A DNA stretch of 64,000 nucleotides from Candidatus Peribacteria bacterium RIFOXYB1_FULL_54_35 (GTDB taxonomy: Bacteria > Patescibacteriota > Gracilibacteria > Peribacterales > Peribacteraceae), in the NCBI GenBank assembly GCA_001787755.1, contig MFYJ01000007.1, positions 146,585 through 210,584 on the forward strand. The letters are read 5' to 3'. The position numbers and the translations under genes were made by a program. The first letter of the stretch is position 1. Every line of letters starts with the position of its first letter. Below are positions 1 to 64,000 of the stretch, piece by piece. The notes under the pieces were generated by a model, which had not been told where the DNA came from, ran no database searches, and saw nothing but the letters and a program-made list of their open reading frames with translations.

Positions 1-17
1 AATATCGGACGCTACGC

Positions 18-2402
18 ATGAGCCTGATCGACAACATTCGAAAAAATAATCCTGTGCTTTCCTTCGATACTGTTCTGGAGAAGGCGCAGAAGGTCATTGA
101 CCGCATTGTGTTCGCTTCATTTTGCGAGGATGTCGGCCTCTTGCCGGAAAACAAGCTTGCTGAAGTCGTGGCATACACGGAGAAAGGAGGGTTGGACATG
201 CCGATTTGGGAGATTATGAAAAAATTCTTCGTCGCTATCGATAAAGGCAGTGAGAAGATGGAAATGCCGCATGGCTACAATGGCGAGCTCTTTAAACCGG
301 ATGCGGTGCTTGACGCTCTGACGATTGATGATGAAATTTGCCGCGAGTTTGTGCGCATCGGGCGTTTCGATTTCCGCGAAGACCTTTCTGCAAATATCCT
401 CGGGCATATTTTTGAGCAGTCGATCACTGATATTGAGGAGATCAGACAGCAAAATGCACCAACAGAATCGACGCAAAAGACTTCAAAACGGAAAAAAGAT
501 GGCATCTTCTATACTCCGGAATATGTCGTGGACTTCATTGTTGCGAGCACGCTCGGCGAGTACTTGCAGGAGCTGGAGCGGTCATCATTGAGAGAGCACG
601 GCGTCAAAGAAGGTCTGCGAGATCAGAGTTACGAGAAGCGGGCTTTGAACGCCTACCTCGCGTACCGGGAACGTCTCCTGAAGCTCAAAGTGCTTGATCT
701 TGCCTGCGGGAGCGGCGCTTTCCTCGTGAAAGTGTTTGATTATCTGCGAAAAGAGCATGAGCGCATCGGAGGCATCCTTTTGGAATTACGCGGTGGTACT
801 GTGCTTGAGGAGCACGAAGAATCCGTGAAAATCTTCTTACATGAAAACATTTACGGCGTGGACTTGAATGCCGAGAGCGTTGAGATCACGAAGCTTTCAC
901 TATGGCTTAAGACAACACAGAAAGGGAAGAGGCTTGAAGACCTCAAGAACAACATCAAGTGTGGAAACAGCCTCATTGACGACTCCGAAGTCGCAGGAAC
1001 AAAAGCGTTTCACTGGGAAAAGGAATTTGCGGAGATTTTGAATTCGGGAGGTTTCGATATTATCGTCGGCAATCCGCCGTGGGGCGCGAATATCGACAAG
1101 GAGGCTGTGTGGCTTGGCAAGCATTATCCGGATTCGACGAAACACGCGAAGGACACGTACAAGCTCTTCATCGACAAGGGGTTGCAGCTCCTGAAGGAAA
1201 ACGGACGCTTCGGCTACATCGTCCCCAGCACGTTCCTCTACCAGCCGCGCTACCAGGACGTGCGCGACATCGTTGAGCGGTACCGGCACGGGGCCGTGAA
1301 TCTCGGCGAACATATTTTCGAGGGCGTCGATCTGCCCTGCGCCATTCTAGTCGTTCACAAACACAAGAAGGATAAATCAGCCATCGTGGACCTGACGAAA
1401 AAACCGCGTGGGGACATTCCATTTCTCTTGAGCAGCATCAATCTGGAGAACGAGATTGAGCGGGGTTCATCAGGTGACAAACTTCTCAAAGATACGGGGC
1501 TGACGTTTGACGATGTATTTGTATTGAAGGATGCTGGTATCAATTATCAAGCAGTGAATGTTGGAAAAGGGAAAAAAGGTGAAAGCAAATTAAGCTCGAA
1601 GTTGCTCTACTCTGGAAAGATTGGAAATCCATCCTTAGATGTCGAGTTCTGGAAGGGCGAAAACTTTCACAAGTATTCAATCGATGAATCAACGGAAAAT
1701 TTTGTACGAACAAATTATGAAGATTTCAAGGAGGATAACGAAAGGGTGATCCTTAATGACAAGTTCTTTTCAATACACCCAAAAATCCTCTGGAGACAAA
1801 CCGCCGACAGGATAATCGCGACAATTGATGAAAGGGGCATCTGGTTTGGACGCAGTGTTTTCGGCGGAGTCGTCAAAGATGAGTACAAGAAATCGGTGGA
1901 CATTTATTTTGCACTTGCGGTCTTCAATTCGGCATACATCGATTGTTTATATCAACGAAAAGTTTTAGAGACAGGCAGGATTTTCCCGCAAGTGAAACTG
2001 GCCTACATCAAGCCGTTGCCATTCGTCATACCGGACAAAGAAGCGCAGGATCGGATCGCAACACGGGTACGATCACTCATTGGGCTCGGTTCGTCGCAAC
2101 ATGAGAAACTCAGGCAAGTGCAGCAGTTACTGAAAGCGGAGTATCGCATGGAATCGATACCGAAGAAGCTGCAGAAACTCTGGGAGCTTTCCTTCGATGA
2201 TTTTCTCAAAGCCCTCAAACTCAGGAACGTATCTTTGCCGAAGAAGCAGGAATTGATGGAGTACTTCGAGCAGCAGAAAACGGCGCTCTCGACGGTCGCG
2301 GATCAGATCGAAACTCTGCAGAGAGAAATTGACGAGATGGTATGCGATGCGTATGGGCTGACGAAGGAGGAAAGAGCAATTGTTTTACGAAGCGCCACAT
2401 GA
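18..2402 (+). CDS. N6-adenine DNA methyltransferase, MmeI/Eco57I-like (type IIG/IIL-like enzyme or its MTase-TRD part); possibly 5'-truncated by the window edge
   Basis: 794-aa ORF. SAM motif I VLDLACGSGAFL and catalytic motif IV IVGNPPWG in gamma-class order. The N-terminal helical region (FASFCEDVGLLP, YNGELF, ILGHIFEQS) resembles MmeI/PglX-type enzymes. TaqI_C-like C-terminal specificity region. The frame is open from nt 3 up to the ATG at 18. Confidence 0.8.
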   Translation: MSLIDNIRKNNPVLSFDTVLEKAQKVIDRIVFASFCEDVGLLPENKLAEVVAYTEKGGLDMPIWEIMKKFFVAIDKGSEKMEMPHGYNGELFKPDAVLDALTIDDEICREFVRIGRFDFREDLSANILGHIFEQSITDIEEIRQQNAPTESTQKTSKRKKDGIFYTPEYVVDFIVASTLGEYLQELERSSLREHGVKEGLRDQSYEKRALNAYLAYRERLLKLKVLDLACGSGAFLVKVFDYLRKEHERIGGILLELRGGTVLEEHEESVKIFLHENIYGVDLNAESVEITKLSLWLKTTQKGKRLEDLKNNIKCGNSLIDDSEVAGTKAFHWEKEFAEILNSGGFDIIVGNPPWGANIDKEAVWLGKHYPDSTKHAKDTYKLFIDKGLQLLKENGRFGYIVPSTFLYQPRYQDVRDIVERYRHGAVNLGEHIFEGVDLPCAILVVHKHKKDKSAIVDLTKKPRGDIPFLLSSINLENEIERGSSGDKLLKDTGLTFDDVFVLKDAGINYQAVNVGKGKKGESKLSSKLLYSGKIGNPSLDVEFWKGENFHKYSIDESTENFVRTNYEDFKEDNERVILNDKFFSIHPKILWRQTADRIIATIDERGIWFGRSVFGGVVKDEYKKSVDIYFALAVFNSAYIDCLYQRKVLETGRIFPQVKLAYIKPLPFVIPDKEAQDRIATRVRSLIGLGSSQHEKLRQVQQLLKAEYRMESIPKKLQKLWELSFDDFLKALKLRNVSLPKKQELMEYFEQQKTALSTVADQIETLQREIDEMVCDAYGLTKEERAIVLRSAT

Positions 2403-3775
2403 AACCAGATATTACAATAGACGAGGCAACCGATCCGCGTACGTTGGCTCAGCCTCCTTTCGTCGAGTGTCCGCGATGTCATAAACAGACGAATGGTGTA
2501 TGGCACATTGGAGTGCGTTGTTATTTGCGTCTCTGTTCCGAATGTCCAATGCCGGACCCCAATCGTGGAGAGAAACCGGAAATGATCTCTTTGCCGAAGA
2601 TAGAAAAGAAAGTGATTTACTTGGATCAGCATGTCATCAGCAGCATGGCTAAGGCACTCAGGCCGGAGCTGCAGCGAACGCAGAAGATGGAGACTCGTAT
2701 CCAAGAAGACTGGATCAAACTCTTCCGGAAGTTGGATCGGCTGCGCCGCTTGCAAATGATTGTCTGCCCGTTCTCGATGCACCATCGGAGAGAGTCCTTC
2801 ATGGATGATCGGATCTATAAGTATTTGAAGACGTTGTACAAACGGCTGGCGAACGGCGTGGAGTTCTTTGAACCATTGAAAGTCCTATCCATCCAAGTGA
2901 TGCAGTACGCACGACACCATTTGGATCACTCGCAGCCTGCGTTCATCGACAATCCGCAAACCGTTGTTCTCGGCACCATCAACTCGTGGGAACGATACTC
3001 ACTGAAGGCTGGTATGCAGGACTACGGATGGAAACCCGAAGGAGCGGAATTAATGAGAAAACAAAACGCCGAATCCCATCGGATATTTCAAGAAATATAC
3101 GAACGCTGGAAGCAGGAAGGCATGAGCATCGAGGACCGAATCGAGGAAGAATCCCAAGGCTTCTCCAAATTCCTACTACAAAAAGCGCGGGAGCAATTCG
3201 GTATGCCCATCGAGCCACAGCTTGCTCAGCAGATCGAGGTAGAAATGGTGGACGACCAACATGCCTACATCAAATTGGTCGATGATGTGTACCAGCTATT
3301 CTCCGGTGGTTCGGCGATCATCAATCCCTCCCTCCTCCGGCACATGATTGATTTCTTGGCGGGTGACGATTTGAGAAAACAGGTGCCGACAATTCGGATC
3401 GAGCCGCTTCTCTGGGCGACATTGGCGAGACAGGCTGCTGCCGCAAAGGGGCGCAAAGAAGAAATTGATCATGGGGACTTCAATGATATTGGTGCGATTG
3501 CCAATATTCTACCCTATTGCGATGTAATGACAGTTGACAGAGCGTGGCATGGAAGATTGCGAGAGAATCCAGCCGCACAGGAAATGAAGAATTACAGGGC
3601 AAAGATTGTGTCTAGGAGCAATCTGCAGGAGATCATGGAGTATCTTGATCAAATCGAACGAGAGACTCCGAATCGGGTTCTGGAAGCTGTTCAGGAAGTA
3701 TGTGGAAGTCTTGAGGAGGAAGACCCCTTTGGTGAAGAAGAGATGAAACTGTATTCCAAATCGGTAAAGGACTGA
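2399..3775 (+). CDS. hypothetical protein with N-terminal four-Cys zinc ribbon and a possible split PIN-like nuclease signature
   Basis: In-frame ATG at 2399 forms an ATGA overlap with the MTase stop (2400-2402). CPRC...CSEC near the N-terminus, then KKVIYLDQHVIS, and DIGAIANILPYCDVMTVDRAW near the C-terminus. No family recognised. Confidence 0.65.
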   Translation: MKPDITIDEATDPRTLAQPPFVECPRCHKQTNGVWHIGVRCYLRLCSECPMPDPNRGEKPEMISLPKIEKKVIYLDQHVISSMAKALRPELQRTQKMETRIQEDWIKLFRKLDRLRRLQMIVCPFSMHHRRESFMDDRIYKYLKTLYKRLANGVEFFEPLKVLSIQVMQYARHHLDHSQPAFIDNPQTVVLGTINSWERYSLKAGMQDYGWKPEGAELMRKQNAESHRIFQEIYERWKQEGMSIEDRIEEESQGFSKFLLQKAREQFGMPIEPQLAQQIEVEMVDDQHAYIKLVDDVYQLFSGGSAIINPSLLRHMIDFLAGDDLRKQVPTIRIEPLLWATLARQAAAAKGRKEEIDHGDFNDIGAIANILPYCDVMTVDRAWHGRLRENPAAQEMKNYRAKIVSRSNLQEIMEYLDQIERETPNRVLEAVQEVCGSLEEEDPFGEEEMKLYSKSVKD

Positions 3776-3798
3776 TCCAGAAAAGCCCGCCGCTGGCG

Positions 3799-3818
3799 AA
3801 AACAAAGTTCGTTCCGAT
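3799..3818. repeat. 20-bp segment exactly inverted at 5416-5435
   Basis: AAAACAAAGTTCGTTCCGAT versus ATCGGAACGAACTTTGTTTT. The match breaks on both sides. Confidence 0.9.
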
Positions 3819-3874
3819 CGTTTTCACGGGCTCTTTTGCGGTTTTGCTGCGATGTCCGGCAAGTTTGTACGGTA

Positions 3875-3917
3875 GCGCGGCGGCTGCCCCAGCCCGAAGG
3901 TTTTTCAGCCGCCGCGC
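3875..3917. other. GC-rich hairpin (12-bp perfect stem, 19-nt loop)
   Basis: GCGCGGCGGCTG (3875-3886) pairs with CAGCCGCCGCGC (3906-3917). Only a weak T-run follows, so terminator function is uncertain. Confidence 0.6.
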
Positions 3918-3958
3918 CAGTTTGTGCGAAAATCGGTTCGGATTTTTTCGAAAGCGCT

Positions 3959-4037
3959 CCACCAATCACGAAATCCGCGCGAATGCGCGAGCACGCGCCA
4001 GCCGATCGCGGCTTCCCACTGCACCGCGTTCCCTTTC
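3959..4037. repeat. left copy of a 79-bp perfect inverted repeat
   Basis: CCACCAATCACGAAATCCGCGCGAATGCGCGAGCACGCGCCAGCCGATCGCGGCTTCCCACTGCACCGCGTTCCCTTTC is the exact reverse complement of 5436-5514. Confidence 0.95.
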
Positions 4038-4074
4038 GTACGCCAGCGGCGGGCTTTTCTGATACCCTGCGACC

Positions 4075-5550
4075 ATGAAAGTCATCGTGTACTGCCGCAA
4101 ATCCACAGAACAGGATGATCGCCAGATTCTCTCGATTGATGCGCAGCTTCGTGAGCTGCGCGAATACGCCGCAAAAGAACAGTTGGAAATCGTCGCCTCG
4201 CTCCGCGAGGCCAAAACCGCAAAAGAGCCCGGGCGAACCGAGTTCGCCAGAATGTTGGAAATTGTAGAGAAAGGAGGAGCAGACGGAATTCTCGCATGGC
4301 ATCCCGACAGACTCGCCAGGAACTCTGTAGACGGGGGGAGGATTATTCATCTTCTGGACACCGGCAAGCTCAAAGCGCTGAAGTTTCCCACTTTCTGGTT
4401 TGAGCCGACTCCGCAAGGGAAATTTATGCTCAACATTGCTTTCGGCCAGTCCAAGTACTACGTGGACAACCTTGCCGAGAATGTGAAACGCGGCATGCGC
4501 GAGAAAGTGCGCCGAGGCGAGTGGACGTGGCCTGCACCGCTTGGATACGTCAACAACCGAGAGGAGCGGAACATTGAGCCGGACCCCGAGAAATCGCCAA
4601 TCGTGCGCAAGGCGTTCCAAATGTACGCCACGGGAGCTCATACGCTTCTCTCGCTCCGAAACGAACTCACACTCCTCGGGCTTCGCACGCGCAAAGGCAA
4701 GGTGCTGCCGGTGTCCAATGTCCAGAAGATGCTCAAGCATCATGCGTACTACGGAGTCATCAGCATGAACGGGGAGCTGTTCCCCGGCGCGTTCGAGCCA
4801 ATTGTGAGCAGGAGACTGTTCGACGCAGCGCAGGAAGTCATGCACTTTAAGAGCAAAACCAAGCGCAGGAGAAAGCATGAGCTTCCCTTCACGGGCTTCC
4901 TGCACTGCTCAGCCTGCACCTGCGCGATAACTGCTGAAATCCAGAAAGGTCACCACTATTACCGCTGCACGCACAAGCGCGGTCCCTGCGACCAGCGCAA
5001 ATACCTGCGCGAGGAGGGATTGCTCAAAGAGGTGCGCACCATCGTCGAACGCGTCTCACTGCCCGATGACTGGGTGGACAACATGCTTGCCGAACTCGAC
5101 AAGGAGGAAGCCGAGGGAAAGTCAGATCATCGGACCTCTGTTCAGCGCCTCGAAGATGAGCGGAAGGGCATCGATCAGAAGCTCGATACCCTTCTTGATC
5201 TGCGACTGGAGGGGGCGCTCGATACCGGAGAATACCTTGTGCGAAAGAACGCGCTGGTGTCCTGTAAAGTCGAGATTGGTCAACAGATCAAGGATGCTGA
5301 ACAGAGTTGCTCACATTGGCTCGAACCCATGCGAGAGATGATTGTACGCAGTCGTGAAGCCAAGAAACTGCTCACGACGGAAAACTACTCGGAATTTCCA
5401 ACATTCCTTAAACGCATCGGAACGAACTTTGTTTTGAAAGGGAACGCGGTGCAGTGGGAAGCCGCGATCGGCTGGCGCGTGCTCGCGCATTCGCGCGGAT
5501 TTCGTGATTGGTGGGTCAGGTGGGATTTGAACCCACGGCCAATTGCTTAA
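4075..5550 (+). CDS. large serine recombinase (resolvase/invertase N-domain, recombinase domain, zinc ribbon, coiled coil)
   Basis: N-terminus MKVIVYCRKSTEQDDRQ with catalytic Ser context and HPDRLARN. Cys cluster CSACTCAITAEIQKGHHYYRCTHKRGPC. The ORF runs through the right 79-bp repeat and 42 nt into tRNA-Lys, stopping at a TAA antisense to the anticodon loop. Confidence 0.9.
   Translation: MKVIVYCRKSTEQDDRQILSIDAQLRELREYAAKEQLEIVASLREAKTAKEPGRTEFARMLEIVEKGGADGILAWHPDRLARNSVDGGRIIHLLDTGKLKALKFPTFWFEPTPQGKFMLNIAFGQSKYYVDNLAENVKRGMREKVRRGEWTWPAPLGYVNNREERNIEPDPEKSPIVRKAFQMYATGAHTLLSLRNELTLLGLRTRKGKVLPVSNVQKMLKHHAYYGVISMNGELFPGAFEPIVSRRLFDAAQEVMHFKSKTKRRRKHELPFTGFLHCSACTCAITAEIQKGHHYYRCTHKRGPCDQRKYLREEGLLKEVRTIVERVSLPDDWVDNMLAELDKEEAEGKSDHRTSVQRLEDERKGIDQKLDTLLDLRLEGALDTGEYLVRKNALVSCKVEIGQQIKDAEQSCSHWLEPMREMIVRSREAKKLLTTENYSEFPTFLKRIGTNFVLKGNAVQWEAAIGWRVLAHSRGFRDWWVRWDLNPRPIA
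5436..5514. repeat. right copy of the 79-bp perfect inverted repeat
   Basis: Exact reverse complement of 3959-4037. Its last 6 nt (TGGTGG) encode the CC-A-CCA 3' end of tRNA-Lys. Confidence 0.95.
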
Positions 5551-5585
5551 GAGGCAACTGCTCTACCGGGCTGAGCTACTGACCC
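5509..5585 (-). tRNA. tRNA-Lys (anticodon CUU), CCA encoded
   Basis: Minus-strand read GGGTCAG TA GCTC AGCCCGGTA GAGC A GTTGC CTCTTAA GCAAT TGGCC GTGGG TTCAAAT CCCAC CTGACCC A CCA (77 nt). Confidence 0.92.
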
Positions 5586-5592
5586 AAGTTCC

Positions 5593-5627
5593 AATGAAGA
5601 AGAAAGAACGGAGAATGAAGAATGACA
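5593..5627. repeat. five tandem degenerate heptamers (AAYGRMR), single arm, just upstream of the tRNA-Lys 5' end
   Basis: AATGAAG AAGAAAG AACGGAG AATGAAG AATGACA. No complementary arm found in the window. Confidence 0.55.
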
Positions 5628-6157
5628 GAGCTACTCGTCCCGCACAGGACACTGAGCTTGCCGAAGGGGACTGATGCGGGGCTGACCCGCTTCACAGCTG
5701 AAAAACCTTACCAATATCAGCCGCTGCGGTAAAGAATGCTCCCGAGAAAAGATCACTCTCCATGGCAGAGTTTGTCCATGAGGGCATCGATATCCATGGG
5801 CGGAGTATCTCCGCTTTCTGAAACAAGAGCAGCCATTGCTGCTTTGTTACTGTTTGCCCAGCCGTAGACCGGATCGGATGAGTGCGTGCATATCTGTCCG
5901 AATGCTGATTCCAGTTTCGGCCTTCTGTGGGCAAATTCTCTGTTCCGGTTTGCCCATCCGAAGGCTGGTTCATCGCGGAGGGACAGGGGTGATGGAGTGT
6001 TTCCCGGCATGGTGGTGGCAGAGTCTAGCTGGCTTGCAGATACATGCAAGCCTCTGCGTTCACCCGACTCCGTCCGCCGAAGGCGGACTTCGCCGGGTTT
6101 CGCAGATGAGAACGCAAAACGCCTGGGAAGATGCTCCGGGCTTCAGGCTAGGGAGCT

Positions 6158-6412
6158 TCACTTTCCCACATACGCAAATCGTTGCCTTCTTACTCCATCC
6201 ACCTCGACTTCTTCCCGGAACATGGAGAGGGGGCGTACCCAGAACATAGAGGTTTCATTCTTATAGAGAGGAACATACACCACCAGTTCCTCCAGCGTTT
6301 CACTGTGCTTTGCAACGCCGAGCACGCGGTATCTTTCTCCCTTGTAATGCTCGTAAATGCCTTTCCGAAGTACCTCAGTGGCCATCATCAGCAGTATAGG
6401 TGTGATCTCCAT
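6158..6412 (-). CDS. DUF1653-like small protein
   Basis: 84-aa ORF. GIYEHYKGERYRVLGVAKHSETLEELVVYVPLY matches the DUF1653 pattern as I remember it. Confidence 0.7.
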   Translation of the reverse strand: MEITPILLMMATEVLRKGIYEHYKGERYRVLGVAKHSETLEELVVYVPLYKNETSMFWVRPLSMFREEVEVDGVRRQRFAYVGK

Positions 6413-6925
6413 GCAACACTATGAGTGAGAGGACGGTAGGAAAAAAGCTGCTATAGCCTCGCAATTTTCCCTCTGCAGTTTTACACTGCCTTCCTTCTTT
6501 CCCCTCTTTGCGATGGTTTCCGATTCTGAACAGCGAGAAGCTTCTTCCCTGGTATCGGGTGCCCCCGCAAATCTGCTGCAGGGCGTTGCCGCGGAGGTAG
6601 TAGGTCTGGGTTTTGCGCTCCAGAAGAATGAGCGTGCGACAGATGATTCCCAGATGCGGTTTACGCGGTCAGAGGGGGGCCGGACAATCGTCGTTGGGCT
6701 CGAAAGGGGCTCGAAGAGCAACACCGTCTGGGTGTCTGTATCCACATTCGGTGTGGGGAGGGTGGCGGCCAGCGATATGAATCCGACAGAGGTGCAGGCT
6801 GATCGTGTTCCCTCGGTACTCTCCGCGCACCTCACGACGCACGGACTGGCGAATGCAGTCCAGGTTCAGGCGGAGTCCACCCTCGGAGGTTCTGTAGCGT
6901 AGCCTGTTTCTGCTACCATCCGGTC

Positions 6926-7360
6926 ATGGAACACTTACCCGACGAACACTCAAAGCGCTTCATTGCCGTTCTCAATAAGAAGGTGGAAGCAGGGAAATTA
7001 CTCAATGCGCTCGGCCATATGACAGCGGGTCTTACTGGCGGGTCGGGGAGAGCGGAAGAAATGTGCTTTCTACAGTACGAAGATAAAGATGGCGGGAAAC
7101 ACCCGAACATCTCCCACTTTCCATTCATCGTGCTCAAGGCGGAAAACTCCAATAAGATCCGGAAGGTCCGGGAGGAGGCGATTGCCCGCGGCATTCCCTT
7201 CACCGACTTCACGAGTACTATGACCGTCGGCACATCCCGGGAGCAGCAGGATGCAACGAAAGCCACACCGGAGGAGGAACTGGAGTACTACGGCATCTGC
7301 CTTTTCGGCGAAACAAGCGTTCTGCGGGAGTTCACCGGAAAGTTCTCGTTGTTTCAGTAG
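6926..7360 (+). CDS. DUF2000-like protein
   Basis: 144-aa ORF. KRFIAVLNKKVEAGKLLNALGHMTAGL ... FPFIVLKA ... TREQ pattern typical of DUF2000. Confidence 0.7.
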   Translation: MEHLPDEHSKRFIAVLNKKVEAGKLLNALGHMTAGLTGGSGRAEEMCFLQYEDKDGGKHPNISHFPFIVLKAENSNKIRKVREEAIARGIPFTDFTSTMTVGTSREQQDATKATPEEELEYYGICLFGETSVLREFTGKFSLFQ

Positions 7361-7497
7361 CACCTGCCTCATACGGCTTTGCGATAAGAACATCATCAAT
7401 GGCTGCTGTAATACAACTCGCAATATCGGCGTAGCGCTACGCCGATATTTGTTCAGCAATGGTGCATCAGAAATGGTGTTTATAATGCGAAGCCGTA

Positions 7498-8094
7498 TCA
7501 GCTCTCCAGACAGTGCTTCTGGATCGTTTTCCAGTCGAAGGGGAAGACGTACGTTTCCAGTGCGCGGACGATGGCCGCGAAGCACTGCCACACGTCATCC
7601 TTCTTATAGAGGAAGGCGTTCCCGCTTTCCTGCACGGGGTTGTAGTCGGTCACTGCTTTGGTTTTTGGGCCGATGGGGATGGTGCCGCTATGCAGGCATT
7701 CCTGGAGCTCGGGGGCCTCTGCGTCCGAGAGGAAGAGCGCCATGTCCGATGCCTTGAACATCTTCTCTATGGCTGCCGGCTTGTTCGGGATGATGGCGAT
7801 GCGGTGGTTCTGTTCCTCCGCGAGTCCCGTGATGAACGATCCGTACGAGGAAGATCCCTTCCCGAGGATGAGGATCTCGACATCGAGGGAGAGGAGTCCC
7901 GGCAGGAGTTGCTCGAACAATTTCCCTCCGAGTTCTTTTGTCATGCCGGTGGGAATGCAGATGACCGGGCACTTTGGTTCCATGGGCCAGCCACACTCCT
8001 TCTGCAGGGCCGCTTTTACTTTGGGTTTCTCGTTCAGCGTTCTCACGTCCTCCTTCGGTGCGGCAGACTCTGTGGTTACAGCAACTTTCGGCAT
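7498..8094 (-). CDS. glycogen-synthase-like glycosyltransferase, C-terminal half only
   Basis: The 198-aa ORF aligns by eye to the GlgA C-terminal Rossmann domain (KAALQKECGWP..., ILGKGSS..., FLSDAEAPELQECLHSGTIPIG). No N-terminal GT-B half lies upstream. Confidence 0.65.
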   Translation of the reverse strand: MPKVAVTTESAAPKEDVRTLNEKPKVKAALQKECGWPMEPKCPVICIPTGMTKELGGKLFEQLLPGLLSLDVEILILGKGSSSYGSFITGLAEEQNHRIAIIPNKPAAIEKMFKASDMALFLSDAEAPELQECLHSGTIPIGPKTKAVTDYNPVQESGNAFLYKKDDVWQCFAAIVRALETYVFPFDWKTIQKHCLES

Positions 8095-8174
8095 GGATGT
8101 GTGTTTGAAGTTATCGTCTTATTATAGCGAAAAACCCCTCCTCCTGAAAGAGGGGGCACCTTGCGGAAGTTCAC

Positions 8175-8271
8175 ATGTAGTATGTCGTATATTGTATGTG
8201 GTATGTGGGTTTTTCTTCTTGTCTTGCTCGTGGGATGTGGCCTACATACGACATTCCACATACGACATACC
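8175..8271. repeat. intergenic hairpin element with tandem heptamer arms (TATGTNG)
   Basis: Left arm ATGTAGTATGTCGTATATTGTATGTGGTATGTGGG. Right arm CCTACATACGACATTCCACATACGACATACC. It lies between divergent genes. Confidence 0.8.
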
Positions 8272-8317
8272 TTTGCCGCTATTCGACAGGTACTTTCTTC
8301 TCGGGCATGCTGAACCC

Positions 8318-9277
8318 GTGAAGCATCTTGTTCTCATCGACGGCCATCACCTCATGTACCGCGCGTACTGGGCCATTCCCCGCACGCTGAAGACGAGCAG
8401 TGGCGAGCTTACCAACGCGGTATTTGGCGTTGCTTCCATGCTGCTTAACATTCTGAAGCGCGAGGAACCCGATGCGCTCCTCTTCTGTTTCGATGCGGGG
8501 GAGGAGACATTTCGTCACCAGGAGAACAAGACATATAAGGAGGGGAGAGCGGAGACGCCGGATGAATTCTACGAGCAGATCCCCCGCATTCTGGAGATGA
8601 TCGATGTTTTTGCCTTTTCTGCGGTTTCCAATCCGCAGTACGAGGCGGATGATTTTCTCGGTGCCTACACGAAGGCGGGGGAGGCCGCGGGTATGCGTGT
8701 CACTATTGTCACAGGGGACCGTGATTGCCTGCAGCTTGCGGGTGAGAAGACACGTATTGCCATCCCGCACAAAGGATACCAACAGGTGGAGTATCTGGAT
8801 CCTGTTGGGGTGGAAGCGAAGTTCGGCGTCCGCCCGGATCAGGTTGCTTCCTATAAGGGACTCTGCGGAGACGCATCCGATAATCTTCCCGGCGTGCATG
8901 GCATAGGTCCCAAGACTGCGGCGGCTCTTCTGCAGCAGTTCGATTCGCTCAAGGGAATCTACGATCATTTGGAGGATGTGAAGCCTTCCTGGCGTGAGAA
9001 GCTGGAGCAGGGGAAGGAGCAGGCTTTCTTCTGCGAGCGCATGGCAACGCTCGTGTGCGACATGCCGCTCCCTGTTTCCCTCAAAGAGACTGCACTCACT
9101 CAGCTCCCGTACAAACCGGTGCTCGAATTCTTTACGAAGATGGAATTCACGGCACTCACCAAGAGGTTCCAGTCTCTTGCAGAGAGTTCCTTTGGCTCCG
9201 GGAAGTTTGAGGAACGGGAAGTGAGTGCTCCGCTACAGCTGGAGAGTGAAACAGGAGAGCAGATGGCGTTTCTTTAA
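8318..9277 (+). CDS. 5'-3' exonuclease (Pol I N-terminal / FEN-like)
   Basis: KHLVLIDGHHLMYRAYWA, YEADDFLG, TGDRDCLQL and GVHGIGPKTAAALL motifs. The track ORF from 7658 is antisense to the previous gene, so the start was moved to the GTG at 8318 (start uncertain). Confidence 0.85.
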   Translation: MKHLVLIDGHHLMYRAYWAIPRTLKTSSGELTNAVFGVASMLLNILKREEPDALLFCFDAGEETFRHQENKTYKEGRAETPDEFYEQIPRILEMIDVFAFSAVSNPQYEADDFLGAYTKAGEAAGMRVTIVTGDRDCLQLAGEKTRIAIPHKGYQQVEYLDPVGVEAKFGVRPDQVASYKGLCGDASDNLPGVHGIGPKTAAALLQQFDSLKGIYDHLEDVKPSWREKLEQGKEQAFFCERMATLVCDMPLPVSLKETALTQLPYKPVLEFFTKMEFTALTKRFQSLAESSFGSGKFEEREVSAPLQLESETGEQMAFL

Positions 9278-9658
9278 TACTGTTCCTCGCTCGTTCGTTG
9301 GTTTGATGCAAGCGGCTTATGAGCAAACGAGTGAACAAAGTCTGGGAACAGGTGTTGATTTTTCTTTTGGAGGAGGAGAAAGGTGCTTCAAAGTTGTGCA
9401 CAATTGGTACTCAGCAGTTTTTCAGTGGATAATTTTGTGATTCAAAAAAATGAATAGCCCTTCAGTAAGCCAAAAAATGTGATCTCATTCTTTGTTCACA
9501 AACGTGATTTGTGAATACCAAAGGTAGTCATGAGCCTCTTGCGGAGCAGTTTTGCCCTTGCGTAGACTTCGCATGTAAAGAAGTGATCCGATCAGAGTCT
9601 TTCGCCGTCACTCTTTCTGGCGCACCCTTTATTCCACACCCTTCTCACCCAACCGACT

Positions 9659-10891
9659 ATGTCTAAAGAACGTGTACTCGCGAGTCTCGACATCGGGAGC
9701 GCAAAAATCCGAACTGTTGTTGCCGTCGTGGACGGAGAGAGGGGCCAGCAGGTTCCGAATGTCATTGGTGTCGGCATCTCGCCGTCGCTGGGGATGCGGA
9801 AGGGGAATGTGATAGACGTTGAGGAGCTGATCCACAACATTATCTCCTCCCTCGAAGATGCGGAGAGGATGGCGGGAGTCCCCATTAACCATGTGTACGT
9901 CGGGATGAGCGGATCCCATATAGAGGCATTCGACAGCCGCGGGGTCATTGCTATCTCCGGTTCCGAAATCACCATGGATGATGTCGGCCGCGTGCTGGAG
10001 GCCGCGCAGGCGGTGAGTATTCCCGCGAACCGGCGTATTCTCCATATCGAGCCCAAGTCCTACACAGTCGACGAACAACGTGGTATCAAGAATCCTGTGG
10101 GAATGACGGGTATCCGTCTGGAGGTGGAAGCTCACATCATCACGGGACATGTGCAGCATGTGAAGAATCTGGAGAAGTGCGTGGACCAGGCGGGTGTGGA
10201 TATCGACGACCTTGTTCCTGCGACCATCGGGGCTGCGGAGGCGGTGCTGAGCAAGCGCCAGAAGGAGTTGGGCGTGGTGGTCATCGACATTGGAGCAGGG
10301 TGCACGAGCGTGGTGATATTCGAGGAGGGGACCATCCTCCATTCCGTCTCTCTTCCCATCGGGGGTGAGAGTGTGACCAATGACATTGCCATCGGGCTCC
10401 GCACATCCATCGATACCGCGGAGAAGATCAAGATTGAGTTCGGTTCGGTGCTCCCCGAGGAAATCTCTGAGCGCGAGATGATTGATCTCTCCTCTGTGAG
10501 CAAAGTGGATACGCAAACCGTGAGCAAACGTTACATGGCGGAGATCATGCAGGCGCGGTACTACGAAGTGTTCTCCCTCGTGAAGCAGGAGCTTGAGCGC
10601 ATCGGGCGCAGCGGTATGCTCCCTGCGGGCGTGCTGCTCACCGGCGCCGCTTCCAAAGCTCCCGGGGTGCTGGATCTCTCCCGCGATGTGCTTGGTCTCC
10701 CCGTGCAGATGGGTTTTCCGGTGGATGTAGGAGGTGTGATTGAAAAAGTTGATGATCCTGCCTATGCCACTGCGCTTGGTGCGCTGGTCTGGGGCATGCG
10801 CGAGGGCGAGAGTGTCCAGCGCATGGGGTCTTTCCAAATGAAGCGTGCAGCACAACAGGTGGGCGCCTGGTTCAAGAGCCTCCTTCCTTAG
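9659..10891 (+). CDS. ftsA: cell division protein FtsA
   Basis: 410 aa, actin-like ATPase pattern (LDIGSAKIRTVV, VVIDIGAGCTS), directly upstream of ftsZ. Confidence 0.95.
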   Translation: MSKERVLASLDIGSAKIRTVVAVVDGERGQQVPNVIGVGISPSLGMRKGNVIDVEELIHNIISSLEDAERMAGVPINHVYVGMSGSHIEAFDSRGVIAISGSEITMDDVGRVLEAAQAVSIPANRRILHIEPKSYTVDEQRGIKNPVGMTGIRLEVEAHIITGHVQHVKNLEKCVDQAGVDIDDLVPATIGAAEAVLSKRQKELGVVVIDIGAGCTSVVIFEEGTILHSVSLPIGGESVTNDIAIGLRTSIDTAEKIKIEFGSVLPEEISEREMIDLSSVSKVDTQTVSKRYMAEIMQARYYEVFSLVKQELERIGRSGMLPAGVLLTGAASKAPGVLDLSRDVLGLPVQMGFPVDVGGVIEKVDDPAYATALGALVWGMREGESVQRMGSFQMKRAAQQVGAWFKSLLP

Positions 10892-10918
10892 TACTTGCTT
10901 TCCTACCCACTCCTCATC

Positions 10919-12199
10919 ATGTCCGACACACTTCGTTCTCTCTTCAGCGGCAGCAGCGGCGGTGGCAGTAATGGTTCTGCTGGTGACCGTTCCGCTGGTT
11001 CCGGCTCCTCGTCCTCGTCCTCGTCCTCCTCTTCTTCGCGCGAGGTGCGTCCGGATGTTTCACCTGGGGCAGATATCCGCGTCCTTGGCGCGGGCGGCGG
11101 CGGCGCCAATGCAGTGCGCCGCATGCTGGAGGCAAAGGTGCAGGGGGTTGAATTCATTGCAGTGAATACCGATGTGCAGGCGCTCTACCACAATCCTGCG
11201 CCCAAGAAGATCACCATCGGGCGGGGAACGACGCGCGGCCTCGGGGCAGGAGCGAATCCTGCCGTGGGCAAGAAGGCGGCAGAGGAAAGCAGCGAGGAGA
11301 TCAAGTCTGCCCTCGAAGGTGCAGATATGCTCTTCATTACCGCCGGTCTCGGCGGAGGGACGGGGAGTGGCAGCGTGCCGATCATTGCCGAAATTGCCCG
11401 GAGCATGGATATCCTCACGGTTGCAGTTGTCACCAAACCCTTCAGCTTTGAGGGGCTCAAGCGCAAGCACCAGTGCGATGAGGCACTGGAGAACCTGCGG
11501 GGGAAAGTAGACACCCTCATCACCATTCCGAATGACAAGATCCTCTCTCTCATCGACAAGACCACGCCGCTCACAGAAGCGTTCGCCGTGGTGGATGAAG
11601 TCCTTCAGCATGCCATAGAAGGCATTGCCAGCCTCATTACCGTGCACGGTCTCGTGAACGTGGACTTCGCAGACGTGAAATCCATCATGCGGGATGCCGG
11701 CACGTCCCTCATGGGCATCGGCTACGGCACCGGCGACAACCGGGCGGCGGAAGCTGCTCGCGCAGCGGTGGACAGCCCGCTCCTCGAGCTCTCCATTACC
11801 GGCGCCAAGGGTGTGCTCTTCAATATCACGGGCGGGAACGATCTCTCCATGTACGAGGTCGACGAGGCGGCACGCATCATCACCGAAGCCGCGGATCCGG
11901 AGGCGAACATTATCTTCGGTGCGGTGATAGACGAGAACTTTACCGGCGAAGTGAAGTGTACGGTGATTGCAACGGGCTTTGAGCCGGCACCGGACATCAC
12001 ATCGTTCAAGGCGGCTCCCGGAGTGCTCAAGAAATCTTTCGCTTCTCCCCATGGCCTCTCTGCGTTCTCCTCTTCCGAGGATCTGGATGCAGAAGAGTCG
12101 AGGAAGCGCCCATTCCTGGAGGCGAAGTCCACGGCCATGGAATTGAATGAAGAGGAGCTGGAGGTCCCGGCTTTCATGCGAAAGCCCATCAGTAAGTAA
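10919..12199 (+). CDS. ftsZ: cell division protein FtsZ with low-complexity Ser/Gly N-terminal extension
   Basis: GAGGGGANAV, NTDVQAL and the tubulin signature GLGGGTGSG. First ATG at 10919; the track start at 10895 is a non-ATG codon. Confidence 0.95.
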   Translation: MSDTLRSLFSGSSGGGSNGSAGDRSAGSGSSSSSSSSSSSREVRPDVSPGADIRVLGAGGGGANAVRRMLEAKVQGVEFIAVNTDVQALYHNPAPKKITIGRGTTRGLGAGANPAVGKKAAEESSEEIKSALEGADMLFITAGLGGGTGSGSVPIIAEIARSMDILTVAVVTKPFSFEGLKRKHQCDEALENLRGKVDTLITIPNDKILSLIDKTTPLTEAFAVVDEVLQHAIEGIASLITVHGLVNVDFADVKSIMRDAGTSLMGIGYGTGDNRAAEAARAAVDSPLLELSITGAKGVLFNITGGNDLSMYEVDEAARIITEAADPEANIIFGAVIDENFTGEVKCTVIATGFEPAPDITSFKAAPGVLKKSFASPHGLSAFSSSEDLDAEESRKRPFLEAKSTAMELNEEELEVPAFMRKPISK

Positions 12200-12301
12200 C
12201 AGATCGGACGGTCCGATCCGAGGGGGGAAGCGTGAGCTTCTCCTCTTGCTTCGGATGTGTATCTCACGTTGGCTCGTTGGCTCGTTCTTCGGCGATGGGT
12301 T

Positions 12302-12525
12302 GTCACTGGTCGCTTGTCTCTCGTCACTGGTCATTAGGTGCTGTTCACATAAACACTTCATAAAGACGTCAAAATTCCTTCCCCTCCCGACGGGAGGGGA
12401 TTGAGGGGAGGGGGTACGCTCCCCCTCTCCCTCACCCTCTCCCCAAGGGAGAGGGAATAATGTTCCACTGGAACGAACGTATAATGTGAACACCACTTGG
12501 TGATTAGCGACTAGTGACCAGTGAC
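12302..12525. repeat. composite intergenic palindrome between convergent ftsZ and dut
   Basis: Outer arms GTCACTGGTC...CATTAGGTGCTGTTCACAT and ATGTGAACACCAC...GTGACCAGTGAC. The centre holds three G/C hairpins (CCCCTCCCGACGGGAGGGG, GGGGAGGGGGTACGCTCCCCCTCTCCC, CCCTCTCCCCAAGGGAGAGGG). Confidence 0.8.
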
Positions 12526-12984
12526 TGCTGTGTACTCTTTCTTCTCTTCGCGGTGTGTTCCTGTGGACCCAAACCCTCCGCGCGTCTGCGCACCGTGGTT
12601 CTCCACTTCCTTCCACTCAGCCCTGTCCACACGGACGAAGAGCCCCTGGGCGATGCGCTCACCGCGCTCCACCGTCACTGGCTCCTGCGAAACATTCTGC
12701 ACCTGAACGAGGATTTCATCCTCCGCTCCGTGGTAGTCCTGGTCTATGACTCCGATGCTGTGCGGACATACCAATCCTTTCTTGCGGGGGAGGGAGGAAC
12801 GGGGCGAAATGAGGAGCAGGTACCCCTCCGGCACCTTCACGATCACGTTGCCCGGCACGAGGCCGATCTTTCCCGGTGCAATCACCGTCGTCTCCCGCGT
12901 GATGAGGTCGAACCCCACGGATCCCTCCGTTTCGTACTGCGGGAGGGGGAGGGAAGGGTCGATGCGCTGTATTGCCACCTGCAT
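12511..12984 (-). CDS. dut: dUTP diphosphatase
   Basis: GSVGFDL, GVIDQDYHGE-like and RIAQGLF motifs. Start moved to the ATG at 12984 because the track N-terminus is translated repeat sequence. Confidence 0.9.
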   Translation of the reverse strand: MQVAIQRIDPSLPLPQYETEGSVGFDLITRETTVIAPGKIGLVPGNVIVKVPEGYLLLISPRSSLPRKKGLVCPHSIGVIDQDYHGAEDEILVQVQNVSQEPVTVERGERIAQGLFVRVDRAEWKEVENHGAQTRGGFGSTGTHREEKKEYTAVTGH

Positions 12985-13033
12985 GTTTCCAGTATGCCTG
13001 TGGCAGGGGGTGCTGTACATCATTCTCTTCGAT

Positions 13034-13156
13034 AGCTGTAGCTTGTAGTTGGTAGTTTGTAGGTTGTAGGAATGACAAGGCATCAAGGTTTAAAACCTCG
13101 TCCTTTGGAACCTTGGCAGTTCTTATGGATTTCCTACAAGCTACAACCTACAAGCT
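13034..13156. repeat. GTAGNTT-heptamer hairpin element, family copy 1 of 4
   Basis: Arms AGCTGTAGCTTGTAGTTGGTAGTTTGTAGGTTGTAGG and CCTACAAGCTACAACCTACAAGCT. The core AATGACAAGGCATCAAGGTTT...TCCTTTGGAACCTTGG is homologous to copy 3 in the opposite orientation. Confidence 0.9.
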
Positions 13157-13167
13157 CAAAGTAAAGG

Positions 13168-16100
13168 TCATGCGGTGCTCCTGAAGCGGCTGGCGAAGTA
13201 TTCCCGCGTGTTATCCTCTGTGAGCCATCCTTCCGCTTTATCTGCATAGTTCTCTTCCCGGAAGTGGTCCGCGAACTTCTTGAGGCATTTCTTCACGACG
13301 TCGGGTCTCTGCATGATGGTTTCCTGGAGTTGTCCCATGATGTCCCTCGCCTCTTCGTAACGGCTTTCCTGTTGTGTGGGGATGTACCGGGTCCTGTCGG
13401 ATTCTTCCAGGTGTTCCATGTTTTCTCTCCGGATGAGGTTGCCTGCGTTGATATGCGTGTAGCGGCTGAAGTCAAAGCCGCTCTCCTGCACAACATTGAA
13501 GACGAAGTCGTTCTGCGGCGTGCGGTACTTCGCCACGGTGAGATTGCTCGTGGAGGGGCCGGTGCCGTTGTCGATGTGGTCCCACGTGAGTACCGGGCGG
13601 TCGCCCTTGCTCGCGTTGCGCGTGAAGATGTTGTCCATGTGGATGTACGCGACAATCGCTTTGGCTGCCTCGTGCATGTCTCTGTCCGTGAATTGCGCGA
13701 CATTATCCTCCTCCATCTGGACCAGCCGCGCGAGCGCCTTGAACTTGGTGCCGAACCCCGTGTAGGAGTTGCGCACGGCTTCCGGGCTCAGTTTCTCGCG
13801 CGTGCCGCTCACCATACCTGTCATGCGGTCGATGTTCGTCCAGTCCGCCTGGGAGACGAGTGTCGGCACGTCCTCGTGGTCCAGGTTCTCCGCACGGACG
13901 CCGGAGATGGCCTTGGAAATACGCTCGCGCGTGCTCTCCACGCGCATGACTTCCAGATGGAGCCAGAGCGTTGTTTTGGGGCCGTAGTCGAAGGGTTTTC
14001 CGGGTTCCTCCAGCCTCTCGTTGAGCGCCTGTACTTCCGGGAGGGTGTTATTTTTCTTGTAGAAGTAGTCCAGCCACGGGTACCGGCTGAGAATGCCGCT
14101 CGTCTCGCCCGCCATGGTACGGAGCCGGTCGATGGAGAGCAGTCCCACTGCCACGCCCCTCACGAGGTAGAAGAGTTTGCCCTCCATGGTCATCTTCCCA
14201 TTGCGCATGGAGTAGTCGAGGATTTCTTCGTAGAGGTGGGGGTTCAAGTCCGTGGAGGCCCCGCGTCCGGTCCGCTTGTCTTCCCACAGTACGAGCTGGT
14301 TGATGAGTTCCCTCTCGAGTCCCCCCTGTATGTTCGAGAGCTGATCGACCATGGCAGTGAACTTTTCTTTACCGCTCTTCACCGCTCCGTCGTTCGCCTG
14401 CCGCCAGGTGGTGTAGAGGTCCTGGCCTCCCCAGATGTCGGAGATCAGCTTACGGAGCCATTTGTCCCGCAGCACGTCGTCGTTCCGGCAGGCGTGAATG
14501 GGCATGCTGAAATTGGAGAGGGCATTGAGCGTGTCCCACATCTTCTCGTTGCTCCACTCCATGCGGCCGCGGTCCGTGAGGAGCATGAATATCGCCTTGG
14601 CCTGGTCTTTATTGCGCACCTGCCCGAGCATTCTCAGCAGATAGTAGGAGGAGAAATCATCGAATTTTTCCTTCCATTCGTTCACTTCCTTCGTTTCTGA
14701 ATCCCGGTCCCTGCGCAGGAACTCATCCTGCAGCCTGCCGACGTAGGGCGTGTCCTTGGGAATGAGCTTGGTAATCGCGTAGCCCAGGGATGCCTGCTTG
14801 GAATCCCCTCGGCGGGTCCAGTAGCGGTTGAGGTCTTCCCATCCCTGCTTGAACATCCTCACCACGTCCATGATGCTCACGAAGTTGAAATCGTGGAAGA
14901 TGGCGCGCCAGTCCTTCTTCCCCCCGGCTCCCGCCTTGGAGATGCTCACCTTTTCCCCGCGGATGTTCTCCAGTTCTTTCAGCAGCGGATCGAGCTTGTT
15001 TTTGATGTACTTGATTGCCTGACTGACTCCTCCCGGCGTCGCCCTTCCTGCCTGGAATTCCTGCTGCACCATGCGGTGCGTCTGGTCGAAATTGTCGTAG
15101 ATCGGTCTGATGGTGTTCCCGTACTCCGGGAACGAGTCTGCGAAGACTCTCACTTTCTCTATTCCTCTCCGGAGGTCGATGAGTCCCGTATTGATGTCGA
15201 GCATGCCGGCTTCGGCAGATTCATCTCCGCCTCCATGTGGAGCGCCTGTGGTTCCGCCATCTCCGATACTCTCTCTTGAGAGGTACATCACGTCTGATTC
15301 TCCAATCTGTGCCTCACGGAGTACTCCTGTATCGATCTGTCGCAGCTCTTCGGGTTCCATTATTTCTTCAATGTGTTGATAGAGGGCAATTTGCTCAGGA
15401 TCAGTACTGTCTGTTGGCCGGCCCCTCTCCACCCAGAATGCGTACTGGTTGAGGAGCTCATCCATGAGGCGTTCCTGGTATCGCTCTTGGGCAAGCGCCT
15501 GAGCCTGCTCCTCGTTTCCGCCCGTTTCCCGGCGTGCCCGTTCAAGTATCATTTGCCATTTCTGTTCCACATGCCACTTTCTTGCCTGTTTCCCCAGGAG
15601 CTCACGAAATGTGTGTTCCTGACCGGGGAGCTGGTTTGCAGGGGTAGTGCCATCCAGTAATTCGCTGGTACGAATAAGGATTCCCTCAAAGAGGCCGGTT
15701 CTGCGCGTGAGTATGTCCACAATTATGTGTCCCTTCTCATGTTCTATGACATGGTCAACATTCAGGTTCCTTGCGGTAATCTGTTGCATATTGAGCACGA
15801 GTTGCCCTGTGTCACGGTTGTAGATGGCAATTTCGTCTGGGCTGTCTGAACCAAGTTCTACAAATTGTCCGGGAGTATCTGCCCGGACAATGTTTTCGGA
15901 CACCCCTCGCAAGAGTTCCTCTGCTTCTGTGAGGTGCTGCACCGTATCCTGCGCGCTCTTCAGGGATTCCGTTCCCTCCGCAGTCCCTTCACCCTTCTTC
16001 GCGGCCTGGAGATTGATGCGAACAGTTGTGTACTGTTCCAAGAGGCCGTCTTCTATGTGCAGTACGCGGCACACGGTGTGCCGGAGGACGGGGAGATCGG

Positions 16101-17850
16101 CAAACCGTGCCTTCACCTCTCCGTACTCACGCTGCACGCGCTCCCGCTCATCCTCCGTATTTTCCATCTGCATGGACTCAAATTGCTCGTCCGCCTGCTC
16201 GGCCCGTTGCCGGAAGGATGTGTTGCTCAGTGTGTAGCAGAGCATGTTGATGCGCTGCTTTCCCTGCCTGCCTGCCACTTCCTGTTCCAGGAGATCGAAG
16301 TCGTCGCCGGTGGCTGTGCCGGTGGCCACTCGTTCCAGTCTTTTGAGGAGAGTCTCCAGTTGCTCTACCGCTTCTGCCGGCATCTGCTGCACGAAGCGGG
16401 ATTCCCTGCTCTTCAGTGCCTGGAGTGTCCTCTCGATTTTTCCGGATTTCCAGAGGTGGGTCGCCCAGGCGACAGTATCCCGATGATCCAGTCTCGCACT
16501 CTCGATTGCCTGGCCGAGCAGATCTTCTCCTGCAATCTCTTCGAGCAGACTGTAGCTATCTTCGGCGAACCGTTCAAAACCGGGGCTCTCCGGGGATGGG
16601 GGAGAGAAGATGATGCTCTCCAGCGGTTCCAGTGCTGCGACAACGGCCCTGCCGCCGAGCAGCGCCTGGCTCGCGCCGAAGCGTTGCAATGCAGAGCTGC
16701 TGTCCACCCCATCAAACTGCTCCTCACACTGATGGAGCATTCTTTCCCTCACCAGCTGTGCACGCTCCCTCAAATCTTCCCGGACGACTGTGCGCATTTC
16801 AATGAGTTGCTTTTGCAGAATGGAAATCTGCTCATCAAGCGTCCTTGCCGCGAGTTCGTCCTCGTTCGCAGCTGGTGTGCTGCTGAGGAAGAGGTGGAGG
16901 AGCTTGCGCCTGCGCAGCCATTGCTTTGCGGCATCGAAGCTCCGTACCCAGTGCGTACGAGAGAGTTTTCCCTCCTGGTTTAAAACGGCATTCGGGTCGT
17001 CATCCGTCCCTGTGTACTCCTCGCGGATGCGCTGATTCAGACGGGCACGGAGACGATCGCCTTCCGGAACACCGGATGTATCGAAGCTCGCCTCTTCCGG
17101 CAGGGCATTCTCCCTTCCGGTGAGGAACTGCATCACGCTCTGAATTTTTGCTTTGTCTGGCTGAAAATCCGTGTATCGGCCAGAGAGCCAGTCGGAGAGC
17201 GTGGGGTCAGCAATGGTGAGACCGCGTTCCCTGCATTGATCTCTCAGCCACTGCTCGGTACCCCGGAGGCGGCCGATATCGATGCTTCCAAGGCGGAGCC
17301 CGGGATGCGTGTCATTCAGTGCTTCTTCAATGTCCTGCAGTTTCTGCAACTGCTTGTCGAGGGTATTCGTGAAGTGCAGGAACGCTTCGGGGCTGCGCAG
17401 ACGCTCCACGGCTGCGGCGCGCAGTGCACCTGCTGCGTCTTCGTGGTCGCGCAGGTACCACACGATTTCGTGCAGCGGCAGATCCGGCTGGTTCAGCTGA
17501 TCTCTGTAGTACTCTTCGTTCTCTCTCCGCATTCTCTCTTCCACCTGCCGGCGCAGATCACCGTGGTCATGTTCCAGCAATGCGATGAGTCCGGAGGGTT
17601 GCCTGAGCATCGCATCTATTCTCTCCGGCGCGAGGATGCGGGTATTGATGCCTACATTCACGTTTGCCGCTATTGCAGAAACATCCGCTCCCCCAGCATG
17701 GGAACCTTCTGCGCCCCTCCTCTCTCCCTCCGGTCTTCCTTCCACATTCTGGCTTCCGCTCCCGCCCCCGGTGCTTACGCCGAGCAGACGTCCCTCCCTT
17801 TCGGGGTTGAGTTTGCGTGCGAAGTGATCATGTGTGCTGAAGGACAGCAT
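13168..17850 (-). CDS. very large hypothetical protein (about 1,560 aa) with an HExxH motif
   Basis: Single long ORF, E/R/L-rich. HEKGH is encoded at 15727-15741. The ATG at 17850 lies 1 nt after the stop of the upstream gene (TAAcATG). Confidence 0.85.
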   Translation of the reverse strand: MLSFSTHDHFARKLNPEREGRLLGVSTGGGSGSQNVEGRPEGERRGAEGSHAGGADVSAIAANVNVGINTRILAPERIDAMLRQPSGLIALLEHDHGDLRRQVEERMRRENEEYYRDQLNQPDLPLHEIVWYLRDHEDAAGALRAAAVERLRSPEAFLHFTNTLDKQLQKLQDIEEALNDTHPGLRLGSIDIGRLRGTEQWLRDQCRERGLTIADPTLSDWLSGRYTDFQPDKAKIQSVMQFLTGRENALPEEASFDTSGVPEGDRLRARLNQRIREEYTGTDDDPNAVLNQEGKLSRTHWVRSFDAAKQWLRRRKLLHLFLSSTPAANEDELAARTLDEQISILQKQLIEMRTVVREDLRERAQLVRERMLHQCEEQFDGVDSSSALQRFGASQALLGGRAVVAALEPLESIIFSPPSPESPGFERFAEDSYSLLEEIAGEDLLGQAIESARLDHRDTVAWATHLWKSGKIERTLQALKSRESRFVQQMPAEAVEQLETLLKRLERVATGTATGDDFDLLEQEVAGRQGKQRINMLCYTLSNTSFRQRAEQADEQFESMQMENTEDERERVQREYGEVKARFADLPVLRHTVCRVLHIEDGLLEQYTTVRINLQAAKKGEGTAEGTESLKSAQDTVQHLTEAEELLRGVSENIVRADTPGQFVELGSDSPDEIAIYNRDTGQLVLNMQQITARNLNVDHVIEHEKGHIIVDILTRRTGLFEGILIRTSELLDGTTPANQLPGQEHTFRELLGKQARKWHVEQKWQMILERARRETGGNEEQAQALAQERYQERLMDELLNQYAFWVERGRPTDSTDPEQIALYQHIEEIMEPEELRQIDTGVLREAQIGESDVMYLSRESIGDGGTTGAPHGGGDESAEAGMLDINTGLIDLRRGIEKVRVFADSFPEYGNTIRPIYDNFDQTHRMVQQEFQAGRATPGGVSQAIKYIKNKLDPLLKELENIRGEKVSISKAGAGGKKDWRAIFHDFNFVSIMDVVRMFKQGWEDLNRYWTRRGDSKQASLGYAITKLIPKDTPYVGRLQDEFLRRDRDSETKEVNEWKEKFDDFSSYYLLRMLGQVRNKDQAKAIFMLLTDRGRMEWSNEKMWDTLNALSNFSMPIHACRNDDVLRDKWLRKLISDIWGGQDLYTTWRQANDGAVKSGKEKFTAMVDQLSNIQGGLERELINQLVLWEDKRTGRGASTDLNPHLYEEILDYSMRNGKMTMEGKLFYLVRGVAVGLLSIDRLRTMAGETSGILSRYPWLDYFYKKNNTLPEVQALNERLEEPGKPFDYGPKTTLWLHLEVMRVESTRERISKAISGVRAENLDHEDVPTLVSQADWTNIDRMTGMVSGTREKLSPEAVRNSYTGFGTKFKALARLVQMEEDNVAQFTDRDMHEAAKAIVAYIHMDNIFTRNASKGDRPVLTWDHIDNGTGPSTSNLTVAKYRTPQNDFVFNVVQESGFDFSRYTHINAGNLIRRENMEHLEESDRTRYIPTQQESRYEEARDIMGQLQETIMQRPDVVKKCLKKFADHFREENYADKAEGWLTEDNTREYFASRFRSTA

Positions 17851-17851
17851 G

Positions 17852-18322
17852 TTAAATTTTGCATATTCTAGAAATTTTGTCAAGTACCCGTTCCGTCCGG
17901 TCACTGTGTTCCGGAAGCTGTCTGCTGAGTACCTGCCTGATGTTGGCCATACTCACCGCTCCTGTCTGGATGATGAGGTCGTACCGCCACGCTTCTCTGT
18001 GCTCTATGTGGAGCTGCGTGTAGTCCGGGTAACGCTGGAACCAGAATCCAAGGAGGGTCTTCCAGGGGAAGAATTCGGAGTCGAGCTGCACCCCTTCTTC
18101 CAGGAGGTAGATGGTCTTCACCGTGGGTTCACGACGCAGCGAAAGGAAGTAGTACACGCATGTGGACATGATCATGAGAATGACGAGGCCCCACGAATCG
18201 CTCTTGAGACCGTAGAGGATCATGAGCAGGACGAACGTGATGGCGAGGATGTACCAGAGCGCTGATCGCTCGTGTTTTGGCCGCGTGCGTGCTCGCCAGG
18301 TGAGGAGGGGTTCGTGTTCCAT
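17852..18322 (-). CDS. small membrane protein (two predicted TM helices)
   Basis: 156 aa. Hydrophobic stretches ALWYILAITFVLLMILYGL and WGLVILMIMSTCVYYFL. Tightly coupled to the giant ORF downstream. Confidence 0.7.
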   Translation of the reverse strand: MEHEPLLTWRARTRPKHERSALWYILAITFVLLMILYGLKSDSWGLVILMIMSTCVYYFLSLRREPTVKTIYLLEEGVQLDSEFFPWKTLLGFWFQRYPDYTQLHIEHREAWRYDLIIQTGAVSMANIRQVLSRQLPEHSDRTERVLDKISRICKI

Positions 18323-18419
18323 GGGTATGTGTGTGTAAAATCCTTATATTCTAGCGCAAAAAGGCGTTTTTAACCACGGGCAGAACTTGTCAAAAATTTT
18401 AATATATATTCTTGTATGA

Positions 18420-18543
18420 GAAGTCAGTAGACAGAAGGGAGAAGCCAGTAGGCAGAAGTCAGAAGTCAGTACTGCCCATTGTTTTCCCGTTCAGGGTCTG
18501 AGGACCTCTCAGGTCTCGAACGACTGATTTCTGTCTTCTCGTC
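18420..18543. repeat. GWAGNCA-heptamer hairpin element (family with 21725 and 61093)
   Basis: Eight tandem heptamers GAAGTCA GTAGACA GAAGGGA GAAGCCA GTAGGCA GAAGTCA GAAGTCA GTACTGC. A short complementary arm CGACTGATTTCTGTCTTCTCGTC follows. Confidence 0.8.
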
Positions 18544-18552
18544 ATGGATGCT

Positions 18553-19734
18553 TCAATCCACCAGAAGCAGCAGGCTCTTTAGGTACTCGCTCTCCGGATG
18601 GCAGATATTCACCGGATGATCGAAGGCCGAACGGTTGCGCTGGATGATGCGCACCCGCCGTTTTGCTTCCTTACTCGCGTGGAAGAGAATGGTCTGGAAG
18701 AGGTCTGCGTCCACGTGGTTGGAGCAGGAGCAGGTGAGGAGGAGGCCCCCGGGAGGAAGGTGTGCGAGTGCCAGGCGGTTCAAAGCCTGGTAGCCGCGGA
18801 CCGCGCGTTCCACGCTGCTGCTTCGCTTTGCGAAAGCGGGGGGATCGAGAATGATGAAGCCGTAGGGACGGGGGAGCGTGTGACGGCTCAAGAATTCGAA
18901 AGCGTCCTCTGCATAGCTTAAGTTGGCAGCTTCGTCGAAGCCGTTTAAGCGGAGATTCTTCTCCCCGAGCGCGAGTGCCTCTGCGGATACGTCCACCGCA
19001 TCTGCCGCGACTGCGCCGCCCGCGAGCGCCGCCACCGTGAACCCGCCGGTGTAGGCGAAGCAGTTGAGGAGCGTCCGCCCGTGAGCGATATCGCGGACGA
19101 GGCGGCGCATCTCCCGCTGGTCGAGGAAGAAGCCCGTCTTCTGCGAGTCGCGGAAGCTCACGAGAAACCGAAGGCCGTTCTCCCGGATTTCCACCGGTTC
19201 TCCCACCGTGCCGTGGAGGATTCCTTCGGATTCCGGCAGTCCCTCGCTCGCTCTGGCCGGACCGCCGGATTTCTCGTACACGGCAGCCGGCTTTATGTGC
19301 GTGAGGAGTGTCTCGAGGACGAGGGATTTTAAGCGCTCCATCCCGAGCGTGCTCACCTGCAGCACCAGTACGTCGCCGTAGCGGTCCACGATGAGCCCCG
19401 GCAGCATGTCTCCCTCGCTGTTCACCAGGCGGTATGCCGTCGTTTCCTCCGTATCGATGAGTCCCTTCCGCAGGTCGCAGGCGCGCACGATATTTTCGCG
19501 GATCGCTTCCCGCGGATCGCCGCGCCCAAAGGAGACCATGCGTGCGCAGAGCGAGCAGCCGCGGTGAAAGTACGCGTAGCCGAGATGCGTGCCTTCGTGG
19601 GTGCGGACTTCCGCGAGCGATCCGTCCGGTGCATCCGGGAATTCTTCTATCGCGCCGAGGAAGAGCCAGTGATGGAAGTTGCGGACGGCCTTCTCGCGGC
19701 CGGGTTTCAGGCGCAGGACGGGATACTTTTCCAC
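18553..19734 (-). CDS. rlmI: class I SAM-dependent 23S rRNA (cytosine-C5) methyltransferase RlmI-like (PUA + MTase)
   Basis: 393 aa. N-terminal PUA-like region, then LNCFAYTGGFTVAAL and IILDPPAFAK motifs. Confidence 0.85.
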   Translation of the reverse strand: MEKYPVLRLKPGREKAVRNFHHWLFLGAIEEFPDAPDGSLAEVRTHEGTHLGYAYFHRGCSLCARMVSFGRGDPREAIRENIVRACDLRKGLIDTEETTAYRLVNSEGDMLPGLIVDRYGDVLVLQVSTLGMERLKSLVLETLLTHIKPAAVYEKSGGPARASEGLPESEGILHGTVGEPVEIRENGLRFLVSFRDSQKTGFFLDQREMRRLVRDIAHGRTLLNCFAYTGGFTVAALAGGAVAADAVDVSAEALALGEKNLRLNGFDEAANLSYAEDAFEFLSRHTLPRPYGFIILDPPAFAKRSSSVERAVRGYQALNRLALAHLPPGGLLLTCSCSNHVDADLFQTILFHASKEAKRRVRIIQRNRSAFDHPVNICHPESEYLKSLLLLVD

Positions 19735-19795
19735 GGGAGTACCTTAGCGGGTGTCGGCTTCGATGGCTACGGGTTGCGAGGGAGAACAGGTACGA

Positions 19796-19829
19796 CAAAA
19801 ACCCGGCCTTTCCAGGGGTCGGGTTTTTT
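19796..19829 (-). terminator. intrinsic terminator (bidirectional shape) after the 450-aa ORF
   Basis: AAAAACCCGGCCTTTCCAGGGGTCGGGTTTTTT: a GC stem flanked by an A-run and a T-run. Confidence 0.75.
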
Positions 19830-19892
19830 GCTCCCTCAGGGTGAACGGCCGACGAAGAGGGGGAGCTCTCCGCCGCCGTTGATCGCGATTGA

Positions 19893-21245
19893 TCAGTTGA
19901 TTTCGGTCAGGGCCACCCGCTTGCCTCCGCTGTCGGCGCTCAGGCGGTGGGCGAGGATGGCGCGCAGGCTGCGCATCCCGTTCGTCCGGAAGTCTGCGAC
20001 GGGTTGTAGCATGTGCTGCGGGAGGAATCCTTCCTCGGCGATGGCGAGCTTGCGTTCTGTTGCCACTTGACCGAGGACGGCCCGCAGGCAGTTCTCACCC
20101 ATGTTCGGCCAGCATGTCGGCATGTGGCCCGGCGGCTCGAACTGCAGATCTTCCTCTGCCACCGGTCCAAACGCCTCTTGGCCGAACTCCACCTGCTCCC
20201 AGTGGGTCGGGTCGTTCAGGTGGGGCTTCTTGACCTTGACCCTGCTCACGAACACGGAGTCGCCGCCGCACCGGCCCATGTTCCAGTAGTAACCCACGGG
20301 CTGGTTGTCTTCCGCATACGACGGGACTTTCAGGTACACCCACAGTTCGTCCGGCCGCGCGGTTGGCTTGGTCTGGTCCACGCACATCGTCGACTCGACC
20401 AGCGGATCGGGGAACTCGACGCGGGCGAACCCTCCGCTGATGACGCGCGCGTATGCCCCTCCGAGGGCGCGTTGCACGTACGCGTCGAACACCGCCTGGA
20501 CTTCCAGTCCGAGGATGAACTCGAGCAGGTCTTCGACGTGCCACTCGAGGTCAAACAGCGTGCAGTTCTCGTCGTCCGCTCTGCCCAGAAATTGCCGCGA
20601 CACACGGTCGCTGCACATCCAGGGCTGGAAGAAACCGCCGCGCAGCAGCCGCTTGCGTTTCTGCAGCCTCGCCTTCATGGCTTTGTGCCGCAGGAACATC
20701 ACGGCGTTGCAGTACCGGTGGTTCTGCATGACCCAGAACCGCAGCGCCGGGTCGGCATCCAGCAGTGCCAGGATCGCGCGCCCGTCTGCCATGTTGTTGA
20801 CGGCGGGCTTATCCGTCATCCCGAACCTGCCGCCGTTTCCGAAGAAGTTCGCGGCCACTTCGGCATGGTACTTGGTCGCGACGGCCATGCAGCCCAGCAC
20901 CTGATCCGGACCATGCGCCTCGACGGCTTTCTTCACCAGTCGGCCGTACTTCGGGGAGATTTCGATCCCGTTGTGGTCGGCGAAGCTGGTCCACTTGTGG
21001 CGCGCGCACTCGCTGGCGATTGGAGACGGTGCCCAGAAACCGAGTTTCATCTCACGGATTCTCTGGATCGCGCGTTCCCAGAGCACCCGTCCGATGAACG
21101 AGCCGTCCCAGCCGCCTTCTTCGCCTTCCGGAGTGCCATCGACACCGCCGGCGAGGCACACAGTTGTTGCCAGAGGAGCCAAAAGCCTCCTCACATGTTT
21201 GGTTGGGACATGGTCCCAACAGCGAGTTAGTCTCATCGTTCTCAT
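19893..21245 (-). CDS. hypothetical protein (450 aa), strongly G/C-ending codons
   Basis: Long ORF with no recognisable motifs. Several shadow ORFs of 60 aa or more cover the same span, consistent with locally higher GC. Confidence 0.65.
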   Translation of the reverse strand: MRTMRLTRCWDHVPTKHVRRLLAPLATTVCLAGGVDGTPEGEEGGWDGSFIGRVLWERAIQRIREMKLGFWAPSPIASECARHKWTSFADHNGIEISPKYGRLVKKAVEAHGPDQVLGCMAVATKYHAEVAANFFGNGGRFGMTDKPAVNNMADGRAILALLDADPALRFWVMQNHRYCNAVMFLRHKAMKARLQKRKRLLRGGFFQPWMCSDRVSRQFLGRADDENCTLFDLEWHVEDLLEFILGLEVQAVFDAYVQRALGGAYARVISGGFARVEFPDPLVESTMCVDQTKPTARPDELWVYLKVPSYAEDNQPVGYYWNMGRCGGDSVFVSRVKVKKPHLNDPTHWEQVEFGQEAFGPVAEEDLQFEPPGHMPTCWPNMGENCLRAVLGQVATERKLAIAEEGFLPQHMLQPVADFRTNGMRSLRAILAHRLSADSGGKRVALTEIN

Positions 21246-21724
21246 CCTTAAAAGTCGTGTCCTTCGAACACCATGAGTTCCTGCATACTCAGCAGAAACT
21301 CAACAACATACCACGAAGCATGAGCCACAGCGCTGAACTGGTTCAAGCTTCTTCTATCGTTGGTTCTGGTTGATGTGCCGATTCATTCTCTCTTCCTCCA
21401 CTTGTTCCTTGACTACTGTGGGGGTGAGAGAACAAAAGCAGGCGATCACTCAGGTGCTACAGGGCAGAAAACACTTCTGCCGAACGGACGATGTGTCCAT
21501 TCTTCCAATCTGTAACCCATCGACATTGGCGCACTAGGCACTTCCTTCCCATTGTGGAATGGGCAATGCACAGAGTGCCAATGTGATGGAGATTGGTATC
21601 AATCGCGGTGATGTGAGAGAGCATTCCTGCTTCGGCCAACCCTCCGAAATTTTCAGAGAGCTTGTGGCCAAGGCAGGAGGCGGATTTTCTGCGTGTATGG
21701 TTTGGTTGTCAACCATGTTGTTTT

Positions 21725-21786
21725 GGAAGGCAGAAGACAGAAGCCAGTGGGCAGTAATTCTCAACTGCCTTCTGTCTTCTGCCTCC
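21725..21786. repeat. GAAGNCA-heptamer hairpin
   Basis: GGAAGGCAGAAGACAGAAGCCAGTGGGCAG pairs with CTGCCTTCTGTCTTCTGCCTCC. The left arm carries a one-heptamer bulge. Confidence 0.85.
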
Positions 21787-21820
21787 TCGTCAATACACTT
21801 CAGCAAGGTAACAAGCTTCA

Positions 21821-21850
21821 CCCTTCGACTCGTTCCGCTCGCTCAGGGCG
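21821..21850. repeat. REP-like core CCCTTCGACTCG..CGCTCGCTCAGGGC
   Basis: 28 of 30 nt identical to 53592-53621. Related cores occur at 26401-26440, 42049-42085, 23715-23737 and, inverted, at 34102-34122. Confidence 0.8.
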
Positions 21851-21874
21851 AGTCCTGTTTTAGACATGAACACC

Positions 21875-23665
21875 TCAGTAGACTTCACCGAGGTAGCAGG
21901 TCTCGCAGTACACCGTCTCCGGTCTCTCCGGGCTGTACGTTGTCTGGATCTCTCTGCCGCATTTGGCGCACTTGCGCTTCCAGAATTTCCGGGGGTTGCG
22001 CAGATGAAAGCGGTCTAAGTGGCGCTGGAACCAGTGGCGGCGGGGGATGGGGAGCTTCTGCTCCCTGTAGAACGCGAGTTCCTGCGGCTGGATTTTGAAC
22101 GGCCGTCCTGTCACCTCGCAGCGGATGGCCCAGTGCAGGACATCATCCGGAATGTCTCTGGTGCTGTCGGGGAGCTTCCCGGCATCGATGATTTTCTCCA
22201 CTGCAGGCAGCTGTGGTTCTTCGTCGTCCCAGGTCCAGTGCTCCGCGAGGACATCTTTCTTTTTGAGCGGGTAGTACATCTGTGCCGTTGTCTTGTTGTA
22301 CCCGAAGAGGGACATTTCCACGGGCAGGAATTCCCCCCATTCATACCCCGCGAAGCTCCCCGAAGGGGAGCGGAGTGGGGTCTGCCCCTCCGTAGCTCCG
22401 AAGGAGCGAAGGGGGGTCTTTTGCATGTGCACAATCAGCCTTGGGACGAGCTGTTCGTACACTTCTTTGGTGTACTGCCTGTTTAGGATGCAGTATGAGG
22501 CATGGGTCATGTTGGCGCAGCCAAAACAGTTCTTCGCATTCTCCATGTACCAGCAGTACAGGAGGTCGCTGCAGCTCACGTTTCCGCCGAGCGTGAAGAG
22601 GAGGTGGTAGCTGTTCTCGCCGGAGATCGTGCACTCGAGTGACTCATGTAAATTCAGGCCGTACTGGTAGATGTCGTACACGTTCTTCGCGCCTGTGACG
22701 ACCTGGTAGCAGAACTTGCCGTGCTCCACGTTCTCACAGTCGAAGCTCGCGTGGGTATCCTTGCAGTGCACGAGGTAGTCGCCCGCGCAGTTCTCCGTAT
22801 TGTGCCCGTGGAACTCCTTGAACGTGTGCTTCTTTTCTATTTCTCTGCGCCGCGCTCTGCACTCCTGGTACGTTTTGAACGACTGCAGATCGATTCCCTG
22901 CGTGCGCTCCCGGTACTCCTCCTTCGTCAGTTGCTCATTCTCAAAGCAGTACTCTTTGTTGCGAAGTCCGGTGCAGAGGAAGCAGCTCTTGCATCCTATG
23001 CAGTCGCGCAGGAACGCACCCGAGTGGCAGTTGATGCAGTCCTGGCAGTGCGTGAGGCCGTAGGAGCCGTGACAGTCCACGCAGTCGTACAGAAGTTCGC
23101 ACTGGAGGTTGTAGAAGCCGTCCACGCACGATCGGTTGTGCTTGAAGCCGTAGCCGTACATGCAGTCCTCGCAGAAGTCCGCGTGCATGATGAGGTAGCT
23201 GTTCTTGCTGCTCCCGGCGTAGTGAATGTAATCGCAGTTCTGCAGTTCGCCCTGCACGTCGAGCGCGAGGGAGGGGACAGAGCGCTTGAGTGCCGTGAGT
23301 TGTTCAAAGAACGGTCTGGTGAAATCTATCTCGCGCCCGTACGAGAGTGCGTTCCATTTGTCGCTGTGCCAGCACTCGTGGCAGTAATAGGGGACAGAGC
23401 TCGATTGGGGAAATTGCGAGAGAGTTCTCTTTCTGCAGAGGCCGCACGTGCCGGGATACAGATTAAATTCATTGCAGAACGCAAGGCGCCTCTGCTGCCG
23501 GCAGTCCGGGCAGAGCGAAGGTGCGGGGATGGCGTACTTCGTTCCGCGGATCACCGGGGAAACCTGGTCGTAGAAGGCAAGGTCTTCGGGAGTGACTTCG
23601 AAGGGTGCGGAACAGTGGGCGCAGGCCTGCCTGCCGGAGCCTTGGCGGAGGTTGGGTTTCTGCAT
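21875..23665 (-). CDS. cysteine-rich protein with many CxxC pairs (zinc-ribbon-rich family common in CPR genomes)
   Basis: 596 aa. N- and C-terminal ribbons (CAHC...CPDC; CAKC...CETC) and a central block of repeated C-x2-C / C-x-D-C motifs. Confidence 0.8.
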   Translation of the reverse strand: MQKPNLRQGSGRQACAHCSAPFEVTPEDLAFYDQVSPVIRGTKYAIPAPSLCPDCRQQRRLAFCNEFNLYPGTCGLCRKRTLSQFPQSSSVPYYCHECWHSDKWNALSYGREIDFTRPFFEQLTALKRSVPSLALDVQGELQNCDYIHYAGSSKNSYLIMHADFCEDCMYGYGFKHNRSCVDGFYNLQCELLYDCVDCHGSYGLTHCQDCINCHSGAFLRDCIGCKSCFLCTGLRNKEYCFENEQLTKEEYRERTQGIDLQSFKTYQECRARRREIEKKHTFKEFHGHNTENCAGDYLVHCKDTHASFDCENVEHGKFCYQVVTGAKNVYDIYQYGLNLHESLECTISGENSYHLLFTLGGNVSCSDLLYCWYMENAKNCFGCANMTHASYCILNRQYTKEVYEQLVPRLIVHMQKTPLRSFGATEGQTPLRSPSGSFAGYEWGEFLPVEMSLFGYNKTTAQMYYPLKKKDVLAEHWTWDDEEPQLPAVEKIIDAGKLPDSTRDIPDDVLHWAIRCEVTGRPFKIQPQELAFYREQKLPIPRRHWFQRHLDRFHLRNPRKFWKRKCAKCGREIQTTYSPERPETVYCETCYLGEVY

Positions 23666-23817
23666 GAGGATTTCGAGTATACAGCGGGAAACAGGAAGCG
23701 ATAAGCGGTACGCATCCTTCGTCAGGCTCAGGATGACATGCTTTCTGCTTCCTGCTCTCCGCTCGAATGTGCAGGATTTTATGGCAGGAACTTGCAGTTA
23801 TCTTATAGTGGGGCGCT

Positions 23818-24609
23818 ATGCATAGTTTGCATTACAGTGCCTGGGACGAACTTTCTTTCTACGAAGAACACCAGGGGGACATACTTCCTCACATAGAGAG
23901 CCATCTCAGAACACGCCCGCTGGGTTGCGAGATACGTACCGAAGGACTTGAACACACACCACTCAGCGAAGAGCAGATCCGGGCGGCACTTGGTGCATTT
24001 CCGGAAAGTTGCGATCAGCGCACGCGGCTTGTGAGAGTACTGGGGAGATCCTCCGCTCAGGCAGGACTCAAGCAGGACGGCAGTCCATACCCCACATTTT
24101 CTACGTATGAAATCTCTGATCCGGGGAAGGGGGTTGAATTCCATGTGGTTCTGAACGCTCTCGATGAAATACCGTCTTCAGACGAGGCGAAGATGATTGC
24201 GCACTACTGTGGCGTCTTCCACGGCGCGTGCCGGGGGCTGCTGACAACACGCGTCTATGCTTTCCGCAATTGGCCCGGTGATCCTCCTCCACACGTTCTC
24301 AGGTTTCCTGACGGAGGAACCTATCCCCTCGTGGAAGCATTGCGCGCGTACCGCACCGTTGCCGTTCAATATCCTCCTCTCACGAGAGGCCTGACGGGAT
24401 ACACAGATCACTTTTACCATCCTTTCCCGGGGAATGATGATGCCTGGTCGCAGCACTGTTGCTACCATCTTGCGGAGGCCGTTGCCGCTCACTACGTTGG
24501 TGCGGCTCTCGATCACAATAACCAAGGGAAATTGAATCCGCTGGACGAAAGACCCGATCAGAGGGAATTCGTGGAGAGGTTCCTTCGGGCAACAGTGGTG
24601 GAAGCATGA
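23818..24609 (+). CDS. hypothetical protein (263 aa)
   Basis: Clean ORF divergent from the Cys-rich gene. No motif recognised. Confidence 0.55.
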   Translation: MHSLHYSAWDELSFYEEHQGDILPHIESHLRTRPLGCEIRTEGLEHTPLSEEQIRAALGAFPESCDQRTRLVRVLGRSSAQAGLKQDGSPYPTFSTYEISDPGKGVEFHVVLNALDEIPSSDEAKMIAHYCGVFHGACRGLLTTRVYAFRNWPGDPPPHVLRFPDGGTYPLVEALRAYRTVAVQYPPLTRGLTGYTDHFYHPFPGNDDAWSQHCCYHLAEAVAAHYVGAALDHNNQGKLNPLDERPDQREFVERFLRATVVEA

Positions 24610-24649
24610 TGTGGGCGGCAGCGCAAAATATTGCCCGACAGATGCGATT

Positions 24650-25564
24650 CTATTGAGCGGGAAGGATGCCTGTTTCATGTAATGTTGTTTGCCATCGTGC
24701 GCGATTGGGAGGACTCATCTGTGTCATGGGCAAACGGAAGACTTCACCGCATTTACCACGCATTGCTTGCGCTGTTTTCACAGGGATTGGGTTTGTTTCC
24801 ATGAAACATCCTTTCATCAGCGGGAGTAGTTCGTTGTACAGTCGCCGTGCTTCTTCGTAATCGCCCCGTTGAAGCGCCGCCACCATTGCATGCGTTTGTT
24901 CAGGGGCGATATTCGAGAGTACGGAGATGACGCCATCTCCGCCATGAGACATGAGAGCATAGGTCATGTTGTCGTCTCCGGAGAGTACAAGGAAGCCCTC
25001 TCGTGTCCGCCGGATAACGTCCACCATTTGACTGAGGTCACCACTTGCTTCTTTGACGCCTATCACATTGGGGTGGTCATCACTAATGCGCAGCAGCGTA
25101 TCAGTTTCTAAATTGACGACAGTGCGGCCTCTGATGTTATACAGAATCATCGGCATCTCTGGTTCAGATTCTGCAATTGCACCAAAATGCTGGCGCATAC
25201 CTTCCTGTGTCGGCTTGTTGTAGTACGGGTTCACGAGGAGTACGCCGTTGACACCGTTGCGGGCAGCTTGTCGCGTGAGGTCAATAGATTCCTGTGTCGC
25301 ATTCGTACCGGTTCCTTCCAGAACGGGCACCTGTTCCTGAACCTGACGCAGGACAAAACGAGAGATCTCTCCATGTTCCCTCTGTGAGAGGGCAGGGCTT
25401 TCTCCCGTTGTCCCTGCAAGTAAGATCGCATTGCCAGCTTGCATTTGCTCTTCGACAAGCATGCTGAGCGCATCGAAGTCTATGGGAGGATGCCCCTTTG
25501 CTTCCTTAAAAGGAGTGATGAGAGCAGTCGTCGTTCCAAGTGTCTCGCGATTGAGTTCCGGCAT
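24650..25564 (-). CDS. dapA: 4-hydroxy-tetrahydrodipicolinate synthase
   Basis: TALITPF, LLAGTTGESPALS and the YNIRGRT pattern. Start set to the ATG at 25564 (MPELNRE...). Confidence 0.9.
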   Translation of the reverse strand: MPELNRETLGTTTALITPFKEAKGHPPIDFDALSMLVEEQMQAGNAILLAGTTGESPALSQREHGEISRFVLRQVQEQVPVLEGTGTNATQESIDLTRQAARNGVNGVLLVNPYYNKPTQEGMRQHFGAIAESEPEMPMILYNIRGRTVVNLETDTLLRISDDHPNVIGVKEASGDLSQMVDVIRRTREGFLVLSGDDNMTYALMSHGGDGVISVLSNIAPEQTHAMVAALQRGDYEEARRLYNELLPLMKGCFMETNPIPVKTAQAMRGKCGEVFRLPMTQMSPPNRARWQTTLHETGILPAQ

Positions 25565-25668
25565 GTTGGCAGAGGGGCAGAATGGCTGCAGTCTTCCGCA
25601 GGTGCTGCCTTCTTCGAAACAAATCGAGAAATAATGATAAATATATACTTTTTTGTTATGTTTATAAC

Positions 25669-26313
25669 ATGCTGAAACTTGCAGACGCACTCGGTGAGAT
25701 CGTAGCTGGCAATCCGCTGCTTCAATTCGGGTTGCAACATCGTCTTCTCAATCTCTCGAAAACTGCGTCGTACCTCTGTCCATTGATTGCCGTCAAAACA
25801 AAGAAGGATGTCCAAGAGAGCACGGTACACATGGCACTATCTCGTTTGCAGCGTAGTTCGCGAAAGAAGGGATTACATCGTGAAGAATATGAGTTCAAAC
25901 AAATCACCATGCAGACTGGTCTTTCCACATACACGTTTACGCGTACCGAGGCAGCACATGCCGGGGTACACAAGTTGTACGACGAGGTGCAATGCCGCAA
26001 TGGATACATGACGATCAGCCAGGGAGCGCATCAAATAACCATCATCATTGAATCTGGGTATGCAGCGAGCGTGAAGAAACATGTCACGCAACGTCCGCGT
26101 TTCATCCATGAGAATGTCTCGTCGGTTGGCATCACGTTCGATGAGAAGTATCTGCAAATTCCAGGGCTCATCTACATCGTCATGCAACAATTGATGCTCC
26201 TCAATATCAACATCATTGAAGTGAGTTCCACATGCACAGAGCTTGTTGTATACATTGATGATGCGGATATTCAGTCGGCATTTGAAGCGTTGCACTATTT
26301 GTTTGTGAAATGA
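25669..26313 (+). CDS. ACT-domain protein (aspartokinase regulatory-domain-like)
   Basis: 214 aa from the ATG at 25669. The C-terminal NIIEVSSTCTELVVYIDDADIQSAFEAL resembles ACT domains. Function uncertain. Confidence 0.6.
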   Translation: MLKLADALGEIVAGNPLLQFGLQHRLLNLSKTASYLCPLIAVKTKKDVQESTVHMALSRLQRSSRKKGLHREEYEFKQITMQTGLSTYTFTRTEAAHAGVHKLYDEVQCRNGYMTISQGAHQITIIIESGYAASVKKHVTQRPRFIHENVSSVGITFDEKYLQIPGLIYIVMQQLMLLNINIIEVSSTCTELVVYIDDADIQSAFEALHYLFVK

Positions 26314-26329
26314 GGTGTGAGTCGAGGCG

Positions 26330-26374
26330 CTTCACACCAAAAGCGCGAGTCACGTCGCTCGCGAGCGACGTGAC
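26330..26374 (-). terminator. intrinsic terminator downstream of the tRNA-Val locus
   Basis: Perfect 26-nt palindrome GTCACGTCGCTCGCGAGCGACGTGAC (26349-26374), followed on the minus strand by TCGCGCTTTTGG. Confidence 0.7.
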
Positions 26375-26382
26375 GAGTCGGA

Positions 26383-26402
26383 TGGTGGGTAGCACTGGAT
26401 TC
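26383..26402 (-). repeat. duplicate of the last 20 nt of tRNA-Val (T-loop to CCA)
   Basis: TGGTGGGTAGCACTGGATTC is identical to 26486-26505. It is separated from the intact tRNA by 83 nt. Confidence 0.95.
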
Positions 26403-26485
26403 CCTTCGTCTCATTCGACTGAGGCGAATTCGCTCAGGACAGGCTTCTCATCCAGTTGCAGATACAACTCTTCATATTGTTTGTG

Positions 26486-26562
26486 GTGAGTATTCTGGTG
26501 GGTAGCACTGGATTCGAACCAGTGACCTCCGCGATGTCAACGCGACGCTCTAACCAACTGAG
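26486..26562 (-). tRNA. tRNA-Val (anticodon GAC), CCA encoded
   Basis: GGGTAGC TA GCTC AGTTGGTTA GAGC G TCGCG TTGACAT CGCGG AGGTC ACTGG TTCGAAT CCAGT GCTACCC A CCA. Confidence 0.92.
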
Positions 26563-26704
26563 CTAGCTACCCTTTAGAAGGCTGCTGAAGGGTACCAATT
26601 CTCACGGGGGGCAACAAGGGACGCCTTAATTTCTTTTGTGAAGTTTTCAGCCGCAAATGTCTTGAAAGGCTTCTTCCACAGAGCTTCATCAAGGCGTCCC
26701 GCGC

Positions 26705-27361
26705 GTGTATACTGCTTTCTCTATGTTTCAAACCCTCCTGGATTTCGTGTTTCCACGCAGATCCCTCACCGGGGAGGAGGGGGAGTTTGTGACGGAGGAG
26801 GAATTTCAGAAACTGCATTCGTTCCCGGTGGTCGAGGAGAAGCACGTACTCCTCGGCAGGGGGATAGAGTGGCTGGATGCCATCCGTGCCGGGAGCAGCT
26901 ACCACTACTGCCCGCTCCTCAAAAAAGCCATCCATACTTTTAAGTACCAGCGCATTCCGGGTCTTGCCGAGCACCTCGCATCCCTCATTACAGCAGCTCC
27001 GCTCCCGCAGGTTCCGGAAGGGGCGGTGCTCTGCCCGGTGCCGCTCCACTGGAGCCGGCTCAATGAGCGGGGGTTCAACCAGTCAGAGCTCCTCGCGCGG
27101 GAACTCTCTGGCCATATGGGAATTCCCATGCGCTGTCTTCTCTCACGCACCCGCGCAACGGGATTCCAGTCCCACAGGAGCCGCGCGGAACGCCTCGTTG
27201 CCATGCAGGATGCTTTCGTCTGCAGGCAGCGGAGCGCGCCTCCGTTCGTCGTGCTCATCGACGATCTCGCAACCACCGGTGCCACGCTGGATGCCTGTGC
27301 CCGGGCGCTCAAGGAGAGGGGAGTGACGCACGTGGAGGCGTGGGTGGTGGCGCATGGCTAG
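26705..27361 (+). CDS. comF: ComF family protein (phosphoribosyltransferase domain)
   Basis: 218 aa. PRTase motif VVLIDDLATTGATL; the N-terminal region is typical of ComF. Confidence 0.85.
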   Translation: MYTAFSMFQTLLDFVFPRRSLTGEEGEFVTEEEFQKLHSFPVVEEKHVLLGRGIEWLDAIRAGSSYHYCPLLKKAIHTFKYQRIPGLAEHLASLITAAPLPQVPEGAVLCPVPLHWSRLNERGFNQSELLARELSGHMGIPMRCLLSRTRATGFQSHRSRAERLVAMQDAFVCRQRSAPPFVVLIDDLATTGATLDACARALKERGVTHVEAWVVAHG

Positions 27362-27494
27362 GGTTTGGGTTTGGGTTAGGGTTAGGAAAGAAGCTTGGGA
27401 TTTGGCCTTTTGTAACCTGGAAACGTCGGATCTGCTCAAAGCCCGAGATCAAAACTCCCAGTCCTCAATTTCTCATCCAAACCCTAACCCTAAC
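27359..27494. repeat. hairpin element with telomere-like hexamer arms (GGGTTT/GGGTTA)
   Basis: Left arm TAGGGTTTGGGTTTGGGTTAGGGTTAGG overlaps the comF stop. Right arm CCAAACCCTAACCCTAAC lies at 27477-27494. Confidence 0.85.
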
Positions 27495-27751
27495 TCTTTC
27501 GGAAAATCATTCCTGAAAGCTCCTTATGTTCATGCATCTTTACATTCCATCTTCGCTGCGATCATGAGATGCATGCACCTCCAATCAGCCGGTACATGAG
27601 GTGTGTGTTTCTGCTTCCGAGTTCGTCGAACTAAGTTGTTCATTTGTTGCAGACGAAGTGGGATACACATGCAACACAGATTGATGTGGAAAACTTTTCA
27701 GGTTTCCACAGAGGCGCTAGCATCACCTTCCCTCGACCATAGCATGGTCCG

Positions 27752-28870
27752 GTGATTATGACATTCCTCCTCTCAGCACTGGCGTTCGTTCTCCTGCTGA
27801 GTGTGCTTATTCTCATCCACGAGTGGGGGCATTTCGCTGCGGCTCGCAGGGCCGGAGTAGTGGTGGAGGAATTCGGTTTCGGCCTGCCTCCCAAGGTGAA
27901 AGTGCTCTTTCGGAAGAGAGGAACGGAGTTCACGTTCAACTGGATTCCCTTCGGTGGGTTTGTGCGTCTGAGGGGAGAGAATGCGCTCACGGAGAAGGAA
28001 CGGGTTTCGAAAGGGAGCTTTGGCGCGGCGACGATCTGGCAGCGGGTGATGATCCTCTCTGCCGGTGTGTTCATGAATTTTATCCTCGCTCTTGTGCTGC
28101 TCATGTTCGGTTTCTCCGTGGGGAAGTGGGTGCCGACATACTCCAGTCTGGAGGAGATGCAGGCTGCAGCAGAGAAAGGCGTCATTCACGTGGAACTCGG
28201 AGTCATCATTGAAGATGTAGTCAGCGGGGGCACTGCAGCGAAGACCGGTGTGCCGGAGAAGAGCGTGCTCCTCCGTGTCGATGGCATCCCCATCATCGAT
28301 CCCGCGGATGTCATGCACATCCAGGCGGGGAAGAAGCGCGTGACGTACGACCTGCTCATAGGAGAGGATTTCTCCGAGGAAGTGAGCATGACTGTTCCTC
28401 TGGAAGACGGGAAATCAGGGATTCTTGTGGCGCTCTTCCCGCGCACGCTCTCTTCGCCCGATCGCACGCTCTGGACTGCGTTCACTCTCGCGCTGCGTGA
28501 GGTGTGGGTGATGACGAAGCAGACGGTGCTTGGCATCTCTCACCTCTTCCACTCGCTCGCTGTGAGCGGCCGCGTGCCCGAGGGCATCACGGGCCTGGTC
28601 GGCATTGCCCAGCTCACGTACGCGTCCGTGCAGCAGGGATTCATGGTGTACCTCCGCCTGGTTGCTCTGCTGAGCCTGAGCCTCGCTGTGCTGAATATTC
28701 TTCCGTTCCCGGCACTGGACGGAGGGCGGCTGCTCTTCGTTTTTGCAGAACTCATCCGGCGCCGCCCAGTGAACCGCCGCTTTGAACTCACGGTGAATGC
28801 CATTGGGTTCTTCTTTCTTCTTTCTGTGATTTTCATCATCACCTTCTATGACATTGTCCGTCTCTTCTAG
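27752..28870 (+). CDS. rseP: RIP site-2 metalloprotease RseP (M50)
   Basis: HEWGH zinc motif, PDZ-like middle region, NILPFPALDGG C-terminal motif. Confidence 0.9.
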   Translation: MIMTFLLSALAFVLLLSVLILIHEWGHFAAARRAGVVVEEFGFGLPPKVKVLFRKRGTEFTFNWIPFGGFVRLRGENALTEKERVSKGSFGAATIWQRVMILSAGVFMNFILALVLLMFGFSVGKWVPTYSSLEEMQAAAEKGVIHVELGVIIEDVVSGGTAAKTGVPEKSVLLRVDGIPIIDPADVMHIQAGKKRVTYDLLIGEDFSEEVSMTVPLEDGKSGILVALFPRTLSSPDRTLWTAFTLALREVWVMTKQTVLGISHLFHSLAVSGRVPEGITGLVGIAQLTYASVQQGFMVYLRLVALLSLSLAVLNILPFPALDGGRLLFVFAELIRRRPVNRRFELTVNAIGFFFLLSVIFIITFYDIVRLF

Positions 28871-30311
28871 CGCCGTTGCGGTGCCACCGGCCCCCGTGAA
28901 GACCGACCAGGATCTCTGGATTCAGGTGCTGAGTGCACTGGAGAAGCAGATCCAGCGCAGCCAGTTCATCACCTGGTTCCGCGGCACGGCGGTTCTCGGC
29001 CGCGAAGAGGGGACGCTCATCGTCGGCCTGCCTCTCCCCATGTCGCTCAACTGGCACATGGAGCACTACCGGCTGCAGACACTCAAGGAGGTGCAGAATA
29101 TCGATTCTTCCATTGAGCAGGTTGTCTACAAGGTCGATGTGGGTCTCAAAGATAATCCGGAGCGTGCGGTGAATCTCCTCACGCTTTTCCCGGAGCAGAA
29201 GAAGCGCAAGCTCCCCGGCAGGCAGGAGGTGAAGATGGCGGAGGGACTCACGAGCAAGATTTTAAGCCCCCGCTACATGATCGAAAACTTTGTCGTCGGT
29301 GCGAGCAACCGCCTCGCCCATGCTGCGTGCCAGGCGGTGGCGGCACAGCCGGGCGGCAAATACAACCCGCTCTTCCTCTACGGAGGGGTGGGGCTGGGGA
29401 AAACACACCTGCTGCAGGCGACGGGGAATGAGATCCTCCGGAAGATGCCGAGGGCCACTGTGGTCTACGCCACGAGTGAGGACTTCACCAACGAAGTGGT
29501 GGATGCCATCCGCCTCCAGAAGATGGAGCGCCTGCGCAACCGCTACAGAAAGGTGGATGTCCTCATTGTCGACGACGTGCAGTTCCTCGCGAACAAGGAG
29601 CGCACGCAGGAGGAGTTTTTTCACACCTTCAATGCGCTCTACGAGGACCAGAAGCAGGTCATCATCTCCGCCGACCGTCCTCCGCAGGAGCTGCAGCTTG
29701 CAGAGAGGCTCATCTCCCGCTTCGCGCGGGGCATGATCGCCGACATCTCCATGCCCGACTACGAGACACGGTTGGCCATTCTGGTGGAGAAAGCACAGAA
29801 CTACGAGATCTTCATGGATGCGAAGGTACTGGAGTTCATCGCCGGGAACATGGAGACGAACATCCGCGAACTCGAAGGCATCCTCATGCAGGCGGTGGCG
29901 CAGTACGAGCTGGAGCAGCGCATGCCCACGGTCAAGAGCATCAGCGAGATCATGAGCAAGCTCAGCTACGATCCGCACGTTGAAGAGGAGGAGGTGGGGT
30001 TCGAGCTGCCGCAGAAGCGTGCAGCGACATTCCAGGACGTCATGGAAGCGACGAGCCGCTACTTCTCCGTTTCAGTGCTAGACATGGTCGGGACTTCCCG
30101 TGTGCGGGAGATTCTCATCCCGCGGCAGATTGCCATGTTCCTCGGCAAGAAGTACCTGCGTATGAGCTTTGTGCGCCTCGGTGAACTCTTCTCGAACCGG
30201 GATCACACCACTGTGATGAATGCGGTGGAGAAGATCGATGACCACATGCAGAACGATCCGCAGCTCCTGCGTGAGGTGCGGGCGATAGAGCGGGAGCTGG
30301 GGTTTGTCTGA
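28848..30311 (+). CDS. dnaA: chromosomal replication initiator DnaA
   Basis: Walker A GGVGLGKTHL, VDDVQFL, and the C-terminal DNA-binding region RDHTTVMNAVEKI. Overlaps rseP by 23 nt. Confidence 0.95.
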   Translation: MTLSVSSSAVAVPPAPVKTDQDLWIQVLSALEKQIQRSQFITWFRGTAVLGREEGTLIVGLPLPMSLNWHMEHYRLQTLKEVQNIDSSIEQVVYKVDVGLKDNPERAVNLLTLFPEQKKRKLPGRQEVKMAEGLTSKILSPRYMIENFVVGASNRLAHAACQAVAAQPGGKYNPLFLYGGVGLGKTHLLQATGNEILRKMPRATVVYATSEDFTNEVVDAIRLQKMERLRNRYRKVDVLIVDDVQFLANKERTQEEFFHTFNALYEDQKQVIISADRPPQELQLAERLISRFARGMIADISMPDYETRLAILVEKAQNYEIFMDAKVLEFIAGNMETNIRELEGILMQAVAQYELEQRMPTVKSISEIMSKLSYDPHVEEEEVGFELPQKRAATFQDVMEATSRYFSVSVLDMVGTSRVREILIPRQIAMFLGKKYLRMSFVRLGELFSNRDHTTVMNAVEKIDDHMQNDPQLLREVRAIERELGFV

Positions 30312-30454
30312 AAGATACTTGACACACTGTCAAATACGCGTACGTTCGCATTATGCGAGCAGGCGTGCGTAAGGACGTGGCTTGGATGCGGTCTTCCTCG
30401 AAGGACTCGAGGTCGGCTTCCCGCTCAAGGATGAGGCGAGCGCTTGCAGCTACA

Positions 30455-30515
30455 GGGGTGGAACGGAGTCCACTGATATGAGCACCTCGGATGCTCTGCT
30501 CCACCCCACTTTTTT
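30455..30515 (+). terminator. intrinsic terminator, probably for dnaA
   Basis: GGGGTGGA(a)CGGAGT pairs with GCTCTG(c)TCCACCCC (about 14 bp with one mismatch), followed by ACTTTTTT. Confidence 0.7.
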
Positions 30516-30576
30516 CATTCGGCTTTTTTCCGTTGCGCAATATCGCGGTATCCTGCATGATGAACACTGCTTTCTC

Positions 30577-30633
30577 ATGCATCTCCTCCGCACAACCACC
30601 ACAACGACCACTACCCCCATGCGGAGGAGCTGA
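30577..30633 (+). CDS. thrS leader peptide MHLLRTTTTTTTTPMRRS
   Basis: ATG 30577, TGA 30631-30633. Eight consecutive Thr codons ACA ACC ACC ACA ACG ACC ACT ACC at 30592-30615. Confidence 0.7.
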   Translation: MHLLRTTTTTTTTPMRRS

Positions 30634-30691
30634 CGCCGTACTATTCTCACGATACCCAGCCCTCCGCACACAAGGAGGGTTTTTTGTTTTT
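30583..30691 (+). promoter_or_regulatory. attenuator: segments 1:2 / 2:3 / 3:4 with terminator
   Basis: Segment 1 is CTCCTCCGCA (30583-30592), segment 2 TGCGGAGGAG (30620-30629), segment 3 CCCTCCGCA (30660-30668), segment 4 GGAGGG (30674-30679), followed by TTTTTTGTTTTT. Confidence 0.7.
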
Positions 30692-30716
30692 CTCTCTCTG
30701 CTACACTCTCTCCACC

Positions 30717-32528
30717 ATGGCACCACGCACAAAATCACAGCCCGATGATCTCCACTGCATGCGCCACAGTCTCGCGCATGTTCTCGCGCAGGCGGTACTC
30801 AAACTCTGGCCCGGTACCAAGATCAGCATCGGTCCGCCTATCGACTCCGGCTGCTACTACGATTTTCTCTTTCAAGAGCCCATTTCCGATGAGGATCTGA
30901 AAATGATCGAGAAGGAGATGCGTTCCATCATCAACAGGGGGCAGACGTTTGCCGTGGAAACGTTCTCGGTGAACGACTCCATCAAGTACTGGAAGAAGCG
31001 GGAGGAGCCGTTCAAGGTGGAGCTTGTGGAGGATCTGAAAGCGCAGGGGGAGAAAGAGGTGACGCACTACCGCAGCCTGGACTGCAAAGGCAATGAGGTG
31101 TTCGAAGATCTCTGCGCAGGGGGACATGTGCAGGATCTCAAAGAGGTTCCGGCGGACTCATTCAAGGTCATGAGTGTTGCCGGCGCGTACTGGCGGGGTG
31201 ACGAGCACCGCGAGCAGCTCACGCGCATCTACGTGGCTGCGTTCCGGACCAGGCAGGAACTCGACGAATATCTGAAAATGCTGGAGGAGGGGAGGAAGCG
31301 CGACCACCGCAAGCTGGGGAAGGAGATGGATCTCTTCGTCTTCAGCGATATGGTCGGGCCCGGTCTCCCGCTCTGGACACCCAAGGGCACGGTGATCGCC
31401 GATGAGGTGGAGCGTCTTGCGCGCGAGACGGAGGAGGCAGGCGGGTACCTGCGGGTGCGCACGCCGCACATTGCCAAGGGAAAACTCTATGAGCAGACGG
31501 GGCACCTTGCGCACTATAGGGAGTCGATGTTCCCTCCCATGCAGTTGGATGGCGAGGACGAGTACTACCTCAAGCCCATGAACTGCCCGCACCACCATCA
31601 GATCTTCGCGAGCCAGCCCCGGAGTTACCGCGATCTTCCCATGCGCCTGGCGGAGTACGGGCACTGCTACCGGTACGAGGACAGCGGGGCGCTCTTCGGG
31701 CTCATGCGCGTGCGGTCACTCAGCATGAACGATGCGCACATCTACTGCACCGAGGAGCAGTTTGAGGAGGAGTTCATCGCCGTTGCCAACATGTATCTCA
31801 AGTACTTCAAAATCTTCGGCATCGAGAAGTACGTCATGCGGCTCTCGCTCCATAATCCTGCGGGATTCGGCAAGAAGTACGTTGATGCGCCGGAGCTGTG
31901 GGTGAAGACGGAGGAGATGGTCCGCAATGCCATGAAGAAGACGGGGTGTGCCTGTACGGAAGTGGATGATGAAGCGGCTTTCTACGGGCCGAAGATCGAT
32001 GTGGAAGTGTGGAGTGCCATTGGCCGCGAATTCACGCTCGCCACCAATCAGGTGGACTTCGACATTCCGGGCAAGGTGGGACTTAAGTACACGGATGCCG
32101 ATGGCAGCGAGAAGGTTCCGCTCTGCATCCACCGGGCGCCGCTTGGCACGCACGAGCGTTTCATCGGTTTTCTCATAGAGCACTTCGCGGGACATTTCCC
32201 ACTGTGGCTTGCGCCGGTGCAGGCGGCTCTGCTCCCGGTTGCCGCTGCCCATGAGGAATGTGCACGTGGCGTGGAGGCGAAGCTCAGGGAGAAGGGGATG
32301 CGTGTGACATTCCTGGATGCGGCCGAATCGTTAGGGAAGCGTATTCGTTTCGGCGAGCAGCAGCGCATTCCGTACCTGCTGGTTCTTGGCGACAAGGAAA
32401 AGGAGTGTGCAGGTGTTGCTGTCCGTAATGTGAAGACGAAGCAGCAGGTGGAAGTGTCTCTTTCAGAATTCATCAGCAAGACCGCTCAGGATATTGCACA
32501 GCGCTCTCTCACTCATTCCATTGGCTGA
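30717..32528 (+). CDS. thrS: threonine--tRNA ligase lacking the N-terminal TGS domain
   Basis: Begins near the editing-domain motif RHSLAHVLAQAV. Class II catalytic motifs and an anticodon-binding domain are present. An alternative TTG start at 30684 is possible. Confidence 0.93.
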   Translation: MAPRTKSQPDDLHCMRHSLAHVLAQAVLKLWPGTKISIGPPIDSGCYYDFLFQEPISDEDLKMIEKEMRSIINRGQTFAVETFSVNDSIKYWKKREEPFKVELVEDLKAQGEKEVTHYRSLDCKGNEVFEDLCAGGHVQDLKEVPADSFKVMSVAGAYWRGDEHREQLTRIYVAAFRTRQELDEYLKMLEEGRKRDHRKLGKEMDLFVFSDMVGPGLPLWTPKGTVIADEVERLARETEEAGGYLRVRTPHIAKGKLYEQTGHLAHYRESMFPPMQLDGEDEYYLKPMNCPHHHQIFASQPRSYRDLPMRLAEYGHCYRYEDSGALFGLMRVRSLSMNDAHIYCTEEQFEEEFIAVANMYLKYFKIFGIEKYVMRLSLHNPAGFGKKYVDAPELWVKTEEMVRNAMKKTGCACTEVDDEAAFYGPKIDVEVWSAIGREFTLATNQVDFDIPGKVGLKYTDADGSEKVPLCIHRAPLGTHERFIGFLIEHFAGHFPLWLAPVQAALLPVAAAHEECARGVEAKLREKGMRVTFLDAAESLGKRIRFGEQQRIPYLLVLGDKEKECAGVAVRNVKTKQQVEVSLSEFISKTAQDIAQRSLTHSIG

Positions 32529-32531
32529 CCT

Positions 32532-33188
32532 ATGAAAACTTCGCATCGCGTCATCATTGCTCTCTCCTTCGCAGCATCCGTTGCCGCGTTCGTCTATTTC
32601 TCGGGTGGTTCTGCATCGCCTCTGTCCGCTTTGGAGGACGTGGAAGCCCCCCTCGGCCCGCTCCGGAGTGTGCTCAGTGCCGTGGATATGCAGAATCTTG
32701 CCGTGTCCTGGGTGGACACAATCGTGGAAATTCCGCGGGGGTCGGGCATTAAGTACAAGTACGATGAAAAAACCGGCGGCGTGCAGTATGAGAGAGCACT
32801 TCCGCCGAACGTGCAGTTCCCCGGGGAGTACGGCGTCGTTCCCTATTCCCTCTCGGGAGATGGCGAACCGCTGGAGGTGATTATTGTCGGTCAGTTACCT
32901 ACCTTCCCCGGCGTGCTGATGCAGGCCCGCCCCATCGGCCTCATCCGGATGAAGATAGCGCCGGAGCAGCACGACGACAAAGTGATCGCACTTCCCGCGC
33001 TGGATCCGAGCTTCAACGACATCAAGGATCTGAGTGATCTCCCACTCGATATGCGCGAGGAGGTGGCGGGGTTCTTCCGCACGTTCACAAACTTAGATGG
33101 ATCACAGGCCGCGGTGCTGGGGTGGGGGAGTGCGCAGGAGGCGCAGATGGCGGTGCTCCAGGCACGGGCGGCGTATGCGAGAAAGTAG
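32532..33188 (+). CDS. ppa: family I inorganic pyrophosphatase with N-terminal hydrophobic signal/anchor
   Basis: VEIPRGSGIKYKYD, GEYGVVP and GDGEPLEVIIVG motifs, preceded by IIALSFAASVAAFVYF. Confidence 0.85.
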   Translation: MKTSHRVIIALSFAASVAAFVYFSGGSASPLSALEDVEAPLGPLRSVLSAVDMQNLAVSWVDTIVEIPRGSGIKYKYDEKTGGVQYERALPPNVQFPGEYGVVPYSLSGDGEPLEVIIVGQLPTFPGVLMQARPIGLIRMKIAPEQHDDKVIALPALDPSFNDIKDLSDLPLDMREEVAGFFRTFTNLDGSQAAVLGWGSAQEAQMAVLQARAAYARK

Positions 33189-33368
33189 CAGCGCACGGTA
33201 AAAGACGTGGGGAAGGCAACAAAGCTGGAGGGCTTGTTCCACGTCTCATCTTGCGGTGAAGGACCGTTACGAAGGGCTACCGATCCGTTCACGACTTTCT
33301 CAGGATGGGGAGTCGCTGCAGGATCCGGTAGGAATGTGGTTCCCACCGCGGTTGATACAAGGGAGCAG

Positions 33369-33896
33369 CTACTGCTGTCCAGCGAGGATCCATTTGCCGA
33401 AGCAGACTGTGTGATCCTCGTTGTGCTGGACGAAGTAGACTTGGCCCCCTTCTCGAATCACTTCTCCGACTACCGGCCCCTCTTTCTGCAGGGCAACTGA
33501 GCCGAAGACCAACTTCCATCGGTTACCATTCACGTCCGTGAACTCAACAGACATCGGGGCCCGGGGGGCCAGGATGTCTTCCCGGTAGACCGGCAGCTCC
33601 AGAAGCCTGGGCGTGCCGTCTCGCTCGGTGACCGCCTTGTACCTGGAAGGATCCAGGGATACTGCGGGCACATCGCGCTCGTCGGGGAACCAGCACTGGC
33701 TGTTGTAACGCCAGGGCTGGGGTTGCGGTTCCACGAACGTCGGTTTGGGAGGCCTCAGGATGTTCTGCCCTTGCTGTTGTGCAGGGGTTGAAACCTGCGA
33801 GATGAGTTTCAGGGCGTCGTCGTAATGAGTCTCGAGGACCATGACGCCGAGAACAGCGAGGACGAAAATCAAGAGGTGACCACTTTTCACGTTCAT
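33369..33896 (-). CDS. hypothetical secreted or membrane-anchored protein
   Basis: Start at MNVKSGHLLIFVLAVLGVMVL (ATG 33896; alternative 33908). No motif recognised. Confidence 0.55.
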   Translation of the reverse strand: MNVKSGHLLIFVLAVLGVMVLETHYDDALKLISQVSTPAQQQGQNILRPPKPTFVEPQPQPWRYNSQCWFPDERDVPAVSLDPSRYKAVTERDGTPRLLELPVYREDILAPRAPMSVEFTDVNGNRWKLVFGSVALQKEGPVVGEVIREGGQVYFVQHNEDHTVCFGKWILAGQQ

Positions 33897-34226
33897 GCAA
33901 ACCTCCATGTTTGCTTGCCTTTCCCCACGGATCCTTGTTCCGCGCCTTCCAGACGGAAGGACCAGTGGGGGAACCTCAGATGCGAAGGCCGTCACTCGCG
34001 CCAAGCTCCAAACTTCTGCGCGCGGCCTCCCTGTGTCCCCCGAAGGGAACAAGGGTGGATGGGGAAAAAGCGTGCGGTGCTGTGAAGGAGCTTCCTCGTT
34101 CACCCTGAGTGCTGTCGAAGGGCAAAGGAGCAATCTCTACTATTTAATACTATTTCTACAAAAAGTCAATCACTCACTGTACACATACTATCGTCTCCCG
34201 GAGAGGCATACAAGGCTCTGGATCAC

Positions 34227-35351
34227 CTATTTTGCAATCTTCTGCAATGCGGCAATCGTCGTGTCTATTTCTCCTCTTGTTGTGTCCTTTCCGAGCGAGA
34301 GCCGGATGTTCTGCAGTGCTTCATCCGCTGATCTTCCCATTGCCTCGAGTACGTGGCTCGGCCTGCTCGCTCCCGTGAGGCAGGCGGCTCCGCTGGAGAT
34401 GCAAACGCCTTCCATATCCATCCTGATCACGATGTTTTCTGCGCTCCTCCCGGCGAACCGGATGTTTGCGAAGTTGGGGAGGCGGTGCACGGGGTGACCG
34501 TTCAATGACGTGTCTTTGATCGTACGGAGGATGCTGTCGACCAGGTGATCACGGAGTGGTCGTATTCTGTTGGCTGTTCCCTCTCTGTCATGAAGCGCAA
34601 GTTCCAGTGCTTTCGCCATCCCTACGATTCCCGGCGTGTTCTCCGTGCCGGCCCGCATGCCAAATTCCTGCCCTCCACCCATCACCTGAGGGGTGATGTG
34701 CACTGTTTCCCGAACGATCAAAGCTCCGATCCCTTTGGGGCCGTAGAACTTGTGCGCTGCGATGGTCATCATGTCCGGAACGGGAGAGAGCACCGGGAGG
34801 AGCCCGATGCCCTGCACGGCATCGCAGTGGAATAGTACAGCCGCTTCTTTGCATACAGCTGCCATCTCTTCGATAGGCTGGATCGTTCCCACTTCATTGT
34901 TCGCCCATTGGATGCTCACGAGAGCGGTGTTTTGTGTAAGTGCCGCTTTGAGGTCATCGGGATTCAGTCTGCCGTAGCTGTCTACCGGCAGCCGGGTGAC
35001 GTGCCATCCTTTCAATTCGAGTTTGTCTGCTGCCTTGAGGGAGCAGCTGTGTTCCACGCTTGCGGTGATCAGGTGGCCGGGTGTTCCGTGTGTTTCCACC
35101 CACTGTTCACAGGTTCCGAAGAGCGCGAGCGAGTTTCCCTCGCTCCCATTGCTTACGAAGACTACTTCCTGCGGGAGGACAGAAAGGAGCTCTGCAATTG
35201 TCCGCCGTGCGCCGTCGATGGCGCTGCGCGCTTCCCGCCCCTTCGCGTGGGGGGAGGAAGGATTACCCCACGTGTCTCTGAGGTGCGGAAGCATGGCTTC
35301 CAGTACCTGGGGGTCGAGCGGCGTTGTGGCGGCGTGGTCGAGGTACATCAT
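34227..35351 (-). CDS. cysteine desulfurase (NifS/IscS family)
   Basis: PLP-lysine context AAHKFYGPKGIGAL and active-site SSGAAC. Confidence 0.9.
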   Translation of the reverse strand: MMYLDHAATTPLDPQVLEAMLPHLRDTWGNPSSPHAKGREARSAIDGARRTIAELLSVLPQEVVFVSNGSEGNSLALFGTCEQWVETHGTPGHLITASVEHSCSLKAADKLELKGWHVTRLPVDSYGRLNPDDLKAALTQNTALVSIQWANNEVGTIQPIEEMAAVCKEAAVLFHCDAVQGIGLLPVLSPVPDMMTIAAHKFYGPKGIGALIVRETVHITPQVMGGGQEFGMRAGTENTPGIVGMAKALELALHDREGTANRIRPLRDHLVDSILRTIKDTSLNGHPVHRLPNFANIRFAGRSAENIVIRMDMEGVCISSGAACLTGASRPSHVLEAMGRSADEALQNIRLSLGKDTTRGEIDTTIAALQKIAK

Positions 35352-35438
35352 GACACCGGTACGTAGTATAGAGTGTGATGATTCTACAATCCTAATTTCT
35401 AACTCTCACCCCAGTAATCTGATATTCTGTTTCCTGCT

Positions 35439-36362
35439 ATGTACGAGGCAATGACCATCGGCCCGTTCTTCATCTGGACGCGACTCATTTTTCTTCTCAT
35501 AGGCATCTGGCTTTCCACAGAGTTCTTCCTGCGTCTCGCGCAGAGTGCGAATCTTTCCTTCTCGCACATGCAGGAACGCGCATGGTACTACATCTGTGCA
35601 TTCCTCCTTTCCGGGAGGCTCATTGCAGTGCTCGCGACTTACCGGGTCTATCTCAAAGATCCTCTGCGTCTGTTCATTGTATGGGATGGAGGATTCAGTT
35701 ACCTCGGTGGTGTCATTGGCATCGGTGTTGTTCTGTACTGGGCTACACGCACGCAGCGTGCGACATTCCTGCAGTGGCTGGATGTGCTCCTGCCGGCAGC
35801 GGCATTCGGACTCTCGTTTGACTGGCTTGGGAAGTTCTTCGCAGGGCAGGCGTATGGCAAGCCGACGGATGTGTTCTGGGGGGTTACCTACGATGCAATC
35901 GGGGTCCGGTACGTTGTTCCGGTCCATCCTGTGCAGCTGTACTATGCGGTGACATTCCTCTTTCTTACTTTCCTCCTTCTCATCATCCGCAAGAAGTCCA
36001 CGCGGGCAGGTGCCGAAACGCTCTTCGGCATTTTCTTTGCTGCCATTGTCACCTTTTTCTTTGAGTACTTCCGGGGGGATTTCAGCATTCCGGTGTTTGC
36101 AACCCAGCTCGATTTTGTGGTGCTTGTCTGCATGTTCGTGAGTCTCGGAGTGTTTGTTGCCATTGAACTTTCACTCTCCAAAGTTTCTCTGTATGTGTAT
36201 CAGACGTTTCTGCTCATTGTGTTCGGGGGGTACCTCGTTGGCCGGTCCTGGGTTCGGCTCCCCACGTTCGAGTTGCGCTTCAGCCAGTTCCTCTCTGTGC
36301 TGGCGCTCCTTGCCACGGTCGTGTACGTTGTAGTGCACCGACGCAAATACCCGCATCTCTAA
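35439..36362 (+). CDS. lgt: prolipoprotein diacylglyceryl transferase
   Basis: Polytopic membrane protein. VHPVQLYY and GGVIGIG motifs. Confidence 0.85.
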   Translation: MYEAMTIGPFFIWTRLIFLLIGIWLSTEFFLRLAQSANLSFSHMQERAWYYICAFLLSGRLIAVLATYRVYLKDPLRLFIVWDGGFSYLGGVIGIGVVLYWATRTQRATFLQWLDVLLPAAAFGLSFDWLGKFFAGQAYGKPTDVFWGVTYDAIGVRYVVPVHPVQLYYAVTFLFLTFLLLIIRKKSTRAGAETLFGIFFAAIVTFFFEYFRGDFSIPVFATQLDFVVLVCMFVSLGVFVAIELSLSKVSLYVYQTFLLIVFGGYLVGRSWVRLPTFELRFSQFLSVLALLATVVYVVVHRRKYPHL

Positions 36363-36363
36363 T

Positions 36364-36708
36364 ATGACTTTCTCTCTGCAGACACTCCTCGAGCCCTGGT
36401 TCCTCTTTCTCGCGGATGATCCGACGCTCCGTCTCTTGCAGTTGGGCATGCTCCTTCTTGGAACCATCGTCATATTCCTCGTGTTCTTCGTCACGCGCGA
36501 TATCCTCCTGCGTACCGATTCATTCCTGTACATGTTCCTGTGCATCCTCCTGGCCGCCTTCCTCCCGGTGGTGGGATTTTTCCTCTACCTTCTCATCCGG
36601 CCGGCACGCACCATCAAGGAACGCGAGGTGGAAAAGATGCTCCGCAGTCTTCTCCAGAAAAACAAGATTGGGTGGGAGAAGGAGAAGAAAGATCGGAAGA
36701 ACAGTTGA
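36364..36708 (+). CDS. small membrane protein, PLDc_N-like
   Basis: 114 aa. LLAAFLPVVGFFLYLLIRP is typical of the phospholipase-D N-terminal-like domain. Confidence 0.65.
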   Translation: MTFSLQTLLEPWFLFLADDPTLRLLQLGMLLLGTIVIFLVFFVTRDILLRTDSFLYMFLCILLAAFLPVVGFFLYLLIRPARTIKEREVEKMLRSLLQKNKIGWEKEKKDRKNS

Positions 36709-36797
36709 AAATGGAAAATAAAAAATGGAAAATGAAAGGTGAGAGTTGATTGTTGCGTGGATCGATTTTCAATTTTCCGTTTTTCATTTATTATTTC
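36707..36797. repeat. hairpin element with GAAAATR heptamer arms
   Basis: GAAAATGGAAAATAAAAAATGGAAAATGAAAGG versus GATTTTCAATTTTCCGTTTTTCATTTATTATTTC. Confidence 0.75.
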
Positions 36798-36802
36798 TCC
36801 CG

Positions 36803-37207
36803 ATGTCCTTCTTCTCATACGTCTTCTGGCCACGACCGCCCATTGTGGGATATGACAATATGAAGTTGCAGATCCTGCTCCTGCTCTGCTTTCTGTGCAT
36901 TGTCGTTTCCTTCGGCATTCGTCACTGGCGGAAAAGGCAGCAGAATCCCGTGACGCGTAAGCTCAGCCGTTCGTGGGCAGGTGCAGCGCTCTGGTTTGGC
37001 ATTGTTGGCCTCGTGCTCGCCGTGTCCCGTGCGGAAGACATCAGCTATGTTTCCATGCGCTTCTGGTGGGTTCTCTGGGCATGTGCATTCGCATTCTACT
37101 TGTATGTGCAGGTGCGCTTGTTCCGTGCGCGCCATTACGAGAAGCTCCCCGCGGAGAGTATCGACGATCCACGTCAGAAGTACCTGCCGAGGAAAAAGAA
37201 GAGGTAA
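36803..37207 (+). CDS. hypothetical membrane protein
   Basis: ATG at 36803 downstream of the repeat. Three hydrophobic segments and a basic C-terminus. Start uncertain; an alternative ATG encoding MKLQILLL lies 19 codons downstream. Confidence 0.55.
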   Translation: MSFFSYVFWPRPPIVGYDNMKLQILLLLCFLCIVVSFGIRHWRKRQQNPVTRKLSRSWAGAALWFGIVGLVLAVSRAEDISYVSMRFWWVLWACAFAFYLYVQVRLFRARHYEKLPAESIDDPRQKYLPRKKKR

Positions 37208-37395
37208 TAGAAAGAGAGGAGTACGGGATTGTGGGTTTCTCCCTCTTCTTCCTTGTTGTTTCCTCTCCCCGGGTACCAGTGTTGTCTTTTGCGCTCCCGT
37301 ACAGCGAAAATCCCACGAACCGCTTGCACGGTTTCCAGAGTGAGGCTTCAATGTGTTTGCCGTGGAATTGGTAGAACATCCATCCCCGCTTTGCG

Positions 37396-38307
37396 ATGCG
37401 CTCTCTCACCTACAAGGACATTACATGGTATGACGACAGCAATCCTTCTGAGAAGGACCTTCTTGAATTGCAGAAGAAGTACGGGTTTCATGAGCTTGAT
37501 ATTGAGGACTGTCTGAGTCTTCATGAGCGGCCGAAAGTCGAGGAGTACGACGACTACATTTTCCTTGTGTTCCACATCCCGTACCTGCAGCAGCGCACAG
37601 GGCGTATTTTCAAAGAGGAGGTGAATATCTTTTTGGGGCAGCACTTCATTGCCACCCTCCACAAGGGGAATCTCCCCATCATCGATCGTCTCTGGGAGGA
37701 GGTGAATAAGTCGGAGGAGATGAAAGGGGAGTATCTCCAGTATGGTACGGGTTTCCTGCTCTACGAACTCATGAGCAAGTTTTTTGATGATGTGTTCCCG
37801 CTGGTGGACACCATTACCAGGCAGCTCCGTGAAATTGAAGACCGTCTCTTCGAGAGTGAGGAGCATGTGAATCTCCTCCGCGAGATCATGGCTCTCAAGA
37901 GAAACATCATTACCATGCGCAGTATTCTCCTCCCGCAGCGAACGCTTGTTGCGACGCTGGAGCACAAGAACAAGAAGTTTGTTTCGGAGGAACTGGCGCT
38001 CTACTTCGACGACATCCTCGATGCCATTGAGCGGCAGTGGTCGCTCCTGGATACGGACAAAGAACTCTGCGAGGCGCTCCAGGACACGCACGGATCATGG
38101 CTCAGTCACAAAACGAATGCAGTGGTGAAACTGCTGACGATCTTCTCGGTGACCATGCTCCCCCTCACGGTGATCACCGGTTTCTATGGCATGAACGTGG
38201 GTCTTCCTTTCCAGGCTGCGGAGCAAACGGCTCTCGGCATCATCATAGTGATGTTGGGCATTATTATCGTGATGATGGCGTATTTTGCAAAGAAGCACTG
38301 GCTCTGA
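37396..38307 (+). CDS. corA: magnesium/cobalt transporter CorA
   Basis: 303 aa. C-terminal two TM helices with the YGMNV signature. Confidence 0.9.
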   Translation: MRSLTYKDITWYDDSNPSEKDLLELQKKYGFHELDIEDCLSLHERPKVEEYDDYIFLVFHIPYLQQRTGRIFKEEVNIFLGQHFIATLHKGNLPIIDRLWEEVNKSEEMKGEYLQYGTGFLLYELMSKFFDDVFPLVDTITRQLREIEDRLFESEEHVNLLREIMALKRNIITMRSILLPQRTLVATLEHKNKKFVSEELALYFDDILDAIERQWSLLDTDKELCEALQDTHGSWLSHKTNAVVKLLTIFSVTMLPLTVITGFYGMNVGLPFQAAEQTALGIIIVMLGIIIVMMAYFAKKHWL

Positions 38308-38404
38308 GAGCTTGTAGCTTGTAGTTGGTAGCTTGTAGTGCTTTGATCGTCGATCCTTTGGATCTTGGATTTCCTACGTGCTACAACCTACAAACTACAA
38401 GCTC
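38308..38404. repeat. GTAGNTT-heptamer hairpin element, family copy 2
   Basis: GAGCTTGTAGCTTGTAGTTGGTAGCTTGTAGTG ... TTCCTACGTGCTACAACCTACAAACTACAAGCTC. Shortened core TCCTTTGGATCTTGGATTT. Confidence 0.9.
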
Positions 38405-38430
38405 GTCTATGGTCTACTACTATTTTGTTC

Positions 38431-39393
38431 ATGCTTCTTGACACATGGCCTGCTTTTCTAGAGGATATCCCTCCTATGCCGCTGAAGCACACGACTGAGA
38501 CACTGCTTGTCTTCCTCCTTGGCACTGCCACGGTGGTCACAGGCATCATCATTCCAAGCCTGACAGCACCGGACATGGGCATCGCCCCATGGGCCATTGT
38601 GTTCGTACTGGCCATTGCCTATCCGCTTGCTCTTTCCGGGCTCTTCCGGAGGAACAGGGCGGATTATGCGTTCCGTTTGCTCCACTGGATGCCTGCAATA
38701 CTTCTGCTGCTTCTCTTCCTCATGCAGGCAGGGATACGTACGCTTCCTTTCATAGCGTCGGTGCTGGACTGGTACACGTGGGGCTGGACTCTCCCGGGGG
38801 TGGCAACAGGATTTTTCCTGCTGGTGTACTTCTGCCTCCGCGTGATCCGCCGGTGGACGAAGAGGCTTGTGCTCCTTGTGGTTCTCTTCGTGCCGTTCAT
38901 GGTCGGTGCCGTTGCTTCTGAACACTACACAACCTGGAACCAGGAGATCGCTTCCGTGCTCTGGGAAGGGGAGTGGTGGAAGCTGGAAAAGGATGGTGCG
39001 GGCCTCGTAGCACAGGTGGATTCCCCCTCGGAGGAAGCATCGAGTGAGAAGAACCTCGAAGCGTCTGCCGATCCGGTGGAAGAGTCGTACCGTGAGAGGT
39101 TGCGAGCCATCGAGAACCGCCGCGAGCGCATTGCTGCCCGTCTGGAGGAGAGGCATGCGGGAGAAGAGGAATCGACGGGAGAGGAGGAGGGAGAAGAGTC
39201 TGAAGAAGCAGCGCCGGTTGTCGAGGAGGTGTCTTCTGCCGAAAGCGTTTCTATGCGCGAGGTCAGCAGCATGCCGAGCAGGCTCCCGAGTTCGGGATTG
39301 AGTTGGGCGGCCATCATTCTGACCATGCTTGGGCTCTACACTGCGACAGTGCATGCACGCACCCGAAAAAGGTCAGAAATGGTTGAGATTTGA
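38431..39393 (+). CDS. hypothetical polytopic membrane protein with acidic C-terminal region
   Basis: ATG at 38431 after the repeat. Multiple TM segments, then an E-rich region and a final TM. Confidence 0.6.
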   Translation: MLLDTWPAFLEDIPPMPLKHTTETLLVFLLGTATVVTGIIIPSLTAPDMGIAPWAIVFVLAIAYPLALSGLFRRNRADYAFRLLHWMPAILLLLLFLMQAGIRTLPFIASVLDWYTWGWTLPGVATGFFLLVYFCLRVIRRWTKRLVLLVVLFVPFMVGAVASEHYTTWNQEIASVLWEGEWWKLEKDGAGLVAQVDSPSEEASSEKNLEASADPVEESYRERLRAIENRRERIAARLEERHAGEEESTGEEEGEESEEAAPVVEEVSSAESVSMREVSSMPSRLPSSGLSWAAIILTMLGLYTATVHARTRKRSEMVEI

Positions 39394-39555
39394 GTATTTA
39401 GTATTGAGTATGGGCTTTGGAAATGAATCCTTGGCACTTGAGTACTTGAGTACTAGAATACTTGGATGCCTCAAGTGATCAAGTATTCAAATACTCAAGT
39501 ATTCTAGTATTCCAGTACTCAGGGGAAAAAATCAAAATACTCAATACTCCATACC
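39392..39555. repeat. nested hairpin element with (C)TTGAGTA/CTAGAATA octamer arms
   Basis: CACTTGAGTACTTGAGTACTAGAATACTTGG versus CAAGTATTCAAATACTCAAGTATTCTAGTATTCCAGTACTCAGG. The outer AGTATTGAGTAT arms also pair. Confidence 0.8.
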
Positions 39556-39610
39556 ACATACTCTTCTCCTGCGCTTGCTGCTATGATGATTCCACCTTCC
39601 CTCGTTCACT

Positions 39611-40888
39611 ATGGCAGCTATCAAATCCCTCCACGCGAGGCAAATCCTCGATTCCCGTGGCAATCCCACTGTGGAAGTCGACTGTGAGCTCGATGACGGC
39701 ACATTCGGGCGGGCTGCGGTTCCCTCCGGGGCTTCCACCGGCACGCATGAAGCGCTTGAGCTGCGGGATGGAGATAAGAACATGTACCACGGCAACTCGG
39801 TGCTCAAGGCGGTGGCCAATGTGAATGATGTCATTGCGCCCGCCCTCAAGGGGAAGAACATTTCCGATCAGCGCACTCTCGACCAGCAGATGCTGGATCT
39901 CGACGGTACCAAGAACAAATCCAAACTCGGTGCGAATGCCATCCTGGGCGTTTCCATGGCTGTCTGCCGTGCGCGTGCGGGAGTGGAGCAGCGGCCGCTC
40001 TGGCAGTCGCTCGCAGACCAGTTTGAAGTCAGCGAACCCACCAGACTCCCGGTGCCGATGATGAATGTGATCAACGGGGGCAAGCATGCAGACAGCGGTC
40101 TCTCCTTCCAGGAGTGCATGATCATTCCTGCGGGAGTGAAGAGTTTCACCGATGCCATCCGGGCAGGCTCAGAAATATTCCACAGCTTAAAGAAACTCCT
40201 GAAGGATGCCGGACACGTCATAGCGGTGGGGGATGAAGGCGGATTTGCCCCTCATGTGAAGGACAGTGGCGGGGCGTTTGGTTTCCTCCTGAAGGCGATA
40301 GAGGCAGCGGGGTACACGGGCAAGGTGGTGCTCGGCATCGATGCCGCGGCAACGGAATTCTGCGACAAGGGGAAGTACACGCTGGACGGCAAAACGCTCT
40401 CCTCAGGAAAGCTCGTGGACTACTACGAAGATCTCTGCGCTAAGTATCCTCTTGTGGTCATAGAAGACAGCCACAGCGAGGATGACTGGGAGGGATTCAC
40501 AGCCATGGCGAAGCGGATGGGGGATCGCATCCAGCTCATAGGGGATGATCTCCTCGTGACGAATACAGAGCGTATTCAGATGGCGATCGAGAAGAAGGCG
40601 GTGAACGCCGTACTCATCAAATTAAACCAGATCGGCTCGGTGAGCGAGACGGTGGATGCCATTCAGATGACGCAGAAGGAGGGGTGGAACGCCGTGGTGA
40701 GCCACAGGAGCGGCGAGACGGAAGACACTTTCATCGCGCATCTTGCCGTGGGCCTGCAGACCGGGCAGATCAAAACGGGGTCGCTCAGCCGCACGGACAG
40801 GGTCTGCAAGTACAATCAGCTGTTGCGTATAGAGGAACAGCTCGGGAGCAGGGCGCAGTACGTGTCGCCGTTCAAGGGCTCGTTCTAA
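39611..40888 (+). CDS. eno: enolase
   Basis: 425 aa. ILDSRGNPTVEV, SHRSGETED and IKTGSLSRTDR motifs. Confidence 0.97.
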   Translation: MAAIKSLHARQILDSRGNPTVEVDCELDDGTFGRAAVPSGASTGTHEALELRDGDKNMYHGNSVLKAVANVNDVIAPALKGKNISDQRTLDQQMLDLDGTKNKSKLGANAILGVSMAVCRARAGVEQRPLWQSLADQFEVSEPTRLPVPMMNVINGGKHADSGLSFQECMIIPAGVKSFTDAIRAGSEIFHSLKKLLKDAGHVIAVGDEGGFAPHVKDSGGAFGFLLKAIEAAGYTGKVVLGIDAAATEFCDKGKYTLDGKTLSSGKLVDYYEDLCAKYPLVVIEDSHSEDDWEGFTAMAKRMGDRIQLIGDDLLVTNTERIQMAIEKKAVNAVLIKLNQIGSVSETVDAIQMTQKEGWNAVVSHRSGETEDTFIAHLAVGLQTGQIKTGSLSRTDRVCKYNQLLRIEEQLGSRAQYVSPFKGSF

Positions 40889-41081
40889 CGAAGCGGCAGA
40901 GATTTTTTGCGGCATGCGAAATGCTCTTGCACGGCGGTGAGTGTGTCTTCTACTATTCTTTTTAAGTTTGGCTTGCATGTGTGCGAGCCTCACGTGACCG
41001 CCCCCTGTTGTGTATGGGGGCACCTCTGTTCCTTGGTCCACACTGGTGGACCAAACATCCTCTGTTTCAAGGAGACGTGCC

Positions 41082-41246
41082 ATGAGTGGGCGCACCCTGT
41101 TCGGTCGAGCGAAGTTCCAGAGAGCTGCCAAGACGGCGACGACGACGGCCAAGAAGAAGACGAAGCCGGCCACGACGATCGCGATGCAGGCCATGCTGGG
41201 CACGACGACCGAAGACGACTGCGCGGTGACTGCCGTTCACTACTAG
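41082..41246 (+). CDS. possible 54-aa small protein (low confidence)
   Basis: AAGGAG at 41069-41074 lies 7 nt before the ATG at 41082, and SD-like sequences are rare in this window. The peptide MSGRTLFGRAKFQRAAKTATTTAKKKTKPATTIAMQ... is low complexity. A long imperfect hairpin follows the stop. Confidence 0.3.
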   Translation: MSGRTLFGRAKFQRAAKTATTTAKKKTKPATTIAMQAMLGTTTEDDCAVTAVHY

Positions 41247-41586
41247 CCTCGCTTTGGCTGGCAGTGGACGACTCCTTGCGGCCCGGTGAGTACGACGAGT
41301 ACTTGCCGGGCCAGCTTTAAAATCACCGGCGATGCCGGGCCTTTTTCCTCCGGAGAAAAAATTCTCTTGCATTGCCGGAATTTTTTTCTATCATTGCGGC
41401 CAGTTTTGAGTTGCCGATGAGGTGATTCATAACGGGGCCGGTTGATGAGAGTCAACCGGTTGCTTAAAAGTGCAATCATTTTTACCCGTTCGACAAAGCG
41501 CGGCTGCTCTGCGGCCGCGTCATCAGAAAGTCATTCCTTCAGGGGCGGGCTCAGGGTGAAGCGCGGGGGCTCTGCCTCCGCGTGCT

Positions 41587-41844
41587 TCACCGATATCTCT
41601 TCTGTATCCATCGCTTCTTCAGCCACGGGAGCGAGAGCGTGGAGAGCAGGTAGCCTCCGGCGGGGACAAGTGCCTGGAGGAGGGAGGGGTGGGAGTCGAT
41701 ACTCCACAGGAAGAGAACGGAGATCGCGTAGATCATCCCGAGGATGGTGAGCCTCCGAAACCAGCTGAGCTCCCACGCTTTCTCGGTTTCCACGCGCCTG
41801 TTGCGTTCAAGGATGGCCTGAATCTGCTGCTCAGGGGTGTTCAT
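41587..41844 (-). CDS. small membrane protein (85 aa)
   Basis: ATG at 41844 (MNTPEQQ...). Two hydrophobic segments. The upstream part of the track ORF is translated tRNA and repeat sequence. Confidence 0.6.
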   Translation of the reverse strand: MNTPEQQIQAILERNRRVETEKAWELSWFRRLTILGMIYAISVLFLWSIDSHPSLLQALVPAGGYLLSTLSLPWLKKRWIQKRYR

Positions 41845-41945
41845 GGAGTGCAGTCTACTCTCCCTGATATGTGAACTCGAGAATCTCTTCCAGTCTGATG
41901 GAATTATTTCTCTCCCTGAGGTTGAGTTGGTTTTTGATGGCTTGC

Positions 41946-42029
41946 CATGAGCGAGCGGCAGCCCAAGGTTCTTCGATTCGCCGCTTCGCGGTTCACTCAG
42001 AGTCACTCGCCTCGCTGCCGCGAGTCGAA
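41946..42029 (-). repeat. about 84-nt tRNA-flank element, copy a
   Basis: About 85% identical to 57668-57750. It abuts the displaced tRNA-Pro 3' fragment and contains the GCCGC-TTC-GCGGC hairpin. Confidence 0.9.
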
Positions 42030-42048
42030 TGGTCGGGGCGACTGGACT
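42030..42048 (-). repeat. duplicate of the last 19 nt of tRNA-Pro
   Basis: TGGTCGGGGCGACTGGACT is identical to 42149-42167 (21 nt if the preceding AA is counted). Confidence 0.95.
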
Positions 42049-42148
42049 TCCCTCGTCTTGTCCACCTGCGGCGGACTCGCTCGGGATAAACTTCTCGTCC
42101 ATTCGCGTGCAATTACTTCTTTTCCTGAAGTGTTTTCTATGTTTCCAA

Positions 42149-42225
42149 TGGTCGGGGCGACTGGACTCGAACCAGCGACCACTTGCACCCCATGCAAGCA
42201 TTCTAGCCAACTGAACTACGCCCCG
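42149..42225 (-). tRNA. tRNA-Pro (anticodon GGG), CCA encoded
   Basis: CGGGGCG TA GTTC AGTTGGCTA GAAT G CTTGC ATGGGGT GCAAG TGGTC GCTGG TTCGAGT CCAGT CGCCCCG A CCA. Confidence 0.9.
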
Positions 42226-42326
42226 AATGACAGAGGGGAGTATAGCCTAGCCAATGCAGATCAGCATGCGGCGAACGAAGTGAGCCGGATGATGACTGCA
42301 TCCCGCACCGACGAGCAAAGCGAGTC

Positions 42327-42352
42327 TGGTGCGGGGCTGAACTACGCCCCGA
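42327..42352 (-). pseudogene. tRNA-Pro-derived acceptor minihelix relic
   Basis: Minus-strand read TCGGGGCGTAGTTCAGCCCCGCACCA. 16 nt are identical to the tRNA-Pro 5' end, fused to a complementary 3' strand and an ACCA-like tail. Confidence 0.7.
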
Positions 42353-42610
42353 GTTTCTGCAGTATAACTGATAGTGGGGATGCAGGTGGAACAAAATCTG
42401 GAGCTTGTGGGGGAGTGTGGCAGTTCAAGCTGCCAGTGTTTCTGCCGGTTGCGGGGGTATACCGACAGCTGAAAGCTGTAAAATCTCTTGCAGAGGGAAG
42501 GGTATCGCGGTAACGTTTCAAGCTTATTTTTCCTTCGTATGTACGTCTTTTACCGCATCTCCTCCAAAGTATTGCATTTTATTAAATTTATGTTATAATA
42601 TTACGATTAC

Positions 42611-43963
42611 ATGAGCCTCTCCGGCACCGACATCTCGGCTGCAACCAAAGCGATTCAGGAGAATCAGCGCATCCTCGTCATCCCGCATGAGAATGTGGAT
42701 CCGGACGGACTCAGCAGTGCACTCGCGTGCTACCAGCTCTTCCGGGCGCTCGGGAAGGATGTCACGGTGATCTGTCCCGATACGCTCCCGGAGTCTCTGG
42801 AGTTCCTCCCGGGGTTTGGGGAGCTTTCACGGGATGTTGCAGAGGGGCAGCAGTTCGTCATCACGGTGAGCCTGCAGGGCGGTGTAGAGGTCGACAAGCT
42901 CCGGTATGCCGTAGAGGATCAGAAGGTCAACATCATTGTGGTGCCAAAGAAAGGGCGCATCCGTTCCCAGGATATTGTGCTTGGAGACGGGGAGAGGCAG
43001 TACGATCTCATCGTGGCGGTAGATACCGCGGATCTGCCGCTCTTTGGGCGTGTGTATACCGAACACGTGGACCTCTTTGCGGATGTTCCTGTGCTGAATG
43101 TCGACCACCACATCAGCAATACACACTACGGGCAGATACACCTCTTGGATCCTACGGCTGCCTCCGCGACGGAGGTGCTCTACAACTGGTTCACGCAGGT
43201 GCCGCAGTGGAAGGAGAGACTCACCCCGGACATTGCGACACTCCTTCTCACGGGACTCATCACCGATACGAGGAGTTTCCAGAACCCCAATACTACGCCG
43301 CGCTCTCTCGAAATTGCCGCAGAGCTTCTGGATTTCGGTGCCCGGCAACAGGAGATCATCAAGCACATCTACAAGACCAAACCGCTGAGTACGCTCAGGG
43401 TGTGGGGGCGTGCGCTCAACCGCATTCAGATAGATCCTGCTTCCGGTATTGTCTGGTCCTCCGTGAACAAGGAAGATCTGGCGGAGTTGGGTGCTACGAG
43501 CAAGGAGACGCACGGCATTCTCGATGAGCTCATTTCCACCATTCCCGATGCGGATGTGCATGTGCTCTTCACTGAACTGGAAGAAGGGGGGTTGAAGGCG
43601 AGCATGCGTTCCTCCGACACTATTGATGCCAGTGCTCTTGCGGCGCGTACCTACGGCGGCGGCGGACATCCGCGTGCTGCCGGGTTCCGTGTTCCGCGGT
43701 TCGAGAACTTTGAACTGCAGGTGCTGGAATGCGTTCAGACGCTCAAGCAGGGGATGCAGCGGCAGCGCGCGGAGAAGGAGCAGAGCAATCACCAACAGCA
43801 GATTCCTGTACAGCCAGCGGTGCAGAACACAGTTTCGCAGGAGGTGCCGCTCCAGGCAGTATCTTCTTCAACACCGGGGGTGGATGTTGTAGAGCGTGTC
43901 GGAGACGAGGGGAACATGGCTGCTTCCGGCGGCACGGATGTGGTCAGTGGGCTGATGGGATAG
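42611..43963 (+). CDS. DHH/DHHA1 phosphoesterase (NrnA-like) with C-terminal extension
   Basis: The NVDHHISN (DHH) and GGGGHPRAAG (DHHA1) motifs. Confidence 0.85.
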   Translation: MSLSGTDISAATKAIQENQRILVIPHENVDPDGLSSALACYQLFRALGKDVTVICPDTLPESLEFLPGFGELSRDVAEGQQFVITVSLQGGVEVDKLRYAVEDQKVNIIVVPKKGRIRSQDIVLGDGERQYDLIVAVDTADLPLFGRVYTEHVDLFADVPVLNVDHHISNTHYGQIHLLDPTAASATEVLYNWFTQVPQWKERLTPDIATLLLTGLITDTRSFQNPNTTPRSLEIAAELLDFGARQQEIIKHIYKTKPLSTLRVWGRALNRIQIDPASGIVWSSVNKEDLAELGATSKETHGILDELISTIPDADVHVLFTELEEGGLKASMRSSDTIDASALAARTYGGGGHPRAAGFRVPRFENFELQVLECVQTLKQGMQRQRAEKEQSNHQQQIPVQPAVQNTVSQEVPLQAVSSSTPGVDVVERVGDEGNMAASGGTDVVSGLMG

Positions 43964-44106
43964 AGAAATACAAGCTCATCTTCTCTCAAGGTGCTGTTCA
44001 GTTTCTGGTGCTCGATAATGGCATATCTGGCCTGTTTTGCTTGTACTCTGCGTTTCTCTTAGCCTACACTAGCGGTGTTCATTTCTGTTTGTTTCGCGAA
44101 GATCCT

Positions 44107-46371
44107 ATGCGCCTTGTGAAGGTGGCAAAAGCATTGGGTATGACCGGCCAGCAGCTCCGCAAAGAGCTTTCTGAGGTGGATTTCGGCGTCAAACCTACTG
44201 ACCGCGAGGTGCCGGATGGTCTTGCACAGGGTATTCTTCGGTACGTAGCACGGAAGAATGGCATAGAGGTCGATATGGATGCTATTGGTCTCTCTCTGGG
44301 AGAGGAGGAGGAGGAGAAGGAGGAAAGTCCTGGAGAGAAGAAGGAGGCAGTGCATCCTCCACAGGGGACTCCATTGGAGCAGGGGCAGGGAGAGGTTCCG
44401 AAGAAGACGGAATCTCTCAATGTTCTGCGTAAGCTCTCTCTCGACGATGTTCCAAAGGAGGCGATTGCAAAGCAGGCGGCGGAATTGAGGAAGCAGCAGC
44501 CAAGCAAGGAGGAACGCGAGGAGATGGAACGTGAAGAGAAAGCGATGGCACCCCACAAGAAAACTGCGACAGAGGGGAATCAGGAGCAGATTAAAGAGAA
44601 GGTGGGTGTCGTCGTTCTTCCATCGGAGGTGACGGTGAAGGAGTTTGCGGAGAAAACGGGTGTGCAGGTGCCGAGAGTTATCCAGACACTGATGAAGAAT
44701 GGTGTGATGGCAACGGTGAACCAGACAATCGACTACGAGACGGCTGCGGTCATCGCAGATGAATTGGGGGTGAAAGTGCAGAAGGAAGAAGCAGGTGCGA
44801 CTGTGGAGACGCTCCTTGCGAAAAATTTGGAGGGGCTGCTCAATGATGAGCCAGAGAACCTCCAGCCCCGCCCGCCGGTTGTGGTGGTCATGGGCCATGT
44901 TGACCATGGCAAGACTGCGATTCTCGATGCCATTCGTGAGACGGATGTCGTTTCCGGGGAGGCGGGTGGCATTACACAGCACATCGGTGCGTATCAGGTG
45001 GAGTTCCTCCCCTCCGGAACCAAGGAGATGAAATCCATTACCTTCCTCGACACCCCCGGGCACGAGGCATTCACGGCGATGCGCGCTCGTGGAGCACAGG
45101 TGACAGATATAGCGGTGATTGTTATTTCGGCGGAGGAGGGCGTGATGCCGACGACCGTGGAAGCCATCAACCATGCCAAGGAGGCAAAGGTGCCCGTTCT
45201 CGTTGCCATCAACAAGATCGATAAAGAGAATGCCAACGTTGAAAAGGTGATGGGAGAGCTCTCGGGGTGTGATCTGCAGCCGGAGGAGTGGGGGGGCAAG
45301 ACGCCAGTTGTGCGATGCAGCGCACTCACCAAGCAGGGCATTCAGGATCTTCTGGAGCATATTCTTCTCATTGCGGAACTTGCCGAGCTCAAAGCCAATC
45401 CCAATCGCCGCGCTGTTGCGACGGTTGTTGAGGGTCACCTCGATCCTGCACACGGTCCTCTTGCGACGGTGATCGTGAACGCGGGGACGCTGGTGATGGG
45501 CGATATCTACGTCTGTGGTACGACTATTGGACGTGTCCGTGTGATGATGGATGCCCATGGAAAGCGCCAGCAGAGTGTGCGGCCTTCCGGGGCAGTGCGT
45601 ATTTCCGGCTTCTCCCGCGTGCCACATGTGGGGGATATTCTGCAGGTTGTCTCTTCCGAGAAGGAGGCCCGGGATCTCCTGGGCCAGATGAAAGAGCACT
45701 ACGAGCGCAGGAAGAAGCGCAGCTTCGCAGATCTCGTTTCACGGCTTTCCGAAGGAAAGCTCACGCAGCTCAAGGTTGTGCTGAAGGCAGATACGCAGGG
45801 GTCACTGGAAGCGATAGAGTCCTCTCTCTCCAAATTGGCAACGGAGCAGGTGGTGGTGAAAGTCATCCACTCCGGTGTCGGTTCCGTGTCGGAGTCCGAT
45901 GTCATGATGGCTGCGGCGAGCGATGGAGTGGTGATTGCTTTCCATACGGCGGTGGGTCCTGATGTCGCGCGCACCGCAGACCGTGAGGGTGTGCAGGTGC
46001 GTGAATACGATGTGATCTATGCTCTTCTGGAAGATGTGGAGGGTCTTATTCAGGGGCTTGTGGAGCCGGAGGAGCAGGAGAAGATACTCGGCCACCTGGA
46101 AGTGAAGCAGGTGTTCCTCACCAAGAAGAGCGAACAGATTGTAGGTGGCAAGGTGACAGACGGGGTGGTGAAGCGTCTGCCGTTCCGACTCCTGCGTGGT
46201 GAGAAAGAGGTGGGGACCGGGCGCATCACTTCACTCAAGCATGTGGAGAAGGACATCAAAGAGGCGAAAGAGGGGAGTGAGTGCGGCATGCGGGTGGAAA
46301 CCTCTGTGCTGATTGAACCGGGTGACCGTTTGGAGGTTTTCCTCAAGGAGCTCAAGAAGAAGAAGTTCTAG
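44107..46371 (+). CDS. infB: translation initiation factor IF-2
   Basis: GTPase motifs [13 protein letters not shown] and NKID. Start set to ATG 44107 ([11 protein letters not shown]) because the track N-terminus overlaps the previous gene. Confidence 0.95.
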
Positions 46372-46379
46372 TACATTCT

Positions 46380-46504
46380 GAGGTTGTAGCTTGTAGGTTG
46401 TAGTTTGTAGGAAACCCAAAGAACTTCAGTTTCCAAGGTTCTAAAGGAGAAGTTCTGAAACCTCGGTGCTTTGTCATTCCTACAACCTACAAACTACAAT
46501 CTAG
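46380..46504. repeat. GTAGNTT-heptamer hairpin element, family copy 3 (inverted relative to copy 1)
   Basis: GAGGTTGTAGCTTGTAGGTTGTAGTTTGTAGGAA ... TTCCTACAACCTACAAACTACAATCTAG. The core is about 80% identical to copy 1 by eye. Confidence 0.9.
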
Positions 46505-46515
46505 AAACAAGAGTG

Positions 46516-47886
46516 TTACGCGTTTTGTTCCTGTTTCCCGAATCCTCCCAGCCGCTCCCGGACTCCGGTGGCGCCAGTGTATGCTTCCGGCTCCACAGGC
46601 GGGAGCTTGGTGGGGAGCTTCCCGAGTGCGTCTATATCCATGCCTTCCTTCGCAAACCCGGCAAGCAGATCCTGCCCGTCTGTGGACTGCACTCTCATGA
46701 GGTTGTGGAGGAGGAAGTTCCACTGGCTGCGGTTGCGCTGCTCCAGATCCAGCAGAAACGCGATGTGTTGCTCCGGAATGCCGAGTCCCGCAAGTTCCTG
46801 GTAGTACTCTTCGCTCGAGATCTTTCCCTTCTTCTCCTTGTCTTTTTCCGACTGCCTCACTTTTGCATAGAGCATGCGCGTTTCGCCGTTCTGCGTCATG
46901 CGGCGGAAGAAATCCTCTCCCCGGTCGCCGGTGAGGGCGGCACGGTTGGCTTCATCCTTCAGGAGGGTGTCCCACTCCGCTGACTGCACGAAATCCAGCT
47001 GGCCGCGGAGTGAGCGCAGGGGGCCGGAGAAGAGCTTGGGGTTGAGCGTGAGTACCGCGAGGCCGGCGTAGATGGCTGCCATGGTCGGGAATTCTTTCTT
47101 CCTCTCAATGGCGAAGCACAGGGCTGCCATGGCGACGAAGAGGAGCCCGAAGAACATGCGCAGCGAATCTGCCGCTCTCTGGACCGCTGGGTCCCGCTCG
47201 CGGTGCCGGCGGTTTGCGCCGAACCGGGTGGCATTCGCCGGGTCTGCGTCCACGAGTTCCTGCAGGATCTGACGGCTTTGCGCCATGACTTCCCCCGCTT
47301 TTCCGGGGAGGGGAGGGGGGCCGCTGAGCGTTTCGAGGTCGCGGCTGACGATGTCTGTGCGGATGAGCATGACCCCGTCATCTACGTAGAAGTACGGGTG
47401 GTCCGTACGGATGTTCTCGACGTCCTGCGCGGTGCGGGGCAGCGCGAAGCCTGCCATGGCCCGTTCCATGGATCGTTCCCGTTCGGGGGGGATGATGTCC
47501 GCCCGCACGTTCTCAAATTCCTGCCGGAGAGGATCGATGCGCTCGGGCCTCAGTGTATGCTCCAGCTTGTCGAGGACCATGTGCCCGTATGCCTCACCTG
47601 CTCCTTCGTCTCCGAGCGATTCCCCCAGACGCCGCAGGTGCTCGTTGACCTGTGTTCTCTTCATTTGTGGGGAGACCTGTTCATTGCGTGCGATACTGCC
47701 GAGGAGTTGGCTCAGTGTTTCACGCTTCACCTGGGCCTCCTGGCGCTTCCTCGGCTGCTGCGCAGATTCCTGCCCTATGAGGCGGTCAAAGAAAGCGGGT
47801 TTCAGCATATCGCCGGCCTGCTGCTCAACGCGTTCAGCAGACCGTCTCGCTTCTGCCTCTGGCTGTGTGGGTCGTGAGGGAGCCAT
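46516..47886 (-). CDS. hypothetical membrane-associated protein (456 aa)
   Basis: Central hydrophobic pair MFFGLLFVAMAALCFAI / AAIYAGLAVLTL. Starts 17 nt downstream of the 603-aa membrane protein gene. Confidence 0.65.
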   Translation of the reverse strand: MAPSRPTQPEAEARRSAERVEQQAGDMLKPAFFDRLIGQESAQQPRKRQEAQVKRETLSQLLGSIARNEQVSPQMKRTQVNEHLRRLGESLGDEGAGEAYGHMVLDKLEHTLRPERIDPLRQEFENVRADIIPPERERSMERAMAGFALPRTAQDVENIRTDHPYFYVDDGVMLIRTDIVSRDLETLSGPPPLPGKAGEVMAQSRQILQELVDADPANATRFGANRRHRERDPAVQRAADSLRMFFGLLFVAMAALCFAIERKKEFPTMAAIYAGLAVLTLNPKLFSGPLRSLRGQLDFVQSAEWDTLLKDEANRAALTGDRGEDFFRRMTQNGETRMLYAKVRQSEKDKEKKGKISSEEYYQELAGLGIPEQHIAFLLDLEQRNRSQWNFLLHNLMRVQSTDGQDLLAGFAKEGMDIDALGKLPTKLPPVEPEAYTGATGVRERLGGFGKQEQNA

Positions 47887-47903
47887 GGAGTACAGAAGGA
47901 AAA

Positions 47904-49715
47904 TTACGGTGATGCAGCAGGTGGTCTTCCTGCTCCGCCAGCCGGGGGAGTGTTGCCGGAGCCAGCCCTTCCTCTCCCACTTCCATCCCCTCCAGGATGC
48001 AGCGCATTGGTCAGTTCCTGAATCTGGGCGGGGTTCAACGAGATTCCTGTGTTCTTGAGTGCTCTCTGCAGAGCTTCGGCCTGCTTTTCGGGACTTAGTC
48101 CTGAGAGACTGCCACTCAGCTTGCGCATCTCTTCAGCGACTTTCTGCATATCACCCCTTCCTCCTGCTGCCGCCTTGATCCTATCGTAGACTTCTCCGGA
48201 GTTACGAATGTTTTGCTCGGCTGCTTCTACTCCGCCGCTGCGGCCACCAGTGAGCATGTTCTTCACTGCATCTCCTTCTAGGAGGCGCCCCTGTCTTGAG
48301 AGGTTCGAGAGGCCACCTGCAGCGGTCATTGCCTGCCCTGCACTCATGTATGTCTGTTTTCCTCCCTCTTTGGCACCGGGGATGAAGGGGATGTTGAGCG
48401 GCAGGTGTGTGACGAAGGAGCCGAGGTTTGCTCCCATGCTCCGTATGCCCTTCGTAGCTTCCTCGTACATGGAATCTATGGAGAGTGCCATGAAGAATCC
48501 TTTCCAGATGATGAGAATGGTCGTGATCTGCCACAGGACAATCCAGAGGTTATCTATGCCGGGAAGGAACCTTCCCTGCGAGTCTGCAAGGATGATTGCC
48601 GAGCCGACAGGTGCGGAGAACGCGATGGCATTGAGGACAATGAACCCTACGGTGAACGGAATGGCGACTATCGCCGGCAGGAAGGCTGCAGCGACGAATT
48701 TCTTGAAGATTTTCATGGTGTTGAAGTTTCCCATGAGGTCGCCGACCACATATCCCAGGAACATGAACGGCATGAATGCTATGGTGAGCCACAGGACGGG
48801 GATGCGGATGATGAATGCAACCATCATGGCAATGAGAGCGAGAGTAAGCGCCACGGAGAGCGATATCAGGAACACCGTGTTCAGTAGGAACATGAGGAAG
48901 AACGATATCTGATCCAGCGGGTCCGTGGCGGGCATTCCTCCGCCGTTGAAGTTCGGCACTTTCGCAAGATCCGGCAGTTTTCCGTGGTTGAATATGAGGC
49001 CGCTTAAAATGCCAGGTGCCGTGTTTGTGTTATTGGCAAGTGCCTGTACGCGGTAGCAGACTGTCTCAAGGGGGCATTCGTATCCTAAGGAAGCAGGACC
49101 GCCGGCTGCCTTTGCTATGGCTGCCGCTTTATCGAAGAATCTGAAGTCGTAGGGGTATTTGCACGGCGTTTGAATAATTCCGTTGATATCGTAGTACCGG
49201 CAGGTAGTGGAGACGAGATCAGGGAGCTTGTAGATGGTGGCGGCGAGCACGTGGCCGACGTCCAGAATGACGCGCGGAAAAAACCAGGAGAAATTGACGA
49301 GAATGACTCCGAGAACGAACTTAATTGCAAAGCGGCTGATAATGTCTTTCTTGGCAGTCACGACAGTAAGGCACGCTCCGACGACGAGCATGAACGCAAA
49401 GATGATGTTCATGATTTCCCTGGAGACCTGCCAGATCTGATGGATGACAACTTCGTTCGCTCCATGGAGCTCCAGGAAGAACCGGGGATTGAGGAGAACT
49501 TCCAGAATGGGGAATGTAATGAAACCAAGGAGATTTACCGCTGTAACGACAACAGCGAGGGTAACTGTCATGCTCGTGAAGACTTGATTGAGGTCTGTTG
49601 TAGCCTGTGCCTTCGGTATTCCCATTTCCAATGCTTCCACTCCGTATGTTCCTCCAATCCACAGGAGAACAGCAGTGGCGAGTGTGCCAGCGACAATCTT
49701 TTTTTGTGTGGGCAT
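47904..49715 (-). CDS. polytopic membrane protein with Gly-rich C-terminal tail (TrbL/VirB6-like topology; uncertain)
   Basis: 603 aa with at least 8 hydrophobic segments and a hydrophilic C-terminal third ending GGDGSGRGRAGSGNTPPAGGAGRPP. Confidence 0.7.
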   Translation of the reverse strand: MPTQKKIVAGTLATAVLLWIGGTYGVEALEMGIPKAQATTDLNQVFTSMTVTLAVVVTAVNLLGFITFPILEVLLNPRFFLELHGANEVVIHQIWQVSREIMNIIFAFMLVVGACLTVVTAKKDIISRFAIKFVLGVILVNFSWFFPRVILDVGHVLAATIYKLPDLVSTTCRYYDINGIIQTPCKYPYDFRFFDKAAAIAKAAGGPASLGYECPLETVCYRVQALANNTNTAPGILSGLIFNHGKLPDLAKVPNFNGGGMPATDPLDQISFFLMFLLNTVFLISLSVALTLALIAMMVAFIIRIPVLWLTIAFMPFMFLGYVVGDLMGNFNTMKIFKKFVAAAFLPAIVAIPFTVGFIVLNAIAFSAPVGSAIILADSQGRFLPGIDNLWIVLWQITTILIIWKGFFMALSIDSMYEEATKGIRSMGANLGSFVTHLPLNIPFIPGAKEGGKQTYMSAGQAMTAAGGLSNLSRQGRLLEGDAVKNMLTGGRSGGVEAAEQNIRNSGEVYDRIKAAAGGRGDMQKVAEEMRKLSGSLSGLSPEKQAEALQRALKNTGISLNPAQIQELTNALHPGGDGSGRGRAGSGNTPPAGGAGRPPAASP

Positions 49716-50015
49716 TCATGTAATTATAGCAAAATTCTCCTTTGGAGGCAATGTACGGAGCTCTGTGTTTTCCCATGGAGTGCCTGTTCGGGGGGTGCCA
49801 AGAATTGTTTCCAGAACACATAATGCATTCGAAGATGAGTATTTTTTTTATTCATAGCAGGGGGCGATTTGAGTGATATATATGATGTTTTTGCTTTGTA
49901 TAAGCGCAGAACCTTGAATAAATATTTTATTCATTATATTGATCACTTTTCTTGCACTATACATGTGTTCATGAGTACAGTTTGTGTACATTTCCATTCC
50001 CCCCATAGGGCAGGT

Positions 50016-50606
50016 ATGGCTTCCACTATCCTGAAAGCATTGTTTAGTTCGCAGACGAGAGTGAAACTCCTCTCGACGTTCCTCCTTCATCCAGAGGAGG
50101 AATACTACATCCGTGAACTCACGCGGCTGCTCCATGAACAGATCAACTCCATCCGCCGGGAGCTCGAGAACCTGCGCCGCATCGGACTTGTGCGTGCCAG
50201 ACACCGCAACAGGAAGAAGTACTACCGCATCGATTTGGAGTTTCCGCTCTTCCCGGAGCTCAAGAGCATGTTTGCCAAAGAGGTACAGGCAGACAGCCCC
50301 ATTGTGGCCAGTCTCAAGAAACTCCCGGGTGTCGATCTCATCGTCCTTGCTGGTGTGTTCGTCGGAACAGATACGAAAGTGGATCTCTTAGTTGTGGGAG
50401 ATGTGAAAAAGGAGATGCTCGAGGCGCTCCTTCTCCAGGATTCGAGTCTGAAGAACGTGAAGTACTCCATCTTCTCTCAGGCGGACTTCCTGTACCGCCT
50501 CAGCCTGAAGGATCGCTTCATCTCCGACATTCTCAGCGATCCCCGCAATTTGAATGTGCACAACGTCATTCAAAAGCAGATAGATGAGGCGAAAGGAAAG
50601 CAGTGA
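50016..50606 (+). CDS. winged-helix (ArsR-like) transcriptional regulator family protein
   Basis: RVKLLSTFLLHPEEEYYIRELTRLLHEQINSIRRELENLRRIGLV. Start set to ATG 50016. Confidence 0.7.
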   Translation: MASTILKALFSSQTRVKLLSTFLLHPEEEYYIRELTRLLHEQINSIRRELENLRRIGLVRARHRNRKKYYRIDLEFPLFPELKSMFAKEVQADSPIVASLKKLPGVDLIVLAGVFVGTDTKVDLLVVGDVKKEMLEALLLQDSSLKNVKYSIFSQADFLYRLSLKDRFISDILSDPRNLNVHNVIQKQIDEAKGKQ

Positions 50607-50610
50607 GAGA

Positions 50611-50705
50611 GATTGTAGTTTGTAGATGGTAGCTTGTAGAGTGTAGGAGATTGGACTCGAGGATCTCATTTTTGCTTCTACAAGCTACAAACTACAAGCT
50701 ACAGA
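50611..50705. repeat. GTAGNTT-heptamer hairpin element, family copy 4
   Basis: GATTGTAGTTTGTAGATGGTAGCTTGTAGAGTGTAGGA ... TCTACAAGCTACAAACTACAAGCTACAG. The core differs from the other copies. Confidence 0.85.
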
Positions 50706-50770
50706 TTCCCCGGGGACATCCCTACTTTTTGCTTTACAGGGCCCGTGCTGCTCGGTAGTCTCCTTCGGCT

Positions 50771-51244
50771 TTGGCAAGCGTCTTACACCAGCAGGCGGCT
50801 TCGTACGTGAAACAGCGACCCGACATACGGCCCGGGTACACTGTGCGCGTACATGAGCGCATTTTGGAAGGGCAGGAGGAGGGCAAGGAGAGGATCCAGG
50901 TGTTTGAAGGGCTGGTCGTTTCTGTGCACAAGGGAGCTACTCCCACGGACAGCACGTTCACGGTGCGCCGCATTGCTTCTGGCGTGGGGGTGGAGAGGGT
51001 ATTTCTCCTGCATTCACCTTTGATTGAGAAGATTGATGTGAAGAAGGTGGCGGCTGTGCGCCGTGCCAAGCTCTTCTTCCTTCGTGGCCGCCACGGGAAA
51101 GCGGCGCGGCTGGGCGAGCGCTTTACCACTGCGGAAGAGTTCGCAATTGCTACTGCCGCAGAAGAGAAGAAAGAGACAGAAGTTGTGGAGGTAGTAGAGG
51201 CGAAAGAGGAGGGGAAAGCAGAGGAGAAGAAAGAGGCACAGTAG
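50771..51244 (+). CDS. rplS: 50S ribosomal protein L19 with E/K/A-rich C-terminal tail
   Basis: [27 protein letters not shown]...[16 protein letters not shown]...RRAKLFFLR. Only non-ATG starts are available (TTG 50771 or GTG 50807). Confidence 0.88.
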
Positions 51245-51411
51245 ATACCCATGGGTTTACGAACAGAGCGTTCTGAAAATTGAACGATAGCTGATCTCGC
51301 CGGCCGCAGCCCCGCGCCCCTCGATAGGGCATGTTTTGATGAGCTGCGCGGAAGGTTTGGAATGGCATGCGGAGCGTAGGCTGGTGAGCGGAAGAACGGT
51401 ATAGTGCGGGA

Positions 51412-52368
51412 GTGACATACCTTCTCGTCGGTAATTACGGCGTTGGCAATCTTGGGGATGAGGCGCTCCGGGAGTATTTTTTGTTGCGTTTCCCACAGGT
51501 ACAGTGGCGCGTTGTCTCCGCACATCCAGGGCGGGAGGAGCTGCCGCGCCTGCCCGGGGGAGTACGATCATTGCTCTCTCTGCGCTGGCTGCGAACGCTC
51601 GGGGCGCTCCGGAAGAGTGATGGTATGGTGCTGGGTGGGGGATCACTCTTCACCGACACGGAGTCGGTGCGGGCATGTTTTCTCTGGTGGGTGCATGTGC
51701 TCTCTGCGCGTGTCCTGCGCAAGCGCATCATCCTTGCCTACCAGGGAATCGGGCCTTTCCGCACGAGGATGGGGGAGTGGTTTGCGCGGGCCGCCGTTCG
51801 CTCGGCGCATTTCATTTCCGTGAGGGATCCCCTGTCTGCTGTACGGGTGCGAACGTGGGGGTGTCGCGCGGATGTGCTAGAGACATTCGATCCTGTTCTT
51901 TTGCTGGTAGAAGAGCAAAAAATCGATCTCAGTGCGCAGAAGATTCTCGTGGTCATCCCAAGGAATAATTCCGATGCATTCCTCAGGGAACATCTCAGCC
52001 GGCTCCTCCAGTCTGGCCGCTTTGAGCACGTCAGCATCCTCTCGCTGAAGCCGGATGATTCTGCCGAGAGTGCATATTGCCAGTCTCTCCGGGCATCTCT
52101 CCGGACTCCGGGCACCATTGTCCCTGTGCGGACATTGCACGATTTGGTTTCCTCCGTTGCCCGGGGATCTCTTGTCCTCACGCAGCGCTACCACGGTGCC
52201 ATTGTTGCCTTGGCTCTGGGATTGGAGCTCGATGTCATTCCGCAGACAGAGGGGGATAAGTTGGATGCCCTGCGTGCGCTCATCTCGGAGACACCTGCAC
52301 ACGGCAGGAGGCAGCGCCTCCGGCAGAAGGTGGAAGCAGGTGAGCGGGCACTCAAAGAAGTCTTGTAA
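51412..52368 (+). CDS. csaB: polysaccharide pyruvyl transferase CsaB-like
   Basis: N-terminal LLVGNYGVGNLGDEALRE and later RYHGAIVALALG motifs. GTG start. Confidence 0.8.
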   Translation: MTYLLVGNYGVGNLGDEALREYFLLRFPQVQWRVVSAHPGREELPRLPGGVRSLLSLRWLRTLGALRKSDGMVLGGGSLFTDTESVRACFLWWVHVLSARVLRKRIILAYQGIGPFRTRMGEWFARAAVRSAHFISVRDPLSAVRVRTWGCRADVLETFDPVLLLVEEQKIDLSAQKILVVIPRNNSDAFLREHLSRLLQSGRFEHVSILSLKPDDSAESAYCQSLRASLRTPGTIVPVRTLHDLVSSVARGSLVLTQRYHGAIVALALGLELDVIPQTEGDKLDALRALISETPAHGRRQRLRQKVEAGERALKEVL

Positions 52369-52398
52369 GGGGCAGGTAAATTGCTATGCTCGCTTCGC

Positions 52399-52812
52399 AT
52401 GGCAACGCTCTACCTTCGTCCTTCTGAGCGGGAGCTCCTCGAAAAGTTGCCTTCTGCTCTGGCAGGAGCATGTGCTGTGGAGGATGAGGAACTCACATCG
52501 TTTGAAAGCACGTCGGAACTTGTCGTACGGATGCGGCTTGTTGCTTCCGACGCACATCCGGAGGTGCGCGATTTTGTGCTCGGTGTGTTGCATGATTTGC
52601 AGAGAGGGAAGGAGATCAATCCGAAGGCGCTGGCCAGGCTCCCGCATGAGTCGCTTCCCGTCGTGTACTTCGGTATGGGTGCTCTGGGCCTCTGTGCACT
52701 TATCGAAGTACTCTTCCCCTCCGTGCGGTCCCGGGAAGATCTGGAAGGTCTTGCGGGTCTCACAAAAGTGCGCCATCTCCTCCTTGAGGCGAATGCTTCC
52801 GCTCTCGTCTGA
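52399..52812 (+). CDS. hypothetical protein
   Basis: 137-aa ORF from ATG 52399. No motif recognised. Confidence 0.5.
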   Translation: MATLYLRPSERELLEKLPSALAGACAVEDEELTSFESTSELVVRMRLVASDAHPEVRDFVLGVLHDLQRGKEINPKALARLPHESLPVVYFGMGALGLCALIEVLFPSVRSREDLEGLAGLTKVRHLLLEANASALV

Positions 52813-52814
52813 GT

Positions 52815-53525
52815 ATGCCTGAGAATGCTCCAACACCGAAGACTCCCTGGGAACAGCTTCCTGAGCAGAGTGCTGCCGCGCTGCGGCAGGCGCTCATCCG
52901 CAGTCTGGAACTTGAAAATCCCCGCTTTGATACCCCAGAAGCGCTCAGAGCGGGCGTGAAAGAGGCTATAGCGCAGGATAAGCTCCAGGAGGTTCAGCAG
53001 CTGATTCAGGAGCAGACTTCCGATGAGAACAGGTCCGAACTCGAGTCGCTCCAGGAACTGCTGAAGCAGGAGGCTGTGCTGTACGATTTCCAGGGGCGCA
53101 TGGAGAAGCAGATGACGCCGGAAGAGGAGAGTAAAGTTATGACATTCCTGAAGAAGCACCGTCTGGCCATTGCTATCATCGGTACGGGGTTGCTAGTCGG
53201 GTGGCAGGGGGCGGCGATCGTTGCACTCTTCAACGTTCCCGGGATCGTCAAGGAGGTGGAAGGGTACTTCCGTTCGGCATCGGAAACGGTGCAGGGGTGG
53301 TGGAACGGTATGAAGGAGTGGTGGTCCGGAAGCGGTGGGGAGGAGGCACAGGCTGCTTCCCAAACGGAGGCGGGGACTCAAGCCGAGCAGATTGTGCGGG
53401 AAGGAGCGGGGGAGTACGTGTCGCCGTCGCCTTCCGACGGCTACCCGGAAGGTACGCCATTTCCCGAGTCGGAGGGAGTAGGGGAAGATGCATCCTCGTT
53501 GGGGGTGCCCGGTGGAACTCCGTGA
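52815..53525 (+). CDS. hypothetical single-pass membrane protein
   Basis: 236 aa. Coiled-coil-like N-terminal half, then the TM segment LAIAIIGTGLLVGWQGAAIVALF. Confidence 0.55.
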   Translation: MPENAPTPKTPWEQLPEQSAAALRQALIRSLELENPRFDTPEALRAGVKEAIAQDKLQEVQQLIQEQTSDENRSELESLQELLKQEAVLYDFQGRMEKQMTPEEESKVMTFLKKHRLAIAIIGTGLLVGWQGAAIVALFNVPGIVKEVEGYFRSASETVQGWWNGMKEWWSGSGGEEAQAASQTEAGTQAEQIVREGAGEYVSPSPSDGYPEGTPFPESEGVGEDASSLGVPGGTP

Positions 53526-53591
53526 GCGATCTTATCGCATTTTTTCCGGAGAGACGGTAGGCTGTTTTCCGCATGGAAATCAGGAACTTCT

Positions 53592-53621
53592 GCCCTTCGA
53601 CTCGCTTCGCTCGCTCAGGGC
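53592..53621. repeat. REP-like core GCCCTTCGACTCGCTTCGCTCGCTCAGGGC
   Basis: See 21821-21850. 5-bp terminal stem GCCCT/AGGGC. Confidence 0.8.
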
Positions 53622-53642
53622 AGGCATCATGGTACTGTCGTT

Positions 53643-55454
53643 ATGGAAATTAGAAATTTTTGCATCATAGCGCATATCGATCATGGCAAGTCGACGCTGG
53701 CTGACCGCATGATTGAGAGCACAGGGACGCTCCAGAAGCGGGAGATGAAAGAGCAGCTCCTCGATACCATGGATCTGGAGCGCGAGCGTGGCATCACCAT
53801 CAAGTTGCAGCCTGTGCGCATGCAGTACAAGGGTGTGCAGCTCAACCTCATCGACACGCCCGGTCACACGGATTTCCGCTACGAGGTGAGCAGATCGCTC
53901 GCTGCCTGCGAGGGGGCTATTCTCCTTGTGGATGCTTCGCAGGGTATTCAGGCGCAGACGCTCGCTGTGCTCTCCATGGCACTCGAACACGATCTCGCCA
54001 TCGTGCCGGTTCTCAATAAAATCGATCTCCCTGTCGCGGATCCCGAACGTGTCACCGAGGAAGTACTGCATCTCCTCGGGTGCAGGAGGGAGGAAATTCT
54101 GCGGATTTCTGCCAAGGATGGGAGGGGAGTAGAGGATGTGCTCAAGGCAGTCATCGATCGGGTTCCGAAACCTTCTGTCTCCTCTTCTGCCGACGCGCGT
54201 GCTCTCATTTTCGATGCGGTCATGGACCCGTACCGCGGAGCGGTGGCCTATGTGCGCATGGTGGAAGGAAGTCTGAAGAAGGGGCAGAAGGTATTTCTTC
54301 TCGGTACGCAGTACGAGTCGGAGGTGCTTGATATCGGCCACTTCGCTCCGAAGTACGCTTCAGATGCGGGGCTCTTCGCAGGGGAAATTGGCTACGTTGT
54401 TACAGGTGCGAAGGATGTCTTCAATGTGCATACGGGAGATACGATTGCAGGTAAGAAGGATCTCCAGCCTCTCCCGGGATATAAGAAGGTGCAGCCGATG
54501 GTCTTTGCAGGACTGTATCCATCCGAAGCGGACGGATATCCGCAACTCAGAGACGCACTGGAGAAGCTCTCGCTGAACGATGCAGCGCTGTTCATGGAGC
54601 CCGAGCGCAATGCTGCACTCGGCAATGGTTTCCGTTGCGGTTTTCTGGGTCTTCTGCACATGGATATCGTCCAGGAGCGTCTGGAACGGGAACATGATTG
54701 TGATTTGGTGATTACCGCTCCCAGCGTGCAGTACGAGGTACAGCTCCAGTCCAGGAATCCCGGAGAGGTGGTGCGTACGAGTCTGCTCAGGGCAGACGAA
54801 CCCGCGATAGCCCTCATCAGCAATCCTGCGGATTTTCCTGACCCAACGTGTATTGGAGAGGTGCGCGAACCGTGGGTGGGGCTGGAAGTGCTCTGTCGCA
54901 AGGAAGACGTTGGTCCCGTGATGCAGCTTGTGCAGGACCGCCGGGGAATGTACCAGTCTCTGGAGTATCTGGATGCCGATCTTGCACTGCTGCGCTTCGA
55001 GGTTCCGCTCCAGGGTATCATCCTCGATTTCTTCGACAGGCTGAAGTCGGCAACTGCAGGGTACGGTTCCATGAGCTATGAGCCGATCGGGTACCGTGCA
55101 GGGGATCTCGTGAAACTGCAGATTCTCCTTCTCGGAGAGCCTGCGGAGGCTCTGAGCACTATCGTGCACAAATCAGAAGCCCATAGTGTGGGAGCAATTA
55201 TCTGTAAGAAGCTGAAGGAGGTTCTTCCCAAGGCCCAGTATCAGATCCCCATTCAGGCAGCGGTGGGGGCGAAAGTCGTAGCGCGGGAGACCTTGTCTGC
55301 TTACAGGAAAGATGTGACGGGGTATCTGTACGGCGGAGATGTCACCCGGAAGCGCAAGCTCTTGGAGAAGCAGAAGAAGGGGAAGAAGCGCCTCAAGCAG
55401 ATGGGGAAAATCACTCTCACACAGGAGGCGTTCCTGAGTGTCCTGAAGAGATAA
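53643..55454 (+). CDS. lepA: elongation factor 4 (LepA)
   Basis: 603 aa. IRNFCIIAHIDHGKSTLADR, DTPGH, NKID and the LepA C-terminal domain. Confidence 0.96.
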   Translation: MEIRNFCIIAHIDHGKSTLADRMIESTGTLQKREMKEQLLDTMDLERERGITIKLQPVRMQYKGVQLNLIDTPGHTDFRYEVSRSLAACEGAILLVDASQGIQAQTLAVLSMALEHDLAIVPVLNKIDLPVADPERVTEEVLHLLGCRREEILRISAKDGRGVEDVLKAVIDRVPKPSVSSSADARALIFDAVMDPYRGAVAYVRMVEGSLKKGQKVFLLGTQYESEVLDIGHFAPKYASDAGLFAGEIGYVVTGAKDVFNVHTGDTIAGKKDLQPLPGYKKVQPMVFAGLYPSEADGYPQLRDALEKLSLNDAALFMEPERNAALGNGFRCGFLGLLHMDIVQERLEREHDCDLVITAPSVQYEVQLQSRNPGEVVRTSLLRADEPAIALISNPADFPDPTCIGEVREPWVGLEVLCRKEDVGPVMQLVQDRRGMYQSLEYLDADLALLRFEVPLQGIILDFFDRLKSATAGYGSMSYEPIGYRAGDLVKLQILLLGEPAEALSTIVHKSEAHSVGAIICKKLKEVLPKAQYQIPIQAAVGAKVVARETLSAYRKDVTGYLYGGDVTRKRKLLEKQKKGKKRLKQMGKITLTQEAFLSVLKR

Positions 55455-55833
55455 TGCGCCCGGCGGCGGCAGGGGCTGTCTGCACAACCGCTCTCAGCTG
55501 CTGCGCTGTGTCCGACTGGAGGGCGTCTATGTCCTGTGGGAAGGTATCCGCTAACCGGAAACGCGTGGGTTCCTGGAGAATGCTGCTTTGCTCAATGACC
55601 GCGGCGAACTGATCGCAGGTTCCTTCCACTTGGAAGAAAATGCCTGCGCGCAGGAGCAAGCCGAGGATGAGCATGCGAATGCCTCCTTCCCGTATGCGGC
55701 AGATCGTATCCTGCTGGTTACTGTCACGCAGTGCATCGAAGAACCGTTGCACAGTGGGGCCTTCGTAGCGTCTGATGGGTGCTCTCTTCTCCATGGGGGA
55801 GAACATTGTAGCGGTTCGTGCCACGGAGTACAT
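55417..55833 (-). CDS. hypothetical protein (low confidence)
   Basis: The ORF fills the lepA-ligT gap and its codons look coding-like by eye. Start ambiguous (55833, 55806 or 55794). Its 3' end overlaps lepA by 38 nt. Confidence 0.35.
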   Translation of the reverse strand: MYSVARTATMFSPMEKRAPIRRYEGPTVQRFFDALRDSNQQDTICRIREGGIRMLILGLLLRAGIFFQVEGTCDQFAAVIEQSSILQEPTRFRLADTFPQDIDALQSDTAQQLRAVVQTAPAAAGRIISSGHSGTPPV

Positions 55834-55845
55834 TTGGTTTGCCTG

Positions 55846-56484
55846 ATGTCTGGTCTCTCTTTCCCCCTGAAACGGGTGTTCGTTGCTCTCCCTCTTGAGC
55901 GGGAAGCAAAGTGGCAGTTCCAGGCATTGCAGGAAGCCCTGAAGCCATTTGCGGATATCCTGCGGTTCCAGAATGCGGCGTCACCGCACCTCACGCTCCA
56001 GTTCTGGCAGGAAGTGATGGAGATTGAGTACCATCAGATTGTGAAGCAGACGGAGAACATTGCTTTGAAGAGCAAGCCGTTCACCATGAAGTGTACCGGT
56101 GTTTCCACGTTTGGATCACGCCTGCGTACCGGAACGCACTCCGGCGTGCAGGCACGCCTGCGTACCGGAACGCACTCCGGCGTGCAGGCACGGGGAGAGG
56201 ACAGGGTGCTCTTCCTCGACATTGCGTTCTCCGAGGAGCTTGCGAGGCTGAGGAAGCTGTGCCCCTGGCCGAGCGGGAAGCCGTTCTCGCCGCACATCAC
56301 GCTCGCGCGCATCGAGCATCCTCAGCGGTTTGCAGTGCAGAAGAAAAAAGTTCTCAAGGCACTGGAGGGCTCGGCATTCGCTATTCCCGTGGATCGCTTG
56401 CGCCTCTTCGCGGAGATCGATGGCAGGAAGCAGACGCCTATCGCGGAGTATCCGTTTCCTACTTTTCCTCCTCCGCAGGCGTAG
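55846..56484 (+). CDS. RNA 2',3'-cyclic phosphodiesterase / 2'-5' RNA ligase family (2H)
   Basis: Two H-x-T-x motifs (PHLTLQF and PHITLAR). Carries an in-frame 2 x 36-bp tandem insert. Confidence 0.8.
   Translation: MSGLSFPLKRVFVALPLEREAKWQFQALQEALKPFADILRFQNAASPHLTLQFWQEVMEIEYHQIVKQTENIALKSKPFTMKCTGVSTFGSRLRTGTHSGVQARLRTGTHSGVQARGEDRVLFLDIAFSEELARLRKLCPWPSGKPFSPHITLARIEHPQRFAVQKKKVLKALEGSAFAIPVDRLRLFAEIDGRKQTPIAEYPFPTFPPPQA
56119..56190. repeat. perfect 2 x 36-bp tandem repeat inside the 2H phosphoesterase gene
   Basis: CGCCTGCGTACCGGAACGCACTCCGGCGTGCAGGCA occurs twice, encoding RLRTGTHSGVQA twice. Each unit is an imperfect hairpin. Confidence 0.95.
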
Positions 56485-57163
56485 CCCCGGGTGATTTCTG
56501 TTGGATGTATGCCTGTTTTACTGTGGCAATGAACGGCTCGAAGACTGCCTGGAGGATGCTTGCGGTGAGTGGCTGGATTGTCTCGAACTTCTGTTTCTTC
56601 CCGTGGGTTTCAAAGAAGTCTTTCACGACGAATGTGGAGAGCTGCAGCACGGTTCCATCGATATTCTTCTCATCGATCATGAGCTGCAGGAGGATTTTCT
56701 CTGGTGCGAACGAGAGCACGAGCTGCATGCGAGTAATCCATGCAACGAGATCTCTGTTCATTTGCGGATCGAGTTCTCCGGATGTGGTGATGGCAGTACT
56801 TTCATCTACTGTTTCCTCGGCAGATTTATGCCCCATGCTGTGGAGGTACTCTTTCACTTCTCTCAGGCATCCTTCATGGATGAGCGAGAGAACGGCAAGA
56901 ATGAAGATGCTTGGGCAATCACGTGCGACGAGGCGGGAAATGAGGACAAACAGATGCGCGTACTTGTCCTGTCCGAGGAACTGGATGATGGTGCGGGCAA
57001 CCTGATCGTCGCGTTTCTTGGATTGCTTCTCCTCACGGCGGATTTGCTGCATCGCTGCAGCTGCGGCGGCAAACCGCTGCTTGGCTTCTTCGCTGAGTGC
57101 TTCAGGGGCACCTGCGACCCCTTCGTCGGGTGAGCCGATATCCAGTCCTCCCAGTTCAGTCAT
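56459..57163 (-). CDS. hypothetical protein (234 aa)
   Basis: Clean ORF with no motif recognised. Overlaps the 2H phosphoesterase gene's 3' end convergently by 26 nt. Confidence 0.6.
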   Translation of the reverse strand: MTELGGLDIGSPDEGVAGAPEALSEEAKQRFAAAAAAMQQIRREEKQSKKRDDQVARTIIQFLGQDKYAHLFVLISRLVARDCPSIFILAVLSLIHEGCLREVKEYLHSMGHKSAEETVDESTAITTSGELDPQMNRDLVAWITRMQLVLSFAPEKILLQLMIDEKNIDGTVLQLSTFVVKDFFETHGKKQKFETIQPLTASILQAVFEPFIATVKQAYIQQKSPGATPAEEEK

Positions 57164-57302
57164 AGTGCAGGCATGGTAGCGGGAAGAGGAACCAAAGGAA
57201 ACAAAGCACTACGCGAAAAGGGGGTTGTACTTCCGTATTCTCTGATGCATTTCCAAAAGAGACGATGTGTTTCAACAAGAGCCGGAGACAGTTCCCAGTC
57301 GG

Positions 57303-57587
57303 TCAGCTTGCTGCCGGTTCCACGCGCACGAATGTGCAGTGCTCTCGTTTCCCGTTGAATTTTTTCATCTGTTTCTTGCTGAATACCACCATGCCATCCA
57401 TGGAGGCATGAATGGTCCAGTCCTTTCCCACATGCGTGTTCGCCCCCGGCCGGTACCAGTAACCCTTCTGGCGGATGAGTACTTCTCCTGCGCTCACAGA
57501 TTGGCCTCCGAAACGCTTTACGCCGCGGTACTTTGGATTGCTATCTCTGCCGTTGCTGGTAGATCCGCCTGCTTTCTTATGAGCCAT
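57303..57587 (-). CDS. rpmA: 50S ribosomal protein L27
   Basis: [29 protein letters not shown]...IRQKG. An alternative start lies 2 codons upstream (57593). Confidence 0.95.
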
Positions 57588-57667
57588 AGCCAAAGCATTT
57601 TACGGAACTTTTCCGTTCGTGCAAGAAGTTTCTCCCCCAATACGCGATTCGGGGAATGATGGTTTGT

Positions 57668-57750
57668 CATGAGCGAGCGGCAGCAGAGGGTCTTCGATTC
57701 GCCGCTTCGCGGCTCATTCAGGCTCATTCGGCTCGCTGCCGCGAGTCGAA
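57668..57750 (-). repeat. about 83-nt tRNA-flank element, copy b
   Basis: Lies immediately 3' of tRNA-fMet and 5' of rpmA. About 85% identical to 41946-42029. Contains internal tandem 10-mers (GGCTCATTCA GGCTCATTCG). Confidence 0.9.
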
Positions 57751-57827
<77 letters not shown>

Positions 57828-57900
57828 TCGGGAATGGAGTATGCATGAGCCTCAGGACACCCGCAAGCACTTGGAGGGGAAAGCTTCAGGAGAACTCCGC

Positions 57901-58350
57901 TCAGAGCGCCCTCTTCAGTTCTTCGATTTTCTTGCGGTGGAAGAGAAAGAGCTTCCAGTGTTCGATGACCGGCATCTGCCGGAGGAGTTCCAAGTACGTG
58001 GCTTCCTGCTGTTCAGCATTGAGGATGCCGGAATCAGTGAGAGGGAAGCTCACTACGTTCATTTCCTCCGTGATGACGAGCGCTTTCTCGCCGGGGTTCA
58101 TGAGCCCCAAGTTCTCTTTCGCGTACTTATCTTTATACTGTGCAGAGCGGTAGTACTCGAGGTCTCTGTATCCGAGTGTGATCTTCCCCCGCAGGAGATC
58201 GTTCTGGTTCTGGATGTTTAGCAGCGTCTGTTCAAAGAGCGTATTTCTGTAGAAGGAGAGCGCCAGGCCGAACGCCATGAATCCCACCACTGCCAGACCA
58301 ATGACAATGGTCAGTTGCTTGCTGATGGGTTCGGTTCCCTGGTAGCGCAT
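57901..58350 (-). CDS. septum formation initiator (FtsB/DivIC-like) family protein
   Basis: 149 aa. N-terminal TM segment followed by a coiled-coil region. Family assignment is tentative. Confidence 0.6.
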   Translation of the reverse strand: MRYQGTEPISKQLTIVIGLAVVGFMAFGLALSFYRNTLFEQTLLNIQNQNDLLRGKITLGYRDLEYYRSAQYKDKYAKENLGLMNPGEKALVITEEMNVVSFPLTDSGILNAEQQEATYLELLRQMPVIEHWKLFLFHRKKIEELKRAL

Positions 58351-58455
58351 GGGACTAGAGTACTAGAATACTAGAGTACTAGGATGGAGAATAATGCGGG
58401 AGCTTTTTCTCCCGGGGAGTTTCTTGTCCTAGTATTCTAGTACTCTAGTACTCCC
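58351..58455. repeat. hairpin element with CTAGARTA octamer arms filling a divergent intergenic region
   Basis: GGGACTAGAGTACTAGAATACTAGAGTACTAGGA versus TCCTAGTATTCTAGTACTCTAGTACTCCC. Inner hairpin GGGAGCTTTTTCTCCC. Confidence 0.9.
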
Positions 58456-58462
58456 ACCACTC

Positions 58463-59740
58463 ATGAAAATCTACTGCAGCGGCATCGGAGGCATCGGCCT
58501 CAGCGCGTACGCGGCGCTGCAGAACGCGTCCGGGCATACCGTGATGGGAAGTGACAGGGCGGGGAGTGCGCTCATAGAAGATCTGCGCAGTCAGGGGATG
58601 ACAGTGTTCCTGGAGCAAGACGGTTCGCATCTTCCCAAGGATCTGGATCTCTTCGTCTACTCCGAGGCGATTCCGAAAGATGCTCCCGAGCGGAAGCGGG
58701 CTTCCGATCTGGGTGTGCGGCAGCTCTCGTACTTCGGTGCTCTCGGGGAACTCTCCAAAGATTTCCGCGTGATTGCCGTGTGCGGCACGCATGGGAAATC
58801 TTCCACCGTTGCCATGGCTGCACGGGTGCTCATGCATGCGGGACTCGATCCTTCCGTCGTCGTTGGCACCAAGCTGCTTGAGCTCCAGGGACGTAACTGG
58901 CATAGAGGGGAGAGTGATCTCTTCCTTCTTGAGGCCTGTGAGTACCGCCGCTCCTTCCACTTCCTCTCGCCAGACATCGTCCTCATGACGAATGTGGATG
59001 GTGACCACTTCGATGCGTTTAGCTCGGTCCAAGAGTACCAGCAGGCATTCCGGGAGTTTCTGGAGCTGCTGCCTGCCGGAGGCACGGTCATTACTCATCT
59101 GGGTGATGCAGACTGCGCTCACACGGCGGAAGGGCTGCAGCGTCCGGTATTCGATGTGGATGATCTCCCGCTCCCCACGCTGCAGACGCCGGGCCGCCAC
59201 ATGCAGGAGAATGCGCAGCTGGTCCTGGGTCTGGCGGATATTCTCCATATTGGCAGGGGAGAGGCGCTTGCTGCGCTTGCGGGATACCGGGGGTGCTGGC
59301 GGCGGATGGAAGTGAAAGGGGAGTGGGGGGAAGGTGTCACCGTCATCGACGACTACGGTCACCACCCGCGGGAAATCCGTGCGGTGCTCTCTGCGCTGAA
59401 GGGCGCGTACCCGGGCCGCCGGCTTGTCTGTGCGTTCCAGCCGCACACGCACAACCGCACGATCAAACTCTACGCAGATTTTGTTGTTGCATTTTCGGAT
59501 GCAGATCAGGTCGTCATTGCGGATGTCTACGAGGCACGATCGGACATCGAAACAGAGAAAGTAGACATGGGGAAGTTCGTCTCTGACATCGCGGAGAAGA
59601 GCGGGGTCCCGTGCAGAGCAGGTGGGTCTCTCGATTCCACCAGGGCACTGCTTGAAGGTGAGATTCTGCGGCCGGGAGATGTGCTGCTCACTCTTGGGGC
59701 GGGAACGATCACACAGCTCTCCGATGAGTTCGTTGCCTAG
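58463..59740 (+). CDS. murC: UDP-N-acetylmuramate--L-alanine ligase
   Basis: GIGGIGLSAYA and GTHGKSST motifs. Mur ligase middle and C-terminal domains. Confidence 0.93.
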   Translation: MKIYCSGIGGIGLSAYAALQNASGHTVMGSDRAGSALIEDLRSQGMTVFLEQDGSHLPKDLDLFVYSEAIPKDAPERKRASDLGVRQLSYFGALGELSKDFRVIAVCGTHGKSSTVAMAARVLMHAGLDPSVVVGTKLLELQGRNWHRGESDLFLLEACEYRRSFHFLSPDIVLMTNVDGDHFDAFSSVQEYQQAFREFLELLPAGGTVITHLGDADCAHTAEGLQRPVFDVDDLPLPTLQTPGRHMQENAQLVLGLADILHIGRGEALAALAGYRGCWRRMEVKGEWGEGVTVIDDYGHHPREIRAVLSALKGAYPGRRLVCAFQPHTHNRTIKLYADFVVAFSDADQVVIADVYEARSDIETEKVDMGKFVSDIAEKSGVPCRAGGSLDSTRALLEGEILRPGDVLLTLGAGTITQLSDEFVA

Positions 59741-61065
59741 GATGCATCTGTTTCGATATACAGGTCGGCGGACGTGCTGATGATTTTGGACATCTCCGCA
59801 CGGTTCACCGGACGGTCCGGTCCGAATTCTCCGGTGGGCTTGCCTTCCGCATCCGTAAAGCCGCTCACAATGCCGTCCTGAGCTGCCGTTTCGATGCAGG
59901 AAGCATAGGGAGTGGTTTTCCGGACATCTCTGAACAGGTCACCGTGTGCCCAGAAGCGGCGCACGTCGAGCGCCTGGAGGAGGGTAGCCACCACTTCCCC
60001 CCGTGTTGCGGAGCGTTCGGGATCTATGCGGTGGTCACGGAAGACCTGCCAGTCCAGGTTCTCCGCCGAAGCGAAGTACTGTGAGAACCACGTGTTTTCT
60101 GCACGGGGGTTCTTGGAAGGGGTGTATGTCTCCGTTTCATCGATGCCCGCAAGTTTGTGGGCAATTTTCGCAAGCTGGGCAATGGTCACATTATCCCTGG
60201 GGCCGTACTTGCCCGTGGGGTTCCCGGCTTCGTCCTGGTAGCCGGACATGATTCCGGATTTCAATGACGTATGCACGAACGGTGCAAACCACTGGTCTAT
60301 GGGGACATCGTCGAACGTGATCTGTACACCATTGATTGTCGAGGTGACGTACTGGAGCGACCGTTCGTATTCCTCCTGCGGATTGAAGTATTTCAGTCCT
60401 TCACAGGAGAATGTGATGGAGAAGTTAATGCGGCTGCCGGCAATCAGCCTGTCCGACTTGGGTTTTGGGAGAGGGCAGCCCTCAATTTTGTCGAATGTCA
60501 CGGTGTACTGTCCTTCCGGCATTGCAGAGTAGGAAGCGGGGGTTTTCCCTGTGATCTCAAAATCGTTCGGTCCTATGAGGGTAAAACCCATTCCCGGTGG
60601 CTGGCTGTTCACGCCAACCGTTCCCACGCGCGTGAAGGTGTACTCCACGCGCAGCCGGATGTGTGTGTTCTGCTCCAGCGTGAACGATGCCTGAGGCTGG
60701 CTGAAGCTCTTGAGCATATCCTGATCTATGAACACACGCACGGTGGTGATGGCACCCGACGGCGGTTCCACGAGGAGCGTGTAGTTTCCGAGAGGGGCTT
60801 CCTCCAGCGTGTAGGATTCCTGGCGGAGCGTGAGGCGCTTGTTCCCGGGCTTGATGAGAATCCATTCGCCAAATATCCCGTTGGGGCTTTGCTGTTCGAC
60901 GGAAATAGTCCCTGTTTGTTCGGCGGCAAAGAGATGCTGCGGGGAGATTCCTGCAGCGATTGCGATGATGGCAAAGGAGAGGAGGAACCGTTGTGAGGTT
61001 GTCATGACAGTGTATGGGACGGGAAAATGCCGAAACAGTTTCAAGTATTTGTCGGCGGAGAGCAA
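59737..61065 (-). CDS. secreted protein with PEGA-like domains and C-terminal SLH domains
   Basis: Signal-like N-terminus. PPGMGFTLIGP...MPEGQYTVTF (PEGA-like). FDDVPIDQWFAPFV and FRDV...YASCIETA (SLH-like). Its stop shares a CTAG with the murC stop. Confidence 0.75.
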   Translation of the reverse strand: MLSADKYLKLFRHFPVPYTVMTTSQRFLLSFAIIAIAAGISPQHLFAAEQTGTISVEQQSPNGIFGEWILIKPGNKRLTLRQESYTLEEAPLGNYTLLVEPPSGAITTVRVFIDQDMLKSFSQPQASFTLEQNTHIRLRVEYTFTRVGTVGVNSQPPGMGFTLIGPNDFEITGKTPASYSAMPEGQYTVTFDKIEGCPLPKPKSDRLIAGSRINFSITFSCEGLKYFNPQEEYERSLQYVTSTINGVQITFDDVPIDQWFAPFVHTSLKSGIMSGYQDEAGNPTGKYGPRDNVTIAQLAKIAHKLAGIDETETYTPSKNPRAENTWFSQYFASAENLDWQVFRDHRIDPERSATRGEVVATLLQALDVRRFWAHGDLFRDVRKTTPYASCIETAAQDGIVSGFTDAEGKPTGEFGPDRPVNRAEMSKIISTSADLYIETDAS

Positions 61066-61092
61066 TTGATTAGATGGGATGATTGTTCTTTA

Positions 61093-61152
61093 GGCAGAAG
61101 AAGGCAGTAGAAACCCTCCGGCGGCGCGTTTCTGCTGCCTTCTTTTCTCTGC
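61093..61152. repeat. CAGAAG-type hairpin
   Basis: GGCAGAAGAAGGCAGTAGAAAC versus GTTTCTGCTGCCTTCTTTTCTCTGC. Confidence 0.8.
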
Positions 61153-61154
61153 TA

Positions 61155-61193
61155 CCGCCAAAGCAGCGTGCATACGCACACTGCTTTGGGCGG
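61155..61193 (-). terminator. hairpin after the LPXTG-protein gene
   Basis: CCGCCAAAGCAGCGTGC ATA CGCACACTGCTTTGGGCGG. No strong T-run follows, so terminator function is tentative. Confidence 0.5.
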
Positions 61194-61208
61194 AACCCTT
61201 CCCCGTAC

Positions 61209-62474
61209 TTATTGTCTCAATGCAGTTGGTACTACAATTTGCTTACGGCGATTTCTCGGGTTCAAGATCGCAAGAGCACCTCCCACAAGGCTCAGGAGGA
61301 TGAATATCCGTTCCACTGCTCCTCCCGTTGCAGGAAGAGGAACAATGCCTGCGCTCACTTTCTTCGTGAGGAGTTCTCCCTGCGGCGCATGCACATCGTC
61401 GCCTGAAACGCGGGCAGTGAGGGTCGCCTCTGTTCCCTCTTTCACGTCTTCACTCATTCGTACGGGAAACATGACAGAGAAGCTCTGTCCTGCAAGAATC
61501 TGCGGGATTTCCCATATGGCAGTGTTGCCACGGACGATACCGCCGCCCTGCAACGCTTCCGGCAGGGAGAGAATAGCTGTATCAAACTGCTCAGAGAGCG
61601 TGATGTTTCGAATGGTGGATTTACTGACGTTCCGGACCCCGAGGGTGACGTACACCGTACTTCCTGCCACTGTTTCCTCCTGGTTGATGCTGTGGAAGAG
61701 CTGCACGTTCGCGTGGCTCTGTTCCTCCAGCATGCGTGCTGTTGCAGGTGTCATGGCACTGGATGTCGGTACACCGTTCTCTGGGGGGAGGGTGTTCATC
61801 ACCGTCTTTACTTCATCGATGCAGGTGAAATCTGCGTGGAAGCGCAGCGTGGTGTTCGGGCGCAGTGTTCTGCTTTGCGGCTTGGGTTGCAGGCAGTTGG
61901 GGAGGGGGGAGTAGCTCACAGTGAAGTAGAAGGGGGGGATGTTCGTGAACGTTGCGGGAGTGGTTCCTGTCTGACGGATTCCCTGTGGCCCCTTGAGCTC
62001 AAAGCTTGCTCCGGACGGGGTGCTCTCCACGAGAATGACTCCCTTGTACACATAACTGATTTCTGCACGAAGAGTGCCATTGCCACCGAAGAGGAAGGAA
62101 ACCTGTGTTCCTTCGGTGGTGTTGAGGAGAACATCTCCGTCGTAGAAGCGGATGGTGCTCTGCGCACCTTCCGGCGGTTCAATGTTCAGCAGGTACTGCC
62201 CCTGTTCGCCGGAGACGCTCATGATGCGTTCTTTCTTCTGATTCACGATCGTTCCCTTTGGTGTGGTGAGCCGCCATCCGCCGTACTGCTCAATCTGGCT
62301 CTTCTGCTCTATGGTGATCGTGCCGGCTGCTTCTGCCCGTGCGGGGACAGCGGCAATGGTTGCTGCTGTCATGAGAGACAGGAGTGCGAGGTTTACGGTG
62401 ACTGCTCTTGCCATAGGAAAGGGAGGAAGGGGCAAAAAGGAGAGTATTAAATCAAATAATTGTTTTTTTGTCAA
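61209..62474 (-). CDS. cell-surface protein with PEGA-like/DUF11-like repeats and an LPXTG-type sorting signal
   Basis: C-terminal LPATGG followed by the hydrophobic segment IFILLSLVGGALAIL and a basic tail NPRNRRKQ. Confidence 0.8.
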   Translation of the reverse strand: MTKKQLFDLILSFLPLPPFPMARAVTVNLALLSLMTAATIAAVPARAEAAGTITIEQKSQIEQYGGWRLTTPKGTIVNQKKERIMSVSGEQGQYLLNIEPPEGAQSTIRFYDGDVLLNTTEGTQVSFLFGGNGTLRAEISYVYKGVILVESTPSGASFELKGPQGIRQTGTTPATFTNIPPFYFTVSYSPLPNCLQPKPQSRTLRPNTTLRFHADFTCIDEVKTVMNTLPPENGVPTSSAMTPATARMLEEQSHANVQLFHSINQEETVAGSTVYVTLGVRNVSKSTIRNITLSEQFDTAILSLPEALQGGGIVRGNTAIWEIPQILAGQSFSVMFPVRMSEDVKEGTEATLTARVSGDDVHAPQGELLTKKVSAGIVPLPATGGAVERIFILLSLVGGALAILNPRNRRKQIVVPTALRQ

Positions 62475-62478
62475 CTAC

Positions 62479-64000
62479 TTACCACGCCGTTTGGAGTCCT
62501 TCTTCCCAGATGGTCAGAAGTTCTTGAATTGGCTCAGAGAGCAATAATTTGCCATTCATTTGGATGTTGAGTATTGGCTTCCTGCTCGTCTTTCCGATAG
62601 TCAGGGGGTCGATGCCGTGTTTCCGGGCAAGGAGCATGAAAGCATCCTTGTTCTTCTGGTCGATTTCAAGCACGAACCCGCCTGTCTCACTGAAGAGCAC
62701 CTGGTCGGGACGCAGGGAACTTGGTGGAGGGTCCATCGCAATTTCCATGCCAATGCTCCCTCCCAGTTTTCTCTGCGGGAGGGTCATTTCGAAGAGAGTC
62801 ATGAGCAAGCCACCATCACTGATGTCGTGTGAGGAGAGGACGAGGCCTTTGGAGATTGCATCGGTGACAAAGGCAATCTCGGTACTGACCTGCCGGAAGT
62901 CGGATTCAGGAACTGCACTGCCGAGCAGACTGTCCCTCTGTGCGTTTGTGAGTTCCTCGAGAAGTTGGTAATACAGCGAGCCGCCGCATTCGTTCTTGCG
63001 CGGACCGATGAGTATGAGAAGTGATTCTGGTTTCTTGAGTTGCATGGAAACAGCCTTCCTTGTGTCCTGCAGTACGCCGACACAGCTCACGACTGCCGTG
63101 GGGTCTATGGCACTCTTGTCTGGTTTCCCGTTGTAGAGGCTCACGTTGCCGGAGATCACGGGTACCGGTTCACCCTCTACAGAGACCCCCTTCGCTGTGT
63201 CCGCGATTCCCCGCACCCCCTCTGCAAGGGCCCAGAGTTGCTCGGGAATCTCGGGGTTGCCGTAGTTGAGGCAGTCTGTGAGTGCGCGGGGGGAAGCGCC
63301 GACTGCTGCGACATTGCGCATGGCTTCCACGGCGGCATTCACGCCTTGCCAGTACGGGGAGATGCGCCCGTACCGGCCGTTGCCGTCTGCCGCGACTGCC
63401 ACGCCTCTGAAGGATTCTTCCTCGGAGAGTTCCCATCCCGGGTGGGTGCCTTCATGCACATGGCTCCCGAGATCCTGCAGCGGAGCGATGACGCCCGCAT
63501 CTGCTTCGCCCGGCTCGAGTACCGTGTTGCCGATGATGTTCTTGTCGTAGTGGCGGAAGACCGGCACTTTGCTTGCACCGTTGGGGTGCCCCAGCATGGC
63601 TCTGCATATTTCTCTCAGGGTGAAGTGTTGCCCATTCACAGTGACACTGTCTCCCTCACACGAGAGGCGAGGTTCCGTTCCTCTATAGGCTACGGGGGTG
63701 GTCTTGCGCTCGTACTGCAGCCCGCAGGTGATATCCATTGCCCTGGCTCTGCAGATGGTTTTCCCTTCGTACGTCACTTCATACACTCCTCCTTCGGTCA
63801 CTTTCCCTATCACACTCGCTCGTGCGTTCTCTGCCACGCTGGGGAGATCCCATGTCTTGTTGTAGTGGGTGAGGATGTGCTTCGTGAGATCAGGATGGCA
63901 GGTCCAGCACAGGCGTTCCTGCGTTTCGGCACAGGCGATGACTTCCGGAGGGAGCCCTTCGATGGCCGTGTGCACATTGTCCAAATGTATGACTGCACCG
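62479..64000 (-). CDS. purL: phosphoribosylformylglycinamidine synthase subunit PurL (3' part; continues beyond the window)
   Basis: AIR-synthase-related domains (DCLNYGNPE, SGNVSLYN, HDISDGGL). The N-terminal domain is missing at the window edge. Confidence 0.85.
   Translation of the reverse strand, partial: GAVIHLDNVHTAIEGLPPEVIACAETQERLCWTCHPDLTKHILTHYNKTWDLPSVAENARASVIGKVTEGGVYEVTYEGKTICRARAMDITCGLQYERKTTPVAYRGTEPRLSCEGDSVTVNGQHFTLREICRAMLGHPNGASKVPVFRHYDKNIIGNTVLEPGEADAGVIAPLQDLGSHVHEGTHPGWELSEEESFRGVAVAADGNGRYGRISPYWQGVNAAVEAMRNVAAVGASPRALTDCLNYGNPEIPEQLWALAEGVRGIADTAKGVSVEGEPVPVISGNVSLYNGKPDKSAIDPTAVVSCVGVLQDTRKAVSMQLKKPESLLILIGPRKNECGGSLYYQLLEELTNAQRDSLLGSAVPESDFRQVSTEIAFVTDAISKGLVLSSHDISDGGLLMTLFEMTLPQRKLGGSIGMEIAMDPPPSSLRPDQVLFSETGGFVLEIDQKNKDAFMLLARKHGIDPLTIGKTSRKPILNIQMNGKLLLSEPIQELLTIWEEGLQTAW

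What the first reader, a model, noticed from the sequence alone, without database searches (positions are those of the whole stretch)
3780..4059. Nested and permuted perfect inverted repeats (19 and 20 bp): an inverton-like 242-bp segment and a copy of the cassette's joined inner ends
GAAAAGCCCGCCGCTGGCG (3780-3798) is exactly inverted at 4041-4059. The pair brackets 242 bp lying between the upstream stop (3775) and the recombinase ATG (4075). That size and placement fit invertible promoter or terminator switches.

Directly abutting it, AAAACAAAGTTCGTTCCGAT (3799-3818) is exactly inverted at 5416-5435, just inside the right 79-bp repeat.

As a result, the contiguous 39-nt block 3780-3818 equals the reverse complement of the two inner ends of the recombinase cassette: 5416-5435 joined to 4041-4059, minus a GTA. 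That is the junction a circularised 4038-5435 segment would carry.

The 242-bp segment also contains a 12-bp GC-rich perfect stem (3875-3886 / 3906-3917).

Three independent perfect repeat pairs around one recombinase gene cannot be chance. They point to a multi-site DNA rearrangement (shufflon-like) switch, or to the footprint of successive integration and inversion events.
Basis: seen in the sequence. Interest (0 to 1): 0.62.

Follow-up and report, generated by a model that had tools for sequence, protein, structure and literature searches.

The report
Self-complementary leader of a tRNA-targeting recombinase island
The inverted repeats are real, but they are not a flip switch: they are conserved, co-evolving stems that let a small mobile island, driven by a serine recombinase and inserted at a tRNA gene, fold on itself around an inverted copy of its own joined ends, an arrangement I could not find described.

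Summary
All the reported repeats are exact, and a fourth 20-nt pair (3827-3846 / 4212-4231) had been missed. They are not chance, not an assembly artefact and not a relic.

The region 3778-5514 is the integration module of a small island built around a large serine recombinase (LSR). It sits at the 3' end of tRNA-Lys(CTT). Relatives lie at more than 20 different tRNAs, mostly in CPR/Patescibacteria genomes.

In 84 of 120 usable relatives (47-92% protein identity) the ~260-nt leader upstream of the recombinase gene is tiled end to end by reverse complements of other parts of the island:
- A: the region just upstream of the ATG.
- B: ORF nt 1334-1361.
- D: ORF nt 138-157.
- y: the island's far end.
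- hexamer + C: the last 79 nt of the ORF, including the tRNA's last 6 nt.

Sequences differ between relatives, yet pairing is kept (about 1.4% mismatches, no G:U excess). y-hexamer-C is an intact inverted copy of attP. Its zinc-ribbon-domain (ZD) motif sits 5 bp further out than in the tRNA arm.

Orientation is the same in all 160 loci, and no alternative junction appears in assembled unitigs. The folding-energy z-score is -18.

Best reading (inferred): a whole-island single-strand fold, probably ssDNA, in which the leader splints the two ends. Inversion is not supported, though raw reads were not available to test it.

The parts
1..3777 (+). Probable cargo of the island: a type IIG restriction-modification gene (18-2402, its N-terminus cut off by the window start) and a 477-aa ORF of unknown function (2342-3775). 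The island's far end (hexamer'-y'-F) is predicted to lie less than about 1 kb beyond the window start.
   Evidence: PADLOC match to REase_MTase_IIG, E 3.5e-95, starting at profile position 208. L005 and L015 carry the homologous gene between their distal y' copy and their leader. No rc copy of y was found in 1-3777. This part is inferred.
3778..3798 (+). Tile A: reverse complement of A' (4041-4061), the stretch 14-34 nt upstream of the recombinase ATG.
   Evidence: Exact 21-nt inverted repeat. Kept in relatives with different sequences. 14 of 16 column pairs carry more than one Watson-Crick pair type.
3799..3826 (+). Tile B: reverse complement of ORF nt 1334-1361 (B', 5408-5435). It abuts A with a 0-1 nt gap.
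   Evidence: 20 nt exact in the window and 26-28 nt in relatives. 91% Watson-Crick in an unselected sample, against 28-38% when the partner is slid.
3827..3846 (+). Tile D: reverse complement of ORF nt 138-157 (D', 4212-4231).
   Evidence: Exact 20 nt. Conserved with compensatory changes.
3847..3958 (+). y: a GC-rich stem-loop (3875-3886 / 3906-3917) followed by the P-type half-site, with GGTTCGGAT at 3935-3943, 23 nt before the hexamer. In relatives an exact rc copy of y (80-100 nt) forms the island's far end.
   Evidence: Stem co-varies in L006. The motif lies 23 nt before the hexamer in 74/81 leaders and 18 nt in 77/79 tRNA arms. Distal rc copies in 54 loci.
3959..4037 (+). Hexamer CCACCA (3959-3964, identical to the last 6 nt of tRNA-Lys) plus tile C. 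Together they are the reverse complement of the last 79 nt of the element (5436-5514) and the P' arm of the inverted attP copy. Predicted crossover dinucleotide: AC at 3961-3962.
   Evidence: 79-nt exact inverted repeat. The repeat overlaps the tRNA by exactly 6 nt in about 90% of loci, and the leader hexamer matches each locus's own tRNA. Crossover inferred from distal junctions.
4041..4061 (+). A': partner of tile A. It follows C after a 3-nt spacer (GTA) and ends 13 nt before the ATG.
   Evidence: C-A' gap 0-3 nt in most loci.
4075..5550 (+). Large serine recombinase gene (491 aa). There is no stop codon inside the element: the frame reads through C' and the hexamer complement (TGG TGG) into antisense tRNA-Lys.
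   Evidence: Pfam Resolvase + Recombinase + Zn_ribbon_recom. Distant matches to CcrB, XisF and the SPbeta integrase. Stop lies 6-273 nt beyond the element in the relatives with an intact ORF; two are pseudogenes.
4159..4194 (+). F': ORF nt about 85-120, the partner of tile F, which in relatives lies next to the distal y'. The partner is off this window.
   Evidence: Strongest synonymous-site constraint in the gene. A perfect tile F of 14-37 nt in 36 of 38 relatives.
4212..4231 (+). D': partner of tile D (codons 46-52).
4250..4263 (+). E: intragenic arm pairing with E' (5393-5406). It closes a 1.13-kb loop of the ORF.
   Evidence: pair I7. A perfect helix of 8 bp or more at this position in 85% of 52 relatives, against 3% in shifted controls, with 32 distinct sequences.
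5393..5406 (+). E': partner of E. It lies 1 nt before B' (5408).
5408..5435 (+). B': partner of tile B. It encodes the conserved IG(T/S)N motif.
   Evidence: synonymous-site constraint at nt 1327-1368.
5436..5514 (+). C' plus the hexamer complement: the coding 3' end of the recombinase and the element's tRNA-proximal end (a B-P' hybrid site together with the tRNA).
   Evidence: Logan 79-nt unitig at about twice the flanking depth.
5509..5585 (-). tRNA-Lys(CTT), the integration target (B arm). Its T-loop motif GTTCAAA lies 18 nt before the hexamer.
   Evidence: ARAGORN. Rfam tRNA, 74.6 bits. Spacing statistics.

Best explanation
SHOWN.

The repeats belong to the integration module (3778-5514) of a small genomic island driven by a large serine recombinase (LSR). 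The island is inserted at the 3' end of tRNA-Lys(CTT).

The ~260-nt leader upstream of the recombinase gene is tiled, with almost no gaps, by reverse complements of other island parts. In order these are A, B, D, y, hexamer, C.

y-hexamer-C is an intact, inverted copy of the island's attP, that is, of its joined ends. The other tiles match:
- the region just upstream of the ATG (A');
- codons 46-52 (D');
- the last 105 nt of the ORF (B' + C').

In relatives, the far end of the island carries rc(y) plus a further tile, F, complementary to ORF nt 85-120.

Taken together, the pairs define three near-perfect three-way junctions:
- A:A', B:B', C:C';
- B:B', D:D', E:E';
- D:D', y:y', F:F'.

The variable cargo loops out of this scaffold.

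INFERRED.

1. The pairs act as stems when the whole island is single-stranded, most likely as ssDNA, for example after uptake by natural transformation or on a replication template.

2. In that fold the leader is an internal splint. Both island termini (dn'-hexamer'-y' and C'-hexamer'-tRNA') anneal side by side on y-hexamer-C as a double flap with a 6-nt overlap.

3. Flap trimming and ligation would then give a single-stranded circle whose attP is already duplex.

4. This would let an island that carries an integrase but no recognisable directionality factor leave one genome and integrate at any tRNA gene with the same 3' hexamer.

The repeats do not work by DNA inversion.
For: Repeats and family-wide conservation.
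- Exactness of the repeats in the window.
- The same four pairs lie at the same relative coordinates in about 60 of 70 genome loci.
- They are also found in 84 of 120 usable loci once metagenome loci are added.
- Sequences differ between loci, for example L006.

Covariation.
- A blind column-pair scan recovers exactly these helices. Pairs with more than one Watson-Crick type: A 14/16, B 16/26, D 9/20, C 67/70.
- In a sample of 45 loci drawn at random without regard to repeat pattern, 78-93% of cells are Watson-Crick, against 23-60% when the partner is slid.

Tiling and ends.
- Tiles abut. Modal gaps are A-B 0, B-D 0-1, B'-C' 0 and C-A' 0-3 nt.
- The far end carries an exact rc copy of y plus the hexamer in 54 loci, 0.55-5.3 kb away.
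- That identity runs 80-100 nt and starts 0-3 nt after D.
- Tile F is present in 36 of 38 loci and coincides with the strongest synonymous-site constraint in the gene.

Overall structure.
- Intragenic helices occur at homologous positions in 40-88% of loci, against 0-10% in shifted controls.
- Folding-energy z-score is -18.1 (+ strand) and -16.2 (- strand). Neighbouring genes give +0.8 to -1.3.
- The ORF interior alone gives -7.3.

DNA rather than RNA.
- Of 248 mismatches in 17,583 paired positions, 70 are G:T, 76 are A:C and 102 are of other kinds. There is no wobble excess on either strand.
- y:y' and F:F' span variable cargo whose genes run in both orientations.
- Hairpins in y are mostly 3-nt loops (43 of 72). 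GCA and GAA account for 25, and the closing pair is C:G in 56 of 72.

The attP reading.
- The GTTCRD motif lies 23 nt before the hexamer in 74/81 leaders and 18 nt in 77/79 tRNA arms. The difference is +5 in 66/73 loci.
- This is the attP-versus-attB ZD-motif shift described by Rutherford et al. 2013 (PMC3783163).
- The leader hexamer matches each locus's own tRNA.
- Distal junctions keep 4 or 6 nt of the hexamer.

Other points.
- No conserved second gene that could serve as a directionality factor was found in the cargo.
- Orientation is fixed in all loci.
Against: - No single-stranded or circular form has been observed. Only assembled unitigs were available, and no circle junction or empty site turned up.
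- No RNA data cover the locus, so an RNA fold is not excluded.
- Long-range pairing is equally possible on either strand. After controlling for base composition, no strand asymmetry remains.
- All seven helices cannot be nested. The fold is pseudoknotted, and nobody has shown that they form together.
- Serine recombinases are not known to use folded single-stranded substrates.
- The flap-trimming and ligation step is my own construction from the geometry.
- For this window, the distal y' and tile F lie off the left edge, so that part rests on relatives only.
- About 30% of usable relatives lack one or more tiles. A variant subfamily (L068, L069, L071) arranges its tiles differently.
- The near-perfect identity of the long C and y repeats could be kept by gene conversion rather than by function.
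Confidence: 0.4

Rival explanations
1. RNA-level lock. The leader is part of, or is transcribed next to, the recombinase message. As RNA it pairs in cis or in trans with the 5' region, codons 46-52 and the 3' end. This would block translation and create long duplexes for RNase III. Read-through transcripts from the cargo (+ strand) or from the tRNA promoter (- strand) would then never yield recombinase while the island is integrated. The principle is that of IS10/IS50 fold-back inhibition and antisense control.
For: - A' ends 13 nt before the ATG.
- In the window the cargo ORF stops 2 nt before tile A with no terminator between them, so read-through is likely.
- In the variant subfamily the 35 nt directly upstream of the ATG pair with ORF nt 262-281 and 357-373, as expected for hiding a ribosome-binding region.
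- The ORF has no stop codon inside the element.
- The gene is always convergent with the tRNA.
- RNA is the one single-stranded form that certainly exists.
Against: - There is no G:U excess: 70 G:T against 76 A:C among 17,583 paired positions, about 0.4% each. Functional RNA helices usually carry several per cent G:U (my general knowledge).
- The long 79-100-bp helix has fewer mismatches than the 20-bp helices. That is the opposite of what stability-based selection would predict.
- y:y' and F:F' would need one transcript across 0.6-5 kb of variable cargo in either orientation.
- No conserved promoter was found.
- No expression data are available.
Confidence: 0.25
2. Inversion switch across the 79-nt repeat. 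Homologous (or recombinase-mediated) inversion of 4038-5435 would put the gene directly downstream of, and co-directional with, the tRNA promoter. It would also join the gene to the leader's rc copy of its native 3' end (C'-hexamer'-y' with an in-frame stop). That would be the ON state. The orientation seen here would be the OFF state. This is the closest surviving form of the first reader's idea.
For: - A perfect 79-100-bp inverted repeat flanks the cassette in nearly all loci.
- In the orientation seen, the ORF lacks its own stop codon. The flipped or circular form would end 20 codons after the hexamer, with the tail SAFEKIRTDF....
- Unitigs with k=31 cannot resolve orientation across 79 nt.
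- Many contigs break at this repeat.
Against: - None of 160 assembled loci is in the flipped orientation.
- Serine integrases are reported not to recombine attP with a hybrid site (my general knowledge; not tested here).
- It does not explain tiles A, B, D, E or F, nor the structure across the whole gene.
Confidence: 0.12
3. Protein-binding accessory site. The inverted attP copy is bound by the recombinase as duplex DNA. It would serve as an operator for autoregulation, or as an architectural third site that relieves the coiled-coil lock of the two hybrid end sites and so substitutes for a directionality factor. On this view the short tiles are incidental remains of an inverted partial duplication.
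For: - The leader site has both arms, dyad symmetry and attP-type motif spacing.
- It lies 100-140 bp upstream of the gene.
- No directionality-factor candidate was found in the cargo.
Against: - Protein binding needs about 50 bp. It does not need 170-190 bp of perfect identity, nor co-varying 20-bp tiles that match coding sequence.
- It gives no account of tile F, tile E or the intragenic helices.
Confidence: 0.1
4. Frozen relic or footprint of past integration and inversion events, or an assembly artefact of de Bruijn graphs (the repeat lengths of 21 and 79 are close to common k-mer sizes).
For: - The repeat lengths 21, 20 and 79 resemble assembler k values (my own remark).
- The arrangement is fixed in relatives.
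Against: - Independent assemblies made with different assemblers give the same architecture with other repeat lengths: 66-146 nt for C and 16-30 nt for the tiles.
- Logan unitigs from 6 runs reproduce the window sequence exactly, with the 79-mer at double depth.
- Compensatory changes and synonymous-site constraint show that the arrangement is being maintained.
Confidence: 0.02

Closest known systems
Large serine recombinase (serine integrase) integrative elements: phage integrases such as A118/LI, phiC31, Bxb1 and SPbeta SprA; SCCmec CcrAB; the fdxN-element XisF; and the minority of tRNA-associated tycheposons that carry an LSR (bioRxiv 10.1101/2020.12.28.424599)
   Same: - Same three-domain enzyme.
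- attP and attB half-sites share a motif that sits 5 bp further out in attP.
- A cargo-carrying island flanked by hybrid sites at a tRNA gene.
   Different: - The protein falls far below the family cut-offs for CcrB, XisF and others, with only about 25-38 bits to solved LSR structures.
- The target is the extreme 3' end of many different tRNAs, chosen by a 6-nt core.
- attP lies inside the integrase ORF, which has no stop codon of its own.
- The integrated island keeps a second, intact, inverted attP plus co-varying tiles.
- No directionality factor is recognisable.
- I found no description of any of these leader features.
Folded single-stranded recombination sites: CTX-phi attP(+), formed by two inverted dif-like sites in the ssDNA genome, and integron attC sites (named from my own knowledge)
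   Same: Two inverted copies on one strand anneal to rebuild a duplex recombination site. Strict Watson-Crick complementarity is maintained over evolution. The link to ssDNA entry routes fits the absence of any G:U signal.
   Different: - Those systems use tyrosine recombinases that exchange one strand pair; here the enzyme is a serine recombinase.
- The arms here are 170-190 nt and lie 1.4 kb apart.
- There are no extrahelical bases.
- Five further helices tie in the gene and the far end.
- No experimental evidence exists for an ssDNA form.
Transposase silencing by RNA pairing: IS10/IS50 fold-back inhibition, IS10 RNA-OUT and IS200 leader structures (named from my own knowledge)
   Same: An upstream element-encoded sequence complementary to the start region of the recombinase or transposase message protects against read-through from outside.
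   Different: - Those structures are local and are single helices.
- Here there are seven helices over 1.7 to more than 7 kb.
- They include the far end of the island and a full attP copy.
- They show no wobble pairs.
DNA invertase switches (Hin, Gin, Cin, Pin), invertons and the R64 shufflon
   Same: A recombinase gene bracketed by inverted repeats. Alternative C-terminal coding segments would be possible in principle.
   Different: - Only one orientation is seen in 160 loci.
- The enzyme is a large serine integrase type, not a small invertase with an enhancer, and not the Rci tyrosine recombinase.
- The repeats match coding sequence and co-vary with it.
IS110-family bridge RNA (named from my own knowledge)
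   Same: A non-coding segment at the recombinase-proximal end of the element encodes, by base complementarity, both ends of the element and the target core.
   Different: - That family uses a different enzyme class (DEDD/RuvC-like).
- Its guide segments are 4-9 nt in a folded RNA.
- Here the complementarity runs 20-100 nt with no sign of RNA-type pairing.
- Target choice here fits protein recognition of the tRNA T-loop plus a 6-nt core.

Membership tests
Large serine recombinase (serine integrase) | N-terminal resolvase catalytic domain with the nucleophilic serine | tested here: met
   PF00239, E 3.3e-23, residues 3-150. Y6, R8, K9 and S10 are invariant in 17 relatives.
Large serine recombinase (serine integrase) | Recombinase domain and zinc-ribbon domain C-terminal to the catalytic domain | tested here: met
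   PF07508, E 1.1e-13. PF13408 scores 26.5 bits against a cut-off of 25.3, so it only just passes. The Cys cluster C278, C281, C298 and C305 is invariant.
Large serine recombinase (serine integrase) | attP and attB half-sites share a ZD motif displaced by 5 bp (Rutherford 2013) | tested here: met
   GTTCRD lies 23 nt (leader) against 18 nt (tRNA) before the hexamer. The difference is +5 in 66 of 73 loci. The rule was read in PMC3783163.
Large serine recombinase (serine integrase) | Integrated element flanked by hybrid sites that share a central dinucleotide | tested here: inconclusive
   The right hybrid site is present in the window. The left hybrid site lies off the window. In 37 relatives it is present and shares 4 or 6 nt, which points to the discriminator base plus C74 as the crossover. 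There is no biochemical proof.
Large serine recombinase (serine integrase) | Recombination directionality factor encoded by the element | tested here: not met
   No conserved gene is shared by the cargos of 37 islands; only XRE-type HTH genes occur, and only in some. A small or unrelated factor cannot be excluded.
Inverton / DNA invertase switch | Both orientations of the bracketed segment occur in populations or relatives | tested here: not met
   0 of 160 loci are inverted. No joints appear in unitigs of 6 runs for the A, B and D repeats. Orientation across the 79-nt repeat cannot be tested with k=31 unitigs.
Inverton / DNA invertase switch | Small serine invertase (about 190 aa, C-terminal HTH) or tyrosine invertase acting on short identical inverted sites | tested here: not met
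   The protein is 491 aa with the LSR architecture.
Shufflon | Rci tyrosine recombinase, and several 19-bp repeats separating alternative 3' gene segments | tested here: not met
   There is no tyrosine recombinase. Each repeat occurs exactly twice and matches unrelated parts of one gene.
Folded-ssDNA recombination site (attC, CTX-phi attP type) | Two inverted copies on one strand able to rebuild a duplex site | tested here: met
   y-hexamer-C against C'-hexamer'(-y') is complementary at about 99% in the repeats detected (96-100% locus by locus).
Folded-ssDNA recombination site (attC, CTX-phi attP type) | Recombination demonstrated on the single-stranded form, by a tyrosine recombinase | not testable with these tools
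   The enzyme here is a serine recombinase, so membership is not claimed. Only the working principle is compared.
Curated RNA families (Rfam 15) | Match to a described structured RNA in 3500-5800 | tested here: not met
   Only the tRNA matches. Nothing matches in the leader at E up to 1.

The most novel reading that the evidence does not exclude
The leader is a built-in nucleic-acid splint. It lets the island excise and circularise as single-stranded DNA using only host flap nucleases and ligase, and it presents a ready-made duplex attP to the serine integrase. This would be a transformation-coupled, directionality-factor-free life cycle for a serine-recombinase element. The target tRNA would be specified partly by a 6-nt core written into the splint.
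Probability: 0.2. Interest if true: 0.9.

Novelty: new variant of a known kind. Interest (0 to 1): 0.78.

Why it matters
Serine integrases are one-way enzymes, and how islands without a directionality factor ever leave a genome is an open problem.

This family is very common. It sits mainly in the ultra-small CPR/Patescibacteria, and only a few, mostly partial, copies turned up in viral contigs. These bacteria are thought to depend on DNA uptake (my general knowledge).

The islands carry defence cargo such as a type IIG restriction enzyme. The family shows an unusually explicit, sequence-encoded architecture: seven co-evolving helices, three three-way junctions and an inverted copy of the joined ends.

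If the fold acts on single-stranded DNA, it would be a new way for a mobile element to couple excision to uptake or replication. It would also be the first folded-substrate logic linked to a serine recombinase.

Even if the function turns out to be RNA-level silencing, three things follow directly from this analysis:
- a rule for finding such islands and their exact ends;
- a predicted attP/attB pair with a programmable 6-nt core;
- a natural set of orthogonal tRNA-targeting integrases.

Tried and rejected
- Chance and assembly artefact: rejected.
- A simple 1.74-kb IS-like element ending at tile A: I held this view until one search showed the true far end (an rc copy of y plus the hexamer) 0.55-5.3 kb further left. 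My earlier reading of hairpin + T-run in the left flank as the tRNA's own terminator was wrong. A strict scan finds such terminators in only 8 of 87 loci.
- Leader as a coding sequence or mini-protein: rejected. Gaps between tiles vary by non-multiples of 3, and C is read in another frame.
- y as a decayed rc copy of the gene's 5' part: rejected. Alignment z is about 0.4.
- tRNA-like RNA or any Rfam family in the leader: none.
- Strand of action from wobble pairs: no signal. An apparent minus-strand G:U extension at tile B was a composition artefact at the A/C' boundary. An apparent + strand stability excess in y disappeared after shuffling controls.
- Conserved sigma-70-like promoter next to the ATG: not found.
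- Circle junctions, empty sites and inverted junctions in Logan unitigs of X1, X2, X3, X4, X6 and X10: none. The loose ends seen at 3798/3799 and 5514 are the repeats' own partners.
- RNA-seq: the only runs hold none of the sequence.
- Small contigs of element size as circles: no terminal overlaps. They end in the C repeat.
- Literature: four full-text searches found no description of this architecture.
Full report
1. OBSERVATION

- A 3778-3798 is the reverse complement of A' 4041-4061 (21 nt).
- B 3799-3818 is the reverse complement of B' 5416-5435 (20 nt).
- C 3959-4037 is the reverse complement of C' 5436-5514 (79 nt).
- 3875-3886 pairs with 3906-3917 (12 bp).
- The 39-nt block 3780-3818 equals rc(5416-5435) preceded by rc(4041-4059).

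Two further exact pairs had been missed:
- D 3827-3846 / D' 4212-4231 (20 nt);
- E 4250-4263 / E' 5393-5406 (14 nt).

The segment 3778-4037 is therefore a mosaic of reverse-complement pieces of the neighbouring gene. None of this is expected by chance: BLAST E-values within the window run from 1e-4 to 7e-37.

2. WHAT THE GENE AND ITS SETTING ARE

The ORF 4075-5550 is a large serine recombinase, with Resolvase, Recombinase and zinc-ribbon domains. It is only distantly related to CcrB, XisF and the SPbeta integrase.

Its reading frame has no stop codon before it runs, antisense, into tRNA-Lys(CTT) at 5509-5585 on the minus strand.

Upstream lie a type IIG restriction-modification gene, cut off by the window start, and a 477-aa ORF of unknown function.

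3. RELATIVES

They come overwhelmingly from CPR/Patescibacteria metagenome-assembled genomes. Only a few, mostly partial, copies appear in viral contigs.

In every locus where a tRNA could be called, the gene ends antisense in a tRNA gene. More than 20 different tRNAs are used, and the orientation is always the same.

The whole unit 3778-5586 is conserved at 77-90% DNA identity in L001 and L003-L005. Each of these loci has its own A, B, D and C pairs. In L006 the A and D sequences are different, yet still complementary.

4. THE PAIRS ARE A FAMILY FEATURE AND THEY CO-VARY

Relative to the ATG, the leader segments and their partners are:
- about -310..-285 with -44..-17;
- about -285..-260 with +1334..1360;
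- about -258..-238 with +137..156;
- about -145..-45 with +1360..1460.

This holds in about 60 of 70 genome loci at 47-92% protein identity, and in 84 of 120 usable loci after the metagenome loci were added.

A blind scan of all column pairs in an alignment of 40 non-redundant elements recovers exactly these helices. Most pairs show more than one Watson-Crick type: A 14/16, B 16/26, D 9/20, C 67/70.

In a sample of 45 loci drawn at random without regard to repeat pattern, 78-93% of cells are Watson-Crick. When the 3' partner is slid by 1-3 columns the figure drops to 23-60%.

The arrangement is therefore neither a relic nor an artefact.

5. GEOMETRY

The tiles abut. Modal gaps are A-B 0 nt, B-D 0-1, B'-C' 0 and C-A' 0-3. 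Because A->B, B'->C' and C->A' are each continuous strands, A:A', B:B' and C:C' meet in a three-way junction.

E' ends 1 nt before B', and E lies 18 nt after D' (17 nt by the relatives' D' coordinate of nt 138-156). B:B', D:D' and E:E' therefore form a second junction, closing 1.13 kb of the ORF.

E:E' and about a dozen further intragenic helices occur at homologous positions in 40-88% of 52 loci, against 0-10% in shifted controls. Their sequences differ between subfamilies.

Synonymous sites are constrained at nt 85-120, at nt 1327-1368 and throughout C'.

The folding-energy z-scores are:
- element, + strand: -18.1;
- element, - strand: -16.2;
- three neighbouring genes: +0.8 to -1.3;
- ORF interior alone: -7.3.

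6. THE C REPEAT CONTAINS AN ATTACHMENT SITE

The C/C' repeat overlaps the tRNA by exactly its last 6 nt (NNNCCA) in about 90% of loci. The leader copy of that hexamer matches each locus's own tRNA: CCACCA, GCACCA, CAGCCA, GAGCCA, CCGCCA, CTGCCA or GTACCA.

Closely related elements with different hexamers sit in tRNAs with the matching ends. L039 and L041 are one example. L021 and L034 are another: the same island, with one hexamer, sits next to tRNA-Gly(CCC) and tRNA-Arg(TCG) respectively.

Upstream of the hexamer, the leader carries a conserved GTTCRD motif 23 nt away in 74/81 loci. The tRNA T-loop carries the same motif 18 nt away in 77/79 loci. The difference is +5 in 66/73 loci.

Rutherford et al. 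2013 showed that the zinc-ribbon-domain motif of serine integrases lies 5 bp closer to the centre in attB than in attP (PMC3783163).

So y-end | hexamer | C-start has the make-up of an attP. It lies, intact and inverted, inside the integrated element.

7. THE ELEMENT IS LARGER THAN THE MODULE

I first took tile A as the left end. One search corrected this. In 54 loci an exact reverse-complement copy of y-end plus hexamer lies 0.55-5.3 kb further left.

In tRNA sense, that far junction reads y-end, then N1N2N3C(+CA), then unrelated DNA. It shares 4 nt (13 loci) or 6 nt (13 loci) with the leader site. This places the crossover at the discriminator base plus C74: AC at 3961-3962 in the leader copy, and 5511-5512 at the tRNA junction.

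The island therefore reads:

tRNA - hexamer - C ... recombinase (antisense) ... rc(leader) - cargo - y - hexamer - flank.

Cargo is variable. It includes XRE-type regulators, a type IIG restriction enzyme and small ORFs, but no gene common to all islands.

In the window, the far end lies beyond position 1. By analogy with L005 and L015, genes 18-3775 are cargo.

8. A SIXTH TILE

The y/y' identity is 80-100 nt long and starts 0-3 nt after D.

Directly next to the distal y', 36 of 38 islands carry a perfect 14-37-nt tile F, complementary to ORF nt about 85-120. This is precisely the strongest synonymous-constraint peak.

The continuous strands y'->F, F'->(17 nt)->D' and D->y give a third three-way junction.

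Every nucleotide of the leader is thus complementary to some other part of the island, and the cargo is the only part that loops out.

9. WHICH MOLECULE FOLDS?

Mismatches in the helices are rare (248 of 17,583 positions) and look like plain mutational noise: 70 G:T, 76 A:C and 102 of other kinds. There is no wobble excess on either strand.

The long helix has fewer mismatches than the short ones. After composition controls, no strand asymmetry remains.

The y:y' and F:F' pairs bridge variable cargo whose genes run in both orientations, which a single mRNA would rarely span.

The strongest hairpins in y are mostly 3-nt loops: GCA 19, GAA 6, and their complements 8, out of 43. The closing pair is C:G in 56 of 72. 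From my general knowledge, this is the type known to be exceptionally stable in DNA.

These points favour a single-stranded DNA form of the whole island over an RNA, but they do not prove it. No RNA data exist for the locus.

10. MECHANISM PROPOSED (INFERRED)

On one strand, both island termini are complementary to adjacent parts of the leader's y-hexamer-C. They would anneal side by side as a double flap with a 6-nt overlap.

Trimming and ligation would produce a single-stranded circle whose attP is already duplex, about 170-190 bp long. The other helices would hold the recombinase cassette and the far end in register regardless of cargo size.

This would explain several observations at once:
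- why an island with a one-way integrase and no visible directionality factor is so widespread;
- why the leader hexamer must match the tRNA;
- why pairing is strictly Watson-Crick.

The principle is that of CTX-phi attP(+) and integron attC sites, but with a serine recombinase, for which no such substrate is known.

I give the whole statement 0.4. Within it, I rate the descriptive part at about 0.9: a conserved, co-varying pairing scheme that contains an inverted attP and is not an inversion switch.

11. RIVALS

- RNA-level fold-back or antisense lock on recombinase expression (0.25). It fits A' lying next to the ATG, the variant subfamily in which the 35 nt before the ATG pair with the ORF, the lack of a stop codon, and the convergent tRNA. 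It fits poorly with the absence of G:U pairs and with the tiles that lie beyond the cargo.
- Inversion across the 79-nt repeat (0.12). This would place the gene under the tRNA promoter and restore its native 3' end. It cannot be excluded with k=31 unitigs, but it has zero support in 160 assemblies and leaves the other tiles unexplained.
- Accessory protein-binding attP (0.1).
- Relic or artefact (0.02).

12. READ EVIDENCE

Only Logan unitigs were available. They reproduce the window exactly, with the 79-mer at about double depth. In six runs at 10-25x they show no joints, no circle junction and no empty site.

This is weak negative evidence for inversion at A, B and D. It says nothing about inversion at C.

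13. NOVELTY

Serine-integrase islands at tRNA genes are known. Features that I did not find described in four full-text searches, and that match no Rfam family, are:
- a leader tiled with co-varying reverse complements of the gene;
- an intact inverted attP retained in the integrated state;
- an integrase ORF that spans attP and has no stop codon of its own;
- a network of three-way junctions.

I file it as a new variant of a known kind. The enzyme and the integration logic are conventional. The self-complementary architecture and what it implies are not.

Noticed in passing
window 26496-26572 (-): tRNA-Val(GAC) ends in ...CTACCCACCA. This is the same hexamer, CCACCA, as the element's core, with a GGTTCGAAT T-loop at the attB-type spacing. 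No element lies downstream. It is an unoccupied candidate attB in the same genome. tRNA-Pro (CGACCA) and tRNA-Met (CAACCA) have other hexamers.
   Followed up: partly
window 18-2402 and 2342-3775 (+): A type IIG restriction-modification enzyme lacks its N-terminal nuclease part because of the window edge (PADLOC E 3.5e-95). It overlaps by 61 nt a 477-aa ORF that has no family match in Pfam, NCBIfam or PADLOC. Homologues of both travel with related islands: L005 and L015 carry them, and L003 carries the 477-aa gene in the opposite orientation.
   Followed up: partly
L021:782-3451 and L034:800-3469: The same 2.7-kb island (93-100% identity, with a lipoprotein-like cargo ORF) lies next to tRNA-Gly(CCC) in one genome and tRNA-Arg(TCG) in another. 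Both tRNAs end in GCACCA. This is direct evidence of recent mobility and of target choice by the hexamer.
   Followed up: partly
L068, L069, L071 (relative to the ATG: -294..-149, -111..-99, -77..-64, -45..-29, -29..-10): A variant subfamily has a 127-147-nt C repeat and places its short tiles between C and the ATG. The tiles are complementary to ORF nt 1332-1344, 1287-1300, 357-373 and 262-281. All of them are nested, so here the fold is a simple giant hairpin, and the 35 nt before the ATG are paired with the ORF.
   Followed up: no
L010, L011, L012, L014, L016, L018, L023, L056 (80-340 nt left of the leader, minus strand): A small XRE-family HTH gene of about 68 aa lies divergently next to tile A in at least 10 loci. 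A second HTH family occupies the same position in L058, L072 and L080. Both are possible regulators of the module.
   Followed up: no
distal junctions of 37 islands: In 13 islands the displaced tRNA end at the far junction reads N1N2N3C followed by non-CA bases. Those target tRNA genes probably did not encode the full CCA, and after integration the element supplies the CA.
   Followed up: no
window 5515-5550 versus rc(3899-3958): The recombinase C-terminus depends on context. In the integrated form it is ...DWW-VRWDLNPRPIA, read from antisense tRNA. The circular-form tail would be ...DWW-SAFEKIRTDFRTNWRGG, read from rc(y). The pattern S-x-(L/F)-E-x-(V/I)-R-T-x-F recurs in L021. This could be a context-dependent switch, or merely the protein shadow of the P-arm DNA motif.
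   Followed up: partly
window 3897-3909 / 5697-5709: A 13-nt exact inverted repeat lies between the loop of the y hairpin and DNA 110 nt beyond the tRNA. Its BLAST E-value is 3.6, so it is at chance level.
   Followed up: no
L019 and L054: The recombinase ORFs are interrupted (stops after 177 and 216 codons) although all tiles are intact. These look like recently inactivated copies.
   Followed up: no
L030 (1471 nt), plus L013, L045, L046, L073, L074 and L002: Many public contigs begin or end inside the C repeat. L030 carries a coverage tag of 116x in its name. The element therefore breaks short-read assemblies and is probably multi-copy in some genomes. Several MAGs hold two copies at different tRNAs, for example L001/L002 and L008/L018.
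   Followed up: no

What the first reader, a model, noticed from the sequence alone, without database searches (positions are those of the whole stretch)
3959..5514. Perfect 79-bp inverted repeat encloses the large serine recombinase gene and completes the 3' end of tRNA-Lys
3959-4037 is the exact reverse complement of 5436-5514. I checked all 79 positions by hand, and the match breaks on both sides.

The repeats bracket only the 491-codon serine recombinase gene. The resulting 1,556-bp unit looks either like an IS-like element with long terminal inverted repeats or like a recombinase-bearing invertible segment.

The outer 6 nt of the right copy (TGGTGG, which is CCACCA on the tRNA strand) are the last two acceptor-stem bases, the discriminator and the CCA of tRNA-Lys(CUU). 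The tRNA gene is therefore complete only because of the repeat.

The recombinase ORF has no stop inside the repeat. It reads 42 nt into the tRNA gene and ends at a TAA antisense to the anticodon loop, so its C-terminus depends on what flanks the repeat.

Perfect identity over 79 bp implies recent duplication, gene conversion or ongoing recombination. Large serine recombinases are known integrases, transposases and invertases, but I cannot match this architecture to a described element family.
Basis: partly seen in the sequence, partly recalled or inferred. Interest (0 to 1): 0.72.

Follow-up and report, generated by a model that had tools for sequence, protein, structure and literature searches.

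The report
Inverted attP copies flank island integrase
The 79-base inverted repeat is real: it is half of a second, inverted copy of the attachment site of a 6.4-kb mobile island that a large serine integrase inserted into the 3' end of tRNA-Lys, and the same layout recurs in dozens of related islands of ultra-small (CPR) bacteria without any published description that I could find.

Summary
3959-4037 is the exact reverse complement of 5436-5514, and the recombinase ORF (4075-5550) reads 42 nt into tRNA-Lys(CUU).

The interpretation needs correcting. Near-identical contigs of the same species with and without the insert show that the mobile unit is a 6,381-bp island, not the 1,556-bp unit. Its left end lies 872 nt before the window start. 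It crossed over within the 6 bp TGGTGG, the antisense of the tRNA's CCACCA. The empty site already has an intact tRNA.

The right arm is the P arm of attP and also encodes the last 26 conserved codons of the integrase. The left arm belongs to a complete 191-nt inverted copy of attP (3847-4037) just upstream of the gene. Its other half mirrors the island's left end.

This double-attP layout occurs in 49 of 53 testable relatives (45-92% identity) at 14 kinds of tRNA, and the arms are mostly 98-100% identical. One subfamily adds short co-varying inverted gene fragments and a covarying 17-nt palindrome inside the gene.

What the second attP does is not settled. My leading guess is an integrase-binding operator or spare attP kept identical by gene conversion. 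An inversion switch is the main rival.

The parts
18..2402 (+). Cargo gene 1: C-terminal 794 codons of a 1021-aa MmeI/Eco57I-type restriction-modification enzyme. Its start and the island's left end (attL, at window -872) lie before the window.
   Evidence: Pfam Eco57I, N6_Mtase, TaqI_C, MmeI_Mtase. The full gene is at L087 2412-5477. Window = L087 minus 3075, with 0 mismatches over 12 kb.
2342..3775 (+). Cargo gene 2: 477-aa ORF of unknown function.
   Evidence: ORF list; no Pfam family. It lies inside the 6,381-bp insertion.
3778..3798 (+). Piece A: exact reverse complement of 4041-4061, the integrase 5' flank. It reads as a terminator-like hairpin plus T run on the minus strand.
   Evidence: The equivalent piece is present in about 25 relatives.
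3799..3823 (+). Piece B: reverse complement of 5410-5435 (gene nt 1336-1361, directly before the right arm).
   Evidence: It sits at the same gene position in relatives.
3827..3846 (+). Piece C1: reverse complement of 4212-4231 (gene nt 138-157). It abuts the internal attP copy.
   Evidence: The breakpoint at gene nt 138 is conserved in relatives.
3847..4037 (-). Internal, intact, inverted copy of attP (P*), in three parts:
- 3847-3958: copy of the P' arm, equal to the reverse complement of the island's left-terminal 112 nt.
- 3959-3964: CCACCA, the core.
- 3965-4037: copy of the P arm.
   Evidence: 118-nt 100% inverted match to L087 2203-2320, and 79-nt 100% inverted match to 5436-5514. The two matches overlap in the 6-nt core.
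4041..4061 (+). Piece A': the integrase 5' flank, a hairpin plus T run ending 14 nt before the ATG. It is the partner of A.
4075..5550 (+). Large serine recombinase (integrase) ORF of 491 codons. The conserved protein ends at about W480; the last 11 codons are antisense tRNA.
   Evidence: Pfam domains. In the alignment of 27 homologues the tails diverge after the WW that is antisense to CCACCA.
4168..4194 (+). Piece G1' (gene nt 94-120). Its exact reverse complement abuts the island's left-end arm (L087 2321-2347, off window).
   Evidence: It is conserved in relatives.
4195..4211 (+). 17-nt palindrome h inside the coding region (GCCTCGC-TCC-GCGAGGC, encoding ASLREA). It lies exactly between G1' and C1'.
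   Evidence: Sequence. Compensatory covariation in subfamily 1.
5436..5514 (+). Together with the tRNA this forms attR.
   Evidence: Junction comparison with the empty site.
5509..5585 (-). tRNA-Lys(CUU). Its 3' half is the B' arm of the original attB.
   Evidence: The tRNA is intact in empty-site contigs.

Best explanation
**What it is (shown).** The window holds the right-hand 5.5 kb of a 6,381-bp genomic island integrated into the 3' end of tRNA-Lys(CUU) of a CPR (Patescibacteria-type) bacterium. The integrase is the 491-aa large serine recombinase.
- Crossover took place within the 6 bp TGGTGG shared by attP and attB.
- attR is the integrase's own 3' coding end (P arm, 5436-5508), plus the core, plus the tRNA.
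- attL is the chromosomal flank, plus the core, plus a 112-nt P' arm, and lies off the window.
- The P' arm carries a T-loop-like motif (ATCCGAACC) 5 nt further from the core than the real T-loop in the tRNA.

In the excised circle the gene would be bracketed by two identical, oppositely oriented attP regions of 191 bp. Integration splits one of them.

**How I think the second copy works (inferred, about 0.3-0.35 on its own).**
- It acts as an integrase-binding site in front of int, and in most relatives in front of a divergent cargo gene. This would resemble the res operator of Tn3.
- It is bracketed by terminator-like A/A' copies.
- It cannot recombine with attL, attR or the other attP, because these enzymes pair only attP with attB.
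- It remains usable as an alternative attP by the circle.
- Gene conversion keeps it identical to the working attP.
For: **Island and att sites**
- The occupied contigs L087-L090 are identical to the window (0 mismatches over 12 kb for L087-L089, 4 for L090). They have TruB, then the island, then tRNA-Lys.
- Contigs L086 and L091 have TruB directly followed by ...GAGCGAAGTG|TGGTGG|GTCAGGTGGG (the tRNA). Their flanks are identical and offset by 6,381 bp.
- Contig L110 is the island plus 49 nt on each side, and L092 starts exactly at the boundary. Both alleles therefore seem to coexist in samples (inferred).

**Duplicated attP**
- The island's left 118 nt are 100% the reverse complement of 3847-3964.
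- 3959-4037 is 100% the reverse complement of 5436-5514.

**Enzyme**
- Resolvase, Recombinase and Zn-ribbon domains.
- S10 is nearly invariant.

**Family-wide pattern**
- 49 of 53 testable loci have the inverted repeat.
- 28 are 100% identical and 41 are at least 98% identical.
- Arm length is 68-188 nt.
- The outer end lies 6-8 nt inside the tRNA in 36 of 39 loci.
- The left-end/internal repeat was found in about 20 islands.

**Concerted evolution of the arms**
- L001 and L002 each differ from the window at 1-3 positions, and each change is mirrored in both arms.

**Other support**
- T-loop-like motif in all P' arms.
- A/A' are terminator-like, and rc(A) sits just upstream of the cargo ATG in several relatives.
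- Cargo varies and there is no shared directionality-factor gene.
Against: Nothing here shows that the integrase binds the internal copy or represses anything.
- No promoter was found by the consensus scan, and there are no transcript data.
- An operator needs about 50 bp. It does not need 191-350 bp of perfect identity, so the length of the repeats hints at a function that depends on homology or duplex length.
- If both attP copies were equally usable for integration, about half of the integrants should have the gene flipped. I see 2 of about 72, both in contigs that end inside the repeat.
- The short co-varying pieces A, B, C1 and G1 and the palindrome h are not explained by this model.
Confidence: 0.72

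Rival explanations
1. Invertible integrase segment used as a flip-flop switch. Recombination between the two inverted attP arms flips 4038-5435, by RecA acting on 79-190 bp of perfect homology or by the integrase itself. Flipping would move int from convergent with the tRNA gene (silenced) to co-directional and downstream of it (expressed). Alternatively, in the circle it could support 2-micron-type amplification.
For: - The geometry matches the Hin H segment and the yeast 2-micron plasmid: a recombinase gene lies between inverted repeats that contain its sites.
- Arm lengths of 68-297 nt fall in the range where homologous recombination depends on length.
- Arm identity of 98-100% requires frequent interaction between the arms.
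- In L072 and L052 the tRNA abuts the upstream arm, followed by the 5'UTR and int, which is the flipped state.
- The design is symmetrical, so flipping leaves the tRNA and all att sites intact.
Against: - All 14 contigs carrying the identical protein have the same orientation, as do all other same-species contigs.
- About 70 of 72 relatives are canonical.
- Both flipped contigs stop inside the downstream arm, and their arms of about 130 nt may exceed the assembler's k (inferred). They could therefore be wrong paths through a repeat.
- A metagenome scan with the 79-mer found only canonical junctions.
- Large serine integrases are not known to recombine attP with attP (own knowledge).
Confidence: 0.2
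2. RNA-level control. Transcripts that include the upstream copy pair with the 3' end of the int mRNA (79 bp when integrated, 191 bp in the circle) and, through A/A', with the 5' flank. This would give fold-back inhibition of read-through transcripts, as in IS10. Alternatively it could give RNase III retroregulation that senses integration, as with lambda sib.
For: - The upstream region on the plus strand folds much better than shuffles (z -5.4), against z -2.6 for the minus strand. A/A' closes the fold.
- The attP core lies between int and a conserved, covarying GC-rich hairpin in the P' arm, which integration removes from the 3' end of int.
- Subfamily 2 has short matches between the 5'UTR and the coding region that include the -28..-10 region.
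- The palindrome h covaries at synonymous sites.
Against: - Mismatches in imperfect arms show no strand bias: 33 are G-U-compatible on the plus strand, 30 on the minus strand, and 38 are other types.
- The helices cannot all form in one molecule. B and C1 are contiguous, but their partners sit at opposite ends of the 191-bp stem.
- No Rfam family matches.
- The position of the transcription start is unknown. A' looks like a terminator, which would exclude the upstream copy from the int mRNA.
Confidence: 0.12
3. A relic without function. An ancestral inverted duplication or nested self-insertion of the integrase module left a second attP and gene fragments. These persist only because gene conversion with the active copy keeps refreshing them.
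For: - The cargo arc reads as the reverse complement of a circularised gene segment opened at the palindrome h. Nt 158-1332 are deleted and the 5' part is replaced by cargo.
- In L001 the B and C1 matches overlap by 7 nt, like a microhomology deletion junction.
- Mismatch types look neutral.
- Some loci have decaying arms of 84-90% identity (L003, L007, L009, L012, L031, L084).
Against: - Inverted repeats are unstable and costly, yet an intact upstream attP copy is retained in about 92% of loci. This holds across 45-92% protein identity, several phyla and two subfamilies with different arm boundaries.
- Pieces of 20-30 nt flanked by unrelated DNA are poor substrates for conversion. They are still 97.6-98.7% identical to their own gene, while the gene pieces are only about 80% alike between loci. 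Their breakpoints are also exact.
Confidence: 0.15
4. One reading: 3959-5514 is an autonomous IS-like element of 1,556 bp with 79-bp terminal inverted repeats.
For: - The repeats bracket only the recombinase gene.
- Large serine recombinases can act as transposases, for example TnpX and TndX (own knowledge).
- Contig L111 (1,601 nt) holds little more than this unit.
Against: - The presence/absence polymorphism covers 6,381 bp, not 1,556 bp.
- The left arm is not at an element end. Identity with the island's true left end continues for 112 nt beyond it.
- Sequence to the left of the arm (A, B, C1, C) is conserved with the module in relatives at other tRNAs.
- There is one copy in the window.
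- Sites in inverted orientation give inversion rather than excision with serine recombinases (own knowledge).
Confidence: 0.03

Closest known systems
Large serine integrases of phages and integrative elements (phiC31, Bxb1, A118/LI integrase, SPbeta SprA; transposon-type TnpX/TndX)
   Same: - The domain set is the same: Resolvase, Recombinase, Zn ribbon.
- There is a conserved N-terminal serine.
- attP and attB share only a short core.
- The att site abuts the integrase gene.
- P'-type and B'-type half-sites carry the same motif displaced by 5 bp. This is the arrangement described for the LI integrase zinc-ribbon-domain motif (own knowledge).
   Different: - The targets are the 3' ends of many different tRNA genes, which is normally the habit of tyrosine integrases.
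- The conserved T-loop serves as the shared half-site motif.
- The P arm is the enzyme's own C-terminal coding sequence.
- A second complete attP sits in inverted orientation upstream of the gene.
- No directionality-factor gene is conserved in 3-kb islands.
tRNA-targeting genomic islands and tycheposon-like cargo shuttles (mostly tyrosine integrases)
   Same: - They are small islands at tRNA 3' ends.
- The integrase lies next to the tRNA, and the tRNA end is regenerated.
- The cargo is variable and often defence-related: MmeI-type RM, GmrSD, DGR.
- Occupied and empty alleles coexist.
- Scars or tandem remnants occur at the same tRNA.
   Different: - The integrase uses serine chemistry, not tyrosine.
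- The direct repeat is only 6-8 bp in most members.
- The element is internally symmetrical, with both arcs of the circle bounded by inverted attP halves.
Hin/Gin/Cin invertible segments and the yeast 2-micron plasmid (FLP between 599-bp inverted repeats)
   Same: A recombinase gene lies between inverted repeats that contain its own recombination sites, and flipping would leave all sites unchanged.
   Different: - Here the sites are attP-type, which such enzymes normally do not recombine with each other.
- Two orientations within one population were not found.
- The enzyme's demonstrated activity in nature is insertion, shown by empty versus occupied sites.
CTXphi-type double attP (two inverted dif-like sites folding into a hairpin in ssDNA, used by XerCD)
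   Same: There are two inverted copies of the attachment site in one element.
   Different: - In CTXphi the copies are about 90 nt apart and work as a folded single strand with a tyrosine recombinase that exchanges one strand pair.
- Here they are 1.4 kb apart around the integrase gene.
- A serine recombinase cuts both strands, so a hairpin substrate would break the chromosome (inference).
Tn3/gamma-delta res as operator; lambda sib retroregulation; IS10 fold-back inhibition
   Same: These are precedents for three ideas:
- A recombinase site that doubles as operator between divergent genes.
- attP lying between int and a 3' RNA element, so that integration changes the fate of the int mRNA.
- Inverted repeats that silence read-through transcripts.
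   Different: None involves a full-length, perfectly maintained inverted duplicate of attP. These are analogies for function only. None was tested here.

Membership tests
Large serine recombinase (integrase) system | N-terminal resolvase catalytic domain with conserved serine, then a recombinase domain and a zinc-ribbon domain | tested here: met
   PF00239 (3.3e-23), PF07508 (1.1e-13) and PF13408 (8.3e-06) all score above their cut-offs. R8, K9 and S10 are nearly invariant in 27 homologues.
Large serine recombinase (integrase) system | Conservative insertion at a specific attB, with only a short core shared between attP and attB | tested here: met
   Comparing empty L086/L091 with occupied L087 shows a 6,381-bp insertion. 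Identity between the reconstructed attP and attB is limited to TGGTGG.
Large serine recombinase (integrase) system | Half-site motif displaced by about 5 bp between attP-type and attB-type arms | tested here: met
   ATCCGAACC starts 16 nt from the core in the P' arm. ATTTGAACC starts 11 nt from the core in the tRNA arm (sequence). A similar motif occurs in all P' arms examined. That this motif is the zinc-ribbon-domain site is an inference.
Large serine recombinase (integrase) system | Catalysis of attP x attB recombination by the protein; directionality factor for excision | not testable with these tools
   This needs biochemistry. No conserved candidate gene was found among the cargo of 21 islands.
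Insertion sequence / transposon bounded by terminal inverted repeats | The inverted repeats are the termini of the unit that moves | tested here: not met
   The polymorphic unit is 6,381 bp. The left 79-nt arm is internal, 4.8 kb from the true left end.
Insertion sequence / transposon bounded by terminal inverted repeats | Multiple copies or varied target sites within a genome | tested here: not met
   There is a single copy of the gene and of the 79-mer in the window. All 14 contigs carrying the identical protein share one context.
Site-specific invertible segment (Hin/Gin type) | Recombinase gene within or beside a segment flanked by inverted recombination sites | tested here: met
   4038-5435 is flanked by inverted copies of the attP core and P arm.
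Site-specific invertible segment (Hin/Gin type) | Both orientations present in a population | tested here: inconclusive
   Only one orientation was seen in all same-species contigs and in the JGI hits. Two relatives of other species (L072, L052) are flipped, but both contigs end inside the repeat. No read-level data were available.
tRNA-integrated genomic island | Insertion at a tRNA 3' end that regenerates the gene, with flanking direct repeats, an adjacent integrase and an empty allele in relatives | tested here: met
   TGGTGG is present at both junctions. The tRNA is intact both with and without the island. The integrase lies next to the tRNA. Some relatives have 18-22-nt displaced tRNA ends further out.

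The most novel reading that the evidence does not exclude
The double inverted attP, the exactly placed co-varying gene fragments (A, B, C1, G1) and the covarying palindrome inside the integrase gene would together form a programmed DNA-rearrangement device.

Homology-driven or integrase-driven flipping of the gene arc, the cargo arc or the attP cassette (which is itself flanked by the 21-29-bp A/A' repeat) would interconvert isomers. This would do one of two things:
- Switch integrase expression or excision competence.
- Convert the two attP copies from inverted to direct, releasing a minimal integrase-attP circle and leaving the cargo behind.

That would be a new way for a serine-integrase element to control directionality without a directionality factor, and a mechanism for cargo hand-over between elements.
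Probability: 0.22. Interest if true: 0.82.

Novelty: new variant of a known kind. Interest (0 to 1): 0.62.

Why it matters
Large serine integrases are prized genome-engineering tools, and their natural site rules are known from a handful of phages. This is a very large, uncharacterised clade:
- 7,928 of 8,000 scored candidate proteins matched at E <= 0.001.

The clade has three unusual properties:
- It specialises in tRNA 3' ends, using the universal T-loop as part of attB.
- The attP arm is encoded inside the enzyme's own C-terminus.
- It keeps a second inverted attP in front of the gene.

If the second site controls expression or directionality, it would show how 3-kb islands without a directionality factor manage integration and excision. 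It could also offer compact, self-regulating integration cassettes.

The islands also look like a main vehicle for defence and other accessory genes in CPR bacteria, whose means of gene exchange are poorly known. Cargo seen here includes MmeI-type RM, GmrSD and a DGR.

For assembly and annotation practice, these repeats explain why contigs often break next to this gene and why its ORF appears to run into tRNA genes.

Tried and rejected
1. **Assembly artefact: rejected.** The same sequence is present in 14 contigs from different assemblies, including k127 and k141 assemblies where k exceeds 79. The architecture also occurs in a complete genome (L045).
2. **Ordinary tRNA flank: rejected.** The arm encodes the conserved C-terminus, and the empty site has a different flank.
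3. **Direct tRNA-end repeat within the window: none found.** The left end was then located through same-species contigs.
4. **First neighbour look-up failed** because I gave a wrong frame for the minus-strand ORF. The DUF2000 neighbour worked.
5. **Odd C-terminal tails as a sign of flipped or circular forms: rejected.** P0005 and P0013 (tail WWS*) proved to be canonical insertions at tRNA-Ala.
6. **Metagenome scan with a degenerate 79-mer for flipped or circular junctions.** It gave only two contigs, both canonical attR.
7. **Viral contigs.** Only distant relatives were found, so this is not a typical phage integrase.
8. **Rfam.** Only the tRNA matched above its gathering score; one weak sub-threshold antisense hit (Plastid-ycf2, 25.9 vs 65.7 bits) overlaps the tRNA.
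9. **G-U strand-asymmetry test for RNA pairing.** There was no bias, 33 against 30. Power is weak because most mismatches come from decaying copies.
10. **One folded ssDNA or RNA structure with a 3-way and a 4-way junction: rejected.** The pairings are locally consistent but geometrically impossible all at once. A hairpin attP would also break the chromosome with a serine recombinase (inference).
11. **A shared cargo gene as directionality factor: not found.** Only a 70-aa HTH protein is shared, and only by 3 of 21 islands.
12. **The L086 tRNA SNP as evidence for a deeper crossover: rejected.** L091 is empty and has the normal tRNA.
13. **Literature.** Four searches found no description of this architecture.
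Full report
**1. The observation**

The repeat is exactly as described. Arms 3959-4037 and 5436-5514 are 79 nt, 100% complementary and 1398 nt apart. The match was verified by string comparison, and the 79-mer is unique in the window.

- tRNA-Lys(ctt) is at 5509-5585 on the minus strand. 5509-5514 TGGTGG is therefore the antisense of CC + A + CCA.
- The ORF 4075-5550 has 491 codons with Resolvase, Recombinase and Zn_ribbon_recom domains.
- It has no stop in the repeat and ends at a TAA that overlaps the anticodon.

| Piece | Left copy | Partner |
|---|---|---|
| A | 3778-3798 | 4041-4061 |
| B | 3799-3818 | 5416-5435 |
| C1 | 3820-3846 | about 4212-4238 |

**2. The right arm is coding sequence, not tRNA flank**

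The protein has thousands of homologues, mostly in Patescibacteria/CPR metagenome bins. In an alignment of 27 of them, G466 and W467 are invariant and the block KGxAVxWEAxxGWRxL...F..W is conserved. After that point the tails diverge.

Many tails read ...WW.(G)RDSNPR, which is the antisense translation of a tRNA CCA end and T arm. The whole clade therefore sits head-on against tRNA 3' ends. The arm 5436-5514 encodes the genuine C-terminus.

**3. The architecture is conserved**

The three closest relatives all carry a 79-nt inverted repeat with 1398 nt between the arms, next to tRNA-Lys:

| Locus | Protein identity | Arm complementarity |
|---|---|---|
| L001 | 91% | 100% |
| L002 | 92% | 100% |
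| L003 | 82% | 87% |

Homology between these loci starts at piece A and ends at the tRNA. The flanks beyond are unrelated. L001 and L002 differ from the window at 1-3 positions in the arm, and each difference is present in both of their own arms. The arms therefore evolve in concert.

I then surveyed 80 further loci from species-representative genomes, at 45-80% protein identity.
- In nearly all of them the gene runs antisense into a tRNA. Together with the loci at 82-92% identity, 14 tRNA types are targeted: Lys, Ser, Gln, Arg, Leu, Asn, Val, Tyr, Pro, Glu, Phe, Met, Ala and Asp.
- 49 of 53 testable loci have an inverted repeat of at least 60 nt between the upstream region and the gene's 3' end.
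- The median arm is 99 nt, with a range of 68-188 nt.
- 28 are 100% identical and 41 are at least 98% identical.
- The outer end lies 6 nt inside the tRNA in 25 loci, 7 nt in 7 and 8 nt in 4.
- Many contigs start or stop at the repeat.

**4. The real mobile unit**

I fetched contigs that encode the identical DUF2000 neighbour.
- **Occupied contigs:** L087-L089 are identical to the window over 12 kb, and L090 differs at 4 positions. One is NCBI GCA_001789085.1, contig MFYL01000013.1.
- **Empty contigs:** L086 and L091.

In the empty site, TruB is followed by ...GAGCGAAGTG|TGGTGG|GTCAGGTGGGATTTGAACC, the intact tRNA-Lys. The 250 nt ending at the core are identical between L086 and L087. L086 carries a private SNP in the tRNA, and L091 does not.

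In the occupied site the left junction reads ...GAGCGAAGTG|TGGTGG|AGCGCTTTCGAAAAAATCC....

- The insertion is 6,381 bp.
- Its left end is at window -872.
- attP and attB share exactly TGGTGG.
- Contig L110 is the island plus 49 nt on either side, and L092 begins exactly at the right boundary. I read this as both alleles coexisting in those samples.

The 1,556-bp unit is therefore not the element, and the tRNA does not depend on the repeat.

**5. What the 79-nt repeat is**

The island's left-terminal 118 nt (core plus 112 nt, called C') are 100% the reverse complement of window 3847-3964.

- 3847-4037 (191 nt) is therefore a complete inverted copy of the attP that forms when the island circularises (D' + TGGTGG + C').
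- The circle would consist of two arcs separated by two identical inverted attP regions:
  - The gene arc, 1398 bp.
  - The cargo arc, holding the MmeI-type RM and an unknown ORF.
- The same left-end/internal repeat was found in about 20 other islands of 3-8 kb.
- This includes a second subfamily with longer arms: D 127-188 nt and C 156-297 nt.

Cargo is variable:
- GmrSD.
- An FAD oxidoreductase.
- A DGR.
- A small HTH protein, in three islands.

No gene is shared by all islands, so there is no obvious directionality factor.

**6. Site anatomy**

- The P' arm carries ATCCGAACC starting 16 nt from the core.
- The tRNA arm carries its T-loop ATTTGAACC starting 11 nt from the core (read).
- An equivalent GTTCGRA/AAATCCGAAC motif is present in every P' arm inspected.

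A 5-bp displacement of one half-site motif between attP and attB is what was described for the zinc-ribbon domain of a large serine integrase (own knowledge: LI integrase-attP structure). It fits an enzyme family that uses the universal T-loop to address many tRNAs.

Further out, the P' arm has a GC-rich hairpin whose stem covaries between loci.

**7. Extra features of subfamily 1**

In about 25 loci spanning 46-100% identity the same mosaic recurs with the same breakpoints:

| Piece | Reverse complement of | Position |
|---|---|---|
| A | the 5' flank, -34..-14 | contiguous with B |
| B | gene nt about 1333-1360 | contiguous with A, next to C1 |
| C1 | gene nt 138-157 | abuts the internal attP |
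| G1 | gene nt about 93-120 | abuts the left-end arm |

- Each piece is 97.6-98.7% identical to its own gene, whereas the gene pieces are only about 80% alike between loci.
- The 17 nt between G1' and C1' (4195-4211) form a palindrome whose stem covaries: GCCTCGC/GCGAGGC, GCTTCCT/AGGAAGC, GCCTCTT/AAGAGGC.
- In one case, GACTCGC/GCGAGTC, the covariation comes with amino-acid changes.
- Pair 123-135 is C-G in 24 sequences and T-A in 26.
- Read as a whole, the cargo arc is the reverse complement of a circularised gene segment opened at that palindrome. Nt 158-1332 are deleted and the 5' part is replaced by cargo.
- The reverse complement of A often lies just upstream of a minus-strand cargo gene, at about the distance that A' lies from the int ATG.
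- A' is terminator-like.

I could not find one structure or process that explains all of this. The pairings are mutually incompatible in a single folded strand, and mismatch types show no RNA-strand bias.

**8. Orientation**

- Two relatives, L072 and L052, have the tRNA abutting the upstream arm, followed by the 5'UTR and the gene. This is what integration through the second attP, or flipping of the gene arc, would produce.
- Both contigs stop inside the downstream arm, and their arms are about 130 nt, so a wrong assembly path cannot be excluded.
- All same-species contigs and both JGI hits are canonical.
- L043 shows a second, 91%-identical gene copy followed by an intact D'-core-C' and then a canonical island. 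This is either a tandem array or a circle-type junction.

**9. Mechanism**

*Shown:* a serine-integrase island inserted at the tRNA-Lys CCA end by crossover in TGGTGG. The repeat is half of a duplicated, inverted attP.

*Inferred:* the second copy is most simply an integrase-binding site placed between int and cargo. It would be recombinationally silent in the integrated state and refreshed by gene conversion.

The length and perfection of the arms, and the unexplained mosaic, keep an inversion or rearrangement switch alive as the main rival. RNA-level control and a functionless relic are less likely, for the reasons given under the rivals.

**10. Novelty**

Four literature searches found no description of this clade's tRNA targeting or of a double inverted attP. 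The tycheposon paper mentions large serine recombinases in only a minority of elements, without this feature.

I rate this a new variant of a known kind: a serine-integrase island with an undescribed, conserved internal symmetry.

Noticed in passing
window 26384-26403 and 26496-26572; 42028-42048 and 42149-42225: tRNA-Val and tRNA-Pro each have a displaced direct copy of their last 20-21 nt lying 113-119 nt further left. The copy is still attached to the native hairpin flank (..GCGAGTCGAA, also seen left of tRNA-Met at 57751). The two inserts of about 95 nt resemble each other (TCCCTTCGTCT...CTTCTCATCC). They look like mini-insertions or scars of a tRNA-targeting element.
   Followed up: partly
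L094 2824-11063: A relative's island at tRNA-Ala(GGC) (63% identical integrase) carries a diversity-generating retroelement as cargo: RVT_1 reverse transcriptase, bAvd and an Lcl_C-type target gene.
   Followed up: no
L043 1-4664: The 3' two-thirds of a second integrase copy (90.7% identical) is followed by an intact D'-core-C' attP (840-1128). Then come cargo, the internal attP, the full integrase and tRNA-Asn. This is either a tandem array or an assembly through circle-junction reads.
   Followed up: partly
L001 4218-5332 and L003 3955-4951, compared with L086 7469-8664: The orientation of tRNA-Lys relative to the conserved TruB-pilin-PRC-Prs block is inverted between the window's species and the species of L001/L003. 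The rearrangement breakpoint lies right at this tRNA.
   Followed up: no
L086 8584-8660: One empty-site contig has a private SNP in tRNA-Lys (GTCAGCTGGG instead of GTCAGGTGGG) that would break the 49-65 T-stem pair. It lies 6 nt from the crossover core. The other empty contig, L091, has the normal tRNA.
   Followed up: yes
window 2342-2402: The two cargo ORFs overlap by 61 nt: the MmeI-type RM ends at 2402 and the unknown 477-aa ORF starts at 2342. Some gene callers start the second ORF 207 nt later, giving 408 aa.
   Followed up: no
window 3880-3925 and equivalent positions in relatives: A GC-rich hairpin in the P' arm (GCGCGGCGGCTG...CAGCCGCCGCGC) is conserved as a structure, with many compensatory changes and G-rich or tetraloop-like loops across relatives. 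Its sequence is nearly unchanged even at 63% protein identity in L094.
   Followed up: partly
window 10895-12199: FtsZ has a long Ser/Gly-rich N-terminal extension before the tubulin domain.
   Followed up: no
L054 1787-1900 and L045 7473-7590: The integrase runs into tRNA-like sequences with T-arm motifs that ARAGORN did not call. They may be intron-containing or otherwise unusual tRNA genes. A few other loci (L060, L040, L061, L012, L017) have no tRNA-like target at all.
   Followed up: no

Follow-up and report, generated by a model that had tools for sequence, protein, structure and literature searches.

Heptamer-armed stem-loops at gene ends of a Peribacteria genome as probable gene-less relatives of PF05635 cassettes

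The window analysed here is a 64,000-nt stretch (C7:146585-210584) of the Candidatus Peribacteria bacterium RIFOXYB1_FULL_54_35 genome, which comprises 1.56 Mb in 16 contigs with 55% G+C and is 98% complete. A stretch identical to the window sequence is also present in the public record GCA_001789085.1. Re-reading the sequence places four hairpin elements at 13034-13156, 38308-38404, 46380-46504 and 50611-50705, the coordinates given in a preliminary description of this DNA. On the plus strand an element consists of (AGNTTGT)n AG(G), a loop and C(C)T (ACAANCT)n in that order, with three to five units in the left arm and two to four in the right. The loops are 30-67 nt long and enclose no ORF. 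The 11-mer GTAGNTTGTAG, expected 0.03 times in the window, is found there 19 times, always inside the four elements. Genes were called with a custom caller that combines ORFs and codon usage, for which stop codons are sound and start codons unreliable. The parts of the four copies, in window coordinates, are as follows.

13034-13070, plus strand: copy 1 left arm, the GTAGNTT array AGCT GTAGCTT GTAGTTG GTAGTTT GTAGGTT GTAGG
13071-13132, minus strand: copy 1 loop, the long core, which reads GGAAATCCATAAG...CCTTGTCATTCC on the minus strand and is homologous to the copy 3 core
13133-13156, plus strand: copy 1 inverse array (right arm), CCTACAA GCTACAA CCTACAA GCT, ending 11 nt short of the stop codon (13168) of a minus-strand gene of 1578 aa
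38308-38338, plus strand: copy 2 GTAGNTT array, starting 1 nt past the corA stop codon (38305-38307)
38339-38372, minus strand: copy 2 loop, with the minus-strand start GGAAATCCAAGATCCAAAGGATCG
38373-38404, plus strand: copy 2 inverse array, CCTACGTGCTACAACCTACAAACTACAAGCTC
46380-46411, plus strand: copy 3 GTAGNTT array, 8 nt past the infB stop codon (46369-46371)
46412-46478, plus strand: copy 3 loop, the long core, ending ...GCTTTGTCATT; the core start motif GGAAACCCAAAG runs from 46410, within the last arm unit
46479-46504, plus strand: copy 3 inverse array, ending 11 nt short of the stop codon (46516) of a convergent gene of 456 aa
50611-50647, plus strand: copy 4 GTAGNTT array, 4 nt past the stop codon (50604-50606) of a gene of 245 aa
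50648-50677, plus strand: copy 4 loop, starting GGAGATTGG if the last G of the arm (50647) is counted in
50678-50705, plus strand: copy 4 inverse array
About 65 nt downstream of copy 4, behind a conserved CTACTTTTTGCTTTACAGG box: start codon of rplS

Folded as RNA, either strand of the four copies reaches -42.5 to -47.7 kcal/mol (z -4.6 to -7.6), and for each copy none of 200 shuffles folds as well as the real sequence. The elements have the long terminal inverted repeats, with a stem of about 25 bp or more, that characterise S23p intervening sequences. An Rfam scan of the window at gathering thresholds returned four tRNAs only and nothing at the elements. The preliminary description was right that an inverse array faces the heptamer array, but its statement that the right arm is complementary fails at the N position. 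Across the family, the two arms of one element agree at 17 of 44 variable units, compared with 17.4 ± 2.4 for arms taken from different elements, and in the innermost register Watson-Crick pairs at N number 13 of 49, compared with 14.5 expected. Neither arm-to-arm copying nor selection for pairing at N operates. Because the arms do not co-vary at N, the stem consists of successive 6-bp helices often interrupted by 1x1 mismatches. Copying of one arm from the other was a candidate origin of the symmetry and is excluded by the same absence of covariation. The unit variants that recur form a small set (NTT, NTG, TGA, ATG and CCG).

The loops are of more than one kind. Copies 1 and 3 share a core in opposite orientation, as had been seen by eye, and formal alignment makes the similarity highly significant: homology extends over 119 nt at 82% identity (E 7.5e-26), of which the shared core makes up about 70 nt. 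A third copy with the long core lies outside the window at C7:296585-296719 (79% identity, E 6e-22). The suggestion that copy 2 carries a deletion version of this core is plausible but weak, since nothing beyond the loop start GGAAATCCAAG and a stretch of AAAGGA is shared, and the loop of copy 4 does differ from the others, as claimed. The core of about 70 nt was considered as a hallmark of the family and rejected, since nhmmer finds three copies and one weak partial match only.

What does recur is the beginning of the loop. The loop start GGAAATCCAAAG is found in many loops irrespective of the arm word, and AAATCCAA[AG] occurs 63 times in the genome, about 32 of these in loops of heptamer hairpins (counted from a listing). 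The motif mostly adjoins one arm directly, as G[GA]AAATCCAAAG, and accompanies the arm words GTAGNTT, GTATGTN, AGCTNNN/TTAGCTN, GGGTTAG and GAGGAAA. The general loop feature is this 10-12-nt start only. Its orientation follows no rule with respect to flanking transcription (two sense and five antisense in tandem junctions) and is mixed inside a single replication arm.

A genome-wide census bears out the earlier view that the elements form a dispersed family. About 30 GTAG-anchored period-7 loci lie on seven contigs, and 23 of them are array-loop-inverse-array hairpins of 62-152 nt. Under stringent criteria the genome contains 91 period-7 regions, compared with none in shuffles, and the same scan finds just one to five regions for each of the periods 8 to 11. 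An unbiased census, which accepts any 4-mer present three times at 7-nt spacing, yields 175 period-7 loci compared with about 24 by chance, and the commonest anchor is GTAG, with 29 loci. Of the heptamer word families in the genome, at least seven in number, GTAGNTT is the largest, and its copy number here is the highest in the genus. Further families use GTATGTN, TAGCGNN/GCTAACC, GGAAAAT, GAAGNCA, GCTGAAA, TTAGCTN, GGGTTAG and GAGGAAA. Nested elements also occur in this genome, and some loci have nested or non-complementary arrays.

All copies lie between protein-coding genes, and none is in a 23S rRNA helix. The 23 paired elements occupy nine tandem, nine convergent and five divergent junctions, and 18 of them touch a stop codon, all but one at -11 to +18 nt. 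For the four window copies the ORF lists give the distances to stop codons that the preliminary description had reported. In seven cases the stop codon of the host gene lies inside an element arm. Elements in tandem junctions hug the upstream stop codon in eight of nine cases, and the spacing to the next start is 50-75 nt in tandem and divergent junctions. This intergenic location within 50 bp of a stop codon is the one known for the heptamer repeats of Xanthomonas and Nostoc, which also share the tandem 7-nt units with degenerate positions in convergent pairs. Since 7 shares no factor with 3, TAG falls in all three frames within three GTAGNTT units, and the inverse array does likewise on the other strand. 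With every frame of both strands closed by TAG heptamers, an insertion at a stop codon should do no harm, and these all-frame stop codons may explain why insertion at gene ends is tolerated.

A terminator scan found no T run after the right arm and called no element as a whole a terminator. The sole terminator-like match is a weak one to a small inner hairpin of copy 2. Counts from promoter and terminator scans are near those of shuffles, and the arms yield only weak -10-like matches to TACAAN.

Turnover of the elements was followed in a sister species of the same genus (G003), whose flanks are 90-98% identical and whose assembly, 80% complete and fragmented, was compared nearly whole, site by site. 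The sister species has many heptamer hairpins. At 21 comparable GTAGNTT loci it keeps the element in four cases, has a remnant with 2.5 units left in one, carries another word or hairpin in 11 and lacks an element in five, where a short unrelated spacer stands instead. Of the kept loci, one (C2:22001) shows a 14-nt indel of two units together with a diverged loop, and another differs in its N letters. At the sites of window copies 3 and 4 the sister species has GGTTAGG-type arms, and at the site of C13:10549 it has AGCTNNC arms with an identical loop start, AGGAAATCCAAAG. As to insertion polymorphism, proposed in the preliminary description as a check, the comparison shows presence, absence and replacement between species but no clean boundaries for short copies: no clean empty site for a short copy was found against the sister species, in which whole spacers differ. 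At the sites of copies 3 and 4, congeners further removed (73-77% identity) lack any heptamer element.

Copies 2 and 3 are base-for-base identical in three assemblies that encode identical CorA. Turnover is fast between species and is not like that of simple sequence repeats within a population, since these three near-identical assemblies carry identical copies. The same identity excludes hypervariable, phase-variation-like repeat behaviour, which had been considered as a candidate.

Longer relatives of the elements exist in the same genome. The preliminary description had noted no cognate transposase in the window, and the search of the whole genome, at 98% completeness, agrees in that PF01797 (RAYT/IS200) has no match, yet a gene-bearing relative with the same arms is present. 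This is a cassette of about 570 bp at C12:205293-205858, with GTAGNTT arms at 205293-205317 and 205841-205858. Its protein of 120 aa, encoded at C12:205452-205814, is assigned to PF05635 (E 1e-34) and TIGR02436 and resembles Avd weakly, below threshold. PF05635 is the "23S rRNA intervening-sequence protein" family (S23p, the TIGR02436 four-helix bundle, distantly Avd-like). The expectation of a transposase is thus not upheld by the one candidate for a cognate gene, which encodes a four-helix bundle and no known transposase or recombinase. PF00078 (reverse transcriptase) likewise has no match in the genome.

The genome has seven PF05635 genes. Inverted heptamer arrays, starting at the upstream gene's stop codon, bracket every one of them. 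Each gene has its own word (GTATGTN, TTAGCTN, GTAGNTT, AATAGNN, GGGTTAG, TAGGGNN and GAGGAAA), and six of the seven words recur as dispersed gene-less hairpins. When the cassettes were searched against the genome, their arms recurred but their interiors did not. The interiors of short copies and cassettes are unrelated with two exceptions. One is copy 4, whose loop opens with the nine bases found directly after the left arm in the C12:205293-205858 cassette, anchored at the arm boundary. The other is in the sister species: relative to the GGGTTAG cassette at C12:53250-53705 of this genome, the element at C46:2343-2503 of the sister species keeps the arms and both interior ends and is short of about 330 nt of ORF sequence. 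The latter element is a miniature produced by internal deletion.

For whole cassettes the comparison with the sister species does give clean boundaries, in two cases. Two cassette sites are empty there, with 17 and 43 nt between the flanks, and at one of them two convergent stop codons abut, so that presence and absence of whole cassettes are delimited exactly by stop codons. At the site of the GTAGNTT cassette, decayed GTAGNTT units lie within outer GGGTTAG arms, and the right boundary is unchanged.

The association between PF05635 and heptamer arms reaches beyond this genome. PF05635 is present in 72 of the 121 genomes sampled from the class, in up to 17 copies. Strict bracketing by inverted period-7 arms is found for 13 of 28 sampled PF05635 loci, and about five more are borderline; as a control, seven of 1174 genes of this genome pass the same test. 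Inverted heptamer arrays likewise bracket PF05635 genes in one Chloroflexia MAG and one Pyrinomonadaceae MAG, and in these Chloroflexia and Acidobacteriota MAGs the abundant words differ from the words of the PF05635 cassettes found there. A scan for the 20-mer GTAGNTTGTAGGAAAYCCAA, with one genome per species, returned seven matches where about nine are expected by chance. Four of the seven are true heptamer-armed hairpins with the same arm-loop junction (one in the sister species, two loci in the Chloroflexia MAG and one in the Pyrinomonadaceae MAG). Matches in Anaerolineales, Wolbachia and Leptospirales were discarded as chance-like. The Chloroflexia genome has 91 triple matches to GTAG-N3, with the same unit variants, against none in the control, and the Pyrinomonadaceae genome has 1084 against 200.

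What are these elements? In our best reading, the GTAGNTT elements are gene-less relatives of selfish stem-loop cassettes of the intervening-sequence type. We consider it probable, if well short of certain, that the four elements in the window belong, as gene-less members, to a family of heptamer-armed stem-loops whose gene-bearing form is the PF05635 cassette. Among the closest known systems is the S23p intervening sequence of Coxiella burnetii, Leptospira and others. The published account for Coxiella is of a selfish element whose 28-bp terminal stem is cut in mid-stem by RNase III and which has two or three tandem heptamers, their number varying between strains (PMC4990558). The likenesses to our elements are the selfish stem-loop form with long terminal inverted repeats, the enclosed PF05635 ORF (here in C12:205293-205858 and six other cassettes), a sporadic distribution that suggests horizontal spread, and RNase III in the host, which this genome also encodes, at C10:13083-13466. 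There are differences as well. Instead of interrupting rRNA helices, the elements here stand behind protein-coding genes; the majority lack an ORF, as do all four window copies; the arms themselves consist of heptamer units that contain a degenerate position and come in many word families per genome; and cutting by RNase III, reported there, is here a prediction by analogy.

We infer how the elements may behave. They would be selfish DNA that lodges at, or over, gene ends. Transcribed along with the host gene, an element could form a stem of 25-35 bp, which would probably be cut by RNase III, as the S23p intervening sequences of rRNA are, so that transcript ends might be marked or processed. 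Movement, a role at transcript ends and RNase III processing are all proposals. Several observations count against the reading as gene-less relatives of PF05635 cassettes: PF05635 is no known recombinase and no transposase was found (PF01797 and PF00078 were searched), and the sister species is rich in heptamer hairpins yet has no PF05635 gene detected in its fragmented assembly of 80% completeness. Also against it are the difference between abundant words and cassette words in the Chloroflexia and Acidobacteriota MAGs, the absence of target-site duplications and of clean empty sites for short copies, the mostly unrelated interiors of cassettes and short copies, and the failure of related PF05635 proteins of different genomes (at most 50% identity) to carry related words.

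A wider version is more tentative, and on balance we doubt it. Hairpins and PF05635 cassettes could be two forms of one undescribed, cross-phylum class of self-propagating elements, in which the small protein, a multimeric four-helix bundle, recognises the 7-nt-periodic arms or has a part in writing them. If so, the heptamer repeats of cyanobacteria (STRR), Xanthomonas, CPR bacteria, Chloroflexi and Acidobacteria and the rRNA intervening sequences would have a common origin.

The first report of heptamers in tandem behind bacterial genes dates from 1990 (STRR), and a catalogue exists for Xanthomonas and Nostoc, but to our knowledge these repeats have been given neither an origin nor a function, and S23p intervening sequences, called selfish since 1993, have been given no mechanism. 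This genome brings the two together, and our main reading ties the long-unexplained 7-base repeats of bacteria to a selfish gene cassette of several phyla. We found no paper on such repeats in Peregrinibacteria, in a literature search that was incomplete.

The repeats of Xanthomonas and Nostoc look like the same kind of thing without the gene link. Their heptamers, GGGAATC and GGGGA(C/T)T, have degenerate positions, occur mostly in about four units, form 70-75 convergent inverted pairs per genome and are intergenic, within 50 bp of stop codons (Rehm et al. 2015, PMC4692102). These pairs and the cyanobacterial STRR heptamers share with our elements the degenerate 7-nt units and the inverted pairing near stop codons. 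Unlike the Xanthomonas and Nostoc heptamers, GTAGNTT lacks G runs and has no G-quadruplex potential. Several unrelated words coexist here in one small genome, and the conserved loop motif and the link to PF05635 are unreported there.

The elements could instead be hairpins selected by the host at transcript ends, as terminators or 3'-end stabilisers, that arose in situ by slippage in 7-nt steps and intrastrand template switching, with shared words due to mutational bias or gene conversion. Their position directly behind stop codons, where they fill convergent junctions, and their strong stems fit this account, as do the differing unit numbers of orthologous copies (for example the 14-nt indel at C2:22001) and a plain hairpin that occupies the copy 4 site in a more distant relative. 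We nonetheless regard it as unlikely. A terminator should carry the U tract that these hairpins lack, and five of the 23 lie between divergent starts. Template-switch correction would enforce covariation of the arms at N, and there is none; nor is slippage fast, the elements being identical in three near-identical strains. An origin at each site separately also sits poorly with the same word, unit variants and loop start at about 30 loci and in other phyla, and with arms that are common to whole gene cassettes.

A REP-like nature had been proposed in the preliminary description, and elements of the REP/BIME type mobilised in trans by a RAYT, with the GTAG of each unit as recognition head and the RAYT since lost here, would account for some of the picture. 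REPs of many bacteria start with GTAG(G), for example the Coxiella REP GTAGGTTGGGC... (PMC2817692), and REPs and BIMEs are, like our elements, extragenic inverted palindromic pairs around a central motif that stand behind genes (PMC2817692). The site of one PF05635 cassette of this genome is, in the sister species, exactly that of a RAYT gene at C19:8243-8728 (NF047646, 88 bits against a cut-off of 80). That gene, however, has no GTAGNTT arrays on its visible sides, and the genome with the most GTAGNTT copies of its genus encodes no RAYT or IS200-type gene, a result that tells against the REP-like proposal. The GTAG is present but reiterated every 7 nt in elements of 62-152 nt; the arms are tandem arrays and not a single palindrome of 20-40 nt; the copy number, about 30, is lower than that of REPs; and most other word families have no GTAG. 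We think this origin improbable.

We attach a similarly low probability to the idea that the arrays serve to bind a ring-shaped oligomer, for instance a pentameric PF05635 protein seated on four to five UAG-N4 units, with the hairpin secondary and a switch between protein and hairpin acting over read-through. HutP reads UAG-N4 repeats, and TRAP is a comparable ring-protein case. The strict period of 7, the three to five units per array, and the six fixed positions and one free position that do not co-vary from arm to arm are what such sites might look like; by eye, TAG-containing words dominate the cassette arms, and the loci with non-complementary or nested arrays would be readily accommodated. 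Against it, several unrelated words occur per genome and different words occupy the same site in the sister species, which has no detected PF05635 gene, and proteins and words do not correspond across genomes, related PF05635 proteins (at most 50% identity) having no related words. Although a fixed period of 7 and a free N agree with it, the idea is unsupported.

Small size, inverted termini, dispersed intergenic copies and presence or absence between species are also what a classical MITE would show, but an origin by deletion from an insertion sequence of the DDE type, one that has terminal inverted repeats and makes target-site duplications, is very improbable, given that alignments of occupied and unoccupied orthologous sites contain no target-site duplication, that the arms are degenerate tandem arrays differing between copies, and that the sole longer relative encodes PF05635 and not a transposase. 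Of the MITE-like reading offered earlier, the inverted termini on every copy, the dispersal and the existence of a longer relative with the same arms stand, whereas target-site duplication, faithful termini and a transposase parent do not. The same holds in comparison with bacterial MITEs such as the Correia elements of Neisseria, which are likewise small, non-coding, bounded by inverted repeats and dispersed: here there is no target-site duplication, no transposase-encoding parent and no faithful copying of the termini. Correia elements are transcribed with their neighbours, and their RNA stems are RNase III substrates. Our best reading is that the elements, as gene-less relatives of PF05635 cassettes, are MITE-like in outline, yet are neither classical MITEs nor REPs.

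The elements also have consequences for sequence annotation. They break CPR genome assemblies, and they create spurious ORF starts: the YKLQ-type N-terminal peptides ascribed to them in the preliminary description are seen in the ORF lists.

The sister species in the same genus (G003) encodes a REP-associated tyrosine transposase (RAYT) at C19:8243-8728 (locus L051), which scores 88 bits against NF047646 (cut-off 80) and matches PF01797 with an E-value of 2.6e-7. A stop codon precedes the start of this gene by 2 nt. Its counterpart site in the genome under study (G000) is occupied by a PF05635 cassette, an S23p/Avd-like gene bracketed by inverted heptamer arrays (C11:154365-154830), and a RAYT gene of the G003 type is absent from G000.

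The heptamer itself also differs between the two species at a shared site. A solo four-unit array is of the GAAGGCA type in G000 (C7:62937-62975, outside the window) and of the GGAAGCG type in G003 (C49:4491-4550). The two arrays are of equal length and have nearly identical flanks, and the word was therefore swapped in place. Arrays with a period of 7 that are built from words other than GTAGNTT also occur within the window, where further period-7 words are GTATGTN, GAAGNCA, GGAAAAT and a TTGAGTA-like word. Window positions of the arrays were converted from C7 coordinates; other window features near the hairpin copies are given with them.

8180-8208, period-7 array of another word
18440-18473, period-7 array of another word
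36707-36734, period-7 array of another word
39383-39411, period-7 array of another word
13168-17904, minus strand, 1578-aa ORF (no protein family assigned) directly upstream of copy 1
46471-46500, sigma-70-like match at copy 3
50722-50740, CTACTTTTTGCTTTACAGG box in the spacer from copy 4 to rplS

The box is kept in three congeners regardless of what occupies the remainder of the spacer, and is possibly the rplS promoter. The sigma-70-like match (TTGTCA, 18 nt, TACAAT; 10/12) combines the last bases of the core with the right arm of copy 3, and is oriented into the convergent gene at its 3' end. The inverse arm generally reads TACAAN, and T is rare at the N position there (2/49).

Other arrangements occur on the same contig outside the window. 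An 'inside-out' member at C7:247023-247078 runs from a CTACAAN array through a 6-nt loop to a GTAGNTT array, the whole lying between the halves of an outer inverted pair (TTAGGATT...AATCCTAG). Nested elements (C7:249690-249900 and C7:250640-250900) have GGGTTAG-type arms outermost; the loop inside these arms carries the motif TTTGGATTT as well as an array built from a different word, AGCTTTN.

Heptamer load in the Pyrinomonadaceae MAG DASVQJ01 (Acidobacteriota, 7.7 Mb; G141, loci L188 and L195-L205) is far above that of the CPR genome G000. GTAG-N3 triples give >1000 matches there, mostly in CAGTAGN arrays that form inverted pairs spaced about 70-80 nt apart.
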